DNA from: an uncultured Gammaproteobacteria bacterium
GTDB taxonomy: Bacteria; Patescibacteriota; Patescibacteriia; UBA11705; JABHMO01
Reading direction: 5' to 3'
DNA: 64,000 nucleotides
NCBI GenBank assembly: GCA_964565345.1
Contig: CAZMEQ010000005.1
Location: forward strand, 275-64,274
In this document: piece by piece, positions 1-64,000 of the stretch
How positions within the stretch are numbered: the first letter of the stretch is position 1
Layout of the letters: each line of letters opens with the position of its first letter
Made by a program: the position numbers and the translations under genes
The notes under the pieces: generated by a model
Told to the model about the DNA's origin: nothing
What the model saw: the letters and a program-made list of their open reading frames with translations, nothing else
Database searches by the model: none

Positions 1-172
1 AAACTGGCAACAGTAAAGCGTTCCTGAACAAAACAACAAGGAAGTTATTATGGCACTATTAAGGTACAAGGAAACAAAACCAGGCAAAACCGCTTCCAAT
101 ATTAATAAAGTAAAATTCAGAACAAGTAATGTTTTAAATAATTCCTGATTAATTATTTTTATCAATAACATA

Positions 173-700
173 TTATCTATACAAATCAAATGACATTTTT
201 TTGATAATTACTTTTTTATCTAAATCTTTTACACCTGGAGCGCTGATAATGAAATTTATCTTCCGCATTTTTACGTATGCAGCCTCTAGTGGGAATGAAT
301 ACTCCGCAATCTGCCAATTATTTTCTTGATATATATCTGTTGGTTCTTTTAGCATATAATTCCAACCTTCACTCGTTTGCATCCCCATTTTAATTTGTAT
401 TTCCTGATCTCCTTGAAAATAAAGAGAAATTTTTACCAAATCAAAGTTACGAGTCATTAAAAGATCAAAATACAAAGGGTCTTCGTACATGGTTTGCACA
501 CACTCTTTATTCTGGCAGATTACTGGGGTGACCCTGGTATTTGGATTTAGGTTCGATATGTATTTATTTTTCGATAAGTTAAATTCAATATGTTGACTTC
601 CTAATGGAGAAAAATTTTGCCAAAGTAAAAAAAGAATAATAGCCGCAGCTAAGGACCAGAGCGAATATCTAATTACAAAAATTTGTTTAGTTGGATTCAT
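173..700 (-). CDS. hypothetical membrane-anchored protein
   Basis: ORF-track frame 173..721 begins with GTG; the first ATG (700) gives MNPTKQ followed by a hydrophobic signal-anchor helix (SLWSLAAAIILFLLW). No catalytic motif recognised. Confidence 0.4.
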   Translation of the reverse strand: MNPTKQIFVIRYSLWSLAAAIILFLLWQNFSPLGSQHIEFNLSKNKYISNLNPNTRVTPVICQNKECVQTMYEDPLYFDLLMTRNFDLVKISLYFQGDQEIQIKMGMQTSEGWNYMLKEPTDIYQENNWQIAEYSFPLEAAYVKMRKINFIISAPGVKDLDKKVIIKKMSFDLYR

Positions 701-2318
701 GGATTTGGTATATTTTTTCACCCTTATATACTTCGTCTACATAGTTTACCTGAAGCTTATAGCCAGACAATTTTTGTTGTAAGGTTTCAATATCAGCGGG
801 GGAGTCGGCACTATAATAAAAAACAGGCTTTAGTTTAACTAGTTTAGCTACCTCAGCATAAGCATCCCCGCCATAAATGCGTTTGTCGCCTAACGAATGA
901 ATCACTAAACGTTCCGGAAAAAAAATGCGATCGGCCCAATCGGGAATTATTATGATGCTGTCAGCAGGAGTTACTTTGCTGATCTTCTCTATACGTGGCT
1001 GAAAATCTTGAATATCCTGAGCAATTTTTAAAAAGCCTTCTTGTCTATTAAAAAAAACACTATTAGTTGAAAACACTATAAGAAAAACAAGAAAAATTGT
1101 AGCGGGGATAAAAGACAGTCTTTTGGATTTAATAAGTAATCTTGGTAACAGCTCAATAAGACTATAGGCCAAAAAAGGAGTTAAAAAGATAAAAATTGGT
1201 AACCAGTAACGCAAGTGTGGCGAGCCAATTAATATTGTGGGGTCACTCGGTTGTCCATACTCTCCCCAAGGCCAATATGACCCGTAACTAATAGTTAAGT
1301 AAACAGAAATAATGGCAGTAGCCAACATGTAAAATTTTTTAGCTTGTGATTCAATAATTGTGCGCATTGAAATAAAGCCCCAGATAGCCGGGAATAATAA
1401 AAACCACAAGTATTTTACAAAGTATTCCCAGACATGAAAAAGTATATTTTTAAGATTAAAACCAAGCGGAAAAACTACTTGCATTAGCAATGACTTTGTC
1501 GGCTGATTAGCGGCGCTATCGAGTGAAGCGTATCCGGACGTAAAAATATGTCCATATGTTTCAAAGTTAATTAAAAGAAGTAATCCCAGCATGGCAACAA
1601 AACCAATGCTAAACGTTAAAAATTGCCCCCAACTGATACTTTTACGATTAACAATACAAAAGATTAACAAGAGCAGGCAGACCCAAAAAAATTCCGAAGT
1701 TCTAACCCAAAGACTAGCCCCAAAGCACAGGGCCGAGACAACGTAAAGTGATATTAATTGTTTTTTATTGGCCCAGAGAAGCAAGAGCAATCCTAAAATC
1801 AAAAAAAGAATAAATAAGTTATTGTGTAGCATACTCTTGCCTGCCAGATACCAAAAAATCGGATTAAACAGAACGAGTAGACTTGACAGCAAAGCAATAC
1901 TTTTATTAAACAACTCTTTAATAAGAATAAACAAAAGATAAACGGTCACAAGTGAAAATAACGGTGTCAAAAAAATTATGCTACCCACACCCAATAATTT
2001 CCCAATTAATCCAAAGAGCAAGGGTAATCCCAAAAAACTCATCGGCACAAAATTACCACTCAAAACATTAACACTGCGTGGAAATATAACATTTTTAACC
2101 TCCTTATTTAATGGCACCTCAACAAGTAAGCTAGAATTCGTAATAAAGCTTTTTGTGAAAATAAAGTTAGCCGTCTCGTCGGGCGAGTAGAACTTGCAGC
2201 CAGCCTTGAAGGCAAGAAACGAATAGGGGATAGCCATTGCTAAAATAAAAAAAATCAGCAGCTTGTTTTGCCAATTCACCGATATAAAATTAATAAGACG
2301 TTTTAACGCTCTAGACAT
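687..2318 (-). CDS. GT-C family membrane glycosyltransferase (ArnT/PMT-like, GT39/GT83-type)
   Basis: 543 aa with more than 10 predicted TM helices; N-terminal periplasmic-loop acidic motif ...YSPDETANF... typical of ArnT/PMT GT-C enzymes; paralogous to 2367..4043. Confidence 0.65.
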   Translation of the reverse strand: MSRALKRLINFISVNWQNKLLIFFILAMAIPYSFLAFKAGCKFYSPDETANFIFTKSFITNSSLLVEVPLNKEVKNVIFPRSVNVLSGNFVPMSFLGLPLLFGLIGKLLGVGSIIFLTPLFSLVTVYLLFILIKELFNKSIALLSSLLVLFNPIFWYLAGKSMLHNNLFILFLILGLLLLLWANKKQLISLYVVSALCFGASLWVRTSEFFWVCLLLLIFCIVNRKSISWGQFLTFSIGFVAMLGLLLLINFETYGHIFTSGYASLDSAANQPTKSLLMQVVFPLGFNLKNILFHVWEYFVKYLWFLLFPAIWGFISMRTIIESQAKKFYMLATAIISVYLTISYGSYWPWGEYGQPSDPTILIGSPHLRYWLPIFIFLTPFLAYSLIELLPRLLIKSKRLSFIPATIFLVFLIVFSTNSVFFNRQEGFLKIAQDIQDFQPRIEKISKVTPADSIIIIPDWADRIFFPERLVIHSLGDKRIYGGDAYAEVAKLVKLKPVFYYSADSPADIETLQQKLSGYKLQVNYVDEVYKGEKIYQIHESN

Positions 2319-2366
2319 GCCTCTATTATTGCGAATTTAGCTAAATTTGTCTATACTAATAATGTT

Positions 2367-4043
2367 ATGTGGAAAAAATATCGAACATCCATAATGTTGG
2401 CAAGTGCGATAGTTGCTATTGTTATATTGGCCTTATTATATTCATGGTTTAATTGGTCTGTTTTAACACCGCTTTCGCATCAGTATTCATACCAATATAT
2501 TTTTAATTGGCCAGATGCTATGGCTAATTATTTTTTTATCGAAAACTTTGACTCGACCGGTTCTTTTTCTCTAAATGAACCCCTAAACAATGTTTTAAAC
2601 GATATAGTGCGACCGCGTAGCACTAATATATTTGATCATAATATAGTTCCAGCGGGCTTTCTCGGTTTTATCATCCTCTATGGTTGGCTAGGCAAACTAC
2701 TCCCAAATTTTACAATCATCTATTTAACCTCACTAATCGCTGCTGGTGGAATTTATATTTTTTATTTTATTATCAAAAATATTTTCAATAAAAGGATAGC
2801 TCTTATCAGCGCTTTAATTACTGCAACTCTGCCAGCTTACATATTTTTTGCCAATCAAACACTTTTAGCCACCATTCCTTTTTTGGTGTCTTTTTTATCT
2901 GGTTTTGCCTTATGGATCAAATCAGCCAGTTGTCAAACAAAAGAAAAATTTTTGCTAATCGGTGGTTCAGGCCTCATGTTTGGTATAGCTGTAATTATTA
3001 GATATCAGGAAATCACTTGGATTTTAGGCTCAATTTTAATCATTGCTCTTTTTAAACGAAAAAAGATTAGCTATAAACAAATATTATGGTTTAGTTTTGG
3101 TTTTATTGTCCCAGTATTATTAATATTTTTTTACAACAAACAAATATACGGGCACATATTTACGGTCGGCTATTTACGCATGAATAATTTAGATGCTCCA
3201 ATCACCGAGAGATTACCTGGAGAAATAATATCAGGGGCAGGGAATAACATTTTAAATTATCTTAAATTAATATTTATCCCATTTGGGTTTTCGGCAGCAA
3301 ACATTTATCACAATTTTGTTCGTTACATTTGGCAACCATATAGTTATTTAATCGTATTCATAATTTTAGGCGCTATGCTTTGGATAAAAAATTGTACCAA
3401 AGCGTCAATTAATCAATTAATATACTTGATAACCTCGTGTTTCCTAAGCATAATTTTATGCATATATTATGGTAGTTGGATTTTTGTTGACAAGATGGTC
3501 CTCCAAAATAATGTTCTAAGTAGCTCTTACACCCGCTATTGGCTACTAATTATTATTGTTTTTATTCCTTTGGCCGCCTATACTTTCAACTTTTTACTTG
3601 AAAAGAGAAATAAATTTACCAAGTATAATTACTTTATAGTTTTTATTACAATCCCAATTTTAGTCTATCTTTCCTTAATTCAAGCTTTTTACGCTCCCGA
3701 AGATGGACTTCTTGCTCAAAAGCAAGCAACATTAGAATATTATGTTCGCGCTGATAAAGTTAGGGCCTTAATTGACATTAACTCCGTACTTATTGTAGAA
3801 CGTGAGGATAAACTTTTTTTTCCTTACTACAAGGTCATTACCTTCGAACAAAATTATAAAATATTTGAAAAACTATCTTCTACTATTGAGAATCAATCCA
3901 TCTATTACCTTAGCGTTGCAACAGACAATGATATTGATTTCGTAAACACTAACAAGCTTAAAGAATACAAGTTAACTTTATCTTTGGAAAAAAACATTGA
4001 TGACAAATTTAGGTTATTTAAGTTGAAAAAAATTGGGGATTAA
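2367..4043 (+). CDS. GT-C family membrane glycosyltransferase (paralog of 687..2318)
   Basis: 558 aa polytopic protein; N-terminal block NWPDAMANYFF...RPRSTNIF...PAGFLGF aligns with FYSPDETANFIF...FPRSVNVL...PMSFLGL of the divergently transcribed neighbour; ATG with 48-bp shared upstream region. Confidence 0.65.
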   Translation: MWKKYRTSIMLASAIVAIVILALLYSWFNWSVLTPLSHQYSYQYIFNWPDAMANYFFIENFDSTGSFSLNEPLNNVLNDIVRPRSTNIFDHNIVPAGFLGFIILYGWLGKLLPNFTIIYLTSLIAAGGIYIFYFIIKNIFNKRIALISALITATLPAYIFFANQTLLATIPFLVSFLSGFALWIKSASCQTKEKFLLIGGSGLMFGIAVIIRYQEITWILGSILIIALFKRKKISYKQILWFSFGFIVPVLLIFFYNKQIYGHIFTVGYLRMNNLDAPITERLPGEIISGAGNNILNYLKLIFIPFGFSAANIYHNFVRYIWQPYSYLIVFIILGAMLWIKNCTKASINQLIYLITSCFLSIILCIYYGSWIFVDKMVLQNNVLSSSYTRYWLLIIIVFIPLAAYTFNFLLEKRNKFTKYNYFIVFITIPILVYLSLIQAFYAPEDGLLAQKQATLEYYVRADKVRALIDINSVLIVEREDKLFFPYYKVITFEQNYKIFEKLSSTIENQSIYYLSVATDNDIDFVNTNKLKEYKLTLSLEKNIDDKFRLFKLKKIGD

Positions 4044-4103
4044 TATTTGCAAAATTAGCAAAAAATTGCTATCTTTAGCATATAAAAACATAAATTTATA
4101 ATT

Positions 4104-5108
4104 ATGAGCGAAAACAAAAACGTTTTAGTAATTGGTGGTGCTGGTTTTATTGGTTCTCTATTATGCGAACGACTAGTGTCAAAATGCAACGTAATTTGTT
4201 TGGATAATTTCTCAAGCAGTGCCGAAAAAAACATTAACCATTTACTTCGCTTGCCGAGATTTGAATTTATTAATCATGATATTTCAACGCCAATTGATCT
4301 TGAAAAAGTCTCCGATTTAACAAAATTCAAAATAAACGTATTTGGCATTTCGGAAATTTATAATTTGGCTTGTCCAACATCTGTTAAAAATTTTGAAAAA
4401 CTTCGTATTAAAACGGTAGAAGCTAGCACTAAGGGCTTGATAAATGCCTTAGAATTAGCCTTAAAATACAAAGCCAAGTTTATGCAATTCTCGTCTTCAG
4501 TTGTTTACGGAGAAACGCCTCGTGACGAATTTATAACAGAAGATTATCGTGGCGTTTACGACATGATGGACCCTCGCGCCTGTTATGACGAAGGTAAACG
4601 CTATGGAGAGTCAGTTGTTGATACTTACCGCCTCGTTCACGGTTTAGATACAAAAATTGTGCGTATCTTTAGAACCTATGGACCAAGAATGCTCCTTGAT
4701 GATGGCCAAATGATGCCCGACTTTATATTAGCGGCGCTTGAAAATAAAGATTTAATTATTTATGGGCACGAAGACTTTAGAACTTCTCTTTGCTATGTCA
4801 GCGATGTTGTGGAGGGCTGTATCAAAATTATGGATTCAAATATAAATCAGCCCGTTAATTTAGGAAACACAGAAGTTTTTAAACTTGCTGACGTAGCCCA
4901 AAAAATAATCGAATTAACCGGATCAACAGGTAAAGTACGTTTCGAAACCGCAAAATTATTTATGCGGGAATTAGCCTTACCAGATATTACCTTTGCCAAG
5001 GATAATTTTGGTTGGTTCCCAATTGTTACCCCAGAAGAAGGGTTACAAAAAACCATCGATTTTACCCGGGCACACAAAGATCTGCTGTCGTTCAGTACAG
5101 AAGTTTAA
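4104..5108 (+). CDS. NAD-dependent epimerase/dehydratase, UDP-glucuronate decarboxylase (UXS/ArnA C-domain)-like
   Basis: N-terminal Rossmann motif VLVIGGAGFIGS; catalytic Y-x3-K in YDEGKRYGE; 334 aa typical of UXS-type SDRs. Confidence 0.7.
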   Translation: MSENKNVLVIGGAGFIGSLLCERLVSKCNVICLDNFSSSAEKNINHLLRLPRFEFINHDISTPIDLEKVSDLTKFKINVFGISEIYNLACPTSVKNFEKLRIKTVEASTKGLINALELALKYKAKFMQFSSSVVYGETPRDEFITEDYRGVYDMMDPRACYDEGKRYGESVVDTYRLVHGLDTKIVRIFRTYGPRMLLDDGQMMPDFILAALENKDLIIYGHEDFRTSLCYVSDVVEGCIKIMDSNINQPVNLGNTEVFKLADVAQKIIELTGSTGKVRFETAKLFMRELALPDITFAKDNFGWFPIVTPEEGLQKTIDFTRAHKDLLSFSTEV

Positions 5109-5170
5109 TTTTTTTGTAAATCAATTTTTATATATAATTTACTCTGTGGGAGGCAGGAGTATATTTTGTT

Positions 5171-5833
5171 ATGAATATAAGCATAGTTGTTCCAGCATAT
5201 AATGAGGGAGAACGTCTAAAAAAGACACTGGCTGATTTGGCCGCCACTGGCCTTAACATTATTGTTGTTAATGACGGCTCCACAGACAATACAGACGAAA
5301 TTGCCCAAGAATATCCAATCCATTATATTTCCCACCCTGTTAACTGCGGCCAGGGTGCAGCCCTAAAAACAGGTACCGAATATGCCACTCAACTCGGAAG
5401 CGATATTATTGCTCATTTTGATGCAGACGGCCAACATCGAATCGAAGATTTATTAAAGCTTATCGACACCCTTAAGGAAGATAAATTTGATATTGTTTTA
5501 GGTTCAAGATTTATTGAAAAAAACACCGAATTTCCTATGTCAAAAAAAGTGATTTTAAATATAGCTAAAATTTTTACACGCACCTTAGTCGGTCTCGATT
5601 TTACAGATCCCCAAAGCGGATTGCGTGCCTTTAAGACCAAAATTCTGGAACAACTCGACTGGCATAAAACTGATTTTTTGCATTGCACAGAAATATTATC
5701 GCTGATTGCTAAAAATAAACTCCGACACAAAGAAATTCCCATAATTGTAAAATATGACAATGGACTTAAAAAAGAAGTCCATCCAAAAGTTAGTATGGGC
5801 TTTAGAATTTTATTTCATAAACTAATGGATTAG
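5171..5833 (+). CDS. GT2 polyprenyl-phosphate glycosyltransferase (DPM-synthase/ArnC/GtrB-like catalytic domain)
   Basis: MNISIVVPAYNEGERL...VVNDGSTDNTDEIA...DADGQH: classic GT2 DxD/DAD architecture; 220 aa soluble domain. Confidence 0.7.
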   Translation: MNISIVVPAYNEGERLKKTLADLAATGLNIIVVNDGSTDNTDEIAQEYPIHYISHPVNCGQGAALKTGTEYATQLGSDIIAHFDADGQHRIEDLLKLIDTLKEDKFDIVLGSRFIEKNTEFPMSKKVILNIAKIFTRTLVGLDFTDPQSGLRAFKTKILEQLDWHKTDFLHCTEILSLIAKNKLRHKEIPIIVKYDNGLKKEVHPKVSMGFRILFHKLMD

Positions 5834-5834
5834 T

Positions 5835-6170
5835 ATGACTCTTTTTCAGATTTTAATAGTTCTATTCATTGCTACGGTATTGTACAAAGCCATTAAGCGT
5901 TTTGCCAAAAAAGAAATTTCTCTCTGGCTTTTAGTCTTATGGGGTATTTTTTGGATCGGTCTTGGAATCATTGCGCTTTTTCCAATAATAATAGAGCAGT
6001 TGGCCCTGTTGGTGGGCGTGGGACGAGGTGTTGACTTGGTAATTTATTTAGCACTTTTCTCCTGTTTTTATATCTTATTCAAACTAATGATAAAACAACA
6101 AAAATTAGAAAAGGACTTTGTAACACTAGTCAGAAAGATTGCGATCGATAAAGCTAAAATCAAAAAATAG
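5835..6170 (+). CDS. small 3-TM membrane protein (DUF2304/GtrA-like partner of GT2)
   Basis: 111 aa with three hydrophobic helices and a basic C-tail; begins 1 nt after the GT2 stop, as in GT2 plus small-membrane-protein pairs. Confidence 0.45.
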   Translation: MTLFQILIVLFIATVLYKAIKRFAKKEISLWLLVLWGIFWIGLGIIALFPIIIEQLALLVGVGRGVDLVIYLALFSCFYILFKLMIKQQKLEKDFVTLVRKIAIDKAKIKK

Positions 6171-6171
6171 T

Positions 6172-7233
6172 ATGAAAAAAGTCGGATTAGTTTTAATAAA
6201 CTATAAAGATTATGCTGAAAGGTTTTTAGCGGAATGTTGGACCGGGCTAATGTCCCAGACATACCCAAAGGAACTAACGAGTGTTTATATTGTTGATAAT
6301 GCCGCCACCGAAGAATCATTGAATTATTTAAAAAACAACTACAGCCGAGCAACAATAATAGGGCGGCCAGACGGTAATTATGCCGCAGGGAATAATGCTG
6401 GCATTGAACAAGCACGTAAAGATGGCTGTGAATACTTTGTTATAGTTAACATGGACACGGCTTTTGAACCGAACTGGCTTATCGAACTTGTAAAAGCGCT
6501 TGAATCAGACCCCAGCATTGGCATTGCGCAATCAAAAATACTACTCTACGAAAAAGACAAGCAAGGCAATCGTTTAATTAATTCCCTAGGCAATAGTTTC
6601 CATTATTTAGGCTTTGGCTATACTAATGGATATCGCCAAAAGGATTATAGTGAGTCTGTTACTATTTCAGAAATTCCAGGCTATGCTAGTGGCTGTTCTT
6701 TGATAGTAAAAAAAGAAGTACTTGACAAGATAGGCCCTTATGATGAAGAATACTACATGTATCATGATGATTTGGAGTTGTCTTGGAGAGCTAAACTGGC
6801 TGGATATAGGCTTGTTTTGGCTCACAAATCAATAATCTATCATAAGTACGAATTCAAGCGTAGCGTCAGAATGCTCTATTATCTCGAAAGGAACAGATTT
6901 TTGGCTATTTTTACATACTATGAAGTAAAAACGCTCCTATTAGTACTCCCAGCACTCCTTTTTTTAGAAGGCGGCATGTGGCTCTATGCTGGCGTAAAAG
7001 GCTGGTTTAGAACAAAGGTTAAAGTCGCATTCTACTTTTTACAACCCAAAACCTGGATCTACCTTAGTCGAGCGCGTCAAAAAGTAAAAAAAATACGCAC
7101 AGAAAAAGACAAAAAAATTATTTATACTTTCAGTGGCCAAATAAATTTTCAAGAAATAGATAATTTTTTACTCAAACATTTTGGCAATCCACTTTTAAAC
7201 GCTTATTTCAAATTAATTAAAAAGATAATATAA
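6172..7233 (+). CDS. glycosyltransferase family 2
   Basis: VGLVLINYKDYAERFLAECW...YIVDNAATEESL; GT2 fold. ORF-track frame starts at TTG 6139; the first ATG is 6172, immediately after the upstream stop. Confidence 0.7.
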   Translation: MKKVGLVLINYKDYAERFLAECWTGLMSQTYPKELTSVYIVDNAATEESLNYLKNNYSRATIIGRPDGNYAAGNNAGIEQARKDGCEYFVIVNMDTAFEPNWLIELVKALESDPSIGIAQSKILLYEKDKQGNRLINSLGNSFHYLGFGYTNGYRQKDYSESVTISEIPGYASGCSLIVKKEVLDKIGPYDEEYYMYHDDLELSWRAKLAGYRLVLAHKSIIYHKYEFKRSVRMLYYLERNRFLAIFTYYEVKTLLLVLPALLFLEGGMWLYAGVKGWFRTKVKVAFYFLQPKTWIYLSRARQKVKKIRTEKDKKIIYTFSGQINFQEIDNFLLKHFGNPLLNAYFKLIKKII

Positions 7234-7240
7234 ACATATT

Positions 7241-7801
7241 ATGTCAAAAAAACTGATTGGAATTATGGTGGTTGTTATTCTCTTGTGTGTTTTAGGTTAT
7301 GTAAAAATAATTTATCCAAGCTCTCAAACGCAAATTAAAATGGCCATAAAAGATATGGCGGCAACACCAATAAATCAGTACTTTGATACTGTTGATAAAA
7401 AATGCGGCATTTGGTACGAGAGCAAAAATCCAAGTGCCAAGTTTACTTCAGGCAAAGATAACGGCGAAGTTATGAATTGTTTTACTGAGGCCTTTGATAA
7501 ATGCTTGAATAAAACTGTTTTAATTGTCAAAGATAATTATTCGGCCAATGAGAATAATATAATTTATGCCATGCTCCGCATTATAAAGGCAAATGATCAA
7601 AATGACTGCATAGTGCAAAATAGCTATGAAGAATATAGCTTTTCTCAGCCCCTGGAAAATCAAATACCGATCAATTATTTAAACACCTGTACCAAATTAG
7701 ACGAAACACTAGAAAAAAGCTGTCGCCCAGCATATCTCGATAGCCTAGACTTACTTCAAAACAAAACAGAATCATCCGAAATCAAAATAGAAACAAATTA
7801 A
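7241..7801 (+). CDS. hypothetical membrane-anchored Cys-rich extracytoplasmic protein
   Basis: N-terminal TM anchor LIGIMVVVILLCVLGYV; six additional Cys; no enzymatic motif. Confidence 0.4.
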   Translation: MSKKLIGIMVVVILLCVLGYVKIIYPSSQTQIKMAIKDMAATPINQYFDTVDKKCGIWYESKNPSAKFTSGKDNGEVMNCFTEAFDKCLNKTVLIVKDNYSANENNIIYAMLRIIKANDQNDCIVQNSYEEYSFSQPLENQIPINYLNTCTKLDETLEKSCRPAYLDSLDLLQNKTESSEIKIETN

Positions 7802-8949
7802 TGACGCACCCAATAAAACTAGCGCATCTTGTTTGTGTCTTGCCGCCTTATGGTGGAGGCCTGGGCGTAGCTGCACATAATCAAGCTGAATTAATGGTTG
7901 AGGCTGGTTTTGATGTAACCGTTATTGCCCCAGAACAAAGCGAAACAAATAAAGTGACACGTAAATATAAAATTGACCCCGTCAGGTCAATTTTTCAATT
8001 AGGGCACGGTTTAATTGCACCGACGCTGTATCAAAAACTATTTAGCTACGATATAGTTCACCTACATTTCCCATTTTTTGGTGCTATTTTTCCAGCCATA
8101 AGAGCTAAAATTAAAAGAGGAGACAAACTAAAATTAGTTGTAACATATCATCAAGATTTAATTTTAGCCGGCTGGAAATCGCTTTACTATAAATTAGTTA
8201 TGTACTTTTTAACTCCGATATTACTACGTTTAGCCGATAAAATTGTTGTTTCGACTTTTGATTATGTCCGAAGCTCCTTTATCAAAAATTATTTTCAGGC
8301 TAACGAAAAAAAATTTGCGGAAATTTCATTTAGCGTTTCGGAGCAATTTACACCAAACACAAAAAATGAAAAATTGTTGCAAAAGCACAAATTAAAACCT
8401 GATGATTTTATTGTCTTATTTGTCGGGGGACTTGATTGGGCACATTATTTTAAGGGCGTCGACAATCTAATAGAGGCTTTTACACAAATTCAAGAACCTT
8501 TAATAAAAGCACTTATAGTTGGTTCTGGCAATTTAAAAAGCACTTATGAAAAGCAGGTCGAGGAAGCACGACTCGAAGAAAAAGTTCTTTTTACTGGTTA
8601 TGTACCCGACGAACTCCTACCTGAATATTATAATTTGGCTGATGTTGTAATCCTCCCTTCTGTAGAACGCAATGAAGCTTTTGGTATAGTACTAATAGAG
8701 GCCATGGCCTGTGGCAAACCAATCCTCGCATCCGATCTGCCAGGCGTTCGTACTGTTGTTGAAGATGGGGCAAATGGTTTAGTCTTACAGCCACGTAGCG
8801 TGAATGATATCATTGAAAAAATATTAATGATTTATAACAACACAACATTAAAACAAACACTTTCATTAAACGCCCAACAGACTGTGGCAAAAAAATATAG
8901 ACCTCTAATTATAAAAAATAAACTCCAAAATTTATATAACAATCTATAA
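7801..8949 (+). CDS. glycosyltransferase family 4 (GT-B, group 1)
   Basis: C-terminal EAMACGKPILASDLPGVRTVVEDGANGLV motif typical of GT4. Confidence 0.75.
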   Translation: MTHPIKLAHLVCVLPPYGGGLGVAAHNQAELMVEAGFDVTVIAPEQSETNKVTRKYKIDPVRSIFQLGHGLIAPTLYQKLFSYDIVHLHFPFFGAIFPAIRAKIKRGDKLKLVVTYHQDLILAGWKSLYYKLVMYFLTPILLRLADKIVVSTFDYVRSSFIKNYFQANEKKFAEISFSVSEQFTPNTKNEKLLQKHKLKPDDFIVLFVGGLDWAHYFKGVDNLIEAFTQIQEPLIKALIVGSGNLKSTYEKQVEEARLEEKVLFTGYVPDELLPEYYNLADVVILPSVERNEAFGIVLIEAMACGKPILASDLPGVRTVVEDGANGLVLQPRSVNDIIEKILMIYNNTTLKQTLSLNAQQTVAKKYRPLIIKNKLQNLYNNL

Positions 8950-8953
8950 CAAT

Positions 8954-9934
8954 ATGATAAAAATGTTAACAGAATTTATCAGAAGACTCCTATACATAGT
9001 TCCTGGCTCACCCGCCAATGTCCAAATAGCGATAACAAATAAATGCAATTTTAACTGCAAGATGTGTCAACGCTTTGATTTAAAAGTCCGCTTAGGAGAT
9101 ATGACTGTGGCTGATTTTAAAAAAGTTATCAAGCATTTAGGAACAGCCAAAAACATTGTTCTAACCGGCTGGGGAGAACCCCTTTTACACCCCAACTTAA
9201 TCGAAATGATACAACTCTGTAAAGAAAAAGACTGCGATGTAAGATTTACTTCCAACGGCAATTTATTAACAGCCGAAATGGGACAAAAATTAATAGATGC
9301 CGGTTTAAATGCAATTACTTTTTCAGTTGATGCTGTTAAAAGTTCAGATGATGAATTTGGCCACCCCATACAAGAACAGTTAAATAATATTCGAAATTTT
9401 GTGAGGCTGGTCAAAAATCAAAAGGCATCAGTAGAAATATATTTTCAATCAACCTATCACAAAAACAAGGAGCAAGATTTATATGATGTTACTGAATTGG
9501 GTAAGGAAATTGGAGTCAATCGTTTGCGCTTTTCGAGACTTGACGTCCGCTTCCAAAAATTTGAACGCCCTTCTTTCAAAGACGAAAAACAATTAATAAA
9601 AAACATTGAATCAAGAGTTAAAGGGACCGGGATTGGTATTGATTTTTTACCTCACGTGGCTTCTGACGGAATTACAAAACTTGCCTTTAAACTCACCGCA
9701 CCGTTTTTACATCGTTTTGGCAAATATTGTTTACGAACCTATAACGACATTTATATTAACGAGGATGGCAAGGCAACTCCTTGTTGTGCTTTACCGAATT
9801 TAGTCATGGGTGATGCCAAAGAAGATACCCTAGACAACATTTGGAATGGCGTAAACTTCCGTCGATTTCGCAAAAAACAAAATATTGCCTGCGGCGAATG
9901 TGATGTTTTAAAAATTCGTACTTTTAATAAATAA
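8954..9934 (+). CDS. radical SAM protein with C-terminal SPASM-like Cys cluster
   Basis: CNFNCKMC (CxxxCxxC) plus GWGEPLL glycine-rich SAM motif; C-terminal CC...CGEC cysteines. Confidence 0.75.
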   Translation: MIKMLTEFIRRLLYIVPGSPANVQIAITNKCNFNCKMCQRFDLKVRLGDMTVADFKKVIKHLGTAKNIVLTGWGEPLLHPNLIEMIQLCKEKDCDVRFTSNGNLLTAEMGQKLIDAGLNAITFSVDAVKSSDDEFGHPIQEQLNNIRNFVRLVKNQKASVEIYFQSTYHKNKEQDLYDVTELGKEIGVNRLRFSRLDVRFQKFERPSFKDEKQLIKNIESRVKGTGIGIDFLPHVASDGITKLAFKLTAPFLHRFGKYCLRTYNDIYINEDGKATPCCALPNLVMGDAKEDTLDNIWNGVNFRRFRKKQNIACGECDVLKIRTFNK

Positions 9935-9935
9935 A

Positions 9936-11102
9936 ATGAAAATAGGTGTAATAAGTAATTTATACCCCCCATATCAAAGGGGCGGAGCAGAACGCATTGT
10001 TGGGCTTGGAGTTCAAGCATTAAAAGAAGCTGGCCATGATGTTTTTGTTATCTCCACAAAACCACAGGGGAGCCTAGATATTGCCGAAGAATTAACGCGC
10101 ACTTACCGGTTTAAACCAGTCAACATATTTTATTATCTAGATGACCATAAGCATAATATCCTTGTACGTTTTATTTGGAATATTTTTGATATCTTTAATA
10201 TATTCAGTGCCATCACCGTTGCCAAAATTTTAAGCCAAGAAAAACCGGATTTAATTATCACGCACAACTTAAAGGGGATAGGACTTAACCTGCCACTTGT
10301 AATAACGCATAAGAGAATAAAACACTACCACATTGCGCACGATATTCAACTAGTTAATCCGTCTGGATTATTGTTGTGGGGTAAAGAAGACTCTTTTTTT
10401 GAGACGGGGTGGATGGTCAAGATATATCAAGCACTACTTAGAAAATACTTTTCACATGTCGACAAAGTTTTTTTTCCTTCAATTTGGTTAAAAGAGTATT
10501 ATGAAAAATATTCCTTTTTCTCAAACTCTAATAAAATTATTTTGAGAAATCCTTGTCCAGATACAGACATTCCCCAAAAATCGAAAGAAACACGCCTGAA
10601 AACATTCTTATTTTTAGGCCAGATAGAAAAGCACAAAGGTATCCACTGGCTCTTAGATTTTTGGGTTAAAAACAAAATTCCTGCCAAGCTCTTGGTGGCC
10701 GGTAAAGGCAATTTTGATTTGGCTCCATATAGAGAAAAAGAAAACTTAGAAATTATTGGCTACGTTGACAGGGAACAAATTGTATCAATCTTTAAACGCT
10801 CCGATTTTTTAATTTTCCCATCGTTATGTTACGAAAATTCACCAACAGTACTAATTGAAGCCTTCCAATACGCAACACCAGTAATTGCAGCTAATATTGG
10901 TGGTACAACTGAGCTTGTGGTCCCGGGTATAAATGGTTACGTGTTTGATCCAGTCAATGAAAATCAATTATTACAACACATTAATACAGCCTTAAGCTTG
11001 TCAGACACAGAATACGCAACGATGAGTCAAAACGCTCTGGAAACAGTTAACGATCTAACATCAGAATTTTACATCGAAAATTTACTGGCAGGACTCAGTT
11101 GA
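9936..11102 (+). CDS. glycosyltransferase family 4
   Basis: KIGVISNLYPPYQRGGAER N-terminus and C-terminal IEAFQYATPVIAANIGGTTELV motif. Confidence 0.7.
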   Translation: MKIGVISNLYPPYQRGGAERIVGLGVQALKEAGHDVFVISTKPQGSLDIAEELTRTYRFKPVNIFYYLDDHKHNILVRFIWNIFDIFNIFSAITVAKILSQEKPDLIITHNLKGIGLNLPLVITHKRIKHYHIAHDIQLVNPSGLLLWGKEDSFFETGWMVKIYQALLRKYFSHVDKVFFPSIWLKEYYEKYSFFSNSNKIILRNPCPDTDIPQKSKETRLKTFLFLGQIEKHKGIHWLLDFWVKNKIPAKLLVAGKGNFDLAPYREKENLEIIGYVDREQIVSIFKRSDFLIFPSLCYENSPTVLIEAFQYATPVIAANIGGTTELVVPGINGYVFDPVNENQLLQHINTALSLSDTEYATMSQNALETVNDLTSEFYIENLLAGLS

Positions 11103-11143
11103 TCAATACCTAAAAATGTGTTATTGTTTAAGCTGTATTTTGT

Positions 11144-11217
11144 GGGGGCGTAGTATAGTGGTAGTACAGGGGTCTCCAAAACCTCTAGCGTGGGTTCGAT
11201 TCCTACCGCCCCTGCCA
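11144..11217 (+). tRNA. trnW: tRNA-Trp (anticodon CCA)
   Basis: Manual fold: acceptor GGGGGCG/CGCCCCT, D-arm GTAT-AGTGGTA-GTAC, anticodon stem GGGGT/ACCTC with loop CTCCAAA (CCA), T-arm GTGGG-TTCGATT-CCTAC, discriminator G, encoded CCA. Confidence 0.85.
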
Positions 11218-11240
11218 GTTCCTATCGTGTGATGTAAATG

Positions 11241-11266
11241 AAAAGACTTTTAATGAGTCTTTTTTG
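11241..11266 (+). terminator. rho-independent terminator after tRNA-Trp
   Basis: AAAGACT-ttTAATg-AGTCTTT hairpin followed by TTTTT. Confidence 0.6.
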
Positions 11267-11314
11267 TTTGCACAAGGCCAATCCCTGTGCTAAAATTCGA
11301 GTGAATTTATATCT

Positions 11315-11839
11315 ATGATTAATTTTAAAGAATGCATTCGCGAGATACCAAATTGGCCCAAAGAGGGCGTAAATTTTAAGGATATAACGCCGCTTCTTCA
11401 AAAGGCCGATGTTTTTAAAAGTTTAATTGATGAACTTGTTAAGCCATACGAAACTACGAAAATTGATAAAATCGTTGTAATCGATGCCCGCGGTTTTTTA
11501 TTAGGGACAGCTATGGCGTACAAATTAGGTTGCGGAGTTAGTTTAGTGCGTAAAAAGGGAAAATTACCTTACAAAACAATCGAAGAAAGCTACGAAAAAG
11601 AATATGGGCCAGACACACTGACCATGCATGCAGATGCTGTTACGCTAGGTGAAAAAGTTCTAATTGTCGATGATTTAATGGCCACGGGTGGGACTATGCA
11701 AGCGACCGTTAATATGGTAAAAAAGTTAGGCGGCGAAATTATGGGGATTAGCGTTATAGTTGATTTACCTTTTTTGGGAGGAAGTGAAAAATTCAAAAAA
11801 TATAATTTTAAAGCACTGGTTTCGTATCAATCAGAATAA
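11315..11839 (+). CDS. apt: adenine phosphoribosyltransferase
   Basis: VLIVDDLMATGGT PRPP-binding motif; 174 aa. Confidence 0.85.
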   Translation: MINFKECIREIPNWPKEGVNFKDITPLLQKADVFKSLIDELVKPYETTKIDKIVVIDARGFLLGTAMAYKLGCGVSLVRKKGKLPYKTIEESYEKEYGPDTLTMHADAVTLGEKVLIVDDLMATGGTMQATVNMVKKLGGEIMGISVIVDLPFLGGSEKFKKYNFKALVSYQSE

Positions 11840-11924
11840 ACCTTATGTCATCCTGAACTCGTTTCAGGATCTCGATGATTGATCCTTTGTACCCTGCTTT
11901 TTGAGATTTTGAAATAAATTTAAA

Positions 11925-12674
11925 ATGGCAGTAAATAAATTTATGAAAATAGGCGTAATTGGTGGCTCAGGAATGGACAATCCTCAAATTCTAGAAGACT
12001 ATAAAGAACATCTGTGGGAAACTCCATTTGGAGCACCGTCAGACAAATTGATATCAGGGTCTTTGGTCGGTAGGGAAGTTGTTATTTTGGCTCGGCACGG
12101 CAAGAATCACACCATTATGCCAACCAAGGTTCCTTATAGGGCAAATATCTGGGCGTTGAAAGAAATTGGCTGCACCCACATTTTAGCCACGACCGCTTGC
12201 GGTTCCTTAAAAGATGAATTTAAACCTAGCGATTTCGTATTTTTAGATCAATTTATTGATTTTACTAAACACCGCAATTTAACCTTTTACGATGATAAAG
12301 TTATTCACACACCAATGGCCGAACCTTTCGATTCAAACTTAAGGAAAAGCCTTGTCCGGTCAGCACAACAATTAAATTATTCTTTTCATGAGAAGGGAAC
12401 TGTTATTACCATCGAAGGTCCACGCTTTTCATCTAAAGCTGAAAGCAATCTATTTAGATCCTGGGGAGTAGATGTGATAAACATGTCTACGGTCCCAGAA
12501 GTCATCTTGGCTAATGAACTTGGCATTCCTTACCAGTCAATAGCCATGGTAACAGACTATGATTGCTGGAAAGAAGGTGAGGCAAGTGTTACGATTGATC
12601 TTGTTTTTGAACGAATGAAAAGCAATGCTAATAGAGTTACAAAATTACTTATCGAAACAATAAAAAATTTATGA
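11925..12674 (+). CDS. mtnP: S-methyl-5'-thioadenosine phosphorylase / PNP family
   Basis: KIGVIGGSGMDNP... MTAP-type N-terminus; 249 aa. Confidence 0.8.
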   Translation: MAVNKFMKIGVIGGSGMDNPQILEDYKEHLWETPFGAPSDKLISGSLVGREVVILARHGKNHTIMPTKVPYRANIWALKEIGCTHILATTACGSLKDEFKPSDFVFLDQFIDFTKHRNLTFYDDKVIHTPMAEPFDSNLRKSLVRSAQQLNYSFHEKGTVITIEGPRFSSKAESNLFRSWGVDVINMSTVPEVILANELGIPYQSIAMVTDYDCWKEGEASVTIDLVFERMKSNANRVTKLLIETIKNL

Positions 12675-13966
12675 AAATCTTGATAATTGGTACTGGCTAT
12701 GTCGGGTTGGTGAGTGGAACGTGCTTTGCGAATCTGGGTCATGAAATTGTTTGCGTAGACAATAACCCCGAAAAAATAAATAAACTAAATAACGGACAGG
12801 TCCCTTTTTTTGAACCAGGGCTAGAGGATCTGATTATAAAAAATAAACAAGCAGGAAGGTTACAATTTAAAAACACAATTACCGAAGATTTAAATAATTC
12901 AGATGCCGTGTTTATTGCCGTTGGAACTCCCCCCAAAGAAAATGGTCACGCAAATTTACAATATGTTTTCAATGTCGCCCAAGAAATAGGCCGTAATCTA
13001 AAAAACTATACTGTTATCGTGACCAAGAGTACAGTTCCGATCGGTACTTCAAAAAAGGTAAAGCGCATTATTCAACAAAACTACTCAGGTGAATTTGATG
13101 TGGCTTCCTGCCCAGAATTTTTAAGAGAGGGCTCTGCTATAAATGATTTCTCTAAACCAGATCGCATAGTTTATGGCACAGAAACTGAAAAGGCTAAACT
13201 TATATTACGCCAAGTGCACGAAAAACTTATTTGTCCCAAAATTGAAACTGATATTGCTTCTTCGGAGTTAATTAAGTATGCTTCAAACTCATTTTTAGCC
13301 ACAAAAATATCGTTTATTAACGAAATTGCCAATGTCTGTGAAAGTGTGGGCGCAAATATCGATACAGTCGCCGAAGGCATGGGGCTAGATTCACGTATTG
13401 GCCCCAAATTTTTAAAAGCCGGATTGGGTTATGGTGGAAGCTGCTTTCCCAAAGACGTCCGCGCACTTCAAAGTTTGTCTGGAGAAAATGGCTACCAGTT
13501 CCAGTTATTAAAATCTGTAATCGATGTTAATAACTATCAACGATGGCGCTTTTTCCATAAAATTAAAGCTGAGATAGGTGATTTAAATGGTAAAATTATT
13601 AGCCTTTGGGGCTTAGCATTCAAAGCCCAGACTGATGATATTCGAGAATCAATCGCATTAGATCTAGCTGAAAAGCTCCTGGAGGAAGGTGCCCATATTC
13701 AAGTTTATGACCCCCAGGCAACCGAAAATGCAAAGCTGGTTCTTGGTTATAAACCACAATATTGTCAGTCGGCCCTAGATGCCTGCAAAGCAGCGGATGC
13801 CTTGGTTATTGTGACTGAATGGTCCGAATTCATAGATATAAACCTCGATCAAGTAGCGTTAGTTATGCGTAATAAAAAAATATTTGATGGTCGTAATTTG
13901 CTAAACAAACAAAGTGTTGAAGAAAAAGGCTTTAAATATTTTTCAGTAGGTCGAGAATCAACATAA
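12671..13966 (+). CDS. ugd: UDP-glucose 6-dehydrogenase
   Basis: MKILIIGTGYVGLVSGTCFA NAD-binding N-terminus; GGSCFPKD catalytic Cys motif. Confidence 0.85.
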   Translation: MKILIIGTGYVGLVSGTCFANLGHEIVCVDNNPEKINKLNNGQVPFFEPGLEDLIIKNKQAGRLQFKNTITEDLNNSDAVFIAVGTPPKENGHANLQYVFNVAQEIGRNLKNYTVIVTKSTVPIGTSKKVKRIIQQNYSGEFDVASCPEFLREGSAINDFSKPDRIVYGTETEKAKLILRQVHEKLICPKIETDIASSELIKYASNSFLATKISFINEIANVCESVGANIDTVAEGMGLDSRIGPKFLKAGLGYGGSCFPKDVRALQSLSGENGYQFQLLKSVIDVNNYQRWRFFHKIKAEIGDLNGKIISLWGLAFKAQTDDIRESIALDLAEKLLEEGAHIQVYDPQATENAKLVLGYKPQYCQSALDACKAADALVIVTEWSEFIDINLDQVALVMRNKKIFDGRNLLNKQSVEEKGFKYFSVGREST

Positions 13967-13978
13967 ATCACTAAAAGT

Positions 13979-14134
13979 ATGAATACAAAAAAATGTATAG
14001 TTTGTGAAAAAAATCTAGCTACTGATTTTTTAGAAAAGCATGAAGTTCAATTTTGTTCAGAAGCATGTTTAAAAATTTACGAGGAAAAATTAAAAAAACT
14101 TAGTGAAGTTGTCAATTGGGAAAACTGCTGTTAA
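13979..14134 (+). CDS. small zinc-ribbon protein (TRASH/YHS-like CxxC...CxxxC)
   Basis: 51-aa ATG ORF not in the ORF track: MNTKKCIVCEKNLATDFLEKHEVQFCSEACLKIYEEKLKKLSEVVNWENCC; Cys spacing C-x2-C-x16-C-x3-C. Confidence 0.35.
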   Translation: MNTKKCIVCEKNLATDFLEKHEVQFCSEACLKIYEEKLKKLSEVVNWENCC

Positions 14135-14136
14135 AT

Positions 14137-14574
14137 ATGTTCCGTTTTAAATTATTCCAAAACACCGGCTCAGAATTAGATTTAACTGACTACTTGGGTG
14201 GCAAAAAGCTGATTCTTGTTTTTTTTCGTGGCGCCTGGTGTAATTTTTGTAAAACCCAATTGAAAGAAATACAAGATAATCTTGCTAGAATTAACACGCT
14301 CAACGCCAAGGTTATTGCCTTGTCTGGTGATAATAATTTTAACTCAAGTCTTTTAAAAGAATTTCTAAAATTAGATTTCCCAGTTTTGTCTGACTCTGCG
14401 TTTAGTGTTATCAATTTATTTGACTTAAGCACAACCTACAAAGAAAAAACCGTTTCTAAACCAGCAGTAATAATTTTTGATCCTAATGGCCAAGAACTGT
14501 TTAAACACGTCGGCTTAAACTATGATGATAGACTATCTACTGAAGAACTTTTAACAACATTGAAATCATTATAG
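14137..14574 (+). CDS. peroxiredoxin / AhpC-TSA (redoxin) family protein
   Basis: LILVFFRGAWCNFCKTQLKEI thioredoxin-fold peroxidatic Cys context. ORF-track start 14116 is TTG; the first ATG is 14137 (MFRF...). Confidence 0.65.
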   Translation: MFRFKLFQNTGSELDLTDYLGGKKLILVFFRGAWCNFCKTQLKEIQDNLARINTLNAKVIALSGDNNFNSSLLKEFLKLDFPVLSDSAFSVINLFDLSTTYKEKTVSKPAVIIFDPNGQELFKHVGLNYDDRLSTEELLTTLKSL

Positions 14575-14575
14575 T

Positions 14576-15589
14576 ATGAAGTTAAGTTCGTTCAATTACA
14601 AATTACCATCAAGTTTAATTGCCCAAAAACCGGCCAATCCGCGCGATCACGCACGTCTTTTAATTTACGATAAAAAGACACAAAAAACTGAACATAAACA
14701 TTTTTATGATTTACCTCAATATTTAGGGCCAGATGATGTTTTGGTTTTTAATGACACCAAGGTTAGGCCAGCCCGTCTTATAGGTAAAAAAATTACGGGA
14801 GGGAAGGCCGAAGTTTTACTGCTAGAGCAAGAAGGCAAGTTTTGGGAGGTCCTATTAGGCACTAGAAACCCGCAAATAGGCCTAAAATTGCGTTTTCAAG
14901 GGGGACTCGAAGCAAAACTTATAAATAAATGTCCAGGTAAAAGCTGGCTAATAGAGTTCAATTTAAAGGGGCAAAAATTCAATACAATTTTATCTAAATT
15001 TGGTCAAATGCCACTTCCACCATATATTCACTCGAAAGCGCAGCAAAAAACCCTACAAAAACAATACCAAACAATTTACGCTCAAAAGGTTGGCTCTGCC
15101 GCTGCTCCGACCGCAGGCTTACATTTTACAAAAACACTCTTAAAAAAAATTGCACGGAAAGGTTGCCAGATTGAATATGTAACACTTCATGTCGGTCTTG
15201 GAACTTTTGATCCTGTTAACACTGAAAAAATTGAGGATTATCAAATTCATTCAGAAAAAATAAGCGTGAATTCGAATACAATAAAGCGACTACAAAAGGC
15301 AAAGTCCGTTGGTAAAAGAATAATCGCAGTTGGGACAACCAGCGTTAGAACGTTAGAAACAATATTTTCGAACAAGAAAATTCCTGATACCACTCAAATT
15401 TATATTTATCCTGGCTACAAATTTAAATTTGTTGATGCAATAATTACAAACTTTCACTTACCCAAATCAAGTCTTATAATGCTAATAGCGGCCTTCATCG
15501 GCCGAAAAACAACCCTTCAAATATACAATAAAGCAATAAAATTAAAGTACAAATTTTTTAGTTTTGGGGACGCCTGTTTTTTAAAGTAA
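14576..15589 (+). CDS. queA: S-adenosylmethionine:tRNA ribosyltransferase-isomerase
   Basis: N-terminal FNYKLPSSLIAQKPANPRDHARLL and 337 aa length match QueA. Confidence 0.85.
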   Translation: MKLSSFNYKLPSSLIAQKPANPRDHARLLIYDKKTQKTEHKHFYDLPQYLGPDDVLVFNDTKVRPARLIGKKITGGKAEVLLLEQEGKFWEVLLGTRNPQIGLKLRFQGGLEAKLINKCPGKSWLIEFNLKGQKFNTILSKFGQMPLPPYIHSKAQQKTLQKQYQTIYAQKVGSAAAPTAGLHFTKTLLKKIARKGCQIEYVTLHVGLGTFDPVNTEKIEDYQIHSEKISVNSNTIKRLQKAKSVGKRIIAVGTTSVRTLETIFSNKKIPDTTQIYIYPGYKFKFVDAIITNFHLPKSSLIMLIAAFIGRKTTLQIYNKAIKLKYKFFSFGDACFLK

Positions 15590-15599
15590 AAGTTATTCA

Positions 15600-15630
15600 C
15601 AAACCAACCCTTGACAGGATTGGTTTTTTA
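15600..15630 (+). terminator. queA terminator
   Basis: AAACCAA-N13-TTGGTTT hairpin followed by TTTT. Confidence 0.55.
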
Positions 15631-15672
15631 TTATATGCTTTTGCAGCTTAACATAGCCGGAGAGGGAATTTA

Positions 15673-16011
15673 ATGATCCTGTTTGTCGATGATACTCCAG
15701 ACATCCTGCAATTGTACGGTGCCCTTGCTCATGGGCTTAAACACCGAAAGGAGTCTTGTCCCAAGGAAGCTCTGTCACACCTCCAAAGCAACCCCGCTAG
15801 AGTAATCGTCACAGATTACCAAATGCCTGGAATGAGTGGCAAGCAGTTTATCGCTGCTGCTCGCAACTATTGTCCAAACGCCAGATACATCATGGTCACA
15901 GGGACTCCGCCTGATCACTTTGCCGACAACGAGCGCCCCGATGAGCTCATTACCAAGCCCTTTGATGTACTCGCCCTACGCTCCAAGCTTAAGGCACTAG
16001 TCTCTCACTAG
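15673..16011 (+). CDS. stand-alone CheY-like response-regulator receiver domain
   Basis: 112 aa; VDDTPD acidic pocket, phospho-acceptor Asp in VIVTDYQMPGMSG, conserved MVTGT and TKPF Lys. About 50% GC versus about 33% in flanks. Confidence 0.7.
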   Translation: MILFVDDTPDILQLYGALAHGLKHRKESCPKEALSHLQSNPARVIVTDYQMPGMSGKQFIAAARNYCPNARYIMVTGTPPDHFADNERPDELITKPFDVLALRSKLKALVSH

Positions 16012-16020
16012 CCGACAAGC

Positions 16021-16053
16021 GGCACGTTAGTCCACGACTCACGTGCTTTTTTT
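16021..16053 (+). terminator. rho-independent terminator after receiver gene
   Basis: GCACGT...ACGTGC hairpin followed by TTTTTTT. Confidence 0.6.
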
Positions 16054-16115
16054 ATTTAGTAAAAATGTTATAATAATTTTATCCTCTTATGTTATTTTAG
16101 ATTAAATCCAGTTAT

Positions 16116-17111
16116 ATGGCTCAATTATCACTAATCGAAGAAGTCGTAAAAAATAAAAAAAACTCAAATATGAAAGAAAAACGCATTAAAGATTTACTGG
16201 CCGGAGATCAGGTTGCCAACTTTTTGGCCGTCGTTAAAGAAGTAAAAAAAGGCAAAACGTCACAGAATAAAGACTATATTGATTTAGTCTTAGGCGATAG
16301 TAGTGGCGAAGTTATAGGTAAAATTTGGGAAGACAACATCGGTAATTGCGATAGTTTTGAAGTTGGTCAAATAATTAAACTCGGCGGTAAGGTAAACCTT
16401 TTTAAAGACAAATTGCAAATTATAATTACCTATTTACAAAAAGACGACTTCGCTAATAATGCTGAATTTTTACCAACATCCGAGCAAAACATTGATGCTT
16501 TGTTAACAAACATACTACGACATATAGCAGAAATAAAAAATATACATCTTAAAAAATTAGCTCAGATATTCTTTAAAGATAAAAATTTTTTGGAACGCTT
16601 CAAAAATGCTCCGGCTGCCGAAAAACTCCACCACGCCTACGTTGGCGGCTTTGTAGAACATGTGAGCGAAATGCTTGATTTAGCAGAGTTGCTTTGTCAA
16701 AAATACCCACGTATAAACAACGATTTACTCAAAATAGGCGTTATTTTCCATGATATAGGCAAACTCGAAGAGCTGGCTCTAAGTAGCGCTATTTATCGCA
16801 CTACCGTTGGTGCATTGGTTGGGCATCTTTTACTTGGAGCCATAACCATAGATAAAGCCATAGACTCTATAAAAGACTTTCCAGAAATACTTAGGACAAA
16901 GGTTTTGCATTTAATAGCAAGTCATCACGGGAAAATTGAATATGGGAGCCCTATTTTACCGCAAACAAGAGAAGCAGTCGCACTTTGTCATCTCGATGAT
17001 CTTTCCACTAAGGTCAACGTTGCGGACAAAGTCATAAACGATAACCAGAATCCTGATGCAGATTTTTCGGATCGTGTTTTCGCGCTTGATACCAAGTTAT
17101 ATTTAAAATAA
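16116..17111 (+). CDS. YhaM-like 3'-5' exoribonuclease (OB-fold plus HD domain)
   Basis: N-terminal OB-fold region, then HD motifs FHDIGKLEE and HLIASHHGKIEYGSP. Confidence 0.6.
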   Translation: MAQLSLIEEVVKNKKNSNMKEKRIKDLLAGDQVANFLAVVKEVKKGKTSQNKDYIDLVLGDSSGEVIGKIWEDNIGNCDSFEVGQIIKLGGKVNLFKDKLQIIITYLQKDDFANNAEFLPTSEQNIDALLTNILRHIAEIKNIHLKKLAQIFFKDKNFLERFKNAPAAEKLHHAYVGGFVEHVSEMLDLAELLCQKYPRINNDLLKIGVIFHDIGKLEELALSSAIYRTTVGALVGHLLLGAITIDKAIDSIKDFPEILRTKVLHLIASHHGKIEYGSPILPQTREAVALCHLDDLSTKVNVADKVINDNQNPDADFSDRVFALDTKLYLK

Positions 17112-17113
17112 AT

Positions 17114-18322
17114 ATGTTATCATCAAACGAAAAAATAAACCTGGTCATGTTTAATATGTCTTCCTACTTTGATTGGGAGCATGGAATTATAAATAGAAAC
17201 TTTAATATCTTACAAGCGTTAGCCAGAGAAGAAAAGATTGAAAAAATAGTCGCTGTTGATTTTTTGCCAATAGGTCTCAAAAAAACTGTATCCCATTTTG
17301 TTAAAAATATCCTTTTAGAGAAAAAAAGCTCTGAGATGATTTACGGAGACTTAACTAGCGCCTGTTGGCAAAAAACGGACAAAATTTATATTTATAGCAC
17401 TATTGATTCATTCTTTTCACACAAAACAGTAGCGCGAGAACTAAAAAGGATAGAGAAAATTCTAAACTTAAAAAACATCGTCTTTTGGTCATATAATCCG
17501 CTTTTTACTGATTTCGTCGGCAAACTGAATGAACACTTATTTGTTTTTGATGCCGTCGATAATTGGTCCGAGCATCCAAGCTACACAAAGCTTGTCAAAA
17601 AAAATAAAATTATTGCAAATTATAAATTTATTGCCGAAAAAGCGAGTGTTATTTTTACTGTTTCAGAAAGCATGAAAAGTCTATTCAATGATTTTGGAAG
17701 GACCGGTGATGTTTATTGGGTTCCCAATGGAGTTGATTATGATCACTTTAATAACCCCAATTTAACTGACAAAGCAAATGAATTAGATGCTGTTACTAAA
17801 CCAATAATAGGCTATTTAGGTACAATAGAAGAACGAGTTGACTTTGATTTATTAGCACAAATTGCAATACACAACCCAGATAAAGAGTTAGTTCTTTGTG
17901 GACCAATTTGGCCATCGGTAAAATCCGAAATCGAACAAAAACTTCATCAACATAAAAATGTTCGCTTCTTAGGACGGGTAAACTACGAAATGGCGCCAAG
18001 CTACTTACATAGCTTTGATGTCGCTATTATCCCGCACAAACTAACGCATTTTGTTAATTCTATGAACCCTATGAAACTTTACGACTATTTAGCCTGCGGG
18101 CTACCAATTGTTACCACAAATGGGGCAGGGGTTGATGTTTTTAAGAATCATATATATATCGCTCAAAATACCGAGGGTTTCCTCGCTTCGATAAACAAAG
18201 CCTTGAGTGAAGACGAATCCAAAAAACAATTAGAGCGCCAAATTGCAGTTAAATCTCACACTTGGCAAAAGCGAGCTGATGTAATGACGAAAATTATTTA
18301 CGATAAACTCTTTCACTCATGA
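17114..18322 (+). CDS. glycosyltransferase, group 1 (GT4-like)
   Basis: GYLGTIEERVDFDLL...DVAIIPHK...LYDYLACGLPIVTT, a GT-B C-domain pattern. Confidence 0.6.
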   Translation: MLSSNEKINLVMFNMSSYFDWEHGIINRNFNILQALAREEKIEKIVAVDFLPIGLKKTVSHFVKNILLEKKSSEMIYGDLTSACWQKTDKIYIYSTIDSFFSHKTVARELKRIEKILNLKNIVFWSYNPLFTDFVGKLNEHLFVFDAVDNWSEHPSYTKLVKKNKIIANYKFIAEKASVIFTVSESMKSLFNDFGRTGDVYWVPNGVDYDHFNNPNLTDKANELDAVTKPIIGYLGTIEERVDFDLLAQIAIHNPDKELVLCGPIWPSVKSEIEQKLHQHKNVRFLGRVNYEMAPSYLHSFDVAIIPHKLTHFVNSMNPMKLYDYLACGLPIVTTNGAGVDVFKNHIYIAQNTEGFLASINKALSEDESKKQLERQIAVKSHTWQKRADVMTKIIYDKLFHS

Positions 18323-19284
18323 ATACCGCAATACAACAAGCCTATAATTTTGTAACGAAAATTCAAGAACTCAATTCTAAAGTTCGTGATAATATTGACG
18401 TTTCAATTATTACTGTTAACTGGAATGTTAAAGAAATTATTACTCAAATGATACGTTCGATTCTTGCGCACACACACAACATTATATTTGAAGTAATTAT
18501 TATAGACAACAATTCTACTGATGGTTCAGTCGAATATCTAAAACAAAACTTTCGACAAGAAATAAACAAAAAACAAATCGTATTAGTTGCTAATAATTAC
18601 AACACTGGCTTCGCTAAGGCTAATAATCAGGGACTCCAAATTGCCAAGGGGGATTATGTTTTTTTTATGAATCCAGACATGGAGATAAAAGAAAATGTTA
18701 TTTTAAAACTACGTGACTTTTTTCAATCGAAAAAAGATATTGGTATTGCAACCTGCAGACTACTGTATGCAGATAAGAGCATCCAGCCCAGCGTCAAACT
18801 CCTACCGAACATTTGCAGCCAGATTATAATTTTATTAAAGATGCATCATTTTTTTAATTGGCTACCCTGCATAAAACAATACTTAATGAAAGACTTTGAT
18901 TATTTGTCCGAAAAATCAGTCGAACAAGCCATGGGTGCTTGCATTTTTACACGTACCGATGTCATAAAAAAGCTCGGCGGCTGGAATGAACAATACTGGC
19001 TCTGGTGGGAAGACGTTGAATTGTGTAAAACATTTTTAGACAATGGCTACAAAATCCTCTTTACTCCGCTCACCGAAATCATACACTACGAAGGAAAAAG
19101 TTTTGAACAAACATTCGGACTCAAAAAACAAAAACGCTTTAATCGCGGGCTACTACTTTACTTCAAAAGACATAAACCCAAATATCAATATTATATATTA
19201 TATCTACTGCAGCCACTCAGTTGGGCTTTAACTATAATGACCCAATTATTAAAAATTAAAGCCAGACCGCAATCTCGAGTCTAA
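18319..19284 (+). CDS. glycosyltransferase family 2
   Basis: VSIITVNWN...IIIDNNSTDGS...NPDME GT2 motifs. Confidence 0.7.
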   Translation: MNTAIQQAYNFVTKIQELNSKVRDNIDVSIITVNWNVKEIITQMIRSILAHTHNIIFEVIIIDNNSTDGSVEYLKQNFRQEINKKQIVLVANNYNTGFAKANNQGLQIAKGDYVFFMNPDMEIKENVILKLRDFFQSKKDIGIATCRLLYADKSIQPSVKLLPNICSQIIILLKMHHFFNWLPCIKQYLMKDFDYLSEKSVEQAMGACIFTRTDVIKKLGGWNEQYWLWWEDVELCKTFLDNGYKILFTPLTEIIHYEGKSFEQTFGLKKQKRFNRGLLLYFKRHKPKYQYYILYLLQPLSWALTIMTQLLKIKARPQSRV

Positions 19285-19287
19285 AAT

Positions 19288-19740
19288 ATGTTAATAGTAA
19301 GACGAAACTACAGGATAGCTCCCTATGTAGAACTATCAAAACCAGTCGAAAACATCGACCGACTTATTGATCATATCCAAGATTATATAATCGAAAAATC
19401 AAGACAATCTCTTTATCAAGATGAATTAGTACGTATTTTGCATTTAAGTGGCTTAGCAGAATATCATCATACAGAACTTGCTAACTATTTGAACCGCCAG
19501 CTAAAAAAGAACTTTACCTTCAAAAAAGAGGCAGGCGAATTTTCTTGTTTACCAGTAAAGCACTGGTGGTTAACAATGGGAGATTTAATTGTTGACATAA
19601 CAATAAAACAATTTAAAAATAAACCGCACTTACTACCATCATATTTACAAACAATTGCTGAAGCCGATTGCTATATATCAAATGACCCCCAAAGCATTAT
19701 CTATAAACTTTATAAAAAAAGCGATGGTACCGGATATTAA
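19288..19740 (+). CDS. hypothetical protein
   Basis: 150-aa ORF with no recognisable motif. Confidence 0.35.
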   Translation: MLIVRRNYRIAPYVELSKPVENIDRLIDHIQDYIIEKSRQSLYQDELVRILHLSGLAEYHHTELANYLNRQLKKNFTFKKEAGEFSCLPVKHWWLTMGDLIVDITIKQFKNKPHLLPSYLQTIAEADCYISNDPQSIIYKLYKKSDGTGY

Positions 19741-21268
19741 AATATACGATCCGAAATGGTTTGGCGGTGTTTTCCTAAAAAGCTTACTGCTCATTTTTTT
19801 ATACGAAGTTTTTTCCGCCCTCAATCACATATTTAATAGCTCTTTTAACACAGGACAAATATTGTCTGCTATATTTTTTGTAATCGTTTTTTTTGTTTGC
19901 ATAAAAAGCCCAAAAGTTGGCCTTTACTTGGCCTTAATTGAACTACTTATTGGTTCGCAAGGTCATGGCCTTGATGTTTTTCTGGGACAGCAAGCAATCT
20001 CTCTTCGCATGATTTTATTTTTAGGCACTATGTTGGGCTGTTTAGTTATGAGATCGAAGAGAGATTTTTTGAGCTTTATTCTTTCTTATTTAAGAAAAAA
20101 TAACGTTCTTATTGTTTTCGGTGCTATTTTTGTTTTTGGTATCTTTATGGCTTTTGTAAGAGCCAACCCTTTAAACTATATTATAAATGATGCTAATGCC
20201 TGGATTTACTTTTTCTATATATTCCCAGCATTATATTTCTCTAAAAATCCAAACAATTTAAAAAATCTTTGGCCTATTGTTATTGCGACAACACTAAGCA
20301 TTGCTATAAAATCACTCTTATACTTATATGTCTTTTCACATAAATTTGAAAATCTACAAGTGTTTCTTTACGATTGGGGACGAGATACACGCTGGGGTGA
20401 ATTCACGTTAGCTGGTGGTGGCTTGTATAGAATTTTTTCACAAGCCCAAATTTTTAGTATGATAATTGCCTCTGTCATAATTGGTTATTTATTTTTTAAG
20501 GGACGTCATGGCTATTCGCATAATTCCAATAAATATTTAGGTTTAATTTTAAGTATAAATATAGCAACAATAATCCTTTCTCTATCACGCAGTTTTTGGC
20601 TTGGTTTTTTAGCGGCGGTGGTAATAGCTTTTGCGATATCACTTTTTATTTACCGTTTTAAAATTATAAATTCTTTAAGCTTAATTTTACGCACTCTTAT
20701 TTACAGTGGTCTGAGTTTTTTTATTTTGATCTGGGTGCTATTTTTCCCTTGGCCTGAACGAACAGTATTCAACCCCAATCAAGCTTTAAATGACCGTCTT
20801 GAAATTCAAGACCAAGCTGGAGCTAGTCGCTGGAATCAAGTACCACACCTTTTAAAAGCAATTGCTAGACATCCGATTTTGGGATCAGGCTGGGGGACAG
20901 CAATTACATATGAAAGCCGTGATCCACGCATAGCCACGCCAAATAATCCTAAGGGGATTTACACTACATATGCCTTTGAATGGGGCTATTTAGATATTAT
21001 TTTAAAAATCGGTCTTTTGGGACTTGGAACATACTTAGTCTTGATTGGGCAAATTACAAATAAATTTTTAAAACTTATAAACCTTAATAAAAAAGAGCAC
21101 TTTCGCAATGCGCTTTTATGGGGCTTTATTTTGGGTTTAATTGCTCTATTGACCACTCACATGTTTAGTCCTTACCTTAATCATCCCCTGGGCATTGGTT
21201 ACCTAATAATCATGTTATGTGTAATGGAACACTTCCACTACTCAAGTATCGAGCCAATAAAATCTTGA
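19682..21268 (+). CDS. O-antigen ligase/polymerase-like (Wzy_C family) membrane protein
   Basis: More than 10 TM helices and an LSLSRSFWLGFLAAVVIAF block resembling the WaaL/Wzy_C signature. Start ambiguous: ORF-track TTG 19655, ATGs at 19682 and 19724, all overlapping the upstream gene. Confidence 0.55.
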   Translation: MTPKALSINFIKKAMVPDIKIYDPKWFGGVFLKSLLLIFLYEVFSALNHIFNSSFNTGQILSAIFFVIVFFVCIKSPKVGLYLALIELLIGSQGHGLDVFLGQQAISLRMILFLGTMLGCLVMRSKRDFLSFILSYLRKNNVLIVFGAIFVFGIFMAFVRANPLNYIINDANAWIYFFYIFPALYFSKNPNNLKNLWPIVIATTLSIAIKSLLYLYVFSHKFENLQVFLYDWGRDTRWGEFTLAGGGLYRIFSQAQIFSMIIASVIIGYLFFKGRHGYSHNSNKYLGLILSINIATIILSLSRSFWLGFLAAVVIAFAISLFIYRFKIINSLSLILRTLIYSGLSFFILIWVLFFPWPERTVFNPNQALNDRLEIQDQAGASRWNQVPHLLKAIARHPILGSGWGTAITYESRDPRIATPNNPKGIYTTYAFEWGYLDIILKIGLLGLGTYLVLIGQITNKFLKLINLNKKEHFRNALLWGFILGLIALLTTHMFSPYLNHPLGIGYLIIMLCVMEHFHYSSIEPIKS

Positions 21269-22182
21269 TGACCATTTATGAAATCCGAAACGAGTGCTTC
21301 TTTTTTTGATTCCAGTTTTACTTTTAACAACTCAATAGCACCGTCGCGACATTTTACAAAAACTCGTCTACCATCCTTGAAAACAATTCCATTTGGTTTA
21401 TCTGATGGGACAACATCAACCCTTTGGACCTCAATTAAATCTAGTTTTTGTTTTTTGTAAAAACAATAAAGTCCAGGCCAATTATGATAAGCGCGAAACT
21501 TATTTATAATCACTGAACAACTTTCATTAAAATCTAGTTTGCCATCGAGTTTATCTATTTTGACACAAAAACTCGCCTGTTCGTGTTCCTGTTCTTGAAG
21601 CATAATTTTATTTTCCAAGTAGGGTATTATGACTTCGTCTAGCATCCGTGCACTCTTTAAGGCAAGCTCCGACTCCAAAGTTGCGTATTTCGCATTTTCT
21701 ACTAAGTCAATTTCCGCTTGCACTAAAATCGGGCCGGCATCCATCTTTTCGTCCAGCTTAATAATAGACACGCCTGTTTTTTTATCTCCTTTTAATAAGG
21801 CGGATTGAATTGGTGCCGGTCCACGATATTTGGGCAATAATGATGGATGAACATTTAAACACCCACCAGGACAAACATTAAGCAGGTCTGGCGGCAAAAT
21901 CTTTCCATAAGCCGCAACAACTATCAAATCTGCTTTGACATCTTTAATTTGTTGTAGTAATTCATTATTATTTTTCAGCTTTGATGGTTGCAAGCAAGGA
22001 ATATTATTACTTTGGGCCAAAATTTTTGTCGGTGGTATCATTATTTTATTTCCTCGTCCTCCAACCTTATCAATTTCAGTTATCACTAACGGTACAGTGT
22101 ATTTTTCTAAAAGCATTTCTAAAATTGGTATCGAGAAGTTTGCCGAACCAATAAAAATAACTTTTATGTCTTTTTTATTCAT
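21238..22182 (-). CDS. fmt: methionyl-tRNA formyltransferase
   Basis: KVIFIGSANFSIPILEML N-terminus; HPSLLPKYRG motif; def-fmt synteny. Confidence 0.85.
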   Translation of the reverse strand: MNKKDIKVIFIGSANFSIPILEMLLEKYTVPLVITEIDKVGGRGNKIMIPPTKILAQSNNIPCLQPSKLKNNNELLQQIKDVKADLIVVAAYGKILPPDLLNVCPGGCLNVHPSLLPKYRGPAPIQSALLKGDKKTGVSIIKLDEKMDAGPILVQAEIDLVENAKYATLESELALKSARMLDEVIIPYLENKIMLQEQEHEQASFCVKIDKLDGKLDFNESCSVIINKFRAYHNWPGLYCFYKKQKLDLIEVQRVDVVPSDKPNGIVFKDGRRVFVKCRDGAIELLKVKLESKKEALVSDFINGHQDFIGSILE

Positions 22183-22654
22183 CTATTTTCAATTCGCCCT
22201 GGGTAATTTTAGTCATCTTGTCAATAAATAAAACACCATCCAAGTGATCGACCTCATGCTGAAGAACACGTGCAAATAAGCCAGATGCTTTTAGTTCTAT
22301 TTTTTCAGCTTTAGTATTATATGCAACAACGCTTAATTTTTTATGTCTTTTTACCAAACCATAAACACCAGGCACACTAAGACAACCTTCTTCACCCGAT
22401 TCTTTGAGCCATGACTTTTTTTTAAGCATCGGATTTATCAAAATTAAGGCCTCGTCTTTATAAGCCACAGCAATAATTCTTTTAAGCACGCCTATTTGTG
22501 GGGCCGCTAAACCAATACCATCTTTTTTGAACATTGTTTCGCCCATGTCCTTTAAAAATTTTTGCATATCTTTACTGCAAATATCGCCAACTAATACTCT
22601 TTCTGATTTTTTTCGTAACTCTTTATTAGGAATTGTTAAAATTTTATGTATCAT
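22175..22654 (-). CDS. def: peptide deformylase
   Basis: GLAAPQIGV, EGCLSVPG and HEVDHLDG motifs. Confidence 0.9.
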   Translation of the reverse strand: MIHKILTIPNKELRKKSERVLVGDICSKDMQKFLKDMGETMFKKDGIGLAAPQIGVLKRIIAVAYKDEALILINPMLKKKSWLKESGEEGCLSVPGVYGLVKRHKKLSVVAYNTKAEKIELKASGLFARVLQHEVDHLDGVLFIDKMTKITQGELKIDE

Positions 22655-22674
22655 ATTTCGCTTAATTTAGATAA

Positions 22675-24540
22675 TTATAGCAAGTCAATAGGGGAGCTGT
22701 CAACGCTCCAATAATCTGGAACCAGCTTTGATAACAACTCCATATTCTTTTCAACATTATCCAGAACTTTAATTGTAATAATATAACGATATCTTTTTCT
22801 TATTTTGGTTAAATAGTAAAGATACGGTTCAGACACTTTAACTGTTTCTCGGTCAAAATTTTTTTCTAACTTGATATGAAAATCCGTCGCCTCACGTAGG
22901 CAGATCTGACGATCATGATGCTGAAAAAAAACTTTTATTAAGCGACTAAAAGGGGGATATCCATACTCTTTTTTATTTCTTAGTTCGATTTGGAAAAAAC
23001 TTGCATATCCCAATGATAAATTTTTAATGACATCATTCTCGGGAAAATAAGTTTGTATTATAACTTGTTGTTCATTTTTAAGCTGCAAAACAAATTCATT
23101 CAAAAACCTATACAATCTATAGTTAGTATTAAAATCACTCCGAAACAAAAGATTATCAAAGTAAGCAACAATTATGCCTGCAAAACGTTCCAGATTTGGC
23201 ACAGTCTCTGTCCCAGTAGCTAAAATTATACTGGCCTGCTTATTATCTAATTTATCACTGCATTTATATTCCGTAGATACTTGCTTAATTATTTCTTTAA
23301 TACCAAGTCCTTGACCCTTTATTTTAACAGAACCGCACTCTGGACAATTGGTAGGTGCTAGAATCTTTTGTTGGCAGCCGCCACAAACAAGTTCCTGGTT
23401 CTCGTTTAAAGAATAGGGCAATGCACATTGCGGGCAATTAAAAGTATGGCCACACTCCGCACAAACCATGCGGCTAAAACTACCTGTTTTATTAAAAATC
23501 AACAAAACTTGTTTTTTATTTTTGGCCGCCTGCGTTATAAACATTTCCGCTTGATATGATAGAAAAAAATATCGTCTTTTAGGTTCCTCTTTCATATTTA
23601 CAATTCGCGGCAAAGGTTTTTTATTCGTTTCCAAATTAAGATATTGATACTGTTCCTGCTTACAAAAATAAGTATCTTCTGGCCGCGGGTACGGAGAAAC
23701 TAAAACGACCCTACTACCTGTTTGCTCTTGATGCTTTTTTATAACGTCCAAACAGTTATAATAAGGCGTTTGATCCCACTGTTTATAATCATCGGAATCG
23801 ATACTATCAGCAATCACCAATGCTGTTTTTTGATTCAAGTAAAAACAAGCCGAACGCGTACCAATTACAATCTTGATTTGCTGTGCTTTAATTTTCTGGG
23901 CAAGATCAAAAAACTCGCTTTTGCTTCTTCTTTTACTTCCAATCAACAAACAAGACTTTAAGCTTAGCTCTTTCGGTAGCTGCTCATAAAATAACTTAGC
24001 ACTATTTAAGTCAGGGAAAAACACAAAGGCCTGGCTCTGGTTAAGTCCGAGAAGCTGTTCATAAAATCCAAATTTAACTTTTGGGTCAAGAGCTGAAACT
24101 AAATACTTTTTTCTTGTTGAACCAATTATTGCTTGTGCAGTTCTCTGAATAGGCAAGGGAATTTTTTGATTCTTTTCGGTAGGCTTATTCGGACTATCGA
24201 TCTTTGCTTTCATTTTTTTCAACGGAGGCGGTGGTTGCATTAAAGCCAAGGTTGTTCCGAGAGAAATAAAATTGTATTTACTAAACCATTTTAAAAATTC
24301 TAATTGATAACTATCCAGCCTGGCTAATGTTTCTATGGTTTTTATTTCAGTGGGTGATTCAAAACTACTTTTTTCAATAAAACCAATAAAGCAGCCATAA
24401 ATATTACGGCGCGCAAAAGGTATTTTTATAATTTGCCCAACAATTAAGTTTTTAGCCAAAGTACTATCTATTTGATAATCAAAACAACCAAGTTTTCTTG
24501 GTAGTTTTGTAAGTGGAATAAATTGTGCTATACGCAACAT
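22675..24540 (-). CDS. priA: primosomal protein N' (PriA)-like replication restart helicase
   Basis: Cys4-Cys4 zinc-binding region CAECGHTFNCPQC...CGGCQQ...CPECGS embedded in a helicase-sized protein; priA-def-fmt gene order. Confidence 0.65.
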   Translation of the reverse strand: MLRIAQFIPLTKLPRKLGCFDYQIDSTLAKNLIVGQIIKIPFARRNIYGCFIGFIEKSSFESPTEIKTIETLARLDSYQLEFLKWFSKYNFISLGTTLALMQPPPPLKKMKAKIDSPNKPTEKNQKIPLPIQRTAQAIIGSTRKKYLVSALDPKVKFGFYEQLLGLNQSQAFVFFPDLNSAKLFYEQLPKELSLKSCLLIGSKRRSKSEFFDLAQKIKAQQIKIVIGTRSACFYLNQKTALVIADSIDSDDYKQWDQTPYYNCLDVIKKHQEQTGSRVVLVSPYPRPEDTYFCKQEQYQYLNLETNKKPLPRIVNMKEEPKRRYFFLSYQAEMFITQAAKNKKQVLLIFNKTGSFSRMVCAECGHTFNCPQCALPYSLNENQELVCGGCQQKILAPTNCPECGSVKIKGQGLGIKEIIKQVSTEYKCSDKLDNKQASIILATGTETVPNLERFAGIIVAYFDNLLFRSDFNTNYRLYRFLNEFVLQLKNEQQVIIQTYFPENDVIKNLSLGYASFFQIELRNKKEYGYPPFSRLIKVFFQHHDRQICLREATDFHIKLEKNFDRETVKVSEPYLYYLTKIRKRYRYIITIKVLDNVEKNMELLSKLVPDYWSVDSSPIDLL

Positions 24541-24542
24541 AT

Positions 24543-25331
24543 TTACTTAAACTTGGCTTCGCCGACCAAATAACCGACCCCGAAAGGGGATTCGTAACTT
24601 AAAACATGAAAATCGTAATCCATTTTTTTAATCACGCCCAGCATAATCAAGAATGAACGCAAGCCACATTCCGCAGCATTTTCTATTAAATCAGTATCTA
24701 AATTTAAAATGTTTTCAACGTTCCTCTTTTTTAATAATTGGATCATTTTTTTATCAAACTCTTTCGCTTCTGGCGAGAAACCGGCCGGTGCATGATAAGA
24801 TAAACGATGAGATAAATCACCAGAAGCAATTATGGCGTATTTTTTATCAAGAGAAAAACAAGCCTCTTTAATAGCTTCGCCTAGTTTAATGTGCATCTCA
24901 TAATTCAACATGGCGTAATTAATTGGCACGATACGACAATTTTTCTTTTTTCTTGTTAAAAAATACAGCGGCACTGAAAATCCATGGTCTAAATTGTCAC
25001 CATAAGTCAATTGTATGGGTAATTTTGTTTCGTTTTGACTCCTTAGTTGGTTGATAAAAACTAAATCTGACTTGAACTCCAGTTCTGTGCTAAAATCTCC
25101 AAAATCGTGCAAACTAGCCGTATAATTACTCTGTGTGTTAACAATAAAATTATCGCTGTTAATGCCTCCGTGCGGCGAAATTATAATTATTGTATCTGGT
25201 GCGGCTTGATTTAAATCGTCTTCAAGTATATCAAATGCCTTGAGTGTTTTCTTAAGCTTTTTTTGATTTTCTTTGCCAATACTGGGAATTAAAATGGGGG
25301 AGTGTGGCACAATGCTGGCGAAAACTAACAT
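24543..25331 (-). CDS. LigB-family (class III extradiol dioxygenase, YgiD/DODA-like or Memo-like) protein
   Basis: N-terminal ASIVPHSPILIP resembling the HGSP metal-site motif; 262 aa. Confidence 0.45.
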   Translation of the reverse strand: MLVFASIVPHSPILIPSIGKENQKKLKKTLKAFDILEDDLNQAAPDTIIIISPHGGINSDNFIVNTQSNYTASLHDFGDFSTELEFKSDLVFINQLRSQNETKLPIQLTYGDNLDHGFSVPLYFLTRKKKNCRIVPINYAMLNYEMHIKLGEAIKEACFSLDKKYAIIASGDLSHRLSYHAPAGFSPEAKEFDKKMIQLLKKRNVENILNLDTDLIENAAECGLRSFLIMLGVIKKMDYDFHVLSYESPFGVGYLVGEAKFK

Positions 25332-25335
25332 ATGA

Positions 25336-26709
25336 TTATTTTTTATAATCTAAATCTAAATATTCTCCTTGGGGAATATTGCTTAATGCCTTTTCAGGGA
25401 CTTCTTTAATATTTTCCCACTTATATCCTAACCCCTCAAACACAGTTGCTGACGAAATTGGCATTTTAAGACCGTTGGCAATAACATAAACAGCAGCGTT
25501 TTCCTTTGATTTTACTAAAGTCCCGTCCTTAATCTTGACTGAATCCATACGTGGAAATTTATCTAACTCCAAAGTACTAACTGGGGTTATCTTCATCTTG
25601 GGGAAATTAATCTGCATTATTTCTTTTGCAATAATTGGATACTTGTAACCATCTACAACATAATAAACACCTCCAGTTGCTTTATCTTGAAGCAATGCAC
25701 CAGCAGGGTATGTGCTTGTTATAGTTATAACATCACCTAGCTCATAAGTAGCTAGCTCTTCTAGTGTAATACTTTCAAATTCTTCAGGATTATAACCTAA
25801 TTGTCTAACCACCTCTCTTGATTCAAACTTTTTTAATTTATCATCAACTAGCATGTAGACAGAAGAATCCGGTGTGGTTAGCAATGAATAATTGGGGTAT
25901 TTAATGGGTGCTCCAATTTCGTATTTTTCAAGTTCACTTGGACTCACTATAATAATATTTTTAAGATCATACCTTGAGATCAAAGCTGCTTTTGATTGGA
26001 AAGCGCGACGTTGGCCATTTTTAAGCACCCAAACACCCGATTCTTTTTCACCTTGCAATAATGTTCCATCAGGATACTTTTGCGAAAACCAGTGTCCCCA
26101 AATTTTCCAAAAATTATAATTGCCAGTTACGTGTGGGGTATAGTTATATAAATTAGCTGTTGCTTGATTTTGCATGAAAATATCTTGTCCACTTATATTA
26201 TAAGACTTTCCGGCACGTTTAACCCAACCATTTTGAGCATTTTCATAAAACCATCTTTGAACACCAGCGGCTCTGTCAACCTGAATACCAAAACCCTTTA
26301 AGGCCAAAACCTTGGGATCATTAACACTGCAATTGTCACAAACACCATAACCCATGGCCCAATCATATTGAGATTGCTTCGGTGTAGCGTCTTCAACCAA
26401 ACTCATTTCTTTTTGAAGCATGACTAATAAATACATGGGATTTATCTTGTGTTCCTGGGCCGCATTATAGATTATTTCGCTGGCCGAGCGGGCAACACCA
26501 TTGACATCAGTCGCAATTAAAGATTTTAATGTCCCTCCACGCCGATTTAGAAAGTTCTGGATATCCACTAAAGTCATGGTACTGTAATTGGTCATGTCTG
26601 AGTCAGTGATAATATTCCCAGGGTCAAAAGTAGCGGCCTGCACTGAAATAAAAGGTATTAGAAATGACAAAATTAAGCTTAAATTGATGATTTTTTTGAT
26701 TTTATGCAT
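25336..26709 (-). CDS. secreted hypothetical protein
   Basis: Signal peptide MHKIKKIINLSLILSFLIPFISVQA; 457 aa; no clear catalytic motif. Confidence 0.4.
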   Translation of the reverse strand: MHKIKKIINLSLILSFLIPFISVQAATFDPGNIITDSDMTNYSTMTLVDIQNFLNRRGGTLKSLIATDVNGVARSASEIIYNAAQEHKINPMYLLVMLQKEMSLVEDATPKQSQYDWAMGYGVCDNCSVNDPKVLALKGFGIQVDRAAGVQRWFYENAQNGWVKRAGKSYNISGQDIFMQNQATANLYNYTPHVTGNYNFWKIWGHWFSQKYPDGTLLQGEKESGVWVLKNGQRRAFQSKAALISRYDLKNIIIVSPSELEKYEIGAPIKYPNYSLLTTPDSSVYMLVDDKLKKFESREVVRQLGYNPEEFESITLEELATYELGDVITITSTYPAGALLQDKATGGVYYVVDGYKYPIIAKEIMQINFPKMKITPVSTLELDKFPRMDSVKIKDGTLVKSKENAAVYVIANGLKMPISSATVFEGLGYKWENIKEVPEKALSNIPQGEYLDLDYKK

Positions 26710-26780
26710 ATAAGTAATTATATCAAAATAAGAACATAAGTAAACAGCCCCGCAATTTTAGCGGAGCTGTTTACGACTGT

Positions 26781-29423
26781 TTATTGGAAGTTTTTTATCA
26801 CAACTTTTTGATTATCGTTGCTGTAGTCTACTGTTACTTTATTTTTAATCTTACCTTCAATAATGTATAGCGCTAGTTCATCTAAAATTTTATTTTGAAT
26901 TAAGCGTTTTAAAGGCCTAGCTCCAAATTGCGGATCAAAACCTTTTTCAACGAGTAATTCTTTAATTGATTTGCTAAAGGTGAGCTTAATCTCCTTATGA
27001 TCCGCCAAACGTTTTGCGACTAAATTTAGTTGTAAATCTACAATTTGCCGGATATCTTCTTTTTGCAAAGCCTCGAAAACAATAATCTCATTAATACGAT
27101 TTAAAAACTCTGGATTAAAAAATTCTTTAAGCCTGTCTTTTACTTTTGATTCAATGTCTTCGTGCTGACTAACTTCAGCTCCTTGAAAGCCAAGGTCACC
27201 GCGTCTATTTAGAGACTGCAAAATCATATCGCTACCGATATTGGAAGTCATGATGATTAAGGTGTTTTTAAAGTTAACTACACGCCCCTTGGCATCGGTT
27301 AATCTCCCGTCATCTAACAGTTGCAACAAAACATTAAAAACTTCTGGGTGCGCTTTTTCAATTTCATCAAACAAAACCACGGAGTAGGGGCGACGTCTTA
27401 CTTTTTCGGTTAACTGCCCGCCTTCGTCGTAGCCGACATAACCTGGAGGGGAGCCAATTAACTTAGAAACAGCATGTTTTTCCATTAATTCAGACATATC
27501 AACTCGAACGATTGCTTCTTCACTATTAAACATAAATTCAGCCAAAGCTTTCGCCAATTCTGTTTTACCAACACCAGTAGGTCCTAAAAACATGAACGTT
27601 CCTATTGGTTGATTTTCTTCCGAAAGTCCGGCACGGGAACGCCTTAAAGCATTAGCCACAGCTTTAATGGCTAATTTTTGTCCAATTACCCGCTTACCCA
27701 ACTCATCTTCCGCATGAGCTAATTTTTCTATTTCACTTTGCAGCATTTTTGATACAGGAATTCCGGTCCACTTAGAAACGACAGCGGCGATATCTTCTTC
27801 TGTAACTTTTTCTTTTAAAAATTTTCTACCACCAGGACCGGTTTGTAGCTTTTTCAAACGAGCTTGTAAACTTTTAATTGCCTTTTCTTTTTCAGGGATC
27901 AAACCATAACGGATTTCGGCCACACGTTCATATTCTGCTTTGCGTTCAAAAATTTCCGCTTCTTGGCGCATTTTATCTATTTCCTTTTTGGCTTCTTGGA
28001 TATCATTGATAAGTTCTCGTTCCTTTTTCCAATGTAGTTCTAATTGATGTGACTTTTCCTTAATTTCAGCCAAATTCTTATTAATTTCGCGCAGTCTTCT
28101 AGTTGTTGTGCTGGTTTTTTCTTTTGAAATAGCTTGCTTTTCAATTTCTAGTCGCATAATGTCGCGTTTCATCAAATCTAACTCTACCGGCATACTATTT
28201 AGTTCGATGCGTAGAGCAGAGGTGGCTTCGTCAACCAAATCAATAGCTTTGTCTGGTAAGAATCTATCAGTAATATATTTTTGAGATAATTTTGCGGCGG
28301 CCACTAAAGCGTCGTCCGTAATACGCACGCCATGGTGAACTTCGTATTTTTCTTTTATTCCACGCAAAATTGCGATAGTATCTTCAACGGTTGGCTCACT
28401 CACAAAGACGGGCTGGAAACGACGTTCTAAAGCCGCATCTTTTTCGATGTGTTTTTGATATTCTTTCAATGTTGTTGCTCCGACACAATGCAAATCGCCC
28501 CGGGCCAAAGCCGGTTTTAACATGTTAGAAGCATCCAGCGTACCCTCGATTGACCCCGCACCAACGATAGTATGTAATTCATCGATAAAAATTATAAAAT
28601 GATCTTTATTCTTTTTAATTTCAGTTAAAATTGCTTTCATTCGTTCCTCAAACTCGCCACGGAATTTTGATCCAGCCACTAATGAACCAATATCCAACGA
28701 TAAAACTTCTTTATCCTTTAAATTTTCTGGGACATCTCCAGAAACAATGCGTTGTGCTAAACCTTCAGCAATAGCTGTTTTACCAACACCAGGTTCACCA
28801 ATTAAAACAGGATTATTTTTTGTTCTACGGGAAAGAACCTGCAAAACTCGACGAATTTCTTCGTCGCGGCCGATAACCGGATCCAGTTTTTCCTGGCGCG
28901 CTTCTTCGGTCAAATTCACAGTATGCTTATTTAGGACATTCATTTTATTTTCCGGCTCAACTGAGTCGACCTTTTGATCGCCACGAACATCAGAAAGGAT
29001 CCGCAAAACTAAATCATAATCAATATGATACAATTTTAAAATTTCACTGGCCGCAGAATCTATTTTTAATAGCGATAGCAGTAAATGCTCTGTGCTAACG
29101 AACTCATCACCTAACTTGTGCGCCTCTTTTTCTGAATTAACTAAAGTAAAATTCATTGACGCAGTTATAAAAACTTGTCCAGCCTGTGGATTTTTCATGG
29201 CGCCTTTTGGCAATCGTTTTAAAGCAGTTTCCACATCACGGATTATACTTTCCACAGGAGATTCGATCTTTTTTAAAACAGTAAGCACAATACTTTCATC
29301 TTGTTGGAGCAACGCATAGAGCAAATGTAGAGTATCGATTTGCGGATGATTATATTCAAAAGCAATAGCCTGAGCCTCTTGCATAGCTTGTTGAGAATTG
29401 GTAGTAAATTTTCTGACATCCAT
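26781..29423 (-). CDS. clpB: ATP-dependent chaperone ClpB
   Basis: Clp-N repeats, two AAA+ modules ([16 protein letters not shown]) and a long middle coiled coil. Confidence 0.9.
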
Positions 29424-29562
29424 ATTTTTTATTTATTAGCAGTCTTAATGTTAGAGTGCTAACTAATTATATGATATTACACAAAAATGTCAAATAAAGG
29501 CATGTTATTTAATTTAAGATAAAAAAATGGTACTCTGTTATTAACTAAACTCATATTATCTT

Positions 29563-30753
29563 ATGAATATTGCTAAAGACCTGCTGAATAAAGCGATTAT
29601 TTTGGGAGTTAAAATTGATGATCAACCACTGGAATGGTTTTTGGATGAAGCGCAAAAAATACTAAAAGGGCCCGAAGCTAAAGCCATATTTACTCCAAAT
29701 CCCGAAATCTGCTTAAAGGCAACCCAGCTAAAACACTATCGAGAAATTTTAAACTCAGCGGCTTTTAATTTGCCGGACGGAATTGGCCTTAAATTTGGGG
29801 CAAAAATTTTAGGCACCTCATTAAAAAATCGTGTTACTGGAGTTGATTTCACTGCATCCCTATTAAAAATCGACCAAGTAAAAAATGTTTTTATTATATT
29901 GCGAGACGATTCTTTGGCTCGGCCAGAGGACGTAAGAAAATATTTCAAAAAAAACATTCCTGCACTTAAATACCAAATTGAAATAATTTCTAAATCAGAC
30001 AAACCCGACAAGCACCTAGTGTCAAATATTATAAACAGCCAAGCACAAATTTTATTTGTCTGTTTAGGCGCACCAGAACAAGAAACCTATATTTACGAAT
30101 TACTCAATAAAAACTTAGGGGACAATCTTAAGCTGGCACTAGGAGTTGGCGGGTCTTTTGATTTTTTATGTAACAAAATGCCACGAGCACCAAAACTAAT
30201 GCGTCGTGTAGGTTTAGAATGGTTATTTCGCTTTTATAAAGAACCCAAAAGATTGAAAAGAATCAAACATGCGACTGCTGATTTTCTTCTAAAGTGTTAT
30301 GAATGGTCAAGGCGGATAGAAACCACATATCGCGAAAATGTAATGGGAATTATAAAGAACAAAGCTGGACTTTATTTAATTCAAAAAAATCCACGACTAG
30401 AAAATCACTGGCAATTCCCTCAAGGAGGGATAGATGATAATGAAATTCCTAATGATGCCATACTACGAGAAATATGTGAAGAATTAAATTTTGATGTAAA
30501 ACATTTAAAAATTATCAAAAAATTAAGCGCTGAGAATGCTTATAAATCACCTCCACAATATCAATTGTTACACGGATATAAAGGCCAAAAACAAATTGCT
30601 TTTCTCATTGATTATACAGGAGATGTAGATGCTTCTACTTTTTTACCAACTGACGAAGCGAGCGAAATAAAATGGGTAAAAAGGGAAGATTTACTCCAAC
30701 AAATTCATCCCGTACGCCAAGAATTTGTAAAACGTTTAATTTCTGAAATATAA
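29563..30753 (+). CDS. WecG/TagA/CpsF (GT26) glycosyltransferase fused to C-terminal Nudix hydrolase domain
   Basis: N-terminal half matches GT26 (FTPNPEICL...LPDGIGL...CLGAPEQE). C-terminal half carries a Nudix box GGIDDNEIPNDAILREICEELNF (G-x5-E-x7-REUxEE). Confidence 0.7.
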   Translation: MNIAKDLLNKAIILGVKIDDQPLEWFLDEAQKILKGPEAKAIFTPNPEICLKATQLKHYREILNSAAFNLPDGIGLKFGAKILGTSLKNRVTGVDFTASLLKIDQVKNVFIILRDDSLARPEDVRKYFKKNIPALKYQIEIISKSDKPDKHLVSNIINSQAQILFVCLGAPEQETYIYELLNKNLGDNLKLALGVGGSFDFLCNKMPRAPKLMRRVGLEWLFRFYKEPKRLKRIKHATADFLLKCYEWSRRIETTYRENVMGIIKNKAGLYLIQKNPRLENHWQFPQGGIDDNEIPNDAILREICEELNFDVKHLKIIKKLSAENAYKSPPQYQLLHGYKGQKQIAFLIDYTGDVDASTFLPTDEASEIKWVKREDLLQQIHPVRQEFVKRLISEI

Positions 30754-30784
30754 AAAACCAGCCAAGAGGGTGTGCTCTGGCTGG
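30753..30784 (-). terminator. minus-strand rho-independent terminator for island-A gene 1
   Basis: Minus-strand hairpin CCAGCCAGAG-cacacc-CTCTTGGCTGG followed by TTTTT; abuts the stop codon of the convergent plus-strand gene. Confidence 0.55.
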
Positions 30785-30795
30785 ACTTGAACAGG

Positions 30796-31413
30796 TCAAG
30801 CGGTCCGACTTTCGCAGTGCAGTGGCAGCAAGCGCGGTATGTTGAAATCTCCGCCATTGAAGTGCAGCCCCTGGTCGAAGAGCTGAAGTCGTTCGTCACA
30901 CCGCAACTCCACTAGAATGCGCGTTTCCAGCGCATTCTTTTCGATTACGTGAACGCGCTCTTGTCCTATCGTCTCCATCAAGGTGGAAACATGCAGTGGG
31001 TTAGGACGGCTCCACTGAAGAAGCAAGAGCTGACTACGCCTCTGCAGTTCAGTTGGAACCCGATCGGGCAGAAGAAGCAATATGCGGCGCCGGTCTTGCT
31101 GGTAGATGACCATCTGAACCAGGCGTATTGCTCCGATCTCGTTGTAAGGGACTGGTAACTGATGCGGACCGGTGTAGGTGACACGTTCTCGATTGTGCAA
31201 CGGGAAGGCCCGGCACAACTCTGCTTGGGTTGGGTAGCGTGATGCTGCACCCGTGTCGTGTGCGTACACTACCAGTAGCTTGTTCCTGGTGTCGCTTAGT
31301 CCAAAGCAGATGTAGGAACCAACAAAGCGCACCATGACCTTGCTTGTCATGAACAAGGCCCAGAACGCGCTTGAAAGTTGCACGGGTGTGGCAGCAGGAT
31401 CTGAAACGTTCAT
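30796..31413 (-). CDS. hypothetical protein with DTGA (retropepsin-like) tetrapeptide
   Basis: 205-aa ORF in a 55% GC segment; AGGAGG SD 6 nt upstream; TTGACA-17-TATGCT promoter upstream; only recognisable feature is VVYAHDTGAAS. Confidence 0.45.
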   Translation of the reverse strand: MNVSDPAATPVQLSSAFWALFMTSKVMVRFVGSYICFGLSDTRNKLLVVYAHDTGAASRYPTQAELCRAFPLHNRERVTYTGPHQLPVPYNEIGAIRLVQMVIYQQDRRRILLLLPDRVPTELQRRSQLLLLQWSRPNPLHVSTLMETIGQERVHVIEKNALETRILVELRCDERLQLFDQGLHFNGGDFNIPRLLPLHCESRTA

Positions 31414-31483
31414 GCCACCCTCCTTTCGAACAGTCCTAATTTAAGCATAAGGAGTAAGTGCTTTGTTGTCAAAAGATTATCCA

Positions 31484-31525
31484 CGAAAAAAATCTCCCCC
31501 CAAGGAACTCGGTCCTTGAGGGGAG
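31484..31525 (-). terminator. minus-strand terminator of the 511-aa GC-rich gene
   Basis: CTCCCCTCAAGGA-ccgagt-TCCTTGGGGGGAG hairpin followed on the minus strand by TTTTTTT. Confidence 0.6.
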
Positions 31526-31545
31526 GGTGACGGACTAGATGGGAG

Positions 31546-33081
31546 CTACTTGCGCTTGCTCCCGGAGACCAGCAGGGCGCCGTCCTTGCCCAGGGTCTCG
31601 TCGATCTCGCCGGTGGCGGAGAGGAAGGCCTCGAGGGTCTGACCCTCGGGCGTCGCCTTGTACGCCTGCGCGGCGTCGGCCTTGGCCTGTTCGACCTGGG
31701 TGACCCAGCGGCGGGTCAGCCAGTCGTAGGCCCAGGGGGTGGTCTTCGCCTGGAAGTTGGTGCGCGCCGCGTGCATGGCCAGCACCTGGTCCACGATCGA
31801 CTCGTGCACGACCAGGTAGCGCCAGCCCACGTCGCGGAAGCTGCGGCGGATGACCATGAGGCTGAGCCTCGGGGTGGCCTTGGCGTCCTTGGCGCGGTCT
31901 CGGAGCTGCTGGACGAAGCGGAGGTGGTCGGAAACGTCCTTGGGGGGACGCACGGCCAGCTCCACGTCGTACACGCCCTTGAACCGCTTCCAGCGCGGCT
32001 CGAACTCCTTGACCTCGCCCTCGGTGGGGAGCATCAGGAGCTCGTGCGACTTGGCCTCGTCGAGGCCCGCGGTCCAGACCGGCGCCTTGAGCGGGGACGT
32101 GTAGCTGCCGAGCTGCTGCTCGGTCAGCCAGTTGTCCGCGTTGTCCAGCGCCTCGATGGCGTTGCCGACGGCCGTCTCGCGGCGGGCCTTGCGGTCCTCC
32201 GCGGCGCGGGCCGCCTTGCCTTCGTCGATCTGCCGCTTGTAGCCGGCGCAGAGCCGGTTCCAGGCGGTGCGCAGCGGCATGACCTCGACGATCACGTCGC
32301 TGTTGCCCGCGAACTTCGCCTTGGCCGCCGTGGCCGCGATGGCCAGGTGCTCCTCGCAGAAGATCCGGGCGACCGTGGTGTTCTCCTTGGTGTTGCTGAT
32401 CACGAGCACGAAGGCCGTGTCGATGACGAGGGAGCCCTTGTGTCCTCCGGCGAAGCACATCTCGCACCGGATCAACACCCCGCGGATGAACAGCGCGTTC
32501 TGGGGCACGCCGCCTTCCGGCAGCTTGTCCCAGATGTCGCGGATCTGGGCGGGGTTGGTCAGGACCAGCGGCTCGCCCTCGAGACCCAGGTCCAGGGGGA
32601 CCTGGGTACGGGGGGCCATCACGGGAGCCTTCTGGACGGTGACCTTCGCGGTCGGCTTGCGCTCTTCGCACTTGCCGCCACACTCGCTGGTGCCGCACTT
32701 GCCGGCGGCGCAGCACGGGGGCTGCTCGGCCTTGGCGCTCAGCTCGGTGCTGAGTTCCTCTACCGTGCGACCCTGCTTGGCCAGGGCGCGCGCGAGCGCG
32801 TCGCCCATGACCGTGCCAGGGAGGCGGGGGCCGGTGGCGGCGGGTGCCGCGCACTTCTTGGCCTTCTTCTCCGGGGCCGGGGCGGGCGCGGGGGTGGGCT
32901 CGGGCAGGTTGGAGATGGCGGCGTTCAGGACGATCTCGGCGATGGAGCTGTTCAGCCCCGCCGCCTTGAGCGCGTCCTTCCCTCCGTCGACGATCTTCTT
33001 GGCGTCGTCGAGACCGGCCATGGCGAGCTTCCGAATGGTCGCTTCGCCGATTCCCTTGGTGCTGCTGAGCTTGTCGAACAT
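31546..33081 (-). CDS. hypothetical protein, N-terminal HhH-like motif, Pro/Ala linker, Cys cluster (about 70% GC)
   Basis: 511-aa ORF with strong GC3 bias; CAAGGAGG SD upstream; GIGEATIRKLAMAGL HhH-like, PAPAPAPEKKAKK linker, CCAAGKCGTSECGGKC. Other frames here are Arg/Gly-rich GC artefacts. Confidence 0.55.
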   Translation of the reverse strand: MFDKLSSTKGIGEATIRKLAMAGLDDAKKIVDGGKDALKAAGLNSSIAEIVLNAAISNLPEPTPAPAPAPEKKAKKCAAPAATGPRLPGTVMGDALARALAKQGRTVEELSTELSAKAEQPPCCAAGKCGTSECGGKCEERKPTAKVTVQKAPVMAPRTQVPLDLGLEGEPLVLTNPAQIRDIWDKLPEGGVPQNALFIRGVLIRCEMCFAGGHKGSLVIDTAFVLVISNTKENTTVARIFCEEHLAIAATAAKAKFAGNSDVIVEVMPLRTAWNRLCAGYKRQIDEGKAARAAEDRKARRETAVGNAIEALDNADNWLTEQQLGSYTSPLKAPVWTAGLDEAKSHELLMLPTEGEVKEFEPRWKRFKGVYDVELAVRPPKDVSDHLRFVQQLRDRAKDAKATPRLSLMVIRRSFRDVGWRYLVVHESIVDQVLAMHAARTNFQAKTTPWAYDWLTRRWVTQVEQAKADAAQAYKATPEGQTLEAFLSATGEIDETLGKDGALLVSGSKRK

Positions 33082-33325
33082 GGAGTCCTCCTTGAGTGGG
33101 TTGACAGTTGCGAACGAGAACTTACCTGGTGTTGACTACACCTTTAGAGGGTCAATTGGCCTTAACCCCAAAAAGCTAAAGTTGACACTAAGATAACAAA
33201 AAATTATAGCAAATTTACTTGGTTTTGTCAATATCTGACATCGATAAGTTGTATATAACCTAAATTTAGACAAAAATTGACGCTATGCAGCTCCGACATT
33301 TACTTATCAGACAAAATAGTTTATA

Positions 33326-34885
33326 ATGACACTGAATTTCACTAAAATTATGGAAAAACTTAATACTCAAAATGTACGTGTTCGTATTGCGCCTAGCCCT
33401 ACAGGTTTAGTTCATATCGGCAACCTTAGAACTATCCTTTATAACTTCCTTTTTGCCAAGCATTATAAAGGCAAATTTTTAATCCGTATCGAAGACACAG
33501 ATCAAACCCGTAAAGTTCCAGGAGCTGTGGAGAATTTACTTCGAGTTCTTGATTGGGCAGGAATTCATGGAGATGAAGGGCCGTACCTAACTAGTGATGG
33601 AAAAATTAAAGAAAACGGCGATTTTGGACCTTATACTCAATCACAGCGACTCGATATATACCAAAAATACATCAAGGATCTATTAGATAAGAATAAAGCG
33701 TATTATTGTTTTTGCAGCAAAGAACGTTTGGATAATTTGCGTGAAGAGCAAACCAAAAACAAGCAAGCTCCTAAATACGACAACTTCTGCCGTGATCTTT
33801 CAAAAGACGAAGTACAATCTTTATTAAAACAGGGGACACCTCATGTTATTCGTTTCCGTATGCCCGAAAATAAAGAAGTCTTATGCGACGATTTAATACG
33901 CGGTGAAATTGTGGTTAACACCAAAAATCTGGATGATTATGTTTTAATGAAAGCAGATGGCTTCCCAACATATCATTTTGCTAATGTTGTTGACGATCAT
34001 TTAATGAAAATCACTCATGTCTTGCGTGGAGAGGAATGGATAGCCAGCACCCCAAAACATGTTTTATTGTACGAAGCTTTTGGTTGGCAAATGCCCCAAT
34101 TTGCTCATTTGCCTCAGCTCTTGAACAAACAACGCAAAAAATTAAGCAAACGCGATGGCGATTCCAGTGTCTCTGATTTTGTCGCTTCTGGATATTTAAA
34201 AGAAGCTCTTTTAAACTTTATTGCCTTATTGGGTTGGAATGCTGGCACTGAACAAGAAATTTATAATTTCGATGAACTCATCAATCAATTCTCGCTCGAC
34301 AATGTTCATAAAGCCGGGGCCGTATTTGACGTTGATAAGCTCGACTGGATTAACGGCATGTATATCCGTGAATGTTCTGATACTAAGTTTTTAGAACTAG
34401 CTCAACCATACCTTGAAAAGGCTAACTTGCTTACTTTTCAAGACAATAAAATAATTGTAAATGGAACAGGGGAGACACTAAAACAATCAGATCTTATAAA
34501 AATCATATCCCTCGAAAAGACTCGGATAAAAAAACTAAACGAACTACCCGAGGCAATAAGTTTTTTGCTCCATGACACGCTCAATTATGAAGCTCAAAAT
34601 CTAATTTGGAAGAAATCAGACAAAGAAAGCACTAAAAACAATCTTAAATTACTTATCGAATATTTTACTGGTTTAGGAGATAAAATATCCACCGTCGAAA
34701 AGTTGGAATCAGACTTACGCGAACTCATTCAACAACACAGTCTTGATACTGGTTCTATCTTGTGGCCAATGAGGTATGCCTTATCTGGGAAGGACAAGTC
34801 ACCAGGACCATTCGAGCTAGCCTTAACTCTAGGCACGGCCAAAACAATTAAACGATTACAGGAAGCGTTGAACGCCCTAATTTAA
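33326..34885 (+). CDS. gltX: glutamate--tRNA ligase
   Basis: RIAPSPTGLVHIGNLRT (HIGH region) and KLSKR (KMSKS) motifs. Confidence 0.9.
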   Translation: MTLNFTKIMEKLNTQNVRVRIAPSPTGLVHIGNLRTILYNFLFAKHYKGKFLIRIEDTDQTRKVPGAVENLLRVLDWAGIHGDEGPYLTSDGKIKENGDFGPYTQSQRLDIYQKYIKDLLDKNKAYYCFCSKERLDNLREEQTKNKQAPKYDNFCRDLSKDEVQSLLKQGTPHVIRFRMPENKEVLCDDLIRGEIVVNTKNLDDYVLMKADGFPTYHFANVVDDHLMKITHVLRGEEWIASTPKHVLLYEAFGWQMPQFAHLPQLLNKQRKKLSKRDGDSSVSDFVASGYLKEALLNFIALLGWNAGTEQEIYNFDELINQFSLDNVHKAGAVFDVDKLDWINGMYIRECSDTKFLELAQPYLEKANLLTFQDNKIIVNGTGETLKQSDLIKIISLEKTRIKKLNELPEAISFLLHDTLNYEAQNLIWKKSDKESTKNNLKLLIEYFTGLGDKISTVEKLESDLRELIQQHSLDTGSILWPMRYALSGKDKSPGPFELALTLGTAKTIKRLQEALNALI

Positions 34886-34916
34886 AACAAAATATTTTCT
34901 GTGTTACAATAGAATA

Positions 34917-36107
34917 ATGGCCAAAACAAAAACACAATTCATAATACTGACATGCTTATTTTTTTTCATTCTGCCTTTTTTTTGCTTTGCGGAAACACCA
35001 GACGAACTAACCCAACAAATTGAAGCAAAAAAAAGTGATGTAAGCGAACTCAAAAGACAACTCTCTGTATACGAAGAAAATATAAAAAAGAAACAAAAAG
35101 AAGCCGCATCATTAACAAATCAACTTTCGATATTAGACAATAAAATTGCTAAAACTAACATCGATATCAAAGCTACCCAAGAAGAAATCACAGCGACTAA
35201 ATTAGAAACACGCAAATTAGAGCTTCAAATACTTAACAATACAGACCGCATAAACAACCAAAAACTAAATCTTGGAGCAGTTCTTCAAGAAATTCACGAA
35301 AATGACAAAAAAAATGAACTCCATATTTTTTTGTTAAATAAAACTATCTCCGACTTTTACAATCAAATTGAATACACCAAAGACCTCCAAATGAGCCTAC
35401 AATCAGCTCTGGGTGATCTTAAAAACGAAAAAAAGACACTAGAAGAGAAAAAAACAGAAGTAAAAAAGAAAGAAGAAGAATTGGCCAAACTTAAAGAAAA
35501 CCTCGAACAAAAGCAAACAGAAATTACTGGAGAAATAAAATACAAAGATGATTTATTGGTCAGCACCAAGCAATCCGAAAAAAAGTTCAACGAATTATAT
35601 CAACAAGCCAAGAGGGACCAAGAAGCAGTCAGTGCCCAAATTGCTGACATGGAACGAAAACTGCGCAGTCAACTTGGTTCCAAACCACAGCAATTAACTT
35701 CATCAGATTTTGATTGGCCTGTTTCTTCCAGACGTATCACGGCAACCTTCCATGATGCGGCCTATCCATTTAAATACCTATTTGAACACCCAGCTATTGA
35801 TATCGCCTCGGCGCAAGGGACTGCTATTAAGGCTCCAGCAGATGGCTACGTACTAAATGTCCGAGATGCTGGCATGGGCTATAGCTATATTTCCTTAATT
35901 CACAGTAACGGTTTATCTACAGTCTATGGACACGTGAGCAAAATATATGTTCAGAATGACGAATTCGTGCCAAAGGGGAGTATTATCGGGGCTGTCGGTG
36001 GCATGCCAGGAACTCCCGGAGCAGGGAAATTGACTACTGGTCCTCACTTACACTTCGAAGTACGTCTGAATGGTATCCCTGTAAACCCTTTAAACTATTT
36101 GCCATAA
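34917..36107 (+). CDS. M23 family metallopeptidase with N-terminal coiled coil (EnvC-like)
   Basis: Signal/TM then long coiled coil; C-terminal HxxxD...HLHFEVR M23 motifs. Confidence 0.8.
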   Translation: MAKTKTQFIILTCLFFFILPFFCFAETPDELTQQIEAKKSDVSELKRQLSVYEENIKKKQKEAASLTNQLSILDNKIAKTNIDIKATQEEITATKLETRKLELQILNNTDRINNQKLNLGAVLQEIHENDKKNELHIFLLNKTISDFYNQIEYTKDLQMSLQSALGDLKNEKKTLEEKKTEVKKKEEELAKLKENLEQKQTEITGEIKYKDDLLVSTKQSEKKFNELYQQAKRDQEAVSAQIADMERKLRSQLGSKPQQLTSSDFDWPVSSRRITATFHDAAYPFKYLFEHPAIDIASAQGTAIKAPADGYVLNVRDAGMGYSYISLIHSNGLSTVYGHVSKIYVQNDEFVPKGSIIGAVGGMPGTPGAGKLTTGPHLHFEVRLNGIPVNPLNYLP

Positions 36108-36150
36108 AAAATCCCCCTACGCACAAGGCTTCTGGGGGATTTTTGTTTTC
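36108..36150. terminator. bidirectional rho-independent terminator
   Basis: AAAAATCCCCC-loop-GGGGGATTTTTGTTTT. Confidence 0.6.
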
Positions 36151-36192
36151 TTACTTATTAATATTCCAGAATAGGCGAATGTAATTGTAAAA

Positions 36193-36462
36193 CTACTTCT
36201 TCTTTTCAGGATCAACATTTTTTGTATTGAGCTTTGTATTTAACTGCCAAACTTGACTATACGTTTTATTAATCAATTTAGTTAAGCTATCCTGATTCTT
36301 TTTCATTTCTTTTTTAATTACTTGTTGTTGCCACAATATCCAAGCTGACATAAAAAGCTGACCAACAATTAAAATCGCAACAAACAAACCTACTAGTACT
36401 TTTTTTCGCTTGATCATGAAGAGGTAGGTTACCCCCATAAATTGCCAAAACTTTTTCATCAT
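36193..36462 (-). CDS. small membrane protein, hypothetical
   Basis: 89 aa with one TM helix and a basic C-tail. Confidence 0.35.
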   Translation of the reverse strand: MMKKFWQFMGVTYLFMIKRKKVLVGLFVAILIVGQLFMSAWILWQQQVIKKEMKKNQDSLTKLINKTYSQVWQLNTKLNTKNVDPEKKK

Positions 36463-36473
36463 AGATTTAAAAA

Positions 36474-37439
36474 TTATTTTTTATCATGCGCTCCGCTGTG
36501 ATACTTTAGATACACATCACGCAGCTTTTTATTAGTCACATGAGTATAAATTTGGGTAGTAGCAATATTCTTGTGGCCCAAAAACTCTTGAACGAGTCTT
36601 AAATCAACGCCCTGTGTTAATAAATCGGTAGCATATGAATGACGCAATGTGTGTGGCGTTGTAGTTAGTGGTAACCCGGCTATCTTAACATATTTTTTAA
36701 CAATTGTCTCGATGGACCGCACGGTTAAGCGTCGGTCGTTAGCGCTGTTTTTTCCTGGTTTAAAATTAATAAACAAAGCAGGATCTAAATCTTCTCTTTT
36801 ATCTAAATATAACTTCAACCAATGCAATGCGCGAGCTGAAAAATATACTATACGAGGATGATTCCCTTTACCTATTACATTTAATTCTAAAAAATCCATT
36901 TTATCCGTTATTTTAAAGTCGTCTCGATTTAGCTTGGCCAACTCAGCCACACGTAACCCAGTAGAAAAAAGACTCTCTAAAATAGCTCTGTCACGTAAAC
37001 CAAAAAGATATTTGGTTTGAGGCGCATCAAGAAGTTTTCGTATTTGATCCAAATTTAAGAAATGGACATTATGCTCCTTGGGACTTTTAGCTAACTTAAC
37101 TTTTTCACCAGGGAGGGAGACTATATCACGTTCAGCAAAAAAGTTAAGAAGCCCCCTTAAAGCAATTAAATAATAGTTTTGTGTAGATTTTTTTAGATTG
37201 GCCGCGTTTTTTTGTGATGTAGTTTCACGTGACAAAAAAACGCGGTAACCCCAAATAAGCTCCGGAGTTAAGTCATGGGGGAGGAGAGATTCTTGATTAG
37301 TGTTTTTTAGCCATTCCGAGAAGCGGTTTAAAAAACGCGCATAATTTTCTTGCGTTTTATTTCCCAGCCCCTTTTCAATCTCAAGATAGTCTAGGAAGTC
37401 GGGGATATGCTTAATTATAGGCTTATCCGATCTTTGCAT
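36474..37439 (-). CDS. xerD: tyrosine recombinase XerC/XerD family
   Basis: C-terminal HTLRHSYATDLLTQGVDLRLVQEFLGHKNIATTQIYTHV containing the catalytic R-H-R-Y set. Confidence 0.8.
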   Translation of the reverse strand: MQRSDKPIIKHIPDFLDYLEIEKGLGNKTQENYARFLNRFSEWLKNTNQESLLPHDLTPELIWGYRVFLSRETTSQKNAANLKKSTQNYYLIALRGLLNFFAERDIVSLPGEKVKLAKSPKEHNVHFLNLDQIRKLLDAPQTKYLFGLRDRAILESLFSTGLRVAELAKLNRDDFKITDKMDFLELNVIGKGNHPRIVYFSARALHWLKLYLDKREDLDPALFINFKPGKNSANDRRLTVRSIETIVKKYVKIAGLPLTTTPHTLRHSYATDLLTQGVDLRLVQEFLGHKNIATTQIYTHVTNKKLRDVYLKYHSGAHDKK

Positions 37440-37667
37440 AACTTCGCATAATGTTAATTAAGAGAAGTACATCCCATAGTATAAATTAGGTTTTATAAAC
37501 ATTCAAATAAATCATGTGGATATTGAACCAGCTATCGACAAAGCGTCATTGATGCCTCATTCATTGAATCATCAACTATGCTACAAGCCTCAATGATCAG
37601 CTTCCCTCAATTCAGCGTAGATGCATCACACTTGTGTCGCAAAATATTAAAAGGGAGCATGAAGCAG

Positions 37668-38489
37668 TTATTGATAGTAAACCTTATCACCAAATCTTAA
37701 GTCAATATATTTTAATTTATTAAATTCATCACGCAGATCTGGCTGTCGAGCTATAAGATCAAGACGGCCAACCTGCTCCCCCACACCTAAGTCTAAATTA
37801 AAACGAATCTCAGGCGCTGCGTCACTTTTTGCGGTTATTAAATTATCTTTGAGCTCGTAATAAAGTGGATTATACTTTTCCTTTAATAAGACCTTTGTTC
37901 TTTCGTGTAAATCAATTATAAGCATTAACTTCTCTGAATCAATTACTAATTGCGCTATTTCGACATCTTTTTGATCTAAATCACGCACAGTTAATAGACC
38001 GGCCTCTTTTTCACAATAACCGATAGCCGAGCCAGTCATATCAACATTAAAACACAGCTCCTTGGTTGTCCAATTTATAAGCGGCTGCTTTTCGATAACA
38101 TCCACCACAAGACGATTGGGAAACTTCCGCCTGACATCAAGTCTTTCAAAATAATAAAAACGAGATATTTCTTTTTTTATTGCCTCTCTGTCTATTAACC
38201 AGTAGTTTTTTCGTGAAAATATGATATATTTTCTTTTTGCGAAGTAGTTGTTTAGAATGCTTTCTATGTTTTCTTGCTTAATTTTTTTTAAACCCGTTAT
38301 TTCAAAACTATTAATACGAAAATATGGGGAATAAAATAAAAAATAGAGCAAACCCGATACGATTACCCCGCCCAAGGCAACAGAAAGCTTTAATAGCAAT
38401 AGTCTGCGTTCCTCTTTACGCTTTAATATGCGCGGATTATCAAAATTTGTATTTGAATAATCCTTTTGGTACTTAGTGCTAATGCCCAT
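37668..38489 (-). CDS. ftsQ: cell division protein FtsQ/DivIB-like (POTRA)
   Basis: Basic cytoplasmic N-tail, single TM, then POTRA-like FEITGLKKIKQENIESIL. Confidence 0.5.
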   Translation of the reverse strand: MGISTKYQKDYSNTNFDNPRILKRKEERRLLLLKLSVALGGVIVSGLLYFLFYSPYFRINSFEITGLKKIKQENIESILNNYFAKRKYIIFSRKNYWLIDREAIKKEISRFYYFERLDVRRKFPNRLVVDVIEKQPLINWTTKELCFNVDMTGSAIGYCEKEAGLLTVRDLDQKDVEIAQLVIDSEKLMLIIDLHERTKVLLKEKYNPLYYELKDNLITAKSDAAPEIRFNLDLGVGEQVGRLDLIARQPDLRDEFNKLKYIDLRFGDKVYYQ

Positions 38490-38495
38490 AAAAAT

Positions 38496-39623
38496 CTATA
38501 TCACAATTCTTTTTATTAACGGATTTATTCTTGTCACAACCTCATAATTAATCGTTTGGAGTTTAGTGGCCACAATCTCGCATGAAATTTCTTCTGCTCC
38601 TTGAACCCCAACAAGGACAACTTCATCATTTATTTTTACTTTTTTTAGATTAGTTACATCAACCATGGTCATGTTCATGCAAACTCGCCCCACGACACGG
38701 CAACGCACCCCATTCACCAAAACTTCTCCAACACTAGATAATCCACGATCAAAGCCATCATAATACCCGACCGGAATGACAGCTATTTTACTATTTCGCA
38801 TTAGTTTTTCCGTACAGCCATATCCGACATAAGCCCCTTTAGGCAGTGTTTTTATGTGAGCAATTCGTGTTTTCCAGGTAAGCGCTGGCTTTAACCCCAA
38901 CCCAATTTTTCTATTTAAAGCACTAACTTTCGTTTCTTTTGAGGGCCATAGGCCATATAAACTTAAACCAAGACGTATAACATCGTAGTGTGTTTGGTTG
39001 AACAAAATCGCAGCCGCAGAACAAGCCGTGTGTTTTTTAAATTTTGTATATTTATGTCTTCTTATTTTGTTTAAGGCTTGCTCATATAACGCTAATTGAT
39101 TTTTTGCATAAGCAAAACTTGTCGTATCCTCAATATTAGCAAAATGTGTAAAAACGCCCGATAAGACTAAATTGTTTTTTATTGTACTTAAATACTCCCC
39201 TATTTCACTTAATTTTATTCCATTACGAGCCGTGCCTGTTTCTATTTCCAAATGCAGAAAAACTTTCAATTTTAGCTTTTTTGATATTTTGGAGATAAAA
39301 TCCAAGCTTTCTTTATTAAAAACTGTAAGCTCAAAACCGGACTTAATGACCGCCTCCATATCCCCTTCTACAATGTAGCCCAAAATAACTATCGGTTTTT
39401 GGGTATATTTTCTAACTATACAAGCCTCTGAATATGAATCAACAAAAAAATAATCAGCTTCATCCTTAAGGATATTTGCAATTTCCACCAAGCCATGGCC
39501 ATAAGCATTTGATTTAATAACTGCGCCTATTTTGACGCTAGGTGGAACTATCATCCTGAACTGATGAAAATTATATAAAATTTTTCCTTGGTCAATTTCG
39601 ACCCAGGTTCTATCTTTAATCAT
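38496..39623 (-). CDS. alr: alanine racemase
   Basis: PLP-lysine motif VIKSNAYGHG near the N-terminus; 375 aa. Confidence 0.85.
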   Translation of the reverse strand: MIKDRTWVEIDQGKILYNFHQFRMIVPPSVKIGAVIKSNAYGHGLVEIANILKDEADYFFVDSYSEACIVRKYTQKPIVILGYIVEGDMEAVIKSGFELTVFNKESLDFISKISKKLKLKVFLHLEIETGTARNGIKLSEIGEYLSTIKNNLVLSGVFTHFANIEDTTSFAYAKNQLALYEQALNKIRRHKYTKFKKHTACSAAAILFNQTHYDVIRLGLSLYGLWPSKETKVSALNRKIGLGLKPALTWKTRIAHIKTLPKGAYVGYGCTEKLMRNSKIAVIPVGYYDGFDRGLSSVGEVLVNGVRCRVVGRVCMNMTMVDVTNLKKVKINDEVVLVGVQGAEEISCEIVATKLQTINYEVVTRINPLIKRIVI

Positions 39624-39688
39624 GAATACATTATAGCAATTTTCATCGATTTTTGAAACTCAAAAGCCCCTGTTTTGGGGCTTTTAGG

Positions 39689-40960
39689 TTATTTCTTGAT
39701 TATTTTTTCCTGATTGTCCATATATGGGCGTAAGACTTCTGGAATTGTAATGCTACCATCCGCATTTTGATTTAATTCCAGTAGAGGAATCAATATTCTT
39801 GGTGTAGCAACGAGCGTATTGTTCAATGTATGGCAAAAATTAATTTTTCCTTCTTGATCTTTATATCTTAAATTCAACCTACGAGCCTGAAAATCATGTA
39901 AATTAGAACACGAGTGCGTTTCTCCGTAGCTTTTTCGGCTAGGCATCCAGCATTCAAAATCATACATTTGATATTTTCCTCGCCCCATATCCCCTGTACA
40001 AATATTTAGTACACGATAAGGCAACTTTAACGAAGCTAAAAATTCTTCAACATTAAGAACTAACTCGTCAAACATAGCTTGGCTTTGCTCCGGCTCTCCA
40101 GGACAGATTATAAATTGTTCTACTTTATTAAACTGATGTACACGATAAACGCCAGAAGTATCTTTGCCATATGTACCCGCTTCTCTTCTAAAACAAGTAG
40201 AAATACCAGCTAGTCGATAAGGCATCTTTGTTAGATCAAGAATTTCGTTTGCATAATAAGCTCCAAGCGCTACTTCTGATGTACCGACCAAAAATTTACC
40301 GTCTTTCTCCAGTTCATAAATTTGGTCTTCGGAACCAGGGAAAAAACCAGTTCCTTCGAGTGCAAAACGATCTACTATTACAGGGACATACATGAGTGTA
40401 TAATTTTTTCTACAAATAAAATCCTGGGAATATTTAAGTAGGGCTTGTTCAAGTCTTGCCCCATCACCCTTAAGGATGTATGAACGTGATCCACCTATTT
40501 TGACACCACGCTCGATATCAATAATATCTAAATCTCGACTTAACTCAACATGATCCTTCGGAGTAAATTCGAATTGCCTGATTGCTCCCACTTCTCGGAT
40601 AGACATGTTTTCGTTTTCATCTGTGCCCACAGGCGTCTCCGGGTGGACATACATCGGGACTTGAAGCATTAGGGCTTTCCAATCATCTACTATAGGCTTT
40701 AATTCTGCCTCCAATTTCTCCTGAGCATCATCAACCTCCTTCATTCGCGTTAAAGCTAATTCTCTGTCCTGGCCACTCAGTTTTGGAATTTCTTTAGAAG
40801 CTTGGTTCTTTTTTTGTCTTAACTCTTCAATTTTCTGGGATACTTTCTTTTTTTGCTCATCAATACTTAGAAGCTTGTCTATATCTATCCTGATATTCTT
40901 CTGACCAGCTACTTTTTGAATCAATTCACGATTTTCTTTAATAAATTTTATGTCAAGCAT
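39689..40960 (-). CDS. serS: serine--tRNA ligase
   Basis: N-terminal coiled-coil arm MLDIKFIKENRELIQ and class II aaRS core. Confidence 0.9.
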   Translation of the reverse strand: MLDIKFIKENRELIQKVAGQKNIRIDIDKLLSIDEQKKKVSQKIEELRQKKNQASKEIPKLSGQDRELALTRMKEVDDAQEKLEAELKPIVDDWKALMLQVPMYVHPETPVGTDENENMSIREVGAIRQFEFTPKDHVELSRDLDIIDIERGVKIGGSRSYILKGDGARLEQALLKYSQDFICRKNYTLMYVPVIVDRFALEGTGFFPGSEDQIYELEKDGKFLVGTSEVALGAYYANEILDLTKMPYRLAGISTCFRREAGTYGKDTSGVYRVHQFNKVEQFIICPGEPEQSQAMFDELVLNVEEFLASLKLPYRVLNICTGDMGRGKYQMYDFECWMPSRKSYGETHSCSNLHDFQARRLNLRYKDQEGKINFCHTLNNTLVATPRILIPLLELNQNADGSITIPEVLRPYMDNQEKIIKK

Positions 40961-41089
40961 ATATTTAAAAATTTAATTTTGTCTTACAAAATTTTTTAAT
41001 CCCCCAACGGGGAGATTTTTATATGATTTTTAATGTATTTAACCATAATCAATATAATTTTACACAAAAAGAGACATTAATTCAACTTA

Positions 41090-41118
41090 TTGACAAAAGC
41101 AACAAAAATTAATAATAT
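41090..41118 (+). promoter_or_regulatory. sigma70-type promoter TTGACA-17-TAATAT
   Basis: ttgacaaaagcaacaaaaattaataatat; 40 nt upstream of the 41158 ATG, which has an AGGGAGG SD. Confidence 0.5.
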
Positions 41119-41157
41119 AATCTGTCCTGGCTAAGAACTTAAACTAGGGAGGCTTTA

Positions 41158-41355
41158 ATGGAGCCAATCGCTGTTTTTGCTCTCTTGACTGCCAACTTTC
41201 TGCTGGGGGAAATAACCGCCCGTGTGGTCAGAAAGACCCCGGAACTAGCTGACCGTGTGTGGGAGAATGACTACATTCTCTACCGCTTCACCGGACTACT
41301 CATCTTCCCCGTCATGTTGAACGAACTGCGCAAGTTGCGGACATCACCGTGCTAG
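41158..41355 (+). CDS. small hydrophobic peptide (65 aa), GC-elevated
   Basis: ATG with AGGGAGG SD, two hydrophobic segments, followed by a terminator; about 53% GC versus 33% in flanks. Confidence 0.35.
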   Translation: MEPIAVFALLTANFLLGEITARVVRKTPELADRVWENDYILYRFTGLLIFPVMLNELRKLRTSPC

Positions 41356-41360
41356 CCAGT

Positions 41361-41395
41361 GCGAGACTCACAACAACGTGCGTCTCGCTTTTTTT
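41361..41395 (+). terminator. rho-independent terminator
   Basis: GCGAGAC-N14-GTCTCGC followed by TTTTTTT. Confidence 0.6.
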
Positions 41396-41448
41396 ATAAG
41401 AATATCACCCTTTTTTACCTTGGGTGATATTCATCTTGAACAAATTTA

Positions 41449-42939
41449 TTATTCAGTATCATTATTAACTTCTCTTGGTTTCATCAATGGGAACAGAACT
41501 ACATCTCTTAGATTTTCTTGCCCCGTGAGCAAGGTGATAATTCTATCAACGCCCATTCCCCAACCAGAAATCGGAGGCATGCCATGCTTCATGGCCATAA
41601 TATATTCGGGGTCTCCCTCCATAGTTTCATCATCACCACCATCCTTTAATTTTGTTTGTTCTGCAAAGCGCTGTTCTTGATCGATTGGATCAACTAACTC
41701 TGAATAGGCTTTTACTACCTCCCAACCGTTAATGACAAGCTGAAATTGATCAACTATATCCTTGTTTTCGTCGTTTCGACGCGCTAATGGTTGCAATTCA
41801 ATTGGATAATAATACAAAAATGCTGGGCCTGTAATTTTAGGTCTCGAAACCTTTTTATAGAGGTTATCAACAATCGTGGCATAGCCCATTTCTTTGATAC
41901 CTTCCAGCTGGATGCCTTTTTCAGCTATTTTCTTAATCAAATCATTGCGCGTCCTAACCTTAGTAATATCAATTCCTGAATCCTTTTCTATTAATTCAAT
42001 GTAATTTATCCGCTCAAACGGTGTGGAGAAGTCAACTTCACGCTCCTGCCCTTCCTTGTCTTTAATCTTTATTTTATTAGGGAGATTTAGCTTTTTAAAA
42101 AGATAATTAAACATTTCTTCCGTAAAGCGCATATTATCTTCGTAATTCCAATAAGCACAATAATGTTCTAAGTGGGTATGCTCTGGCAAGTGTGAAGGAT
42201 CGTGCCCTTCATTTCTAAAAGCTTTGCCAAGCTCAAATATTTTCTCAAAGCCACCAACAATAAGTTCTTTCAAAGGTAATTCGTGTGAAATACGTAAATA
42301 GACATCGATATCCAAGGCATTATTATGCGTTTTGTATGGCTGGGCATGTGCTCCCGTCGCTTTATGTAATAACGTTTGTGTTTCTACTTCCATAAAACCC
42401 TGGGACCAATAAAATTCACGTAAAGCTTTTATAAAGTTGCTACGGAACTGAAAACGGGCCATAGTTTCTTCGTTTGATATCAAATCTAAATATCGTTGAC
42501 GATACGCTGTTTCCCTATCCCTTAAACCATGCCATTTTTCTGGCAAAGCTCTTAAAGCCTTGCCCAAAAAGGTCCATTTACTTACCAAGATCGTTTTTTC
42601 TCCCTTGTGTGTTACAAAAAGTTCACCTTCTACTCCCAGAAAATCACCCAGATCAATCGCTTTTAATAAAGTTTTATAATTGTCCTTACCCAGATCATCA
42701 GCCTTAAAGGCAACTTGCATTTTGCCGGAAATATCCTGTAAGTGAGCAAAGGTTAATTTACCCATATCCCGGAACATAATCAGTCGGCCGGCTGTTTCAA
42801 CCTTAGCCCCCTCATTTAGATCAAGACACTCAGCCAAGCTTTGCTTCTTATCAAACTTTTCTGGGTATGCTTGAATTCCCAGTTCGGCCAATTGATTTAG
42901 TTTTTGTAGGCGTATTTGTTCTTCGTTAGATTCACTCAT
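41449..42939 (-). CDS. lysS: lysine--tRNA ligase (class II)
   Basis: OB anticodon-binding domain plus class II motifs. ORF-track frame reaches 43011 on a GTG; the first ATG (42939, MSESNEEQIRL) lies just after a GreA terminator-like hairpin. Confidence 0.85.
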   Translation of the reverse strand: MSESNEEQIRLQKLNQLAELGIQAYPEKFDKKQSLAECLDLNEGAKVETAGRLIMFRDMGKLTFAHLQDISGKMQVAFKADDLGKDNYKTLLKAIDLGDFLGVEGELFVTHKGEKTILVSKWTFLGKALRALPEKWHGLRDRETAYRQRYLDLISNEETMARFQFRSNFIKALREFYWSQGFMEVETQTLLHKATGAHAQPYKTHNNALDIDVYLRISHELPLKELIVGGFEKIFELGKAFRNEGHDPSHLPEHTHLEHYCAYWNYEDNMRFTEEMFNYLFKKLNLPNKIKIKDKEGQEREVDFSTPFERINYIELIEKDSGIDITKVRTRNDLIKKIAEKGIQLEGIKEMGYATIVDNLYKKVSRPKITGPAFLYYYPIELQPLARRNDENKDIVDQFQLVINGWEVVKAYSELVDPIDQEQRFAEQTKLKDGGDDETMEGDPEYIMAMKHGMPPISGWGMGVDRIITLLTGQENLRDVVLFPLMKPREVNNDTE

Positions 42940-43025
42940 ATTATTGTAATTAATGATTAAATTATAGCTTATTTTATATAAAAAGCAAAGGAGCGCGCTT
43001 TTTAGACGCACTCCTTAAAATGACC

Positions 43026-43490
43026 TTATAAAATTTCTATGACTTGATAAACAACCTTACCCCGTGGTGCAGTGAACTCGACATCCTCACCCTTTTTTGC
43101 GTTCATAAACGCCTGCCCTATTGGCGAATCAACTGAAATTTTACCTTCAGCTGGGGCAGCCTCATTAAAACCAACTATAATAAATTCCTTTTTATTCCCT
43201 GTGGCATCTTTCACTAAAAAGCGTGAACCAACCGAAATTTTATCTTTTGTTTGAGCCTGATCATTGATTACTGCTCGCTTAAAAACTTCTTCAATTTCTA
43301 AAATACGTGCTTCAATACGTCCTTGTTGATCCTTGGCATCGTGATATTCAGCGTTTTCGGATAAATCACCCAATTCTTTAGCTTGTTCAATTTTCTCGAT
43401 AATTTCTGGTCGCTTTTGTTCTTTTAAAACTTTAAGTTCTTCTTCTAATTTAATGCGTCCTTCATCTGTCAAAATTATTGGTGCCGTCAT
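43026..43490 (-). CDS. greA: transcription elongation factor GreA
   Basis: N-terminal coiled coil and C-terminal FKBP-like domain; 154 aa. Confidence 0.9.
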   Translation of the reverse strand: MTAPIILTDEGRIKLEEELKVLKEQKRPEIIEKIEQAKELGDLSENAEYHDAKDQQGRIEARILEIEEVFKRAVINDQAQTKDKISVGSRFLVKDATGNKKEFIIVGFNEAAPAEGKISVDSPIGQAFMNAKKGEDVEFTAPRGKVVYQVIEIL

Positions 43491-43587
43491 AATTACTAAT
43501 TAAATACAGGCCTATTCGACCTGGTTATTGTTTATAATATAAATATAACAAACCATTAATCAAAGTCAAGTTATCCACAATTTTAAA

Positions 43588-45618
43588 TTAGTGCCTTTTA
43601 TATTCTCGAAAATACCAACTCAAAAACTCACTAACAATTTGTGCTGTAATCTTACTACCCTCTTCTCCCTCCTCGACTAAAACCATAATAGAAAGTTCTG
43701 GTTCACTGTAAGGCGCAAAAGCCACAAACCATGCATGAGCTGGTTTATCTAATTGCCATTGCGCTGTACCAGTTTTTGCCCCTGAGCTAACCGGCAAAGA
43801 GTTCAAAATTCTGGCACTCCCGCTACGAACAGCTTGTTGCATCCCCTGACGAACTAATTCTATATTATTTTCTTTTATAAAATTTTCGTGCAAAATTTCT
43901 GTCTTGATTTCTACTTTTTCGCCATTATTCTGATCAATATAATGATTTATTAATTGCGGTTTATAAAGTATCCCTCCATTTGCAAACACATTAACATAGT
44001 TAGCGACTTGAATAGGCGTGACAAGAAGATCTCCCTGCCCTATCGCCAAATGATATGTATCTCCGATATACCATGGCTCGCCTTTTGTTGTTTCTTTCCA
44101 TTCAGGTGTAGGTAAAAAACCGGTTTTTTCGTTTGGCAATTCTACGCCAGTTATTTTGTTTAATCCAAATCTTTCAAGATATTCCTTAATTTTGTAGACC
44201 CCTAAGCCAGGTTGTTGACCATAACCGCCTCCAATTATATAAAAGAACGTGTTTACTGATTGGGCAATAGCCTTTTTAACGTCCGTTAAACCGTGGCCAC
44301 CAGCCTGCCAGTCCGGGAAAAACCATTGTCCTATCCTGATGCCACCCACGCTCATAAAACTGGTTGCAGCTGTTATTATTCCCTCTTCTAAGGCTGAAGC
44401 GGCCATAACTGGCTTTATGGTAGACCCAGATGGATATTCCCCACTTATACTTCTATTAAAAAGAGGCTTATTGGGATCATTTATTAAAGCCTGATAATCA
44501 TTTTGGCTTATCCCCCCCGAAAACAAATTATTATCATAGCCAGGTAAACTTATTAGTGTTTTAATCGCCCCGTTATTAGGATCCATAACTATGGCTGAGG
44601 CTCGTTTTTTACCAGACTTAGATAAATATGAACTTATAATTGATTCCAACCTCTCTTGCATTACTAAATCAATATTCAAAACTACGCTGTCGCCTTTTTC
44701 AACTTTTTCTTGGGCGATTATTTTTATAGCCTGCCCTGACGAATCAACCTCGACCTGCTCCTTTCCATAAACACCGCGTAAAATCTTTTCCAAACTTAAC
44801 TCAAGTCCCGTTTTCCCAATATTATCATTAAATAAATAGCCATATTTTTTTTGTTCTTCATACTCGGAGGCACTAACTTTACCTTCATAACCCAGTATAT
44901 GGCCCAGGCTGTATATCAATTTATTGTTTTTAGTATTTAAATACTCTCGCTTTGATTGAATTTCGATATTCACTCCTTGATAATCAAAACTCTCAATTTG
45001 CATTTTTAGTGCGAGTTCGTAATCAATATTTTCAGCTATTAATCTAGGCTCGGAATATTCTTTCTGTTTTTTATTTACTGCTAAGGCCTGCTGAAGACTT
45101 TCATTATCAGGATCGATGTTTAAATTCTGCTTAAGCCATATATAAACTCGATCCGGGTTATCCTCACTCGAAAAAAATATATTTGGCGTTATATACAAGG
45201 AAAAACTAGGGATATTACGCACTAAGGGAGTCCCATTTATATCATAAATTATGCCACGCGGGGCCGGTAGATTATAGATTCTAATTCTATTATTTTCGGC
45301 AACTGACCTATAATAGGCTCCATTAACCACTTGTAGTTGTATAGCACGAGACATTAAAATTAGCAGACCCAACAATAGTGTAATCCAAAAAAGCCAAATT
45401 CTATATGGGGCCAACGCTATCCCTAAATAATTCTGTTTTGTACTGACTAAATCTGCCTCAGAATAATTGATAAAGGTGTCTTCAACCCAGACACTACGAT
45501 TTCTTTTTTTTAAATCAGAGCTCTTTATTTTAAAGTAACCACCCGCAAAACCGATCTCTTGTCCCATTTTGCTCTCTTTGGGTGCTTTGACAAATCTTTT
45601 TTTTATATATGCCCACAT
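43588..45618 (-). CDS. mrdA: penicillin-binding protein 2 (transpeptidase)
   Basis: SGSTIKP (SxxK), SGN-like and KTGTA motifs; adjacent to mreD. ORF-track start 45639 is TTG; the first ATG is 45618. Confidence 0.8.
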   Translation of the reverse strand: MWAYIKKRFVKAPKESKMGQEIGFAGGYFKIKSSDLKKRNRSVWVEDTFINYSEADLVSTKQNYLGIALAPYRIWLFWITLLLGLLILMSRAIQLQVVNGAYYRSVAENNRIRIYNLPAPRGIIYDINGTPLVRNIPSFSLYITPNIFFSSEDNPDRVYIWLKQNLNIDPDNESLQQALAVNKKQKEYSEPRLIAENIDYELALKMQIESFDYQGVNIEIQSKREYLNTKNNKLIYSLGHILGYEGKVSASEYEEQKKYGYLFNDNIGKTGLELSLEKILRGVYGKEQVEVDSSGQAIKIIAQEKVEKGDSVVLNIDLVMQERLESIISSYLSKSGKKRASAIVMDPNNGAIKTLISLPGYDNNLFSGGISQNDYQALINDPNKPLFNRSISGEYPSGSTIKPVMAASALEEGIITAATSFMSVGGIRIGQWFFPDWQAGGHGLTDVKKAIAQSVNTFFYIIGGGYGQQPGLGVYKIKEYLERFGLNKITGVELPNEKTGFLPTPEWKETTKGEPWYIGDTYHLAIGQGDLLVTPIQVANYVNVFANGGILYKPQLINHYIDQNNGEKVEIKTEILHENFIKENNIELVRQGMQQAVRSGSARILNSLPVSSGAKTGTAQWQLDKPAHAWFVAFAPYSEPELSIMVLVEEGEEGSKITAQIVSEFLSWYFREYKRH

Positions 45619-45619
45619 A

Positions 45620-46162
45620 TCAATTTTTTGTTGTATCAATAAAAACTGCCTTAAATTGCTTACTACTAAAATTGAAAATAAAAAAAAGAACTAAAGTCAA
45701 TACAAGATTCAATATCAACTGCCAAGCAAAATTATTAATATTTACGAGCGTGAAGCCTTTTATCAAGGAAAAATCTTTTGTTTCGATAAAAATATTACTC
45801 ACCTGAACTAGATAAAACGCCAAAAAGAGGAAAATCGTAGCCGACAAAACCAACCCCATCAAACTATAAAGAGACTTATTCGTTAAAAGTTTACGCGAGA
45901 TTAAATATACCAAATATAGTGTTAATAAAAAACAGACGACGTTAACGCCAAATATTGAAGGTGAATACAAATCGAGTAAAAAGCCAAGAATAAGGGCATA
46001 AATTACACCATAATAAAAATGATATGCAACTGAGACAAAAACTATAGTGGCCAGAACAACATTCATATTCATAAATATCTGTCCCCAATTCGGGAAAATA
46101 GCCACTTGGAGTAACATGACCAGCACTATAACCAGGGCATTTTTTAGTATTTTTAAAATCAT
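45620..46162 (-). CDS. mreD: rod shape-determining protein MreD
   Basis: 180-aa polytopic membrane protein directly downstream of mreC. Confidence 0.6.
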   Translation of the reverse strand: MILKILKNALVIVLVMLLQVAIFPNWGQIFMNMNVVLATIVFVSVAYHFYYGVIYALILGFLLDLYSPSIFGVNVVCFLLTLYLVYLISRKLLTNKSLYSLMGLVLSATIFLFLAFYLVQVSNIFIETKDFSLIKGFTLVNINNFAWQLILNLVLTLVLFFIFNFSSKQFKAVFIDTTKN

Positions 46163-46965
46163 TTGTTTTTAACTATGTTAACCATAGTTATTTTACTGAA
46201 ATCAATCGGAGATTTAATCGTTGCTTCATGAAAAAGTGCTTCTGGCTCTTTCTTTATTCTTTCAATTTGTCCAACAACAAGATTAGCCGGAACATTTTCT
46301 TCTATGCCCGAAGTAACAACCAAATCACCCTCAAATACTATTTCATTTTGTGGTATAAAACCCATTTTTAAGCCTAGACCAAACTCCCCTTCAACAACAC
46401 CCATAGTTTTCGTCCTACCCTGAATTTTTACGGCAATACGCGATAGATCATCATTAATAAGAGTCATCAAGCTCCTATTGTTTTCTACCTTACTAATTTT
46501 TCCCACAACAATTCCAGCTGCACCCAAAACTGGCTGACCAACAACTAACCCACTCTGCGTTCCAACATCCAGCAATAGCGAGTTCGGTTTCCCGCCTATA
46601 TTTTTGCCAATTACATTCGCTATAACAAACTCATAAGACATTGTTTGTGAAAACTTAAGTTGTTCTCGTAAAAACTCGTTTTCTTCCTTTTCATTTTCAA
46701 AATAACTTTTTTCTTTTAAAAGAATAGCAATCTGATCTTTTAACTCCTTATTCTCTCGTAATAAGTCTTGCTTGCTTCGAAAACTCAAATAATTATCTCC
46801 GATTTTATTGGAGAGAGAATATGTAAGTCTCATTACCGGCTTAGTTAAATAAACTATGCCCCGTTCTAAAGGAGATAAAACGCGGATAAAGTGCAAAAAT
46901 AAAATTAACAAAACAATAGAAACTATTAAAATTACAACTTTTATTGGTTGTGATGTCCTTGGCAT
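46159..46965 (-). CDS. mreC: rod shape-determining protein MreC
   Basis: N-terminal TM, coiled coil, then beta-rich periplasmic domain; mreB-mreC-mreD order. Confidence 0.8.
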   Translation of the reverse strand: MPRTSQPIKVVILIVSIVLLILFLHFIRVLSPLERGIVYLTKPVMRLTYSLSNKIGDNYLSFRSKQDLLRENKELKDQIAILLKEKSYFENEKEENEFLREQLKFSQTMSYEFVIANVIGKNIGGKPNSLLLDVGTQSGLVVGQPVLGAAGIVVGKISKVENNRSLMTLINDDLSRIAVKIQGRTKTMGVVEGEFGLGLKMGFIPQNEIVFEGDLVVTSGIEENVPANLVVGQIERIKKEPEALFHEATIKSPIDFSKITMVNIVKNK

Positions 46966-46966
46966 A

Positions 46967-48022
46967 TTATCTAACCATTTTCTCTTCGTTAGCAGATGGC
47001 AGCAAGATGTCGTTTAATAATTTTTCGTCATCGAGTAAAACCATAAGACCTCTTATTGTACAGGTAGTAGGATCATCAGCGACACGGACTGGAATCTCTG
47101 TCTCTTTTGAAATGATTTTATCAATGCCCCGTAAAAGAGCGCCACCACCACAAAGAACAATGCCTCTTTCAAAAATATCAGCGACAAGCTCAGGTGGTGT
47201 TAATTCTAGAACGCTTTTTATGGCGTCTATAATACTATGGATGGAGTTCGCCAATGCTTCGCGTACCTGATAATCAGTTATCATAATCTCACGTGGCAAG
47301 CCACTTATTAAATCGCGTCCACGCATCTCTACCGAAAGAGACTCACCTAACTCGAACGCTGAACCGATCTTTTTCTTGATTTCATCTGCATTTTTTTCAC
47401 CAATCAACAGGTTAAACCTATCACGCGCATACTGAATAATGTTTTTGTTCAGTTCTTCTCCTGCAATTTTCATTGTTTTGGAAATAACAACTCCATGCAA
47501 AGAGATAACTGCAATTTCTGTTTTGCCTCCGCCCAAATTAATAATCATACTTCCAGAAGCATCATTAATGGGTAAACGCGCACCAATAGCAGCCGACATA
47601 ACCTCTTCAACCAAGAACACCTTACCTGCCCCAGCCCCAAGAGCGGCATCTTCTACCGCCTTTTTTTCTACCTCTGTGACATCCAGAGGGATGCTAATAA
47701 CAACAGAAGGTCGAGCTGTAAAGTTGAAGTTTTCTTGAAAAATTTTATCAAAAAAATATTTGAACATTTTTTCTGTTACTTCGAAGTCAGAAATAACGCC
47801 ATTTATTAAAGGGTAGGCTAAAGTTATGTAGCGTGGGTTTTTCCCCACCATCTTGCTGGCCTCCTCCCCCACAGCAATAATTTGATCTAAACGATTATTA
47901 ATAGCCACAACTGATGGCTCTGAAATAACAATCCCCTTATCTTGGAGTGCGATTGTCGTATTAGATGTGCCCAAATCAATACCAATCTTTTTTGAGAATC
48001 TGTTTAATAAGCCTCTAAGCAT
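46967..48022 (-). CDS. mreB: rod shape-determining protein MreB
   Basis: Actin-fold motifs GIDLGTSNT and DLGGGTT-like INLGGGKTE. Confidence 0.9.
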   Translation of the reverse strand: MLRGLLNRFSKKIGIDLGTSNTTIALQDKGIVISEPSVVAINNRLDQIIAVGEEASKMVGKNPRYITLAYPLINGVISDFEVTEKMFKYFFDKIFQENFNFTARPSVVISIPLDVTEVEKKAVEDAALGAGAGKVFLVEEVMSAAIGARLPINDASGSMIINLGGGKTEIAVISLHGVVISKTMKIAGEELNKNIIQYARDRFNLLIGEKNADEIKKKIGSAFELGESLSVEMRGRDLISGLPREIMITDYQVREALANSIHSIIDAIKSVLELTPPELVADIFERGIVLCGGGALLRGIDKIISKETEIPVRVADDPTTCTIRGLMVLLDDEKLLNDILLPSANEEKMVR

Positions 48023-48071
48023 ATATTTATAAAATAAAAATCAATAACTTAAGTTAATTTGATTTTTATTT

Positions 48072-49298
48072 TTATTTTATTATTTTTTTGATTATTCCAG
48101 TGCGCGCAACTAGTTCGGGTGTTTTCTCAGAACGTTGTTTACATTCCACCACATCTTGGGCCAATGTCTTGGTGCTGACGACCAACCGTTTTGGTAAACC
48201 AATTAAATCGCTATCTTTTAATTTTACACCCGCACTTAAGTCTCTATCATCAAAGAGTACCTCCACTCCGGCTTGTTGCAACTCCCTATATAATGCCTCA
48301 GCGGCTTGTTTTACTTCTGGTTCTGGGCCCAAATTCAATAAATGGATTTCGAAAGGCGCTACAGCTTCAGGCCAAATAAGCCCCACCGAATCTTGGTGAA
48401 TCTCGGCAATAGTTCCAACTATACGCGATGGACCGATCCCATAACACCCCATTTGGACATCGCTTTCCTGACCAGCCTCGTTGCTATATTTAAAACCAAA
48501 CGCCGTTGAGTATTTTGTTTTCAATTTAAAGATGTTGCCGACCTCAATCGCTTTATTAATTTCCCATTTTTGTCCGCACTCGCAATTTTCGGACTCTATG
48601 ATTTCTTTATTTCTGTGAATATTACATTTAGAGCAACTATAAACCAAATCTTCGCCGCTTTCAGTAAACACCTGAAATTCATGTGAGTATTTAGAAAAGG
48701 TCCCGCCGCTAGCTTCAACGATCTTGGCGTCTAAACCACAAGCATTAAAAATACGAACGTAAGCTTGCATGACAAGTTCATAATATTTATCTAAGTCTTC
48801 GATATCACGATGAAAGGAATACAGATCCTTCATGCTGAATTCGCGCCCACGCAATAAGCCCGATTTGGCTCTGGCCTCATTACGGAATTTATCTTGGATT
48901 TGATAAACAGCTCTGGGTAAATCTTTATAAGAGGAAACAAAACGCTGCAGCAAAGGTGTCACAATTTCTTCGTGTGTGGCTCCGAGTGCATATTCTTTGT
49001 CACCCATACCCTTGAGACGGAAAAGAACGTCTAAACCATCCCAACGGCCTGTTTTTTCCCAATTTTCTTTTGGAGTTAATGCGGGCATCAAAATTTCTTG
49101 CGCTCCCAAGGCGTCCATTTCTTTACGAATTATATTTTTAACTTTATTCAAAACTCGTAAACCTAAAGGCAAATAGGTATAAACACCAGCCATTAATTTA
49201 TCAACGTATCCAGCACGTATCAAAAGTTGCGCGTTCAAACTAGGCTCGTCCTTTGGCAATTCCTTAGTTGTGTGGCTAAAAAGTACGGACTGTCGCAT
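48072..49298 (-). CDS. proS: proline--tRNA ligase
   Basis: MRQSVLFSHTTKELPKDEP... aligns with the canonical ProS N-terminus. ORF-track extends to 49361, but that start would overlap the upstream gene; the ATG at 49298 is 4 nt after the upstream stop. Confidence 0.8.
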   Translation of the reverse strand: MRQSVLFSHTTKELPKDEPSLNAQLLIRAGYVDKLMAGVYTYLPLGLRVLNKVKNIIRKEMDALGAQEILMPALTPKENWEKTGRWDGLDVLFRLKGMGDKEYALGATHEEIVTPLLQRFVSSYKDLPRAVYQIQDKFRNEARAKSGLLRGREFSMKDLYSFHRDIEDLDKYYELVMQAYVRIFNACGLDAKIVEASGGTFSKYSHEFQVFTESGEDLVYSCSKCNIHRNKEIIESENCECGQKWEINKAIEVGNIFKLKTKYSTAFGFKYSNEAGQESDVQMGCYGIGPSRIVGTIAEIHQDSVGLIWPEAVAPFEIHLLNLGPEPEVKQAAEALYRELQQAGVEVLFDDRDLSAGVKLKDSDLIGLPKRLVVSTKTLAQDVVECKQRSEKTPELVARTGIIKKIIK

Positions 49299-49302
49299 AA
49301 TA

Positions 49303-49704
49303 TTACTTATTATATTTTTGATATGAAATTGAGAATAGTTCGACAAAACCAAGTAAGACAATTAAAACAGTTAAATTCCACCATGTTAAAAAGCGTTGAC
49401 TTTGGAGTAAAAGAGCAACCACAAGTAAAATAGTAAACAGAACCGCTTGTCGTGAAGCCACTTTAACATGTTTGTAGGGCAAATCATCTTTATTTAATAA
49501 TATTCGGATTAAATAACCAATAAAAGAAAAGGTGCCCAGCAAAGCTAAAATAAGACTAAAATAAAAAAGCAGTAAGGCCAAGAGACCACCACTTTGTGGC
49601 GTCATAAACATAAGAACAGCGCCCCAGGCCAACCAACACAACATTGTCCCCAACCCTAAAATCAAAAAAAATTTACCTACGCTCATATGATAGTATTCTA
49701 CCAT
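49303..49704 (-). CDS. hypothetical 4-TM membrane protein
   Basis: Four hydrophobic helices; first ATG 49704 (ORF-track TTG 49710). Confidence 0.4.
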   Translation of the reverse strand: MVEYYHMSVGKFFLILGLGTMLCWLAWGAVLMFMTPQSGGLLALLLFYFSLILALLGTFSFIGYLIRILLNKDDLPYKHVKVASRQAVLFTILLVVALLLQSQRFLTWWNLTVLIVLLGFVELFSISYQKYNK

Positions 49705-49774
49705 AATCAAGTAGTGTTTTCAACCTAAAAAAACACCCCGCCAACCGACTCGGTCGGTAGCAGGGTTTGACTTG

Positions 49775-50113
49775 TCAGGGACGCGGCGGGTAGTGCGTCG
49801 CACGTTGGCGAGTGTCCTCGATGGCCTCCGCCAGCTCGCCGAGATTGGTCGGCATCTTGGTAAGATTGCGGAAACGCACCGGGAGACGCAAGTTGCACCC
49901 CCCACAGCACAGGACCATATTCTGATCGGTGATCTTGTGGGGACGCATCGGTCCGCCACAGTACGGCTTGTGAAAAAGCCAGTACGGACCATCGATGGGA
50001 ATGGAGAGCCATTCCGCCTTCTGCTCACGACCGACCATGATCTCGAAGCTACCTTCGTCATCCGGAACATCCGGCAACATGCACTCGGCCACGACGACCC
50101 TATTCGATTCCAT
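49775..50113 (-). CDS. Cys-rich small protein (112 aa), hypothetical metal-binding
   Basis: ATG at 50113 preceded by AGGGAGG (5-nt spacer); motif PYCGGPMRPH...VLCCGGCNL; the competing plus-strand frame starts with TTG and is Arg-rich. Confidence 0.45.
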   Translation of the reverse strand: MESNRVVVAECMLPDVPDDEGSFEIMVGREQKAEWLSIPIDGPYWLFHKPYCGGPMRPHKITDQNMVLCCGGCNLRLPVRFRNLTKMPTNLGELAEAIEDTRQRATHYPPRP

Positions 50114-50125
50114 TGCAACCTCCCT

Positions 50126-50141
50126 GCGGTCTAAAGACCGC
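50126..50141. promoter_or_regulatory. perfect palindrome GCGGTCT-AA-AGACCGC upstream of the Cys-rich gene SD
   Basis: 7-bp inverted repeat with 2-bp spacer immediately 5' of the AGGGAGG SD; no T-run, so operator-like rather than terminator. Confidence 0.35.
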
Positions 50142-50157
50142 ATAGCAACCTTTATTT

Positions 50158-50481
50158 TTAACTTATTTCTCGATCTTTGTCAAATCCACCAGAAACTATT
50201 CTTAGCTGATTTAAAACACGATTTTTATATTTTTTATTAATTTCTTCTATGAATTTTGACTGTTTGAAACGAATTTCTTGGGCCATGGCTGAATTCTGCG
50301 TTATTATGTTTAAAATTTTATTTTTTATAAATTGTGCTTTGGCCTGTTCTTGCCCTTTTTTACCCCAATATTCCAAAATTAAATTATTAGCCTGTTCAAC
50401 TATAAGACTGGCCTGAACTTGCTTACTAAGAACGCTTCTATTAGCAAAACTTTTAGTTATGATATTTCTTAAACCTTGCAT
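50158..50481 (-). CDS. DUF721 (DciA-like) protein
   Basis: 107 aa; pattern LSKQVQASLIVEQANNLILEYWG...NSAMAQEIRFKQSKFIEEIN resembles DUF721/DciA. Confidence 0.45.
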   Translation of the reverse strand: MQGLRNIITKSFANRSVLSKQVQASLIVEQANNLILEYWGKKGQEQAKAQFIKNKILNIITQNSAMAQEIRFKQSKFIEEINKKYKNRVLNQLRIVSGGFDKDREIS

Positions 50482-50556
50482 ATTGACTCTTTAACGTTTT
50501 TATGATAAATTAATCTGTCCTGTCGTAAAGGACGAAACTTTTTAATGGAGGCTACG

Positions 50557-51177
50557 ATGTCACGCTTCATTTCCCTGCTCCTGGCCTTGTGCCTGACAAA
50601 CCTGCCCTTTCTCGCCCACAGCGAGGAAGTCGAATCCAACGGACAGATCCTCCTGATCGTGGGTCGCAACTTCGCCCCCTTCCAGGTAAGCGAGGGCATC
50701 AGAGGTGCCGTCTACGCGCACATTGGAGCCATGGCCAGTGTACGTGGCAACGCCATGGTCTTTGGGTATGTCGGACCGGAGTTCACCTTTACATCGCAGA
50801 CCAACCTGAAGATGTTGACAGGGACCTGGCTGACCAAGGACGGCGGCATGAGCGCCATCGCCAGCCTCTGGCTGACCCAGCCCTTGCCCGGAGACGTCAC
50901 CGTCTTCTTGGAGGGTGACGCCTACTTCCCGATCGACGGAGACGGCGGGCACCGCCAGCGCAACTACTACACGTTCGTATCGCTGGACTGGTTCCCCAAG
51001 GGCAACGTCGTCGGGCTGGGCGTGGTACAGGAGAACTTCTTCTCGGAGAAGGTCTTCGAGGAAGCGGCCATCGGCCCCTCCCTGCTCTTCGACAAGGGCC
51101 GCATCTGGCTGGCCTACGACATGAGCCCCGACCTGCCCGGCGCGCAGATCTACCTGCGACTCGTCCTCACGCTCTGA
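50557..51177 (+). CDS. secreted beta-rich hypothetical protein
   Basis: GGAGG 5 nt upstream of ATG 50557; signal peptide MSRFISLLLALCLTNLPFLAHS; alternating hydrophobic pattern. ORF-track ATG 50545 is also possible. Confidence 0.5.
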   Translation: MSRFISLLLALCLTNLPFLAHSEEVESNGQILLIVGRNFAPFQVSEGIRGAVYAHIGAMASVRGNAMVFGYVGPEFTFTSQTNLKMLTGTWLTKDGGMSAIASLWLTQPLPGDVTVFLEGDAYFPIDGDGGHRQRNYYTFVSLDWFPKGNVVGLGVVQENFFSEKVFEEAAIGPSLLFDKGRIWLAYDMSPDLPGAQIYLRLVLTL

Positions 51178-51183
51178 ACCTGC

Positions 51184-51218
51184 TCCCATACCCGACACCG
51201 GGTGTGGGAGCTATTTTT
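51184..51218 (+). terminator. rho-independent terminator inside island C
   Basis: CTCCCATACCCG-acac-CGGGTGTGGGAG 12-bp stem followed by CTATTTTTAT. Confidence 0.6.
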
Positions 51219-51227
51219 ATCTAAATA

Positions 51228-51256
51228 TTGACAAATTCATTAAAATATAATAATAT
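51228..51256 (+). promoter_or_regulatory. consensus-like sigma70 promoter TTGACA-17-TAATAT in an AT-rich patch within the GC-rich island
   Basis: ttgacaaattcattaaaatataataatat; followed by palindrome GCTGACGAA-gt-TTCGTCAGC (51268..51286) and a GGAGGA SD before ATG 51318. Confidence 0.5.
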
Positions 51257-51317
51257 ATAGCCAGTTTGCTGACGAAGTTCGTCAGCATTTTCGGTAGCCG
51301 CTTGAACGGAGGAATCC

Positions 51318-51719
51318 ATGAAGCGCATCGTCCACTCGCTGTTCGCCGTCCTGGTGCTCCTCGGGCTCTCCAACACCGCCATCGCGGGCGGTGGGCCGCC
51401 CCAGACCTTCGCCGACTACAAGTACCTCGCCGAGCAGTACATCACCCCGCAGATCGCCTACTTCAACCTGACGGGCGAGCTGCAGTACTGGTCCGAGACA
51501 CCTTGCGTGGGCTGGACCAACATGACGGACAACCTGCAGTACTACTTCGAGTACGAGGCGCAGTTCCGCAGCGCCGCCGCGCAGGCCGTCACCGCCAACA
51601 GCTGGGCCATCAAGTACGCCCTGAAGACCGGCGAGAACCTGGCCGTGGTGCCGACCTACAAGCTGAACCGCCTGAAGGCGCAGCAGAAGCTCGCGCTCAT
51701 GGACCAGTGGCACGCCTAG
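51318..51719 (+). CDS. secreted hypothetical protein (N-terminal part of an interrupted gene)
   Basis: Signal peptide MKRIVHSLFAVLVLLGLSNTAIAGG; GC3-rich; ends at TAG 51717..51719 and continues in the same frame at 51720. Confidence 0.5.
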   Translation: MKRIVHSLFAVLVLLGLSNTAIAGGGPPQTFADYKYLAEQYITPQIAYFNLTGELQYWSETPCVGWTNMTDNLQYYFEYEAQFRSAAAQAVTANSWAIKYALKTGENLAVVPTYKLNRLKAQQKLALMDQWHA

Positions 51720-51722
51720 TTC

Positions 51723-52310
51723 ATGACGTTCTACGCCGAGACGGCGTGGGGTCTCCGCACCTTCTACTGCTCGACCGAGCAGATGTGCGTGCAGCCGCCC
51801 CAGCCGCAGACCAGCAAGGTCTACGTCAACAAGACCTCGGTCACCCCGCAGATCGTCTACGGCGTGCACCGGCACCTCTTCGGCTTCAACCTCTCGATGA
51901 ACTCGGACGGCGCGATCTACTCCGAGGACGGGCTGCTCTACATGGTCGACCTCTCGGTCATGATGACCGGGGACGCCTTCGAGCAGCTCACGAACTGCAC
52001 CCTCGAGACGAACGACGGCTTCGCCTTCGTGCTCGACACCGCAACGCCCTACTTCGTCGAAGAAGTCGGCGGTGCGCGGCTGACATTCAAGCTCGACGAT
52101 CCGTACGTGATCCCCGAGAACACGACGCAGGGCTTCAACGTCTTCTGCCAGATCAACCCGCCCGTGCAGGAGTACAGCTACATCGAGATCGGCTTCATGC
52201 CGACGCTCGGGACCGGGCCGATCAACGCGATCCTGGTCCAGGGGGCCAACACCAACTGGCAGTTGGAGGTCACCCCCAACATGCACATCTCGACGGTGCT
52301 CACGAACTGA
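51723..52310 (+). CDS. hypothetical protein, in-frame continuation of 51318..51719 after a single TAG
   Basis: Same reading frame and same GC3 bias as the upstream ORF; no SD of its own; six N-x-S/T sequons across the two parts. Confidence 0.45.
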   Translation: MTFYAETAWGLRTFYCSTEQMCVQPPQPQTSKVYVNKTSVTPQIVYGVHRHLFGFNLSMNSDGAIYSEDGLLYMVDLSVMMTGDAFEQLTNCTLETNDGFAFVLDTATPYFVEEVGGARLTFKLDDPYVIPENTTQGFNVFCQINPPVQEYSYIEIGFMPTLGTGPINAILVQGANTNWQLEVTPNMHISTVLTN

Positions 52311-52322
52311 CCCCGCGGCCAC

Positions 52323-52356
52323 GCCGCATGACGCCACGCAAACACAAGTTTGCGTG
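52323..52356. terminator. bidirectional rho-independent terminator
   Basis: GCCACGCAAAC-acaa-GTTTGCGTGGC followed by TCTTTTTT; sits between the island C end and the stop of the minus-strand helicase. Confidence 0.65.
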
Positions 52357-52364
52357 GCTCTTTT

Positions 52365-55331
52365 TTATAACTTTTTATGTTCACAAATATTACGATAATC
52401 ACAACTGCCACAAACAAAAGGACTTGGTGTTGGATCAAATTTCTGCGCTTTTATACTCTCAATATCTTCTATAAAATTTTCTTTTAACTTTAACTTATCC
52501 TTTTCTTGACCAAAAAATGATATCTTTTTATTTTCTTCCAAATAATGATAGGTCATTTGATTAACCTTTAACTTCAACGCTTCTTCGGCTGCTATTTGAT
52601 AGAACAAAAGTTGACGTTTATCATCGGCAGTTAATTTTTCATCTTTTGCCTGACCGGTTTTATAATCTATAATTTCAACAGTACTATTAGTAGAATTATC
52701 CACCCGATCAATTCGTCCCATAAAAGAGTAATCGCCTACCATTAATTTAAACGGCAATTCTAAAAACTTAACATCTGGTTGTTGCGTATTAAAATCTGCA
52801 TAAAAAGTTTTCAATAAATTCTTTCCTTTTTTATAGTAGGCTGTTTTTTGTACTTCATCTTGGAACCAATCATCAAACCAAATGTCATCATAGATGCGCC
52901 ATAAATCTTCTAGTGGCAATGTACTCTTTTTCTTTTCTGTTTTTAAATTACTAAACAGATCATGTTGAACAACATTATTTATTTGGAATGACTCCTCTAA
53001 AAACTTTTGAAGAGTGTTGTGAATTATAGTTCCAAAAGTAAAATAATGATTACCAAAAGTTGGTATTTTAAGTATATTCGAATACTTATATTGCAAGGGG
53101 CATTTTTCGTAACTAGCAATTTGTGAAAAACTGAATTTCTTTGGGATCTCGTATACAAAACTTTGCTTTGTTTCTGGCTTAGCCTTAGCCTCAACTAAAT
53201 TTTCCAATTTAATATCTTGCTTTGTATACCCCAACTCATTCAAAAAGCGCGAAAGCTTTTTCTTTCTCACTCCGCCACAATCCTCAGCGGAACTGAAGAA
53301 CAATCCCTTTCTGGCCCTGGTCATGGCCACGTAAAAAAGCCTTCTTTCTTCTTCTAAATGAAAATTACCTTCGGGAATCTTTTCTTTAATCAAGGCTGGC
53401 GGGATCTCAATAGCCTCGTGACGTTCATCTGTGGGGAATTTTCTATCTACAAGATTAGGAATAAATACATAATCAAATTCCAACCCCTTTGCCCCATGGA
53501 CAGTCATAATCCGTACCATGTCGGGCCCTGTTTCCGGATCAAAAGCTAGGCTACCCACATCTCCGGCTTGTAATTCTAAATCAAAAACCTCAACTACGTC
53601 TTTTATGCGTGGATCTTCATAAGCAATTTCTATTTCTTTTATTTTTTGGAAAAATTGTTGTAAAAAATCTAGATTTTCTTTGGCTATTTTATCGGATTGA
53701 TTCTTTATATATTCCAAATAGCCGGAATCGTACAAAAAGGCCAATAAAACCTCAGTGGGTTTTTTGGTTTGAGCCATTATAGTATCTGCTTCAATGCGAC
53801 TAAAAATCTTACCTACGGTGGTTATAGTATGCATTTCTAACTCAGGAATAGCTACAACTTTTTTTAACGTTTCGTATAATGGCGCACCCTTTTGTTTAGC
53901 ATAATGAACGATTTTCACTATTTGATCGGCACGCAACTTAAAACAAGGAAAGTTTAGGACTCGGTAAACGGCTGCATGTTCGTGATAATTATCTAAGAGT
54001 TTAAAATAATTTAGCAAATCAACAATAATAGATTTGGTATATAGTCCTTTTAAAGCTAAAAATTGATAAGGGATACCGGCCGCATCTAGGGCGTTGGCAA
54101 AATTATTGGCAGTGTCATTAGCACGCACTAAAATAGCAAAATCAGACCATTCAGCAGACTTAGATTTTTTTAAATCGATTATTTTTCGGACCACAAACTG
54201 AGCCTCAGACTCGATATTTTCAAAATGGTTATGCTCTATAGTTCCTGGCTCTTTTTTGTTAGAAATTAACTTCTTATTGATTTTTAACTTCTCTTCAAGT
54301 CGATTGGGATTATTTTGAACAATAAACTTATAAGCCAAATCTAAAATTTCCTGGTTAGAACGATAATTTTCTGTAAGCACAACCTCTTTGGCCGAAGGAA
54401 AATCTGATTTAAATTGCATGATATTGCTAATCGAAGCTCCCCGAAATTTATAAATCGACTGATCATCATCCCCAACCACAGTTAAATTGTTTTTAGGAGC
54501 CGAAAGCATTTTTATTAGCTCATACTGGACCAAATTTGTGTCTTGGAACTCGTCCACCAACAGATATTTAAATTGGCGTCTATATTTTTCTAAAATCAAT
54601 GGTCTTTCGGTGAATAATCTTATTGTATAGCTAATTAAATCAGCAAAATCTAAACAGTCATTTTCTAAAAGAATCTGCTCATAGAGGTGAAAAGCCTGAG
54701 CAACTTCAGTAACGCGCATAATTTCGGACTTAAGTAATTCTTTTTGGTCGGTTTTTGTAAGCTGTTCAAACGTGTCGGGCAAATCTAAGCTCTTTATAAA
54801 AGCAGTAGAATCGGTGTCTAATTTTATTTTTTCGGCATACTCCAAATATTGCTCTGGCGTTATGCCTTCATCTTTACAACGTGAAAAATGTTTTAGCAAG
54901 GCATGAATAAATTTAGTTGGATTTCCCAATGGACGATAGTAATCCAAGTTAAACCGATTAAGATTCTTTTTAACTAAAAGCCATGTTTCAGTTTCATTCA
55001 GAAGCTTATAATTATTACTAAGACCAATGTCCAATGCATGTCGTTTTAAAACTTTGTCACAAAAAGAATGGAAGGTAGAAATCCACAGGTCAACATAGCC
55101 ATAAGGCAACATCTGATCAACTCGTTCTTCCATTTCCTCAGCGGCTTTTTCGGTAAAAGTAAGAGCCAGGATTTCATCAACATTAACTTGTTTTTCGGTA
55201 ATTAAATAAGCAATGCGCGTGGTAATAACACGTGTTTTTCCTGTGCCAGCGCCTGCAACTATTAGTAACGGCCCTTGATCATGTTTAATAGCCTCAAGCT
55301 GCTCTTTATTTGAAGTATCCAATAGGCTCAT
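52365..55331 (-). CDS. UvrD/PcrA-family helicase with C-terminal PD-(D/E)xK Fe-S nuclease domain (AddA/Cas4-like)
   Basis: Walker A AGAGTGKT; UvrD motifs; C-terminal RIDRVD...EIIDYKTG plus EKCP...CGSCDYRNIC Cys cluster. Confidence 0.8.
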   Translation of the reverse strand: MSLLDTSNKEQLEAIKHDQGPLLIVAGAGTGKTRVITTRIAYLITEKQVNVDEILALTFTEKAAEEMEERVDQMLPYGYVDLWISTFHSFCDKVLKRHALDIGLSNNYKLLNETETWLLVKKNLNRFNLDYYRPLGNPTKFIHALLKHFSRCKDEGITPEQYLEYAEKIKLDTDSTAFIKSLDLPDTFEQLTKTDQKELLKSEIMRVTEVAQAFHLYEQILLENDCLDFADLISYTIRLFTERPLILEKYRRQFKYLLVDEFQDTNLVQYELIKMLSAPKNNLTVVGDDDQSIYKFRGASISNIMQFKSDFPSAKEVVLTENYRSNQEILDLAYKFIVQNNPNRLEEKLKINKKLISNKKEPGTIEHNHFENIESEAQFVVRKIIDLKKSKSAEWSDFAILVRANDTANNFANALDAAGIPYQFLALKGLYTKSIIVDLLNYFKLLDNYHEHAAVYRVLNFPCFKLRADQIVKIVHYAKQKGAPLYETLKKVVAIPELEMHTITTVGKIFSRIEADTIMAQTKKPTEVLLAFLYDSGYLEYIKNQSDKIAKENLDFLQQFFQKIKEIEIAYEDPRIKDVVEVFDLELQAGDVGSLAFDPETGPDMVRIMTVHGAKGLEFDYVFIPNLVDRKFPTDERHEAIEIPPALIKEKIPEGNFHLEEERRLFYVAMTRARKGLFFSSAEDCGGVRKKKLSRFLNELGYTKQDIKLENLVEAKAKPETKQSFVYEIPKKFSFSQIASYEKCPLQYKYSNILKIPTFGNHYFTFGTIIHNTLQKFLEESFQINNVVQHDLFSNLKTEKKKSTLPLEDLWRIYDDIWFDDWFQDEVQKTAYYKKGKNLLKTFYADFNTQQPDVKFLELPFKLMVGDYSFMGRIDRVDNSTNSTVEIIDYKTGQAKDEKLTADDKRQLLFYQIAAEEALKLKVNQMTYHYLEENKKISFFGQEKDKLKLKENFIEDIESIKAQKFDPTPSPFVCGSCDYRNICEHKKL

Positions 55332-55357
55332 ATCGGCTAAATTTTAGCATATAATAC

Positions 55358-55388
55358 AAAAAGAGACGAATCTAGGTCGTCTCTTTTT
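55358..55388. terminator. bidirectional terminator
   Basis: AAAA-AGAGACG-loop-CGTCTCT-TTTT. Confidence 0.55.
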
Positions 55389-55392
55389 AATA

Positions 55393-56184
55393 TTATAGGT
55401 CTAGTACTTTTTCTTCATCTCCTACCTTAATCCGAATCTGTTTATCCTCAATTATTTCAAGGATCTCGAGCGGTTTTTCGGACGCAATTAATTCCTTTCT
55501 ATTTGTACCGTAAAAATCACTAACTAAAATTTTATTCTGGTTATAACCTTGTGTGTTAGGCTCGTATTCAAAAGTATATATCAGTCTATTTTTATCACTT
55601 GTCAATTTTGCATCTGTAAAGGCTGCTTTTATTTCAGTCTCCTTGTTGTAATTACTACGAGAATCTATAGCATAGGTGTTTTTCATGGAAATTTGATAGT
55701 AGGCTAAAACATCCCCTACCCTTAAACCCATAACACCTTTGTCGCCGATAAAAAAACTCAAATAATCTCGTCCAATACTTTGAGCATTTTCTTCGTTAAA
55801 AAACTTAAAGAAAGCTTCTCGTTGTATTTGAGGACCAAACTCTGGATTTTTGTATTCAATAGCATAAACAAATAAACCTAATTCTGGATAATACCCCATA
55901 ATACGTAAAGCCTTATTTTCTTCTAAGTCCACACTAATAAGCTCAGTTTTATTTAAGCCATTTTTGTCAGCTGCAAAGATTCTATTCATCTTTATATCTG
56001 ATCCTGAATCTTGAAAAACCCAGGCAAGTGATTTCTTGTCAGAAGAAAATACTATTTCGTTTGTTGTCGTGTTTGAGCCGTAATCAACAAAGGAGTAATT
56101 AGAAACCTTAGTGCAGCCGGAAAAAATACTTACCATCAAAATTAGTACAAAAATAATGTTAAATTTGATACTTCTCTTTGTCAT
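55393..56184 (-). CDS. hypothetical lipoprotein
   Basis: Signal peptide with lipobox-like VSIFSGC; 263 aa; no enzymatic motif. Confidence 0.45.
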   Translation of the reverse strand: MTKRSIKFNIIFVLILMVSIFSGCTKVSNYSFVDYGSNTTTNEIVFSSDKKSLAWVFQDSGSDIKMNRIFAADKNGLNKTELISVDLEENKALRIMGYYPELGLFVYAIEYKNPEFGPQIQREAFFKFFNEENAQSIGRDYLSFFIGDKGVMGLRVGDVLAYYQISMKNTYAIDSRSNYNKETEIKAAFTDAKLTSDKNRLIYTFEYEPNTQGYNQNKILVSDFYGTNRKELIASEKPLEILEIIEDKQIRIKVGDEEKVLDL

Positions 56185-56187
56185 AAA

Positions 56188-56685
56188 TTACATAAATGAT
56201 TTAATCTTCTTTAAAGCTTCTGGGAACAGCGGAATAAAGACTATCCCTATTTTCAATAAAACCTTAGCCACAATAGAAGCACTCATTTGTGTCACTATCC
56301 AATAATTAAAGGGGTATTTCAACAAAAAGCTCAGAATGACTGCCAAGACCAGCAAAGCCTCTACAAAACCCAAAATTAAGCCAAAAAAACGGTCCAAATG
56401 TGAAATAATAGGTAATACCGTAATTATCTTAAATATCTTGCCTAAAAGCCAAAATATTAGCCCCACCAGCTTAACAGTTATACTAAAAATTGCAATAAAA
56501 ACCAATAAGTTAGTTAAATTCGAACCACCAAACCAATTAGCCACCACCTCGTAAAAACGACTGGCAATAATAGTAGCCAAAACTATACCCAAAATTGAAC
56601 CTATGGACTGCAACAAACCACGGCGTAATCCCAAAAGGGCCATGCCCAATATAATTGCTAACAAAATGTAATCAAGTAAGACCAT
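56188..56685 (-). CDS. cvpA: CvpA family membrane protein
   Basis: MVLLDYILLAIILGMALLGLRRGLLQSIGSILG, a typical CvpA N-terminus; 4 TM. Confidence 0.7.
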   Translation of the reverse strand: MVLLDYILLAIILGMALLGLRRGLLQSIGSILGIVLATIIASRFYEVVANWFGGSNLTNLLVFIAIFSITVKLVGLIFWLLGKIFKIITVLPIISHLDRFFGLILGFVEALLVLAVILSFLLKYPFNYWIVTQMSASIVAKVLLKIGIVFIPLFPEALKKIKSFM

Positions 56686-56760
56686 ATTATGAAGATATTA
56701 TACCAAAAAAACTGCAAATCTAAAAGGTCGGCTTAGTCCGACCTCTTATTTAGTTATTTT

Positions 56761-57204
56761 TTACTTTGATGAAATATGACCACGACTCTCTGCTCTTCGC
56801 GCTGTTTTACGGCCGACTTTTACGCGGGCTAATTCTTTTTCAATTTGTGCTGTGAGTGCCGCGAATTCACGGCTATCTGCTGCTCTTTCGGCTCGCAGGG
56901 CTTCGGCGCGACGGATAGCAGCCTCGGCGCGCGCGACATCTATTTCTTCGGAACGTTCCGCAGTGTCAGCCAACACCACTACCTTGGTTGACAATACTTC
57001 GATAAAGCCTCCTGAGACAGCCAAGATGCTTTCTTGATCATCGTTTTTAATTCTAATTTCACCCGGTTTTAGAACAGAAATAAGCGGTGTATGATTGGCC
57101 AAGACAGTAATCTCTCCGTCCCTCGTTGGCAAGGTAACTGAATCAACGTCGTCTTTAAAAACGACGCGTTCAGGAGTAGCAATTTTAAAATTCATTTTTG
57201 GCAT
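56761..57204 (-). CDS. atpC: F1 ATP synthase subunit epsilon
   Basis: FKIATPERVVF...VTLPTRDGEITVLANHTPL; last gene of the operon; Ala/Arg-rich C-terminal helix. Confidence 0.85.
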   Translation of the reverse strand: MPKMNFKIATPERVVFKDDVDSVTLPTRDGEITVLANHTPLISVLKPGEIRIKNDDQESILAVSGGFIEVLSTKVVVLADTAERSEEIDVARAEAAIRRAEALRAERAADSREFAALTAQIEKELARVKVGRKTARRAESRGHISSK

Positions 57205-57209
57205 AATAA

Positions 57210-58589
<1,380 letters not shown>

Positions 58590-58628
58590 TTATTTATGGT
58601 TTACTAATTATTTCAAAAGTTTAATTAA

Positions 58629-59579
58629 TTACTTTAGGGCTTCGGCTGCGGAGCTAATTTCCGCAATTTCCTGAGTAATGCCAGATTGACGAGCGCGATT
58701 ATATGATAATGTTAAATCACTAATCATGTCCGTTGCTGAATCAGAAGCATTACGCATGGCCAACATGCGGGCGCTGTGTTCTGAGGCTTCTGATTCCAAA
58801 ACAGCTTGGTAAATCTGCGTCTCAATTAAACGTGGCAACATTTCTTCTAAAACAGTCTTGGGATCAGGTTCAAAAATATACTCTAATTGATAACCGTCTT
58901 TTTGCAAATAACGATCCGCTTTTTCCTTAATAAATTCTTTAGTGGTAGCCACCCCAGAACTTTTTCCAACCACGCCCAAATAATCATCAGGCTCTTGATC
59001 AACTGGTAATAATTGCTTCACTCTAGGTTCTTGTTTTAAAGATGACACAAAATCAGTAAAAGCAATAAAAACTTTATCATATTTACCAGCTGAAAATTCT
59101 TTGATAATCAAGTGCGCCACAGAGTAAATGTCCGAAACCTTAAGAGTCAAATCCTGTTTTTTAAAATCAGCCATAACATTAAATTTAAAGCCTCTAATAA
59201 TATCACGACCCTTAGTACCCATACTTACGACATCAGTAACTTTTACAGTTTGTTCGTGTTTTTTAATTGAACGGATAGCCTTTTGCACTACCTGCATATT
59301 AAAACCGCCGCACAAACCGCGATTCGAACTAACCAAAATTAAACACACGTTTTCAACCTTATCCTTTTTAGACAAGAGCGGATGTAGTTTGGAGTCAGTC
59401 CTCTCGGCCAAATGCATAATTGTGGCCCAGGCTAAATTAGAATAGTCACGGGTAGCCAAAACAGAAGCCACCGCCTTGCGCATTTTTGAAGCGGCAACCA
59501 TTTCCATGGCCTTAGTTACCTTCTTAGTACTAGTAACTGATTTAATTCGTCTTTTTAATTCTCTGGTTCCAGAAGCCAT
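58629..59579 (-). CDS. atpG: F1 ATP synthase subunit gamma
   Basis: Position in the operon; 316 aa; N- and C-terminal coiled-coil helices. Confidence 0.9.
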   Translation of the reverse strand: MASGTRELKRRIKSVTSTKKVTKAMEMVAASKMRKAVASVLATRDYSNLAWATIMHLAERTDSKLHPLLSKKDKVENVCLILVSSNRGLCGGFNMQVVQKAIRSIKKHEQTVKVTDVVSMGTKGRDIIRGFKFNVMADFKKQDLTLKVSDIYSVAHLIIKEFSAGKYDKVFIAFTDFVSSLKQEPRVKQLLPVDQEPDDYLGVVGKSSGVATTKEFIKEKADRYLQKDGYQLEYIFEPDPKTVLEEMLPRLIETQIYQAVLESEASEHSARMLAMRNASDSATDMISDLTLSYNRARQSGITQEIAEISSAAEALK

Positions 59580-59581
59580 AT

Positions 59582-61141
59582 TTATTCATTTACTTCTACT
59601 TTGACAAGCATGTCTTCGACAGTCGATTTATATTCACTAATACTCTTTATAATCTTATTTTCCAATTCTTCACTTAATTCTTTTTTCTCGATAATTTCTT
59701 TTAATATTTCTGGAGTGGTTGTCTCAAAATAATTGTGCAAGCCCTTTTCAAAGTCCCCAATACGAGCGACTTCCACATCATCAAGTAAACCTTTAATAGC
59801 TGCAAACAAGATGACAACCTGTTTTTCTACAGCCACCGGGACATATTGACCCTGTTTTAAAATTTCGACTATGCGTTTACCACGTTCTAATTGCTTCTTT
59901 GTTGCTTCGTCCAAGTCAGATCCAAACTGGGCAAAAGCAGCCAACTCACGGTATTGAGCGACTTCGAGTCTTAACTTTCCCGCCACTTTTTTCATGGCCT
60001 TAATTTGTGCGCTAGAACCAACACGTGAAACAGAAAGACCGACGTTGATAGCTGGTCGTATACCCTGATAAAACAAATCACCTTCCAAAAATATTTGTCC
60101 ATCTGTAATTGAAATGACGTTTGTAGGAATGTAAGCCGAAATATCACCAGCCTGAGTTTCGATAATAGGCAAAGCAGTAATTGAACCTCCGCCATGTTCG
60201 TCGTTTAATTTAACAGCGCGCTCCAACAATCTTGAGTGAAGGTAAAACACGTCACCTGGATAAGCCTCACGTCCTGGTGGTCGTCGTAACAAAAGTGAAA
60301 TTTCACGATATGCAACCGCGTGTTTTGATAAATCATCATAAACAATCAAAACGTCCTTACCTTTGTCCATAAAGTACTCAGCCATAGCGCAGCCAGCAAA
60401 CGGAGCTATATAATTTAAAGATGATGGCGATGAAGCTCCAGACAAAACAATAATAGTATGATCCATGGCTCCGGCTTCATTCAATTTAGCCACAATCTTG
60501 GCAATTTTTGATTCCTTTTGACCTATAGCCACGTATATACAGATTAAATCCTTACCTTTTTGATTTATTATAGTATCAATAGCAATAGCGGTTTTACCTG
60601 TTTGTCTATCACCAATTATAAGTTCGCGTTGTCCACGTCCTATAGGAATCATGGAATCAACAGCCTTGATACCAGTTTGTACTGGTTGATGCACTGATTT
60701 TCTGGTAATAACTCCGGGTGCAATTTTTTCTACTGGATAAAATGTTTTTGTTTCAATTCTTCCCTTGCCATCAACCGCTTCACCCAAAGGATTAACAACG
60801 CGCCCAATTAAATTGTCGCCCACCGGCACCTCCAAAACTCGACCTGTGCTTTTAACTACATCACCCTCTTTAATTTTCAACCAATCGCCCAAAATCATAG
60901 CCCCAACTAACTCTTCTTCAAGATTTAAAGCTACACCAAATACGCCCTCTCCAAAATCAAGCATTTCCGAAGCCATAACATTTGAAAGCCCCGAAATTTT
61001 TGCAATTCCATCACCTACTTCCAAAACTCGCCCCACAGTATCCACGGAAACATGTTCCTTAAATTCGCTAATCTGTTTTTTTAAAGCTTCTATAACGTAG
61101 TCATTTTTCTGTGTCATATTATTGGTTGATAATTTATTCAT
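59582..61141 (-). CDS. atpA: F1 ATP synthase subunit alpha
   Basis: GDRQTGKT P-loop; GAGGAT SD before ATG 61141 (alternative ATG 61117). Confidence 0.95.
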
Positions 61142-61676
61142 AATCCTCGATCTTCTTCTTTAATCTTAAAATTTTTCCCTTAATACTAGCATCAATTTCC
61201 GTATCACCCAAATATATCTTAAGACCACCGATAAGCTCTGGATTAATAATATTTTTGATAATTATTTTTTGAGAAACAGCCTTTGATAATTTTTCGTGCA
61301 ACTGTTTAGTTTGAGGCGCTGTTAAAGGTATAACGGATTCAACCACTGCTTCGAATAAATCTCGCGTTTTCAAGTGCGTTTTTTCGGATTCTTTCAGAAT
61401 AGAAGACAGATCTAGTAATCTAGAATCTTTGATTAAAAGATATAAAAAGTTATAAGACTTATCGCCTACAAAATCCTGAAATGTATTTTTGAGTGCTTCC
61501 TTTTTCTGAGCAAAAGTAACATGTTTATCGGTTAAATATTTCTTAAACTCTAAGTTTTCATTGATTTTATTATCAACATCAACTAAGTCCGCCACTAAAG
61601 CCTCGTAGCATTGATTCTCCAGCCCCAATTCTACCAAAGCCTTGGCGTAATGTTTAATAGTCGAATTCTGTGCCAT
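61134..61676 (-). CDS. atpH: F1 ATP synthase subunit delta
   Basis: Operon position between the b and alpha subunits; 180 aa, OSCP-like. Confidence 0.8.
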
Positions 61677-61678
61677 AA

Positions 61679-62194
61679 CTATTTTTTAGTAACTTGCTTT
61701 TCTAAATCCTTAATAACATCATCTATCAATTGGCCGTGTGTTTTTTCGGCAATGGCCTGTCCGGTAACCTTGTTTAATGCCGTTGCAATTAATCCACCCA
61801 ATTCATTTTTTACATCTTTAATCATTTCATCACGTTCTTCACGAATTCGACCACGCGCTTCTTGTGCCATCTTTTCTATCTCTGTAATAGTTTTTTGGAT
61901 TTTTTCTTGTCTCAATTCTTCACCCGCTTTTTCGGCCTGAGCAATTAAAGCTTGGGCGTCACGTCTCCCTTGTTTTATTTCTTCTTCTTTAAGTTTAGCA
62001 ATTTCCTTTATTTTCTCCTGCATTTCTTCGGCATGTTTTATGCCGCCAGAAATTTTTTCTTCACGTTCCTTCATTATCTTTATCAGTGGTTTAACGGCAA
62101 ATATCCCCAAAACCAAAACAACTATTGTGAAGTTGATCATTTGCGCAATTAAAAGCTTCCAATCGATTTGAAATGTCTTTATTAAATCATCCAT
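61679..62194 (-). CDS. atpF: Fo ATP synthase subunit b
   Basis: Single N-terminal TM then a long charged helix; 171 aa. Confidence 0.8.
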   Translation of the reverse strand: MDDLIKTFQIDWKLLIAQMINFTIVVLVLGIFAVKPLIKIMKEREEKISGGIKHAEEMQEKIKEIAKLKEEEIKQGRRDAQALIAQAEKAGEELRQEKIQKTITEIEKMAQEARGRIREERDEMIKDVKNELGGLIATALNKVTGQAIAEKTHGQLIDDVIKDLEKQVTKK

Positions 62195-62256
62195 ATAATA
62201 TTTTATAATTTACTTTTGTTTGTCCCGTACAAAATACGAGACAAGGAAAAAACAAA

Positions 62257-62511
<255 letters not shown>

Positions 62512-62544
62512 TTAACGTCGGTTTAATTTTCCCTTAAATTAATA

Positions 62545-63456
62545 CTAATGTTCTTCATCCGTCATGGCGATGGTAAAATAAACCAAAGTCAACATGCCAA
62601 AAATTAAAGCCTGAATAATTCCAACTACAACCTCTAAAAACATAAAAGGAATTGGTAACCCAAAAGCTAATATAACCGCCAACGATGATAGCAAAACCTC
62701 TCCGGCAAAAACATTACCAAAAAGACGGAACGAAAGTGATGCGACCTTAGCCACCTCTCCCACAATTTCAACTATACCAACAAAAAATTTAATCGGATTA
62801 ACAATTGCTATACTTGGATCTTTTCGGATATGAGTAGGTATATGTCCCAAAGACTTCAGATTTACAAATTTATTAAAATACTTCCAACCACCAACAGCCA
62901 AAACACCAAAAAGGTTAGAGCCAATTACAGCGATTAGAGCTAAGGCTAGCGTAGTATTTAAATCAGCCGTTCCACCACGAAAATATGGGACAAAAACACT
63001 ATGCCCCCCCTCACTTTCGATAAAACCGATTGAGCCAACTCCAGGAACTAATCCCATCCAATTCATAATAAGAATGAATATAAAAAAACTGAATACTATT
63101 GGAAAAACTTTAAGTGACTTTTTATGATCATTGGTTACAGAATCACAAAGCTTTAAGGCTCCTTCAACAATTATCTCAAATAAATTCTGAAGACCACGTG
63201 GAATTTCTCTAAGCTTACGACGTAAAGCCAAAGCAAAAATAAAAAGGATAGCCACAACTATCCAAGTATTTAATAAAGAATTTGTTATAGGAAAACTACC
63301 AACGTGTGCAATAGGTTCCGCGGCCAAAGTTGCCTCATGTGAAACATGCGCGGTTGTTTCACCTTCTTTTGAGATGTGTTCAAGCGCGACCGCCTCTTCT
63401 AGTTCGGCAGTTTGATGTTCTTGTACTTCGCTTGTCGCGTGACCACTAATAGCCAT
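62545..63456 (-). CDS. atpB: Fo ATP synthase subunit a
   Basis: Conserved Arg in LSFRLFGNVFAGE; about 55-aa His/Glu-rich N-terminal extension. Confidence 0.85.
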   Translation of the reverse strand: MAISGHATSEVQEHQTAELEEAVALEHISKEGETTAHVSHEATLAAEPIAHVGSFPITNSLLNTWIVVAILFIFALALRRKLREIPRGLQNLFEIIVEGALKLCDSVTNDHKKSLKVFPIVFSFFIFILIMNWMGLVPGVGSIGFIESEGGHSVFVPYFRGGTADLNTTLALALIAVIGSNLFGVLAVGGWKYFNKFVNLKSLGHIPTHIRKDPSIAIVNPIKFFVGIVEIVGEVAKVASLSFRLFGNVFAGEVLLSSLAVILAFGLPIPFMFLEVVVGIIQALIFGMLTLVYFTIAMTDEEH

Positions 63457-63458
63457 AA

Positions 63459-63734
63459 TTATTTTTTAGGTTTTTCTTTATCTTCATCAATAATTTTTTG
63501 CATTTTTTTGGCTGCTTTGAGTGTCGCCCGAATCAACCCAACATTAGTTATGACAAAGGCGCTAGCAACACAACCTATATATATCCATGGTTCATGCCCC
63601 CATTTGCCTTGAAGCCACTTCCCCAGGTAAATAGCGAGCAAGAGAGGAAAAACTATCCAACCAGAGACTTGAGCAAAAATCTCCATGGCCGGCTGCCACC
63701 AAGCTTTATTATTTGCGGAATTTGGCTGAGGCAT
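63459..63734 (-). CDS. AtpZ/AtpI-like small membrane protein
   Basis: 91 aa with 2 TM; first gene of the atp operon; starts 2 nt after the atpB stop. Confidence 0.5.
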   Translation of the reverse strand: MPQPNSANNKAWWQPAMEIFAQVSGWIVFPLLLAIYLGKWLQGKWGHEPWIYIGCVASAFVITNVGLIRATLKAAKKMQKIIDEDKEKPKK

Positions 63735-64000
63735 AAAAAGGCACCTCTAATCTATCATTAAATTAAAAAAAAATCAAGTATTCTTGTTTATAAGTTGAAG
63801 GTAAAGAGTTTGTCTACGTTTATTGAAGGGCCACATGGAAGAGTCTTTCGGCATTTCTGGTCGTTAATCGATCTATTTCTTGGAATGATTTATGCTTTAT
63901 TTCGGCTATCTTTTGGACCACAAACTCAATATAGGCCGGTTCATTCCTTTGTCCCCTAAAAGGAACCGGGGTTAAATATGGACAATCTGTTTCCGTCACA

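Follow-up and report, generated by a model that had tools for sequence, protein, structure and literature searches.

An old, vertically inherited gene pair of a Parcubacteria clade keeps a GC-rich composition that ends with its reading frames

Results

Two GC-rich coding genes with host-type expression signals

The window, a 64-kb stretch of Parcubacteria DNA, comes from a genome of ~35% GC in which GC3 is 0.25-0.33. Six segments of the window exceed 50% GC in a 200-nt scan, and the largest spans 30751-33200. In 300-nt windows, GC is 0.55 at 30.80-31.40 kb and 0.67-0.74 at 31.55-33.05 kb, with 0.30-0.40 on both sides. These values confirm the blocks of 55% and 70% GC, with minus-strand ORFs of 205 and 511 aa, that had been described in an earlier sequence-only reading (Table 1). 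Both ORFs are true coding genes. Several long ORFs overlap in the larger block, and codon-position GC of 0.66/0.48/0.95 identifies the coding frame; alternative frames show the same 0.95 merely shifted to another codon position. GC3 of the large gene is 0.88-1.00 in each 40-codon block of the window copy.

Table 1. Features of the gene pair (window positions).
Feature	Position	Strand	Basis
Large gene, 511 aa, 70% GC, GC3 0.95	31546..33081	-	ORF, codon-position GC, orthologue alignment
HhH domain of large protein, residues ~2-57	32911..33078	-	Pfam and family-profile matches
GIGEATIRKL in HhH domain	33025-33054	-	
Cys cluster CCAAGKCGTSECGGKC, large protein residues 123-138	32668..32715	-	lineage-specific insertion
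CxMC ... FCxxH motif (C206, C209, C242, H245), large protein	32347..32469	-	orthologue alignments
YDWLTRRW in conserved C-terminal domain of large protein	31705-31728	-	
Small gene, 205 aa, 54% GC, GC3 0.61	30796..31413	-	
DTGA tetrapeptide, small protein residues 53-56	31246..31257	-	not a conserved motif
Large-gene promoter TTGACA-17-TATAAT, 12/12 matches, TG extended -10	33203..33231	-	consensus scan
Long hairpin in ~115-nt 5' UTR of large gene	33129..33188	-	conserved; RNAalifold
AGGAGG Shine-Dalgarno, large gene	33087..33092	-	read from sequence; GGAGG conserved in orthologues
Intrinsic terminator of large gene, 13-bp stem then T-run	31494..31525	-	consensus scan
Small-gene promoter TTGACA-17-TATGCT	31444..31472	-	consensus scan
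AGGAGG Shine-Dalgarno, small gene	31419..31424	-	read from sequence; conserved
Hairpin between A-run and T-run, 3' of small gene	30752..30784	.	read from sequence; failed consensus-scan criteria

Both Shine-Dalgarno sequences that had been noted earlier can be read, and the promoter proposed for the small gene was found; in orthologues, TTGACAA is conserved immediately after the T-run of the large-gene terminator. The large gene has a perfect promoter of its own, which the sequence-only reading had missed. This element, TTGACAAAA-N13-TGCTAT(A/T)AT, is kept in 8 of the 8 lineages inspected, distant ones included, with lineage L017 carrying TGCTATAGT in place of TTGACAAAA. RNAalifold on five lineages gives the 5'-UTR hairpin 23 pairs, with compensatory changes in 5; in distant lineages the position is likewise taken by a long hairpin, which differs in sequence. 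Hairpin and T-run terminators had been claimed for both genes. That of the large gene was recovered, and orthologues have a hairpin and T-run at this position with differing stem sequences; that of the small gene is readable but was missed by the scan. Orthologues retain a CCAGCC...GGCTGG hairpin and a T-run 3' of the small gene, and the window hairpin is a bidirectional terminator that serves both this gene and the GT26-Nudix gene converging on it.

In the large protein, the HhH domain at the N-terminus is followed by a low-complexity linker of A, P and K, then by a middle domain and finally by a C-terminal domain, which is conserved; the GIGEATIRKL and PAPAPAP sequences pointed out previously are both present. 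Pfam HHH_5 (PF14520) matched the window protein at E 0.0065 and 17.4 bits, below the gathering cut-off of 27 bits, and matched 6 of 10 family members, the best at 3.3e-5. A profile of the family matched the Rad51/RadA N-terminal domain (1pzn, E 1e-4) and the HhH of L32e. These matches bear out the HhH-like N-terminus that had been suspected and identify a RadA-like HhH domain, which probably binds nucleic acid. No known relative was found for the remaining ~450 residues or for the small protein, which is Arg-rich (20 Arg, 3 Lys). An AF2 model of the large protein was poor (pLDDT 47). The Cys cluster and the DTGA tetrapeptide had also been noted, the latter as weak evidence for a retropepsin-like protease. 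Both are present, but CCAAGKCGTSECGGKC is missing in all aligned orthologues, and orthologues read DTGQ, DTAS, DTAR, DEAA, PQGP, PVGE or SLRG at the DTGA site, so that neither the cluster as a functional feature nor the retropepsin hint is supported. The CxMC ... FCxxH motif, a possible zinc site, is kept only in closer lineages and is missing in P0008, P0009 and P0011.

Public gene callers are discordant on the large gene, giving products of 352, 504 and 529 aa and one of 526 aa on the opposite strand. This disagreement, the overlapping ORFs in different frames and a strongly structured transcript would suit a large structured non-coding RNA, with the ORF of the 1.5-kb block a by-product of high GC. 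We find that reading barely credible: sharp codon periodicity appears in one frame in all lineages, the protein is conserved across orthologues with invariant motifs, the Shine-Dalgarno sequence and ATG lie at a conserved place, an HhH domain is detected, and neither the transcript nor its 5'-UTR hairpin matched Rfam.

The pair is an old resident of a single slot

We found the two genes together, at the same two GC levels and in the same slot (gltX / large / small / GT26-Nudix / ClpB), in at least nine diverged Parcubacteria lineages, a co-occurrence that the sequence-only reading had suggested looking for. The small gene is invariably downstream of the large gene. All related lineages that were found have the pair in this slot, the most distant at identities of 80% for ClpB and 68% for GltX, and the lineages are represented by independent assemblies from NCBI, JGI, ENA and Logan that cover many samples and pipelines. 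Protein distances correlate with those of GltX (r = 0.92 for the large protein and 0.92 for the small one), and the same clades are recovered. The large protein is fast-evolving, with 34-52% identity where ClpB has 92%. In 1.84 billion proteins its family counts no more than 12 representatives; an exhaustive search returned no homologue outside the gltX/GT26-Nudix slot, and none was found in phages, plasmids or viral contigs. We conclude that the pair is an old, vertically inherited resident of a Parcubacteria clade.

The GC steps are abrupt at both ends, as they would be if an assembly chimera or a high-GC contaminant had been joined to a Parcubacteria contig. There is next to no chance of this, since the same junctions recur in independent assemblies, each with its own diverged sequence, and conserved AT-rich host-type promoters and terminators lie inside the region. 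The anomaly described earlier is real.

The locus had also been taken for an island with two foreign compositions. Recent insertion of DNA from high-GC donors, in one or two events and not yet ameliorated, would account for the strongly atypical composition, for Arg-rich and Ala-rich proteins of high-GC style and for the ORFan status of both. Such an origin is very improbable, because the pair sits at the same site in all of the nine or more related lineages, co-diverges with its flanks and has silent sites that are turned over as far as those of the flanks, yet still G/C; the homologues found are confined to the slot. Nor are there signs of mobility, in agreement with what had been read: the sole tRNA in the window is Trp at 11144, no meaningful flanking direct repeat was found around the pair, and no integrase, att site or mobility machinery was found at it. 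The nearest recombinase, an XerC/D-like gene of host composition, is 3.4 kb off. The argument that simple amelioration of one transfer cannot explain two compositions holds, and overall the earlier interpretation is partly supported. The pair may have arrived by an ancient transfer into the ancestor of the clade, but no donor relative was present in the databases searched.

Composition is maintained within ORF boundaries

Across lineages, GC3 is ~0.77-0.95 in the large gene and 0.43-0.61 in the small gene. Silent sites of the flank genes are saturated (pS ~0.7). At fourfold sites of the large gene, 34-52% differ between lineages, compared with 54-59% expected if fully randomised, and the differences are nearly all C<->G, with A+T at most 10%. 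GC levels that are kept despite largely turned-over silent sites argue for stable per-gene properties rather than fading donor signatures. At these sites C and G are interchangeable, with a host-like Y/R ratio. GC1, GC2 and amino acids are shifted as well (A, P and R up; K, I and N down), and we found no avoidance of a specific k-mer. The pressure on the large gene is a nucleotide-level preference for S over W, not a choice of particular codons.

The deviation sits in the ORFs. Promoters and upstream DNA of the pair are AT-rich and host-like (0.27-0.35 GC), and the two genes keep different GC levels despite a separation of only ~130 bp. At distances of 43-250 bp from the pair, GC3 is 0.26 over the initial 40 codons of gltX and 0.24 over the final 40 of the GT26-Nudix gene, and no compositional spill-over into the neighbouring genes was seen. 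The shared slot, co-divergence, retention of G/C and lack of spill-over argue for an actively maintained, ORF-delimited composition equilibrium. High GC retained through deep divergence also means that odd composition is here no sign of recent transfer.

A bias towards S irrespective of C or G is what GC-biased gene conversion (gBGC) predicts, a process that has been suggested to act in bacteria (PMC4450053). A regional bias of mutation from W to S, or gBGC at a recombination hotspot, with conversion raising the GC of a diversifying, often exchanged allele, would also fit the fast evolution of the large protein. We nevertheless consider this unlikely. There is no gradient into adjacent genes, two stable GC levels lie side by side, and promoters and spacers remain AT-rich; moreover, heteroduplex is least likely within the most diverged segment, and trees look vertical. 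The effect needed (GC3 0.30 -> 0.95, S ~3.8) seems very large for bacteria, which is our judgement rather than a comparison with literature effect sizes. Selection looks no different here from a W->S bias of mutation or repair that targets individual genes; near-identical contigs contained no usable SNPs.

The large gene uses AAG (0.99), CAG (0.99), TTC (1.00) and ATC (0.98), whereas host genes prefer AAA (0.80), CAA (0.83), TTT (0.75) and ATT (0.63). Its leftover T-ending codons are the host-preferred GGT and CGT, indicating that host translation does shape the gene. These usages and the restriction of the effect to ORFs speak for codon-level control, in which host-rare codons make translation depend on particular (C34/G34) tRNAs or conditions. 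That explanation strikes us as improbable, given that C and G swap freely within fourfold families, that the GC1, GC2 and amino-acid shifts are beyond the reach of codon choice alone, and that the host's rarest codons are avoided, with CGC preferred over CGG or AGG.

The large mRNA was more stable than dinucleotide-preserving synonymous (dicodon) shuffles in 8/8 lineages, with z from -1.3 to -5.3 and a mean of -3.45 (20-40 shuffles, predicted MFE only). By contrast, 28 host-gene values had a mean z of -0.04 (Mann-Whitney p = 5e-5); the mean for the small gene was -1.3 (p = 0.004). The excess in the large mRNA is diffuse, and conserved ORF structure was not demonstrated. Other GC-rich genes in the window had z of about -0.4, no folding excess beyond composition, so selection on structure may be an add-on in the large gene rather than what raises GC in general.

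The antisense strand of the large gene also had a negative z (-1.83), and a signal on both strands would be compatible with DNA-level selection, in which GC-rich ORFs are spared by a nucleoid protein, nuclease or insertion process with a preference for AT. This would be the mirror image of the proposed retention of AT-rich Salmonella SPI-1 within the H-NS regulon, and islands that for regulatory reasons have withstood amelioration over tens of millions of years provide a precedent (PMC7232297). We hold it to be decidedly unlikely: the excess of folding is larger in the sense direction, avoidance of a specific k-mer was not seen, and the SPI-1 deviation peaks at promoters (PMC7232297), whereas here promoters are host-like and the ORF is deviant.

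Discussion

The reading we favour, with about even confidence, is that the pair forms a lineage-specific module of two genes in a Parcubacteria clade, old and vertical, whose GC is held per ORF, most likely by selection on mRNA. The genes would be expressed from host-type signals, each as its own transcription unit, under a force whose preference for G/C over A/T extends to every codon position but not past ORF/transcript boundaries. We infer that this force is selection on ORF-wide mRNA structure, GC or stability, with GC-rich secondary structure across the ORF setting transcript stability and translation rate. Together with the promoter, which is conserved and very strong, and with the hairpins of the 5' UTR and the terminator, this could yield an abundant, long-lived but slowly translated message. 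The two proteins might, at a guess, form a DNA-associated complex.

To our knowledge, a GC3 of 95% is far beyond any documented effect of mRNA-structure selection, and we know of no case in which ORF-centric mRNA structure drives extreme base composition or persists over deep divergence. In E. coli, mRNA structure forms ORF-wide units that switch from one ORF to the next and from which translation efficiency can be predicted (Burkhardt et al. 2017, PMC5318159). The pair resembles them in having a whole-ORF, sequence-intrinsic property with a sharp change at the boundary; the E. coli structure was described within the normal composition range, whereas the large gene is extreme. The RadA/Rad51 N-terminal (HhH)2 / HHH_5 domain is matched by residues ~2-57 of the large protein, and its G-[IV]-G hairpin motif is conserved in the family, but the protein is without the recombinase ATPase core.

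Bimodal genic GC3 and gBGC are known from grasses and vertebrate isochores. There, as here, two GC3 gene classes share one genome, with a strong-over-weak bias irrespective of C/G; however, gBGC acts regionally with gradients, whereas the steps at the pair coincide with ORF ends and neighbours are untouched. Streptomyces bldA/TTA regulation involves one codon and one tRNA. It likewise sets apart a minority of genes in genome-rare codons, but in the pair the shift extends to all codon families and to amino-acid composition. Enterobacterial O-antigen/rfb loci, which are persistently low-GC, are a similar case. Compared with Salmonella SPI-1 (PMC7232297), the pair is reversed in direction (GC-rich in an AT-rich genome), has a far larger contrast (GC3 0.95 versus 0.30), consists of two adjacent genes with two levels and no evident silencer logic, and deviates in its ORFs only, with host-like promoters, whereas promoters are the most deviant part of SPI-1. 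What the two have in common is an atypical block at a fixed chromosomal site, of very long residence, whose deviation is kept in all descendant lineages instead of decaying to the genome average.

Two adjacent genes with two base compositions

A composition scan of the window confirmed the anomaly reported in the sequence-only reading. Against a homogeneous background of 0.30–0.40 GC per kb, in which host genes have a GC3 of 0.21–0.39, the stretch from 30.75 to 33.2 kb shows a two-step increase in GC, to 0.55 at 30.80–31.40 kb and 0.67–0.74 at 31.55–33.05 kb, with a dip to ~0.50 in the spacer. The two minus-strand ORFs of that reading are present and are referred to here as the big gene (511 aa) and the small gene (205 aa). 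Further long ORFs (439, 454, and 309 aa) occupy other frames of the GC-rich DNA, and we therefore checked codon periodicity. GC1/2/3 is 0.66/0.48/0.95 in the 511-aa frame and 0.61/0.41/0.61 in the 205-aa frame, and the flanking genes have a GC3 of 0.25–0.33. Both ORFs are genuine coding genes. The possibility that the big block is a non-coding RNA was rejected on its codon periodicity and on protein conservation. Public calls of the big gene in related loci disagree with one another (three are listed in the table of features). Because of this inconsistency, the window's 511-aa protein is missing from the protein collection and its family is under-represented in protein databases.

Features of the window, of three related loci, and of the big protein
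Feature	Coordinates	Strand	Description
Big gene	31546–33081	(-)	511 aa
Small gene	30796–31413	(-)	205 aa
Big-gene promoter	33231–33203	(-)	perfect TTGACA-17-TATAAT plus TG extension, about 120 nt upstream of the gene
GT26-Nudix gene	29563–30753	(+)	WecG/TagA-type glycosyltransferase (PF03808) fused to NUDIX (PF00293)
XerC/D-like tyrosine recombinase gene	36474–37439	(-)	host composition, 3.4 kb from the pair
Receiver-domain gene	15673–16011	(+)	stand-alone response-regulator receiver domain (PF00072, E 4e-10), 51% GC, GC3 0.55
atpC-like gene	56761–57204		GC 0.47, GC3 0.37
Second GC-rich ORFan cluster	49775–52310		AT-rich surroundings
ORFan, 122 aa	49775–50143	(-)	GC3 0.72
ORFan, 210 aa	50545–51177	(+)	signal peptide, GC3 0.85
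ORFans, 133 and 195 aa	51318–51719, 51723–52310	(+)	GC3 0.96–0.98
TAG between the 133- and 195-aa ORFs	51717–51719		same frame on both sides
Public call of big gene, locus L003	1814–3394	(-)	antisense 526-aa ORF
Public call of big gene, locus L001	4329–5387	(+)	truncated, 352 aa
Public call of big gene, locus L005	4290–5879	(+)	starts at GTG, 17 codons too early
Probable HhH domain of big protein	residues about 2–57		sub-threshold Pfam match in the window protein; family-profile matches

The pair occupies the same slot in the related loci recovered

In base composition the pair is as atypical as an island (0.55 and 0.70 GC versus about 0.35). The mobility signatures of an island are absent from it: as the sequence-only reading had noted, there is no integrase, tRNA, or flanking repeat at the pair. 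A search for att-like repeats around it found nothing, and the sole tRNA of the window lies 20 kb away. In relatives the XerC/D-like gene does not lie beside the pair; what comes after the M23 peptidase there is a giant Big_5/CarboxypepD_reg protein. Because of this lack of adjacency the recombinase is probably the chromosomal dimer resolvase and not an island integrase.

Homologues of the small protein were found on Parcubacteria contigs only, and each time the contig carried gltX, a large GC-rich ORF without a Pfam domain, the ~205-aa gene, a GT26(WecG)-Nudix fusion, and ClpB. The fusion is kept as a single gene beside the pair in all relatives. Word-indexed searching with the big protein was overwhelmed by low-complexity words and returned a sole homologue, P0001, which has 47% identity and also adjoins gltX; the family was recovered when 1.84 billion representative proteins were searched exhaustively with HMMER, which gave only 12 matches at E<=1e-3. 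One more lineage, L013, came from scanning GTDB genomes and JGI metagenomes. The distant full-length members P0009, P0011, and P0016 adjoin gltX and are followed by a 201–206-aa gene, and the P0016 loci also have GT26-Nudix and ClpB genes downstream. Another such member, P0008, is found on two short contigs only (2.0 and 1.7 kb), one of which extends into a small-gene homologue. All of the full-length representatives traced to DNA (7/7) either occupy this slot or, on a short contig, stand beside a small-gene homologue. The gene-neighbourhood check proposed in the sequence-only reading, once run, found the two genes together in every contig long enough to show the pair. None of the related loci recovered lacks the pair, and among them the patchy presence or discordant phylogeny of an island is not seen. 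No relative of either protein was found in the phage genomes, plasmids, or viral contigs searched, and neither a donor lineage nor homologues elsewhere were found in these or among the 1.84 billion proteins.

The pair was inherited vertically while its silent sites were rewritten

Related loci repeat the same GC steps along their length, and the GC3 classes are kept in all lineages (see the table of composition, divergence, and folding). Pairwise distances of the big and small proteins each correlate with GltX distances taken over its N-terminal 300 residues (Pearson 0.92 in both cases, over 28 and 21 pairs), and neighbor-joining trees give the same groups: {L001, L005}, {L017, L019}, L020 apart, and the window with L009 and L013. 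Neither the distances nor the trees show any sign of repeated import or inter-lineage exchange. Near-identical contigs are 100% identical or differ by 5 clustered mismatches at a contig end only. The latter is the case for L024, an independent JGI contig from the same strain that matches the window at 99.7%; its only five mismatches fall within 20 nt at the contig end (L024 11–30, window 32219–32238) and are probably an assembly-end artefact rather than true variation.

Composition, protein divergence, and predicted mRNA folding by gene
Gene or strand	GC3, all lineages	Protein identity to window	Predicted-folding z
Big gene	0.77–0.95	25–59%	-1.3 to -5.3, mean -3.45 (8 lineages; more stable in 8/8)
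Big gene, antisense strand			mean -1.83
Small gene	0.43–0.61	28–66%	mean -1.3
Flanking host genes	0.17–0.35		
gltX		68–83%	mean 0.33 (other lineages)
GT26-Nudix gene		50–58%	mean 0.26 (other lineages)
ClpB		80–93%	
19 window host genes			mean -0.20, sd 0.89

Synonymous sites in the flanking genes are saturated (pS about 0.7, dS above 1.8). At big-gene fourfold sites inside conserved codon families, 34–52% differ between lineages versus 54–59% expected if they were completely randomised at that composition. These differences are nearly all C<->G, and A+T at these sites is <=10%. For gltX and ClpB, about 70% is expected, and 57–63% of fourfold sites differ between the window and L001/L005 and 38–49% between L001 and L005, which are a close pair. 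Silent-site turnover in the big gene has thus been about as complete as in its neighbours, but within G/C only, and the composition is therefore at equilibrium and not a relic. In a simple mutation-selection(-conversion) balance that takes host GC3 as the neutral point, the big gene needs a scaled advantage, S, of about 3.8, whereas about 1 is enough for the small gene. We rejected the NG86 dN/dS of the big gene (0.6–1.1) as a measure of selection, because confinement of synonymous sites to two states makes values near 1 an artefact. By our own arithmetic, composition-corrected omega in the closest pair comes to roughly 0.5 in the big gene, compared with 0.2 in the small one.

The sequence-only reading had taken the two genes for an inserted foreign island. 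That reading is not supported, as they occupy the same slot in every related locus recovered, track GltX (r = 0.92), and have a composition that is not decaying. The pair is an ancient, vertically inherited, lineage-specific module, and we have high confidence in these evolutionary facts.

The GC deviation is delimited by the ORFs

In the window copy, the GC3 of the big gene is 0.88–1.00 in every 40-codon block; in 6/8 lineages no block is lower than the first. Mean GC3 is 0.26 over the 40 codons that open gltX, some 245 bp away from the big-gene start, and 0.24 in the last 40 codons of the GT26-Nudix gene, about 45 bp from the small-gene stop. The big and small genes themselves hold different GC levels though they are about 130 bp apart. 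Averaged over lineages, GC is 0.27–0.29 upstream of the promoter, 0.35–0.43 in the 5' UTR, 0.54 at the start codon, and 0.60–0.77 inside the ORF, and it drops again past the terminators. The deviation is located in the ORFs; promoters and upstream DNA have 0.27–0.35 GC. The lack of a gradient and the two separate set-points argue against regional mutation bias or GC-biased gene conversion (gBGC), and GC3 in the 40 codons of each neighbour nearest the pair is 0.24–0.26.

The bias favors strong (G/C) over weak (A/T) bases and not particular codons: fourfold families are shared between C and G, and the pyrimidine/purine ratio at big-gene fourfold sites equals that of host genes. The few T-ending codons left in the big gene are GGT and CGT, both preferred by the host. 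The shift extends to GC1, GC2, and amino-acid composition, with more A, P, and R and less K, I, and N. That all codon positions are shifted argues against pure codon or tRNA selection. A search for k-mer avoidance by synonymous shuffles (k = 2–4), which sought a nuclease or restriction motif, revealed a generic TA deficit only. The two compositions of the pair are actively maintained, ORF-delimited set-points.

Predicted mRNA folding of the big gene exceeds expectation

We compared predicted minimum free energies (MFE) of ORFs, in 300-nt windows, with those of shuffles that keep the protein, codon usage, and codon-boundary dinucleotides. Both genes differ from host genes (Mann-Whitney p = 5e-5 for the big gene and 0.004 for the small gene), and by predicted MFE the big gene has ORF-wide structure beyond that set by composition and codon usage. 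Its excess folding is diffuse along the ORF, and a single localised RNA element inside it was rejected on this basis. To our knowledge, ORF-wide mRNA structure is the sole mechanism with a geometry of one value per ORF. In E. coli, measured ORF-wide mRNA structure units switch at ORF boundaries and predict translation efficiency (PMC5318159).

Selection on ORF-wide GC-rich mRNA structure or stability may maintain both set-points, and it is the cause that we prefer, with modest confidence. There are serious caveats: we know of no GC3 as high as 95% that has been attributed to selection on mRNA structure, the folding energies are predicted, and the other GC-rich genes of the window have no excess folding (predicted z about -0.4). 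The overall explanation, in which an ancient vertical module has ORF-delimited set-points that selection on mRNA structure would hold in place, has in our judgment an even chance of being correct.

Each gene is a separate transcription unit

The Shine-Dalgarno sequences (SDs), the big-gene terminator, and the small-gene TTGACA-17-TATGCT promoter described in the sequence-only reading are all present; the big-gene promoter had escaped it. The arrangement TTGACAAAA-N13-TGCTAT(A/T)AT lies upstream of the big gene in 8/8 lineages inspected, distant ones included, with the variant TGCTATAGT replacing TTGACAAAA in L017. Also conserved in position are the big-gene terminator, followed directly by the small-gene TTGACA promoter and SD, and a terminal CCAGCC...GGCTGG hairpin downstream of the small gene. 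With conserved promoters and terminators for each gene, the two are therefore separate transcription units that use ordinary bacterial signals.

The 5' UTR of the big gene is 110–160 nt or more and contains a long hairpin in 8/8 lineages inspected. The hairpin can be aligned in the five closer lineages (23 pairs, 5 of them with compensatory changes); in distant lineages the sequence differs and a long hairpin is still there. Neither the hairpin nor the GC-rich block matches an Rfam family: only the tRNA passes gathering in the window, and nothing credible was found in 30.6–33.4 kb at E<=1.

The two proteins define new families

Residues about 2–57 of the big protein probably form an HhH domain. 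Against HHH_5, the window protein reaches 17.4 bits, below the gathering score of 27, and 6/10 family members match (best E 3.3e-5). Against the PDB, the family profile matched the Rad51/RadA N-terminal domain (1pzn, E 1e-4) and the L32e HhH (5e-3). The G-h-G hairpin is conserved, with G10 and G12 nearly invariant in 10 members, and AF2 places helices on both sides of it with low confidence. After it come an A/P/K linker of low complexity and varying length, a short pair of conserved helices, a middle region rich in beta structure, a long helix, and a C-terminal domain that is conserved (GWRYL, YDWLTRRW). The cysteine cluster CCAAGKCGTSECGGKC, which the sequence-only reading had singled out as a feature, is an insertion unique to the window genome that no aligned orthologue has. 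A second candidate, CxMC...FCxxH, occurs in closer lineages only and is absent from P0008, P0009, and P0011; the Cys-cluster reading was rejected, as Cys/His ligands are not conserved across the family.

The small protein is Arg-rich (R20, K3), and FW.LF.T, D41, P61, LP motifs, and a C-terminal T-A are invariant. Its DTGA tetrapeptide had hinted at a retropepsin-like protease. This reading was rejected on conservation, as the G varies among orthologues and distant ones have lost D, T, and G alike; no profile or fold match to an aspartic protease family was found. A sequence-profile search of the small family against the PDB found nothing. With both proteins, Pfam, PHROGs, PADLOC, and NCBIfam returned the sub-threshold HhH match only, and the PADLOC anti-phage defence models gave no match at E<=1 for either. 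We can only infer that the big protein is nucleic-acid-associated and that the small protein is its partner.

Other GC-rich genes of the window

Genic GC3 in the window is bimodal for ORFs >=70 aa, with about 55 host-like genes at 0.21–0.39 and seven outliers at 0.55–0.98 in true frames; the atpC-like gene is the sole gene between the classes. Outside the pair, the receiver-domain gene is an intermediate-level outlier in a neighbourhood with a GC3 of about 0.30. In the second GC-rich cluster, each gene unit has its own TTGAC(A/T) promoter, a recognisable hairpin terminator follows 3/4 units, and a host-like 107-aa gene (GC3 0.21) lies between the 122-aa and 210-aa ORFans. These ORFans have no Pfam matches and no predicted mRNA folding excess beyond composition. 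The 133-aa and 195-aa ORFs are split by one TAG, and a near-identical 330-aa JGI protein, P0019, has Glu (GAG) at this position; a G->T nonsense change or strain polymorphism therefore splits a secreted 330-aa protein here.

A wider reading, which we regard as unlikely, is that the Parcubacteria of this clade maintain a small class of composition-insulated genes, represented by about 7 of the roughly 62 window genes, in which selection on nucleic acid, not protein, would hold up to 95% GC3 through the history of the clade; maintenance was found for the pair and is extrapolated to the other five. Such mRNAs might survive or be translated when the AU-rich bulk transcriptome is not, as under nuclease attack, in dormancy, or during host-cell contact; in an extreme version, a GC-rich partner cell would be where the genes are expressed. 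Were this reading true, it would reveal a partitioning of gene expression by base composition that has not been described before, and a clean natural counter-example to equating atypical GC with recent transfer.

Composition and codon-usage outliers are routinely taken as recent horizontal transfers because the amelioration model assumes that foreign DNA drifts to host composition. The pair holds a GC3 of ~0.95 and ~0.55 in genomes with a GC3 of ~0.3, across lineages with rewritten silent sites, with steps at ORF ends and with vertical descent. A strong force on nucleotide content that is specific to the gene (S about 3.8 in mutation-selection terms) therefore acts in small-genome symbionts, which are commonly regarded as governed by drift and AT-biased mutation. 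With two adjacent genes, two set-points, and many lineages, the locus is a compact test bed for comparative work. It bears on the old question of which factors other than mutation bias determine GC content, and on whether mRNA structure across an ORF can be a major target of selection. For an uncultured clade, the locus further contributes two new protein families along with a conserved leader hairpin.

Comparison with known systems

The closest known kind is the amelioration-resistant island of the SPI-1 type, which the pair resembles in its long residency and in a deviation retained in all descendant lineages. For AT-rich SPI-1, a silencer-type logic has been proposed in which promoters are the most deviant part (PMC7232297). 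This logic fails for the pair because in SPI-1 it is the promoters that deviate most; here the deviation is in the ORFs, the promoters are host-like, and, unlike in such an island, the deviation is not concentrated at regulatory DNA. Unlike a gBGC tract, the pair has no regional spill-over into adjoining sequence. The pair thus differs from the closest known kind in the direction, magnitude, and geometry of its deviation.

Follow-up and report, generated by a model that had tools for sequence, protein, structure and literature searches.

Phage morons, the concept linked with Hendrix and Juhala, are reportedly autonomous promoter-ORF-terminator units of deviant composition that sit inserted between conserved genes. 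The hypervariable, or flexible, genomic islands of marine streamlined bacteria are replaced by recombination through conserved flanks. Here we describe a short GC-rich gene, found in the window (the whole stretch of 64,000 nucleotides that was analysed), whose arrangement recalls both of these systems, and we compare it with its relatives at the same chromosomal site.

The gene is a minus-strand ORF at 49775-50113 that encodes 112 amino acids. It has a GC content of 59% (GC1/2/3 = 0.60/0.44/0.73) and lies between an upstream dciA gene of 29% GC (GC3 0.21) and a downstream gene of 34% GC for a 127-aa membrane protein; the host genes on either side have GC3 values of 0.21-0.37. Third-position composition in the window is bimodal, and the jump at this gene is far beyond the host range, because 54 host ORFs fall at GC3 0.21-0.39 and six outlying ORFs at 0.55-0.98. 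A preliminary description had singled out a lone GC-rich gene wedged between AT-rich neighbours, and these figures bear it out. The features of the unit and its immediate context, all on the minus strand, are the following.

49303..49723, minus: context, downstream conserved flank; gene for a 127-aa four-helix membrane protein (49303-49686) with its own promoter, the promoter being conserved across loci
49727..49765, minus: intrinsic terminator, predicted as a GC-rich hairpin CCCUGCUACCGACCGAGUCGGUUGGCGGGG followed by U7 (-27.4 kcal/mol, z = -2.8)
49775..50113, minus: coding sequence, 112 aa plus stop, for a small cytoplasmic protein with a putative H-x3-C...C-x2-C zinc ribbon (homologues, AlphaFold2 model, dN/dS, periodicity)
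50119..50125, minus: Shine-Dalgarno sequence AGGGAGG, 5 nt upstream of the ATG at 50113
50125..50142, minus: perfect 8-2-8 palindrome, TGCGGTCT TT AGACCGCA on the coding strand, in the 44-nt leader and abutting the Shine-Dalgarno sequence
50154..50183, minus: promoter-like site with a -35 box TTGACA (50183-50178), a spacer of 17-18 nt and an A/T-rich -10 box (TAAAAA/AAAAAT), 10/12 matches
50158..50481, minus: context, dciA (DUF721, 107 aa; PF05258, E = 4.4e-7), host composition, immediately upstream

Coding status and start codon

The gene is coding and under purifying selection that is 3-5 times weaker than on its neighbours, because codon-position periodicity, in-frame indels and dN/dS all agree. 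Within the 112-aa ORF GC3 exceeds GC1 and GC1 exceeds GC2, and indels among the homologues keep the frame. In three pairs of homologous loci dN/dS is 0.20 (L012-L023), 0.23 (L003-L008) and 0.27 (L001-L022), against 0.04-0.08 for dciA, uvrD and the membrane gene in the same pairs. The deposited protein (P0001, NCBI) is given as 122 aa, with a start at ATG 50143 in the flank of the palindrome. The alignment of the homologues begins at a shared ME.. start, each protein behind its own Shine-Dalgarno sequence, so the deposited start is probably wrong; 112 aa appears the better call, and the corrected start codon is a small gain for annotation. The AGGGAGG already reported in the preliminary description was located at 50125-50119, 5 nt before the ATG, and a GGAGG-type sequence is found at identical spacing in every homologue.

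In AT-rich genomes, islands of high GC often turn out to be structured non-coding RNAs, and both the leader and the terminator fold well here while the high GC leaves several frames open, so that the island could be read as such an RNA with the ORF as a by-product of its composition. We give this reading next to no credence: an Rfam scan returned nothing at the unit (a tRNA-Trp was the sole match in the window), every locus carries a strong and correctly spaced Shine-Dalgarno sequence, and the periodicity, the in-frame indels, the dN/dS of 0.2-0.27 and the invariant His and Cys ligands described below are those of a protein.

The encoded protein and its family

An exact word-indexed search recovered the deposited copy alone, while exhaustive HMMER searching of 1.84 billion representatives turned up nine small relatives, all genuine and 26-56% identical, and a profile search brought in P0019 as a further one. 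Four large repetitive proteins from the exhaustive search (P0008, P0011, P0012 and P0016) were rejected on inspection as low-complexity artefacts. The family now comprises about 15 distinct sequences of approximately 100-125 aa. Searches against Pfam, NCBIfam, PHROG and PADLOC gave no family model and returned sub-threshold zinc-ribbon noise alone; for four family members PADLOC gave no family at E <= 0.1. The preliminary description had been unable to name a family, and the Pfam, NCBIfam and PADLOC libraries likewise contain no match.

Six residues (Gly21, His48, Cys52, Cys70, Cys73 and Arg76) are invariant in 10-13 sequences that share 26-51% identity, and Pro17, Pro50, Gly54, Leu68, Pro88, Leu94 and Leu98 are nearly so. 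Four of the invariant residues form two candidate metal-binding knuckles, His48-x3-Cys52 and Cys70-x2-Cys73, which are invariant in 10 sequences; their codons lie at 49970-49972 (His48), 49958-49960 (Cys52), 49904-49906 (Cys70) and 49895-49897 (Cys73). In L003 and L018 the unit adjoining the membrane gene is a second type of paralogue that lacks Cys52. The metal site had earlier been sought in a CGGP/CCGGC arrangement. Those motifs are present and metal binding is plausible, but the conserved ligands are the His48-x3-Cys52...Cys70-x2-Cys73 set; Cys69 and the glycines of the two motifs vary, and the apparent 'CC' is really x-Cys70.

An AlphaFold2 run with a 10-sequence alignment gave a model with pLDDT 86.5 and pTM 0.77, in which strands are predicted at residues 5-12, 22-28, 45-49, 55-60, 65-70 and 76-80 and helices at 29-37 and 91-105. 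The ligands are bracketed by strands 45-49/55-60 and 65-70/76-80, with the ligand geometry read from this secondary structure. A zinc-ribbon arrangement is modelled because the predicted strands place His48/Cys52 and Cys70/Cys73 at two beta-hairpin turns. Far more variable elements lie on either side of the conserved core, beta-beta-alpha at the N terminus (mean pairwise identity 29%) and a helix at the C terminus (31%), against 45% in the ribbon itself, and the family alignment contains no conserved stretch of 7-10 columns. Since the pI spans 5.1 to 10.1 over the family (net charge -4 to +9), there is no uniform charge signature of nucleic-acid binding. A signal peptide is absent in the family.

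Comparison with known structures returned weak neighbours below threshold that recur and are all zinc ribbons, namely eS27, Elf1/ELOF1, Lar and the eIF2beta ribbon. When the PDB was searched by sequence, neither the protein itself nor the family profile reached an E-value below 0.16 (eS27 chains reached E = 0.16-0.8 against the profile), and Foldseek gave nothing below E = 0.13 against the PDB and BFVD. The best partial fold match was the eIF2beta ribbon, with an rmsd of 1.7 over 32 columns and E = 2.3. The Lar family TIGR03655 scored 15.7 bits (E = 0.014) against a cut-off of 39.6 bits, matching residues 50-81 alone, and homologues scored 16-17 bits against Elf1 NF011482, for which the cut-off is 109. 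The ZAS anti-sigma domain, an all-helical domain with a contiguous H-x3-C-x2-C motif, was considered and ruled out, as the two ligand pairs lie 17 residues apart here and within beta-strands. The product is probably a small orphan zinc-ribbon protein of a new, unnamed family with a clear putative ligand motif.

Expression signals and the leader palindrome

The -35 box TTGACA is built from dciA codons (..F-D-K..) and the -10 box overlaps the dciA stop codon. The pattern TTGACA-N17-TAAnAn is kept in all loci that bear the zinc-ribbon gene. In 10/10 loci the Asp codon within the -35 box is GAC, against 27% of host Asp codons, which is suggestive only because the loci are not phylogenetically independent. 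We infer a conserved internal promoter of the unit within the last dciA codons. The gap between dciA and the zinc-ribbon gene, 35-54 nt, contains no terminator, and it also allows read-through from dciA. Each homologous unit ends in a hairpin and a T-run whose sequence differs every time, and beyond it the membrane gene has an extended -10 promoter, TTGAAA-N17-TG-TAGAAT (49723-49695), that is conserved in all loci. By these signals the island is one autonomous transcription unit with a predicted promoter, a 44-nt leader and strong Shine-Dalgarno sequence, a 112-codon ORF and a terminator.

In the leader, a perfect 7-2-7 palindrome lacking a T-run had been described and likened to an operator. 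The palindrome is there, with its core GCGGTCTAAAGACCGC perfect at 50126-50141, and it extends to 8-2-8 with no T-run after it. The likeness to an operator did not survive: a scan of the window for members of a regulon, allowing up to 2 mismatches, returned the site itself and no second copy in the 64 kb, and the palindrome is absent from ten orthologous leaders, appearing as an insertion of about 10 nt relative to L001 and L022. By itself it is weak evidence because such inverted repeats are common in the window, where 59 perfect ones (arms >= 7 bp, loops 0-6) were counted against 44 +/- 9 in block shuffles. GC-rich inverted repeats are enriched (12 vs 2.8) and lie mostly within the GC islands.

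Folding gives the palindrome hairpin -11.5 kcal/mol and the leader z = -2.7. Among 11 folded leaders, those of the window and L001 alone beat shuffled sequences, with different structures; the leaders of L012 and L023 have in common a small hairpin by the Shine-Dalgarno sequence that is unlike the one in the window, the remaining leaders have nothing, and the orthologous leaders have no structure common to all. We read the palindrome as a putative 5'-leader RNA hairpin private to this strain and not as a conserved operator. If the promoter is used, the hairpin would lie within about 25 nt of the mRNA 5' end, and as a 5'-proximal stem-loop it would most likely affect mRNA stability or access to the Shine-Dalgarno sequence.

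The model suggested by the preliminary description, in which the protein is a metal-sensing or DNA-binding regulator that represses its own gene, and possibly a regulon, through a palindromic operator, has the conserved metal site of the protein in its favour, along with a perfect 8-2-8 palindrome between a putative -10 box and a Shine-Dalgarno sequence, the classic operator position. It appears quite improbable nonetheless, given that the palindrome occurs just once in the window, is of a size that is common among the inverted repeats there, and is missing from all orthologous leaders, including that of a strain with flanks of about 90% identity. The protein also has no helix-turn-helix or other known DNA-binding domain in Pfam or NCBIfam, and the variable net charge of the family counts against the model as well.

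A fixed site with variable copy number

Relatives of the gene were found on the contigs of P0019, P0017, P0006, P0010, P0009 and P0014, and further loci came from a close dciA variant, a scan of GTDB genomes for the membrane protein and a scan of metagenomes. Named relatives are Parcubacteria group bacterium GW2011_GWA2_40_23 and a Candidatus Kuenenbacteria MAG. The gene order uvrD - (GC-rich orphans) - dciA - zinc-ribbon gene(s) - 127-aa membrane gene - proS - mreB/C/D - PBP2 - greA recurs wherever enough flank is available, across ten or more independent Kuenenbacteria- or Parcubacteria-related assemblies. Among loci with enough context, the family is restricted to one site directly after dciA in Kuenenbacteria-like Patescibacteria, a group of tiny bacteria with AT-rich genomes. 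Most loci have a single copy, L003-L007 have two in tandem, L018 has three, and the Kuenenbacteria bin.190 locus has none, the spacer between dciA and the membrane gene being 90 nt there. Across lineages the unit has a GC3 of 0.48-0.80 and the flanks 0.17-0.39, the unit always being richer. The single AT-rich member, L017, is a stand-alone promoter-ORF-terminator unit found elsewhere, beside a metallophosphoesterase gene, and its GC3 of 0.35 is still above that of its surroundings (0.20-0.25).

A GC3 of 0.73 in a genome with a GC3 near 0.30, together with a high-identity match limited to the deposited copy, could also point to a recent one-off transfer from a GC-rich donor or to an assembly chimera, the gene being a passenger without a lineage-specific history. 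A chimera or contaminant is very unlikely because identical junctions recur across independent NCBI, JGI, ENA and Logan assemblies. This recurrence is an indirect answer to the two doubts raised in the preliminary description, that the protein might be a piece of a larger contaminant gene or that reads might lack the island. The explanation as a whole is very improbable, as ten or more assemblies, independent of one another and drawn from different samples and lineages, carry a homologue at this site, the 1.8 billion representative proteins contain one AT-rich stand-alone copy as the only homologue out of context, and the promoter, Shine-Dalgarno sequence and terminator are all of host type. 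Moreover, in the pair L012-L023 the zinc-ribbon gene has a dS (0.62) equal to that of the flanks (0.62-0.76), which fits vertical descent.

Exchange of the unit between strains

The window and L001 (Logan SRR27710297) share about 88-90% DNA identity over uvrD, the 210-aa gene, dciA and the membrane gene, whereas blastn gave no alignment of the zinc-ribbon unit. At the protein level the two loci are 97% identical in DciA, 88% in the 210-aa protein and 50% in the zinc-ribbon protein, and pS in the zinc-ribbon gene is 0.76 (saturated) against a flank dS of 0.32-0.53. The relation is reversed between L001 and L022, in which DciA is 66% and the zinc-ribbon protein 81% identical, with dS values of 1.07 for dciA and 0.39 for the zinc-ribbon gene. 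In sliding windows of identity the relationships swap near the dciA stop codon and swap back just past the terminator, so that in the membrane gene identity to L001 has returned to 90-97%. Homologous recombination through conserved flanks thus replaces the unit as a whole between lineages, over a stretch that runs from about the dciA stop codon to shortly after the terminator, and the 3' end of dciA holds both the -35 box of the unit and one recombination breakpoint. The preliminary description's view of a discrete single-gene cassette holds: its composition is foreign and it behaves as an exchangeable unit.

This replacement of whole units argues against a tightly co-evolving partner of DciA, and so bears on the main rival explanation, a DciA-linked role in replication, for which adjacency is the one line of support. 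In that explanation the protein would be a lineage-specific partner of DciA, co-expressed with dciA and acting at helicase loading, and it could replace the zinc-binding module often carried by helicase- or primase-associated proteins. The zinc-ribbon gene is on the same strand as dciA and immediately downstream of it in all loci with enough context, with the short terminator-free gap given above; this strict adjacency holds even where DciA identity drops to 37-48%, and the DciA encoded here is minimal at 107 aa. The synteny of the whole region is conserved in any case, however, so that adjacency is little informative. The gene is absent from the bin.190 locus, where dciA and the membrane gene are retained, and elsewhere it exists as 2-3 tandem paralogues. 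Constraint on it is relaxed, the unit has its own predicted promoter and terminator, and a 97% identical DciA accompanies alleles that are 50% identical, hence no co-evolution. We regard a dedicated role beside DciA as unlikely on these grounds.

Proposed role

As regards mechanism and ALTERNATIVES, the data establish a unit with predicted expression signals of its own, an HCCC protein under constraint, a chromosomal site that is fixed, a variable copy number and allele exchange. The best explanation as a whole, to which we assign a probability of roughly 0.55, is an autonomous and exchangeable zinc-ribbon unit that encodes an accessory, strain-variable binding protein. The protein would bind one Zn(II) and act as a small adaptor or inhibitor. 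Its conserved ribbon, with Arg76, may dock on a shared partner (a nucleic acid or a protein), while the fast-evolving outer elements would set a strain-specific specificity. The role would be accessory, in conflict or interaction at the strain level (with a phage, a host cell or a competitor), and not housekeeping, because presence and absence, tandem expansion, allele swapping and lineage restriction point there. Several points count against this explanation: defence and anti-defence models gave no match, phage homologues were not found among IMG/VR loci or by tblastn against GenBank phages, and with dN/dS below 1 there is no direct sign of positive selection. The strict adjacency to dciA, kept in lineages whose DciA is only about 40% identical, could likewise reflect a link to replication instead of conflict.

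Other GC-rich genes in the window

The outlying GC3 class in the window includes the following genes besides the one described above.

15673-16011: receiver-domain gene
30796-33081: a 205-aa gene and a 511-aa gene
50545-51177: 210-aa signal-peptide gene
51318-52310: 330-aa signal-peptide gene

All of the outliers are orphans in the same family libraries, the receiver domain excepted, and five of the six (the 511-aa gene is left out) combine a host-like AT-rich TTGACA/TTGACT promoter, a Shine-Dalgarno sequence, a GC-rich coding sequence and a terminator of a hairpin and T-run. The 511-aa gene has a single relative, which is 47% identical and adjoins a GluRS gene of 92% identity, and on this comparison it appears to show the same hyper-divergence as the dciA site. 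A phage origin was considered for its product and for the zinc-ribbon protein, and was rejected: there was no IMG/VR locus, and neither protein gave a tblastn match in GenBank phages. The 330-aa unit is absent from L001, and its gene has an in-frame TAG at 51717 in the window where a 99% identical JGI copy has GAG.

The direction of third-position substitutions suggests that the high GC is being kept up and is not simply in decay. Changes from GC to AT per GC site are 2.5-3 times rarer in the GC-rich genes than in flanking host genes of the same strain pairs (9/95 vs 14/64 and 8/134 vs 8/41; pooled p = 5e-4), in small counts polarised by a distant outgroup. Half of the third-position changes in the GC-rich genes, where GC3 is near 0.9, are GC/AT-neutral (mostly G<->C), while in host genes the share is 8%. 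Searches of the protein collections detected no GC-rich donor.

A tentative extension, which we consider doubtful, is that Kuenenbacteria-like Patescibacteria keep a distinct compartment of small orphan genes, six of them here, that are independently transcribed at fixed sites, swapped and hyper-divergent, with their high GC actively maintained. Their GC3, up to 0.98 against about 0.30 in the genome, would then be kept high by selection at synonymous positions or by GC-biased conversion at hot spots of recombination, and would not be a remnant of transfer that is wearing away. If so, the strain-specific interface through which these episymbionts deal with hosts or phages could be encoded in this compartment, whose composition might even hint at the identity of the partner organism. 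Were the pattern general, bimodality of GC3 would be a sequence signature for fast-evolving accessory genes of uncultured CPR bacteria, and it would offer a natural test of the power of selection, or of biased gene conversion, to keep synonymous GC far away from its equilibrium in the genome.

Comparison with known systems

On its own, the protein would simply add to the small orphans with a putative zinc ribbon, and it is the setting that is unusual: a lineage-restricted family beside dciA with 0-3 copies, exchange of the unit, and a GC excess over a genome of about 36% GC. The searchable literature yielded no prior description of DciA with a zinc ribbon, or of GC-rich or hypervariable islands in CPR, Patescibacteria or Kuenenbacteria. 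Like eS27, Elf1/ELOF1, the C-terminal ribbon of eIF2beta and Lar, the protein is small, and in the model it has two knuckles at beta-hairpin turns. It differs in its first knuckle, which is His-x3/4-Cys where theirs is Cys-x2-Cys, and in the additional N-terminal beta-beta-alpha element and C-terminal helix; none of the similarities is significant, with Foldseek at E >= 0.13, HMM searches at E >= 0.003 and bit scores far under curated cut-offs.

As a single ORF in a compact unit that forms tandem arrays of 1-3 in some strains, the island also recalls integron cassettes. It has no conserved attC-like site, however; its 3' hairpins are ordinary terminators of unrelated sequence with T-runs after them, no integrase is among the listed neighbours, and each unit has its own expression signals.

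The likeness to flexible islands lies in the conserved flanks, the highly divergent content and the disagreement between content and flank phylogenies. The unit here is one gene of about 0.43 kb for a putative cytoplasmic zinc-ribbon protein, whereas those islands span tens of kb and carry surface-glycan genes, and the GC excess here is extreme and persistent. With phage morons it has in common a predicted sigma-70-type promoter of its own, one ORF, a factor-independent terminator, a composition unlike that of its neighbours, and a place between two conserved genes with presence and absence between relatives. Unlike a phage moron, it lies in a cellular chromosome among uvrD, dciA, proS, mreBCD, PBP2 and greA with no phage genes nearby; it has no phage homologues in IMG/VR or GenBank, its site is fixed and its alleles are exchanged by homologous recombination. 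By analogy, then, the unit is like a phage moron, or like a flexible island in miniature, but one that is chromosomal, held at a fixed site, persistently GC-rich and allele-swapped.

The set of GC-rich genes

GC content at third codon positions (GC3) is bimodal in the window, at 0.21-0.39 in 54 host ORFs and 0.55-0.98 in six. All six GC-rich ORFs are stand-alone units, each having its own Shine-Dalgarno sequence and a hairpin and T-run terminator, and a TTGACA-type, host-like promoter was found at all five whose upstream region was read (those other than the 511-aa gene). All are orphans with the exception of the receiver-domain gene.

GC3 outliers in the window
15673-16011, receiver-domain gene
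30796-31413, 205-aa gene
31546-33081, 511-aa gene
49775-50113 (minus strand), predicted zinc-ribbon (Zn) gene
50545-51177, 210-aa gene
51318-52310, 330-aa gene

Third codon positions were compared between GC-rich cassette genes and their flanks in three pairs of loci (window/L001, L012/L023 and L003/L008, the L-numbered loci being from other assemblies). Per GC site, the GC-rich genes had changed from GC to AT 2.5-3 times less often than adjoining host genes. Changes that left GC/AT content as it was (mostly between G and C) made up half of all third-position changes in GC-rich genes versus 8% in host genes. Both the rarity of GC to AT changes and the many that preserve GC content suggest that the high GC of these genes is held rather than decaying.

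Signal-peptide genes near dciA

The 210-aa gene, divergent from dciA, was found in every relative examined (L001 1160-1795, L012 3540-4205 and L013 3854-4480), even in L013, which has no Zn gene. Besides a signal peptide, its product contains an alternating hydrophobic strand at the C terminus (..YLRLVLTL); it is 35 to 88% identical among relatives, and dN/dS is 0.17-0.55.

The 330-aa signal-peptide gene is split into ORFs of 133 and 195 aa by an in-frame TAG at 51717-51719, where a 99% identical JGI copy (locus L002, protein P0003) has GAG. The gene could be a pseudogene, the TAG could be an error of sequencing, or it could be read through. The related strain L001 lacks the entire unit of promoter, coding sequence and terminator (window 51216-52362 versus L001 1117-1123), and there the terminator of the 210-aa gene directly adjoins the uvrD stop. 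ATAAAAA, a short A-rich repeat, stands at both ends of the insert.

Variants and possible origin of the Zn gene

In a second, His-rich type of Zn paralogue (L003 8404-8754 and L018 1107-1412), the predicted metal ligand Cys52 is missing. In these two loci this type is always the final Zn unit ahead of the membrane gene, a position that suggests an old tandem duplication in which the predicted metal site was altered. The match of the database protein P0007 (125 aa) to the family extends no further than the first knuckle (..WHKPYCGAPVCVKRVTDQKMVLF), beyond which the sequence is divergent. P0007 resembles a frameshifted copy, and some Zn-family alleles may therefore be decaying. At the dciA 3' end of L013 (4880-5000), the sequence TTGAAA-N17-TAGAAT is similar to the membrane-gene promoter that lies 3' of the Zn terminator in other loci, and from this likeness the Zn unit may be an insertion downstream of an ancestral promoter.

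The 511-aa locus

The 511-aa orphan has a GC content of 69% and a weak helix-hairpin-helix (HhH) match at its N-terminal end. Its sole relative (L024 1141-2652) is 47% identical, and the GluRS gene beside that relative is 92% identical to the GluRS gene of the window. Judged from these sequences, the locus is a second case of hyper-divergent GC-rich content with conserved flanks.

Follow-up and report, generated by a model that had tools for sequence, protein, structure and literature searches.

Two adjacent open reading frames (ORFs) at 51318..51719 (133 aa, ATG start) and 51723..52310 (195 aa) share one frame in the window, the whole 64,000-nucleotide stretch of DNA analysed here, and only TAG-TTC-ATG lies between them. 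This arrangement raises the question of whether two small genes stand side by side or one gene has been interrupted, and, if the latter, whether the stop is a recent nonsense mutation, a sequencing error or a site of readthrough or recoding, which are the options that a first-pass annotation of the locus had offered. As detailed below, the span is very probably a single secreted-protein gene that carries a recent G→T nonsense polymorphism, and the window would thus hold a truncated or null allele of it.

One reading frame across the stop

The window reads ...CAC GCC TAG TTC ATG ACG... at 51711..51728, with GCC TAG TTC ATG at 51714..51725. Across 51318..52310 the GC content of codon positions 1, 2 and 3 is 0.54, 0.39 and 0.97, and this periodicity makes the reading frame unambiguous; GC3 is 0.98 upstream of the TAG and 0.96 downstream. 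Two further frames are open across the region by chance (402 aa on the + strand and 351 aa on the − strand), which is an automatic by-product of a GC3 near 1. Both were rejected as the true gene, since the GC3 periodicity and the homology fall in the frame of the split pair. No GGAGG-like motif is present within 20 nt upstream of the ATG at 51723, and the downstream ORF begins with MTFYAETAWG..., which by inspection is not a signal peptide. The first-pass annotation had described one secreted protein of about 329 aa divided by TAG-TTC-ATG, with a downstream part that lacks a Shine-Dalgarno sequence and a signal peptide of its own and continues the same GC3-biased codon usage. That description is borne out in each of these respects.

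Table 1. Positions of the split gene and its signals, of the differences between alleles, and of the GC-rich ORFs in the window
Feature	Position	Strand	Basis or remark
Sigma-70-like promoter (TTGACA, 17 nt, TAATAT; TATAAT also in the stretch), in DNA of 14% GC	51228..51256	+	Consensus scan; putative
5'-proximal leader hairpin, TGCTGACGA-AGT-TCGTCAGCA, then TTTT	51267..51287	+	
Shine-Dalgarno GGAGG, 5 nt before ATG	51308..51312	+	Invariant in 6-sequence alignment
Sec signal peptide (MKRIVHSLFAVLVLLGLSNTAIA), predicted	51318..51386	+	By inspection: n/h/c regions, AIA|GGG; helix 2-21 in model
Codons 1-133 (signal peptide, helices 1-2, first half of helix 3)	51318..51716	+	ORF, homology, model
Difference 1 between alleles	51500	+	Window ACA, L012 ACC; synonymous; window state derived
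Difference 2 between alleles	51717	+	Window TAG, L012 GAG; stop versus Glu134; window state derived
Premature TAG, codon 134	51717..51719	+	GAG (Glu) in L012 and L006, CAG (Gln) in L001
Codons 135-330 and TGA stop (rest of helix 3, linker, C-terminal beta-sandwich)	51720..52310	+	Not an independent gene
ATG taken as start of the 'second ORF'	51723..51725	+	Internal Met136, also in the intact allele (…HAEFMTFY…)
Difference 3 between alleles	52159	+	Window CCG Pro281 (also L002), L012 CAG Gln; window state derived
Intrinsic terminator, 11-bp stem then TCTTTTTT	52333..52358	+	
GC-rich ORF (split gene)	51318-52310	+	GC3 0.97
GC-rich ORF	50545-51177	+	GC3 0.85
GC-rich ORF	49775-50143	−	GC3 0.72
GC-rich ORF	31546-33081	−	GC3 0.95
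GC-rich ORF	30796-31413	−	GC3 0.61

The signals that flank the gene are listed in Table 1. The -35 hexamer of the putative promoter is kept in the orthologous loci L001, L005, L006 and L010, and a leader hairpin of different sequence occurs at the same place in L005 and L010; the hairpin of the window may act as an mRNA stabiliser or an attenuator. The intergenic segment 51160-51290, which contains the upstream terminator, the promoter and the leader hairpin, is ~90% identical to positions 2116-2250 of L001, whereas the flanking coding DNA is ~70% identical, and this difference suggests that the regulatory region is under constraint.

Homologues are contiguous across the stop

A word-indexed search of 5.8 billion proteins returned P0002, a protein of 329 aa that aligns end to end with both ORFs (E 2e-113; 50% identity over 100% of the joined query). 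The two ORFs therefore belong to one gene, because a single protein aligns to both, and arguments from chance are not needed. An exhaustive HMMER search of 1.84 billion representatives yielded only 13 family members. The full-length relatives are all single proteins of 326-359 aa, 41-52% identical, from at least six independent assemblies, and P0002-P0008 run without a break over query residues 1-329. The family appears small, unnamed and fast-evolving, and is limited, as far as seen, to a Parcubacteria clade.

The DNA loci of the relatives were drawn from Logan, JGI and GenBank (L001, L003/L009, L005/L008, L006/L007, L010 and L011), six loci in total, and none of them has an internal stop. 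The gene is contiguous in L001, L003, L005/L008, L006/L007 and L010, of which L005/L008 corresponds to Parcubacteria group bacterium GW2011_GWA2_40_23 (LBYP01000002.1). At the column of the stop the codon is GAG in L012 (the near-identical contig described below) and in L006, CAG in L001, AAC in L005, and ATG in L010 and L003; the aligned residue at column 134 therefore varies among E, Q, N and M. The first-pass annotation had proposed homologues as the arbiter and would have yielded to relatives that occur as two separate genes; every relative read is contiguous across 51717..51725.

The window and the relatives have a gene order in common: prolyl-tRNA synthetase (ProRS), a small membrane protein, a small GC-rich Zn-ribbon-like protein, dciA, a secreted protein of 207-221 aa, the split gene, and a UvrD/PcrA-type helicase.

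Two of these neighbours have features of their own. The helicase (52365-55331, −; 988 aa) carries a C-terminal Cas4/AddB-like nuclease domain (TIGR00372, E 5.8e-17, residues 868-984) and is thus a single-chain helicase-nuclease; its full-length identity is 66-75% in L005, L006 and L010, and 81% over a 94-residue fragment in L001. The ProRS of the window (48072-49361, −; 429 aa) aligns with that of L005 (6104-7789; 561 aa) in two blocks around a ~175-aa insertion that is found only in L005, and this insertion may be an editing domain gained or lost between close relatives.

An intact allele and a young mutation

The downstream fragment is itself represented in public data as the 195-aa entry P0001, whose 90%-identity cluster has a second member, the 330-aa protein P0014. 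The contig that encodes P0014, L012 (JGI 3300076258, 1766 bp), is 99.83% identical to window 51231..52996 and differs from it at exactly three positions (Table 1). Outgroup comparison places all three changes on the window branch, and since the window states are derived, the mutation is a G→T transversion from GAG. A CAG→TAG transition, as the nearest distinct orthologue L001 would suggest, was considered and dropped, because GAG is the codon of the near-identical intact allele.

The TAG allele recurs in a further contig, L002 (JGI 3300076594, 1190 bp), which is identical to window 51592..52726, the TAG and the C at 52159 included. The proteins that neighbour the gene in the window are absent from the collection that holds L002; given this absence and the TAG in L002, the allele has been assembled at least twice. 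L002 may come from the same project as the window, and the two assemblies may in that case not be fully independent.

The end of L002 diverges from the window. After 1135 identical base pairs there are 11 mismatches in the last 65 bp (L002 positions 1136-1185, window 52727-52776), inside the helicase gene, and this end represents a segment that varies between strains or else a chimeric end of the contig.

On the strength of these contigs, the TAG is read as a strain-level nonsense polymorphism whose intact allele coexists in a sister sample. The first-pass annotation's option of a recent nonsense mutation is thus supported from two sides, by a 99.83%-identical contig with GAG and an intact frame of 330 aa and by distant homologues that are contiguous. 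The mutation appears to be very young, because the sequence downstream of the stop has not decayed (GC3 still 0.96) and only two other substitutions separate the alleles. In addition, the C-terminal part shows no excess of amino-acid changes specific to the window, with 17 against 18 for L001.

Predicted protein and the effect of truncation

By inspection, the upstream ORF starts with a classic Sec signal, MKRIVHSLFAVLVLLGLSNTAIA|GGGPP, with an AxA cleavage motif, and the AxAGGGPP motif is kept in the homologues. An AlphaFold2 model of P0002, built from a 13-sequence alignment (mean pLDDT 84.5), places the signal in a helix at 2-21, followed by helices at 32-52, 62-104 and 108-156, a low-confidence linker at 154-165 and a beta-sandwich at 166-328. 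Searches of Pfam, PHROGs, NCBIfam and PDB sequences with the split-gene protein and the other GC-rich ORFs gave no match. At the level of structure, Foldseek against the PDB relates the beta-sandwich 166-328 to cohesin modules and Ig-like adhesin/pilin domains (E 4e-6 to 1e-4). The best match has E 4e-6 and probability 1.0; TM-scores are 0.21 on the query and 0.31-0.43 on the target, and identity is 7-13%. The predicted domain is therefore described as cohesin/adhesin-like in the sense of a resemblance, not a family assignment.

Like the cohesin and Ig-like adhesin domains that it matches (5lxv_C, 9ifr, 2jh2, 2wza), the modelled sandwich belongs to a protein that is predicted to be secreted. 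Unlike them, it has only modest TM-scores on the target and no match at the level of sequence, and the N-terminal three-helix bundle is foreign to those families.

Taken together, 51318..52310 would encode one Sec-secreted protein of ~330 aa, in which a three-helix bundle at the N-terminus leads into a cohesin/adhesin-like beta-sandwich. The G→T transversion at 51717 would have turned Glu134 (GAG) into an amber stop in the window strain, and translation from the ATG at 51318 would end after 133 residues, inside helix 3. The exported product would be at most a truncated helical fragment of 110 residues, with ~22 residues missing from the end of the bundle and no beta-sandwich at all, and the 195-codon 'second ORF' would be its orphaned remainder, so that loss of function is the predicted outcome. 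If ribosomes reinitiated at Met136, 3 nt past the stop, the product would have no signal peptide and would stay in the cytoplasm.

Other readings of the stop

Reinitiation is the basis of a functional fission, in which termination at the TAG and a restart at the ATG at 51723 would give a secreted helical fragment and a cytoplasmic beta-sandwich protein, both of them useful. The stop and the ATG are 3 nt apart, which would permit termination-reinitiation, the TAG allele is found in two assemblies, and continued expression would also predict a high downstream GC3 and unaccelerated amino-acid change. Because the mutation is so young, reinitiated expression is indeed compatible with the sequence; by the same token, the age of an allele that is three differences away from the intact one accounts for the lack of decay just as well. 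The position of the break speaks against a fission: in the P0002 model residue 134 lies in the middle of helix 3 (108-156), away from the domain linker at 154-165, and of the invariant cysteines (63, 151, 157, 227 and 277), which occur on both sides of the break, Cys63 would be parted from Cys151 and Cys157. Furthermore, members of the family are secreted, yet the downstream part lacks a signal peptide; Met136 occurs in the intact allele too and is not a newly evolved start; and no relative is split. A functional fission is therefore improbable.

A sequencing or assembly error, with G as the true base at 51717, would account for a single-base difference from an otherwise almost identical contig, and the first-pass annotation had listed it among its options. 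It is very unlikely, as the same T is found in L002, a separate JGI assembly that shares the C at 52159 and differs from the window elsewhere, and the site is not in a homopolymer. In addition, two further substitutions separate the same two alleles and mark them as real haplotypes.

Programmed readthrough or reassignment of TAG, through a suppressor tRNA or a code-15-like TAG=Gln, would allow the full-length protein to be made in spite of the stop. Amber recoding is known from the code-15-type TAG=Gln of some phages and from suppressor-tRNA-mediated readthrough, and Gln is the residue inserted by known amber recoding. The locus resembles these systems in that an in-frame TAG stands where one orthologue, the nearest distinct one (L001), has Gln. 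It differs from them in that the in-frame TAG occurs in one allele only, with Glu (GAG), not Gln, in the near-identical sister allele and no stop at codon 134 in any relative, and in that TAG is a regular terminator in the genome and the family. Among 60 non-overlapping ORFs of the window, the stop is TAA in 40, TAG in 10 and TGA in 10. The alanine racemase (38499..39623, −) is one that ends at TAG, at its normal end, where the Pfam C-terminal domain is matched to position 126/127, and the orthologues of the split gene in L001, L005, L006 and L010 all end in TAG at a conserved ...VLxN C-terminus.

No other gene in the window proved to be interrupted when same-frame ORF pairs with one stop between them were sought, the remaining pairs being ordinary adjacent genes or off-frame artefacts, and no suppressor tRNA (anticodon CUA) is encoded within the 64 kb, where the only tRNA is Trp-CCA. 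Downstream of the stop, RNA folding is no stronger than in shuffled sequences (z = -1.3), and the region around the stop has no Rfam match. Pyrrolysine insertion, for its part, expects pylTSBCD genes and a UAG at a conserved catalytic position of a methylamine methyltransferase-type protein; column 134 is variable, and the protein is secreted and unrelated to that type. Recoding, which the first-pass annotation had also entertained, is thus the least likely of these readings and has largely been refuted already, and the TAG has no bearing on questions of the genetic code.

GC-rich genes in an AT-rich genome

The split gene is one of at least five GC-rich ORFs in the window (Table 1), where the other genes have a GC3 of 0.21-0.39, in a genome with a GC3 of ~0.3. 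Each of these ORFs forms a unit of its own: a near-consensus promoter set in very AT-rich DNA precedes it, followed by a hairpin close to the 5' end and a GGAGG, and a strong intrinsic terminator closes it. The ORFs are interleaved with host genes, with the AT-rich dciA between two of them. In the split gene, GC-richness begins at the predicted transcript start (promoter 0.14, 5'UTR 0.51, ORF 0.63, 3'UTR 0.69). GC2 and amino-acid composition are shifted as well, with more Ala, Pro and Gly and less Lys, Ile and Asn, which points to a pressure that acts on the nucleotides.

Promoters of the TTGACA/TATAAT type in DNA of ~14% GC are seen in the window at 51228-51317, 50483-50544 and 33082-33235 (−), and also upstream of the orthologues in L001, L005, L006 and L010. 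The hairpins of the GC-rich genes lie within a few nucleotides of the predicted transcript start, and their sequence differs between lineages while their position is kept; in the window, a T-run comes after two of them. Their role may be to stabilise the mRNA as 5' stem-loops or to serve as attenuators.

The first-pass annotation spoke of a cassette, which implied a recent insertion, and a horizontally acquired island was considered on the grounds of the atypical composition. Neither holds: the GC-rich block keeps its synteny in related Parcubacteria and has been passed on vertically there. The corresponding genes of L001, L003, L005, L006, L010 and L011 are GC-rich too, the genes are syntenic in five relatives, with identity ranks that parallel those of the flanking host genes, and dciA is interleaved. 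No repeats or mobility genes were found to flank the GC-rich ORFs, and neither a DGR-type template/variable repeat pair nor mobile-element ends were found around them. At four-fold sites of conserved amino acids the window and L005 are 49% identical, which is the chance level for an alphabet of C and G only (CC 23, GG 15, CG 18 and GC 13, with 8 sites that have A or T), and the AT-rich helicase is equally saturated (34%). Since the synonymous sites have fully turned over yet are still G or C, un-ameliorated horizontal transfer is excluded, and a gene- or transcript-specific maintaining force is required.

The chances are about even, in our estimate, that the split gene belongs to an undescribed class of vertically inherited 'GC-recoded' transcription units (GC3 0.6-0.97, raised GC1 and GC2, GC-rich UTRs) whose composition is maintained by a strong gene- or transcript-specific force, and that it is a knock-out that arose naturally in one such unit. 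A full-text literature search, not an exhaustive one, found no description of GC-rich genes in Parcubacteria/CPR. As ideas only, candidate forces include a stable RNase-resistant mRNA, an otherwise idle tRNA pool and transcription-coupled biased repair. The notion that GC-rich codons enlarge the target for nonsense mutation was dropped, as codons for Leu, Ser, Arg and Gly that end in G or C lie, if anything, at a greater distance from stops.

Some of the other genes deserve mention for their own sake. The ORF at 31546-33081 (−) encodes 511 aa and is the most GC-rich stretch of the window (GC 0.69), with a TAG stop and a terminator after it. Its product contains a Pro/Ala-rich linker and has no match apart from a weak, sub-threshold helix-hairpin-helix hit at the N-terminus (Pfam HHH_5, E 0.0065). 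A small GC-rich protein of 105-125 aa with an HKPxCGGPxRP ... CxGC motif, Zn-ribbon-like by eye and without a family match, always adjoins dciA (window 49775-50143 (−), L001 692-1069, L005 8263-8580, L006 180-509). In addition, a stand-alone response-regulator receiver domain (15673-16011, +; PF00072, E 3.8e-10) has a GC of 0.51 and a GC3 of 0.55, moderately above its neighbours.

Implications

Premature-stop polymorphisms are known in bacterial surface and adhesin genes, for example as the inlA truncation alleles of Listeria monocytogenes. Like those alleles, the present one is a single nonsense SNP in a predicted Sec-exported, surface-type protein that segregates with an intact allele among near-identical strains, and its truncated product would lose the C-terminal domain. 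Unlike inlA, the gene belongs to an uncharacterised protein family, and its host is an uncultivated Parcubacteria bacterium. The finding is in this sense an ordinary one, a recent nonsense polymorphism, which is a known kind of event, in an uncharacterised secreted-protein gene.

The two ORFs should be joined in annotation under a single entry, marked as a disrupted gene with a premature-stop allele, instead of being listed as two hypothetical proteins; the public 195-aa entry P0001 is a fragment of this kind. The surrounding GC-recoded genes could be of interest to specialists in codon usage and genome composition. To conclude, an uncultivated, episymbiont-type bacterium would be able to dispense, in at least some strains, with a putative surface or adhesion protein, which would vary at the level of the population; this is the pattern expected for proteins that are exposed to hosts or phages.
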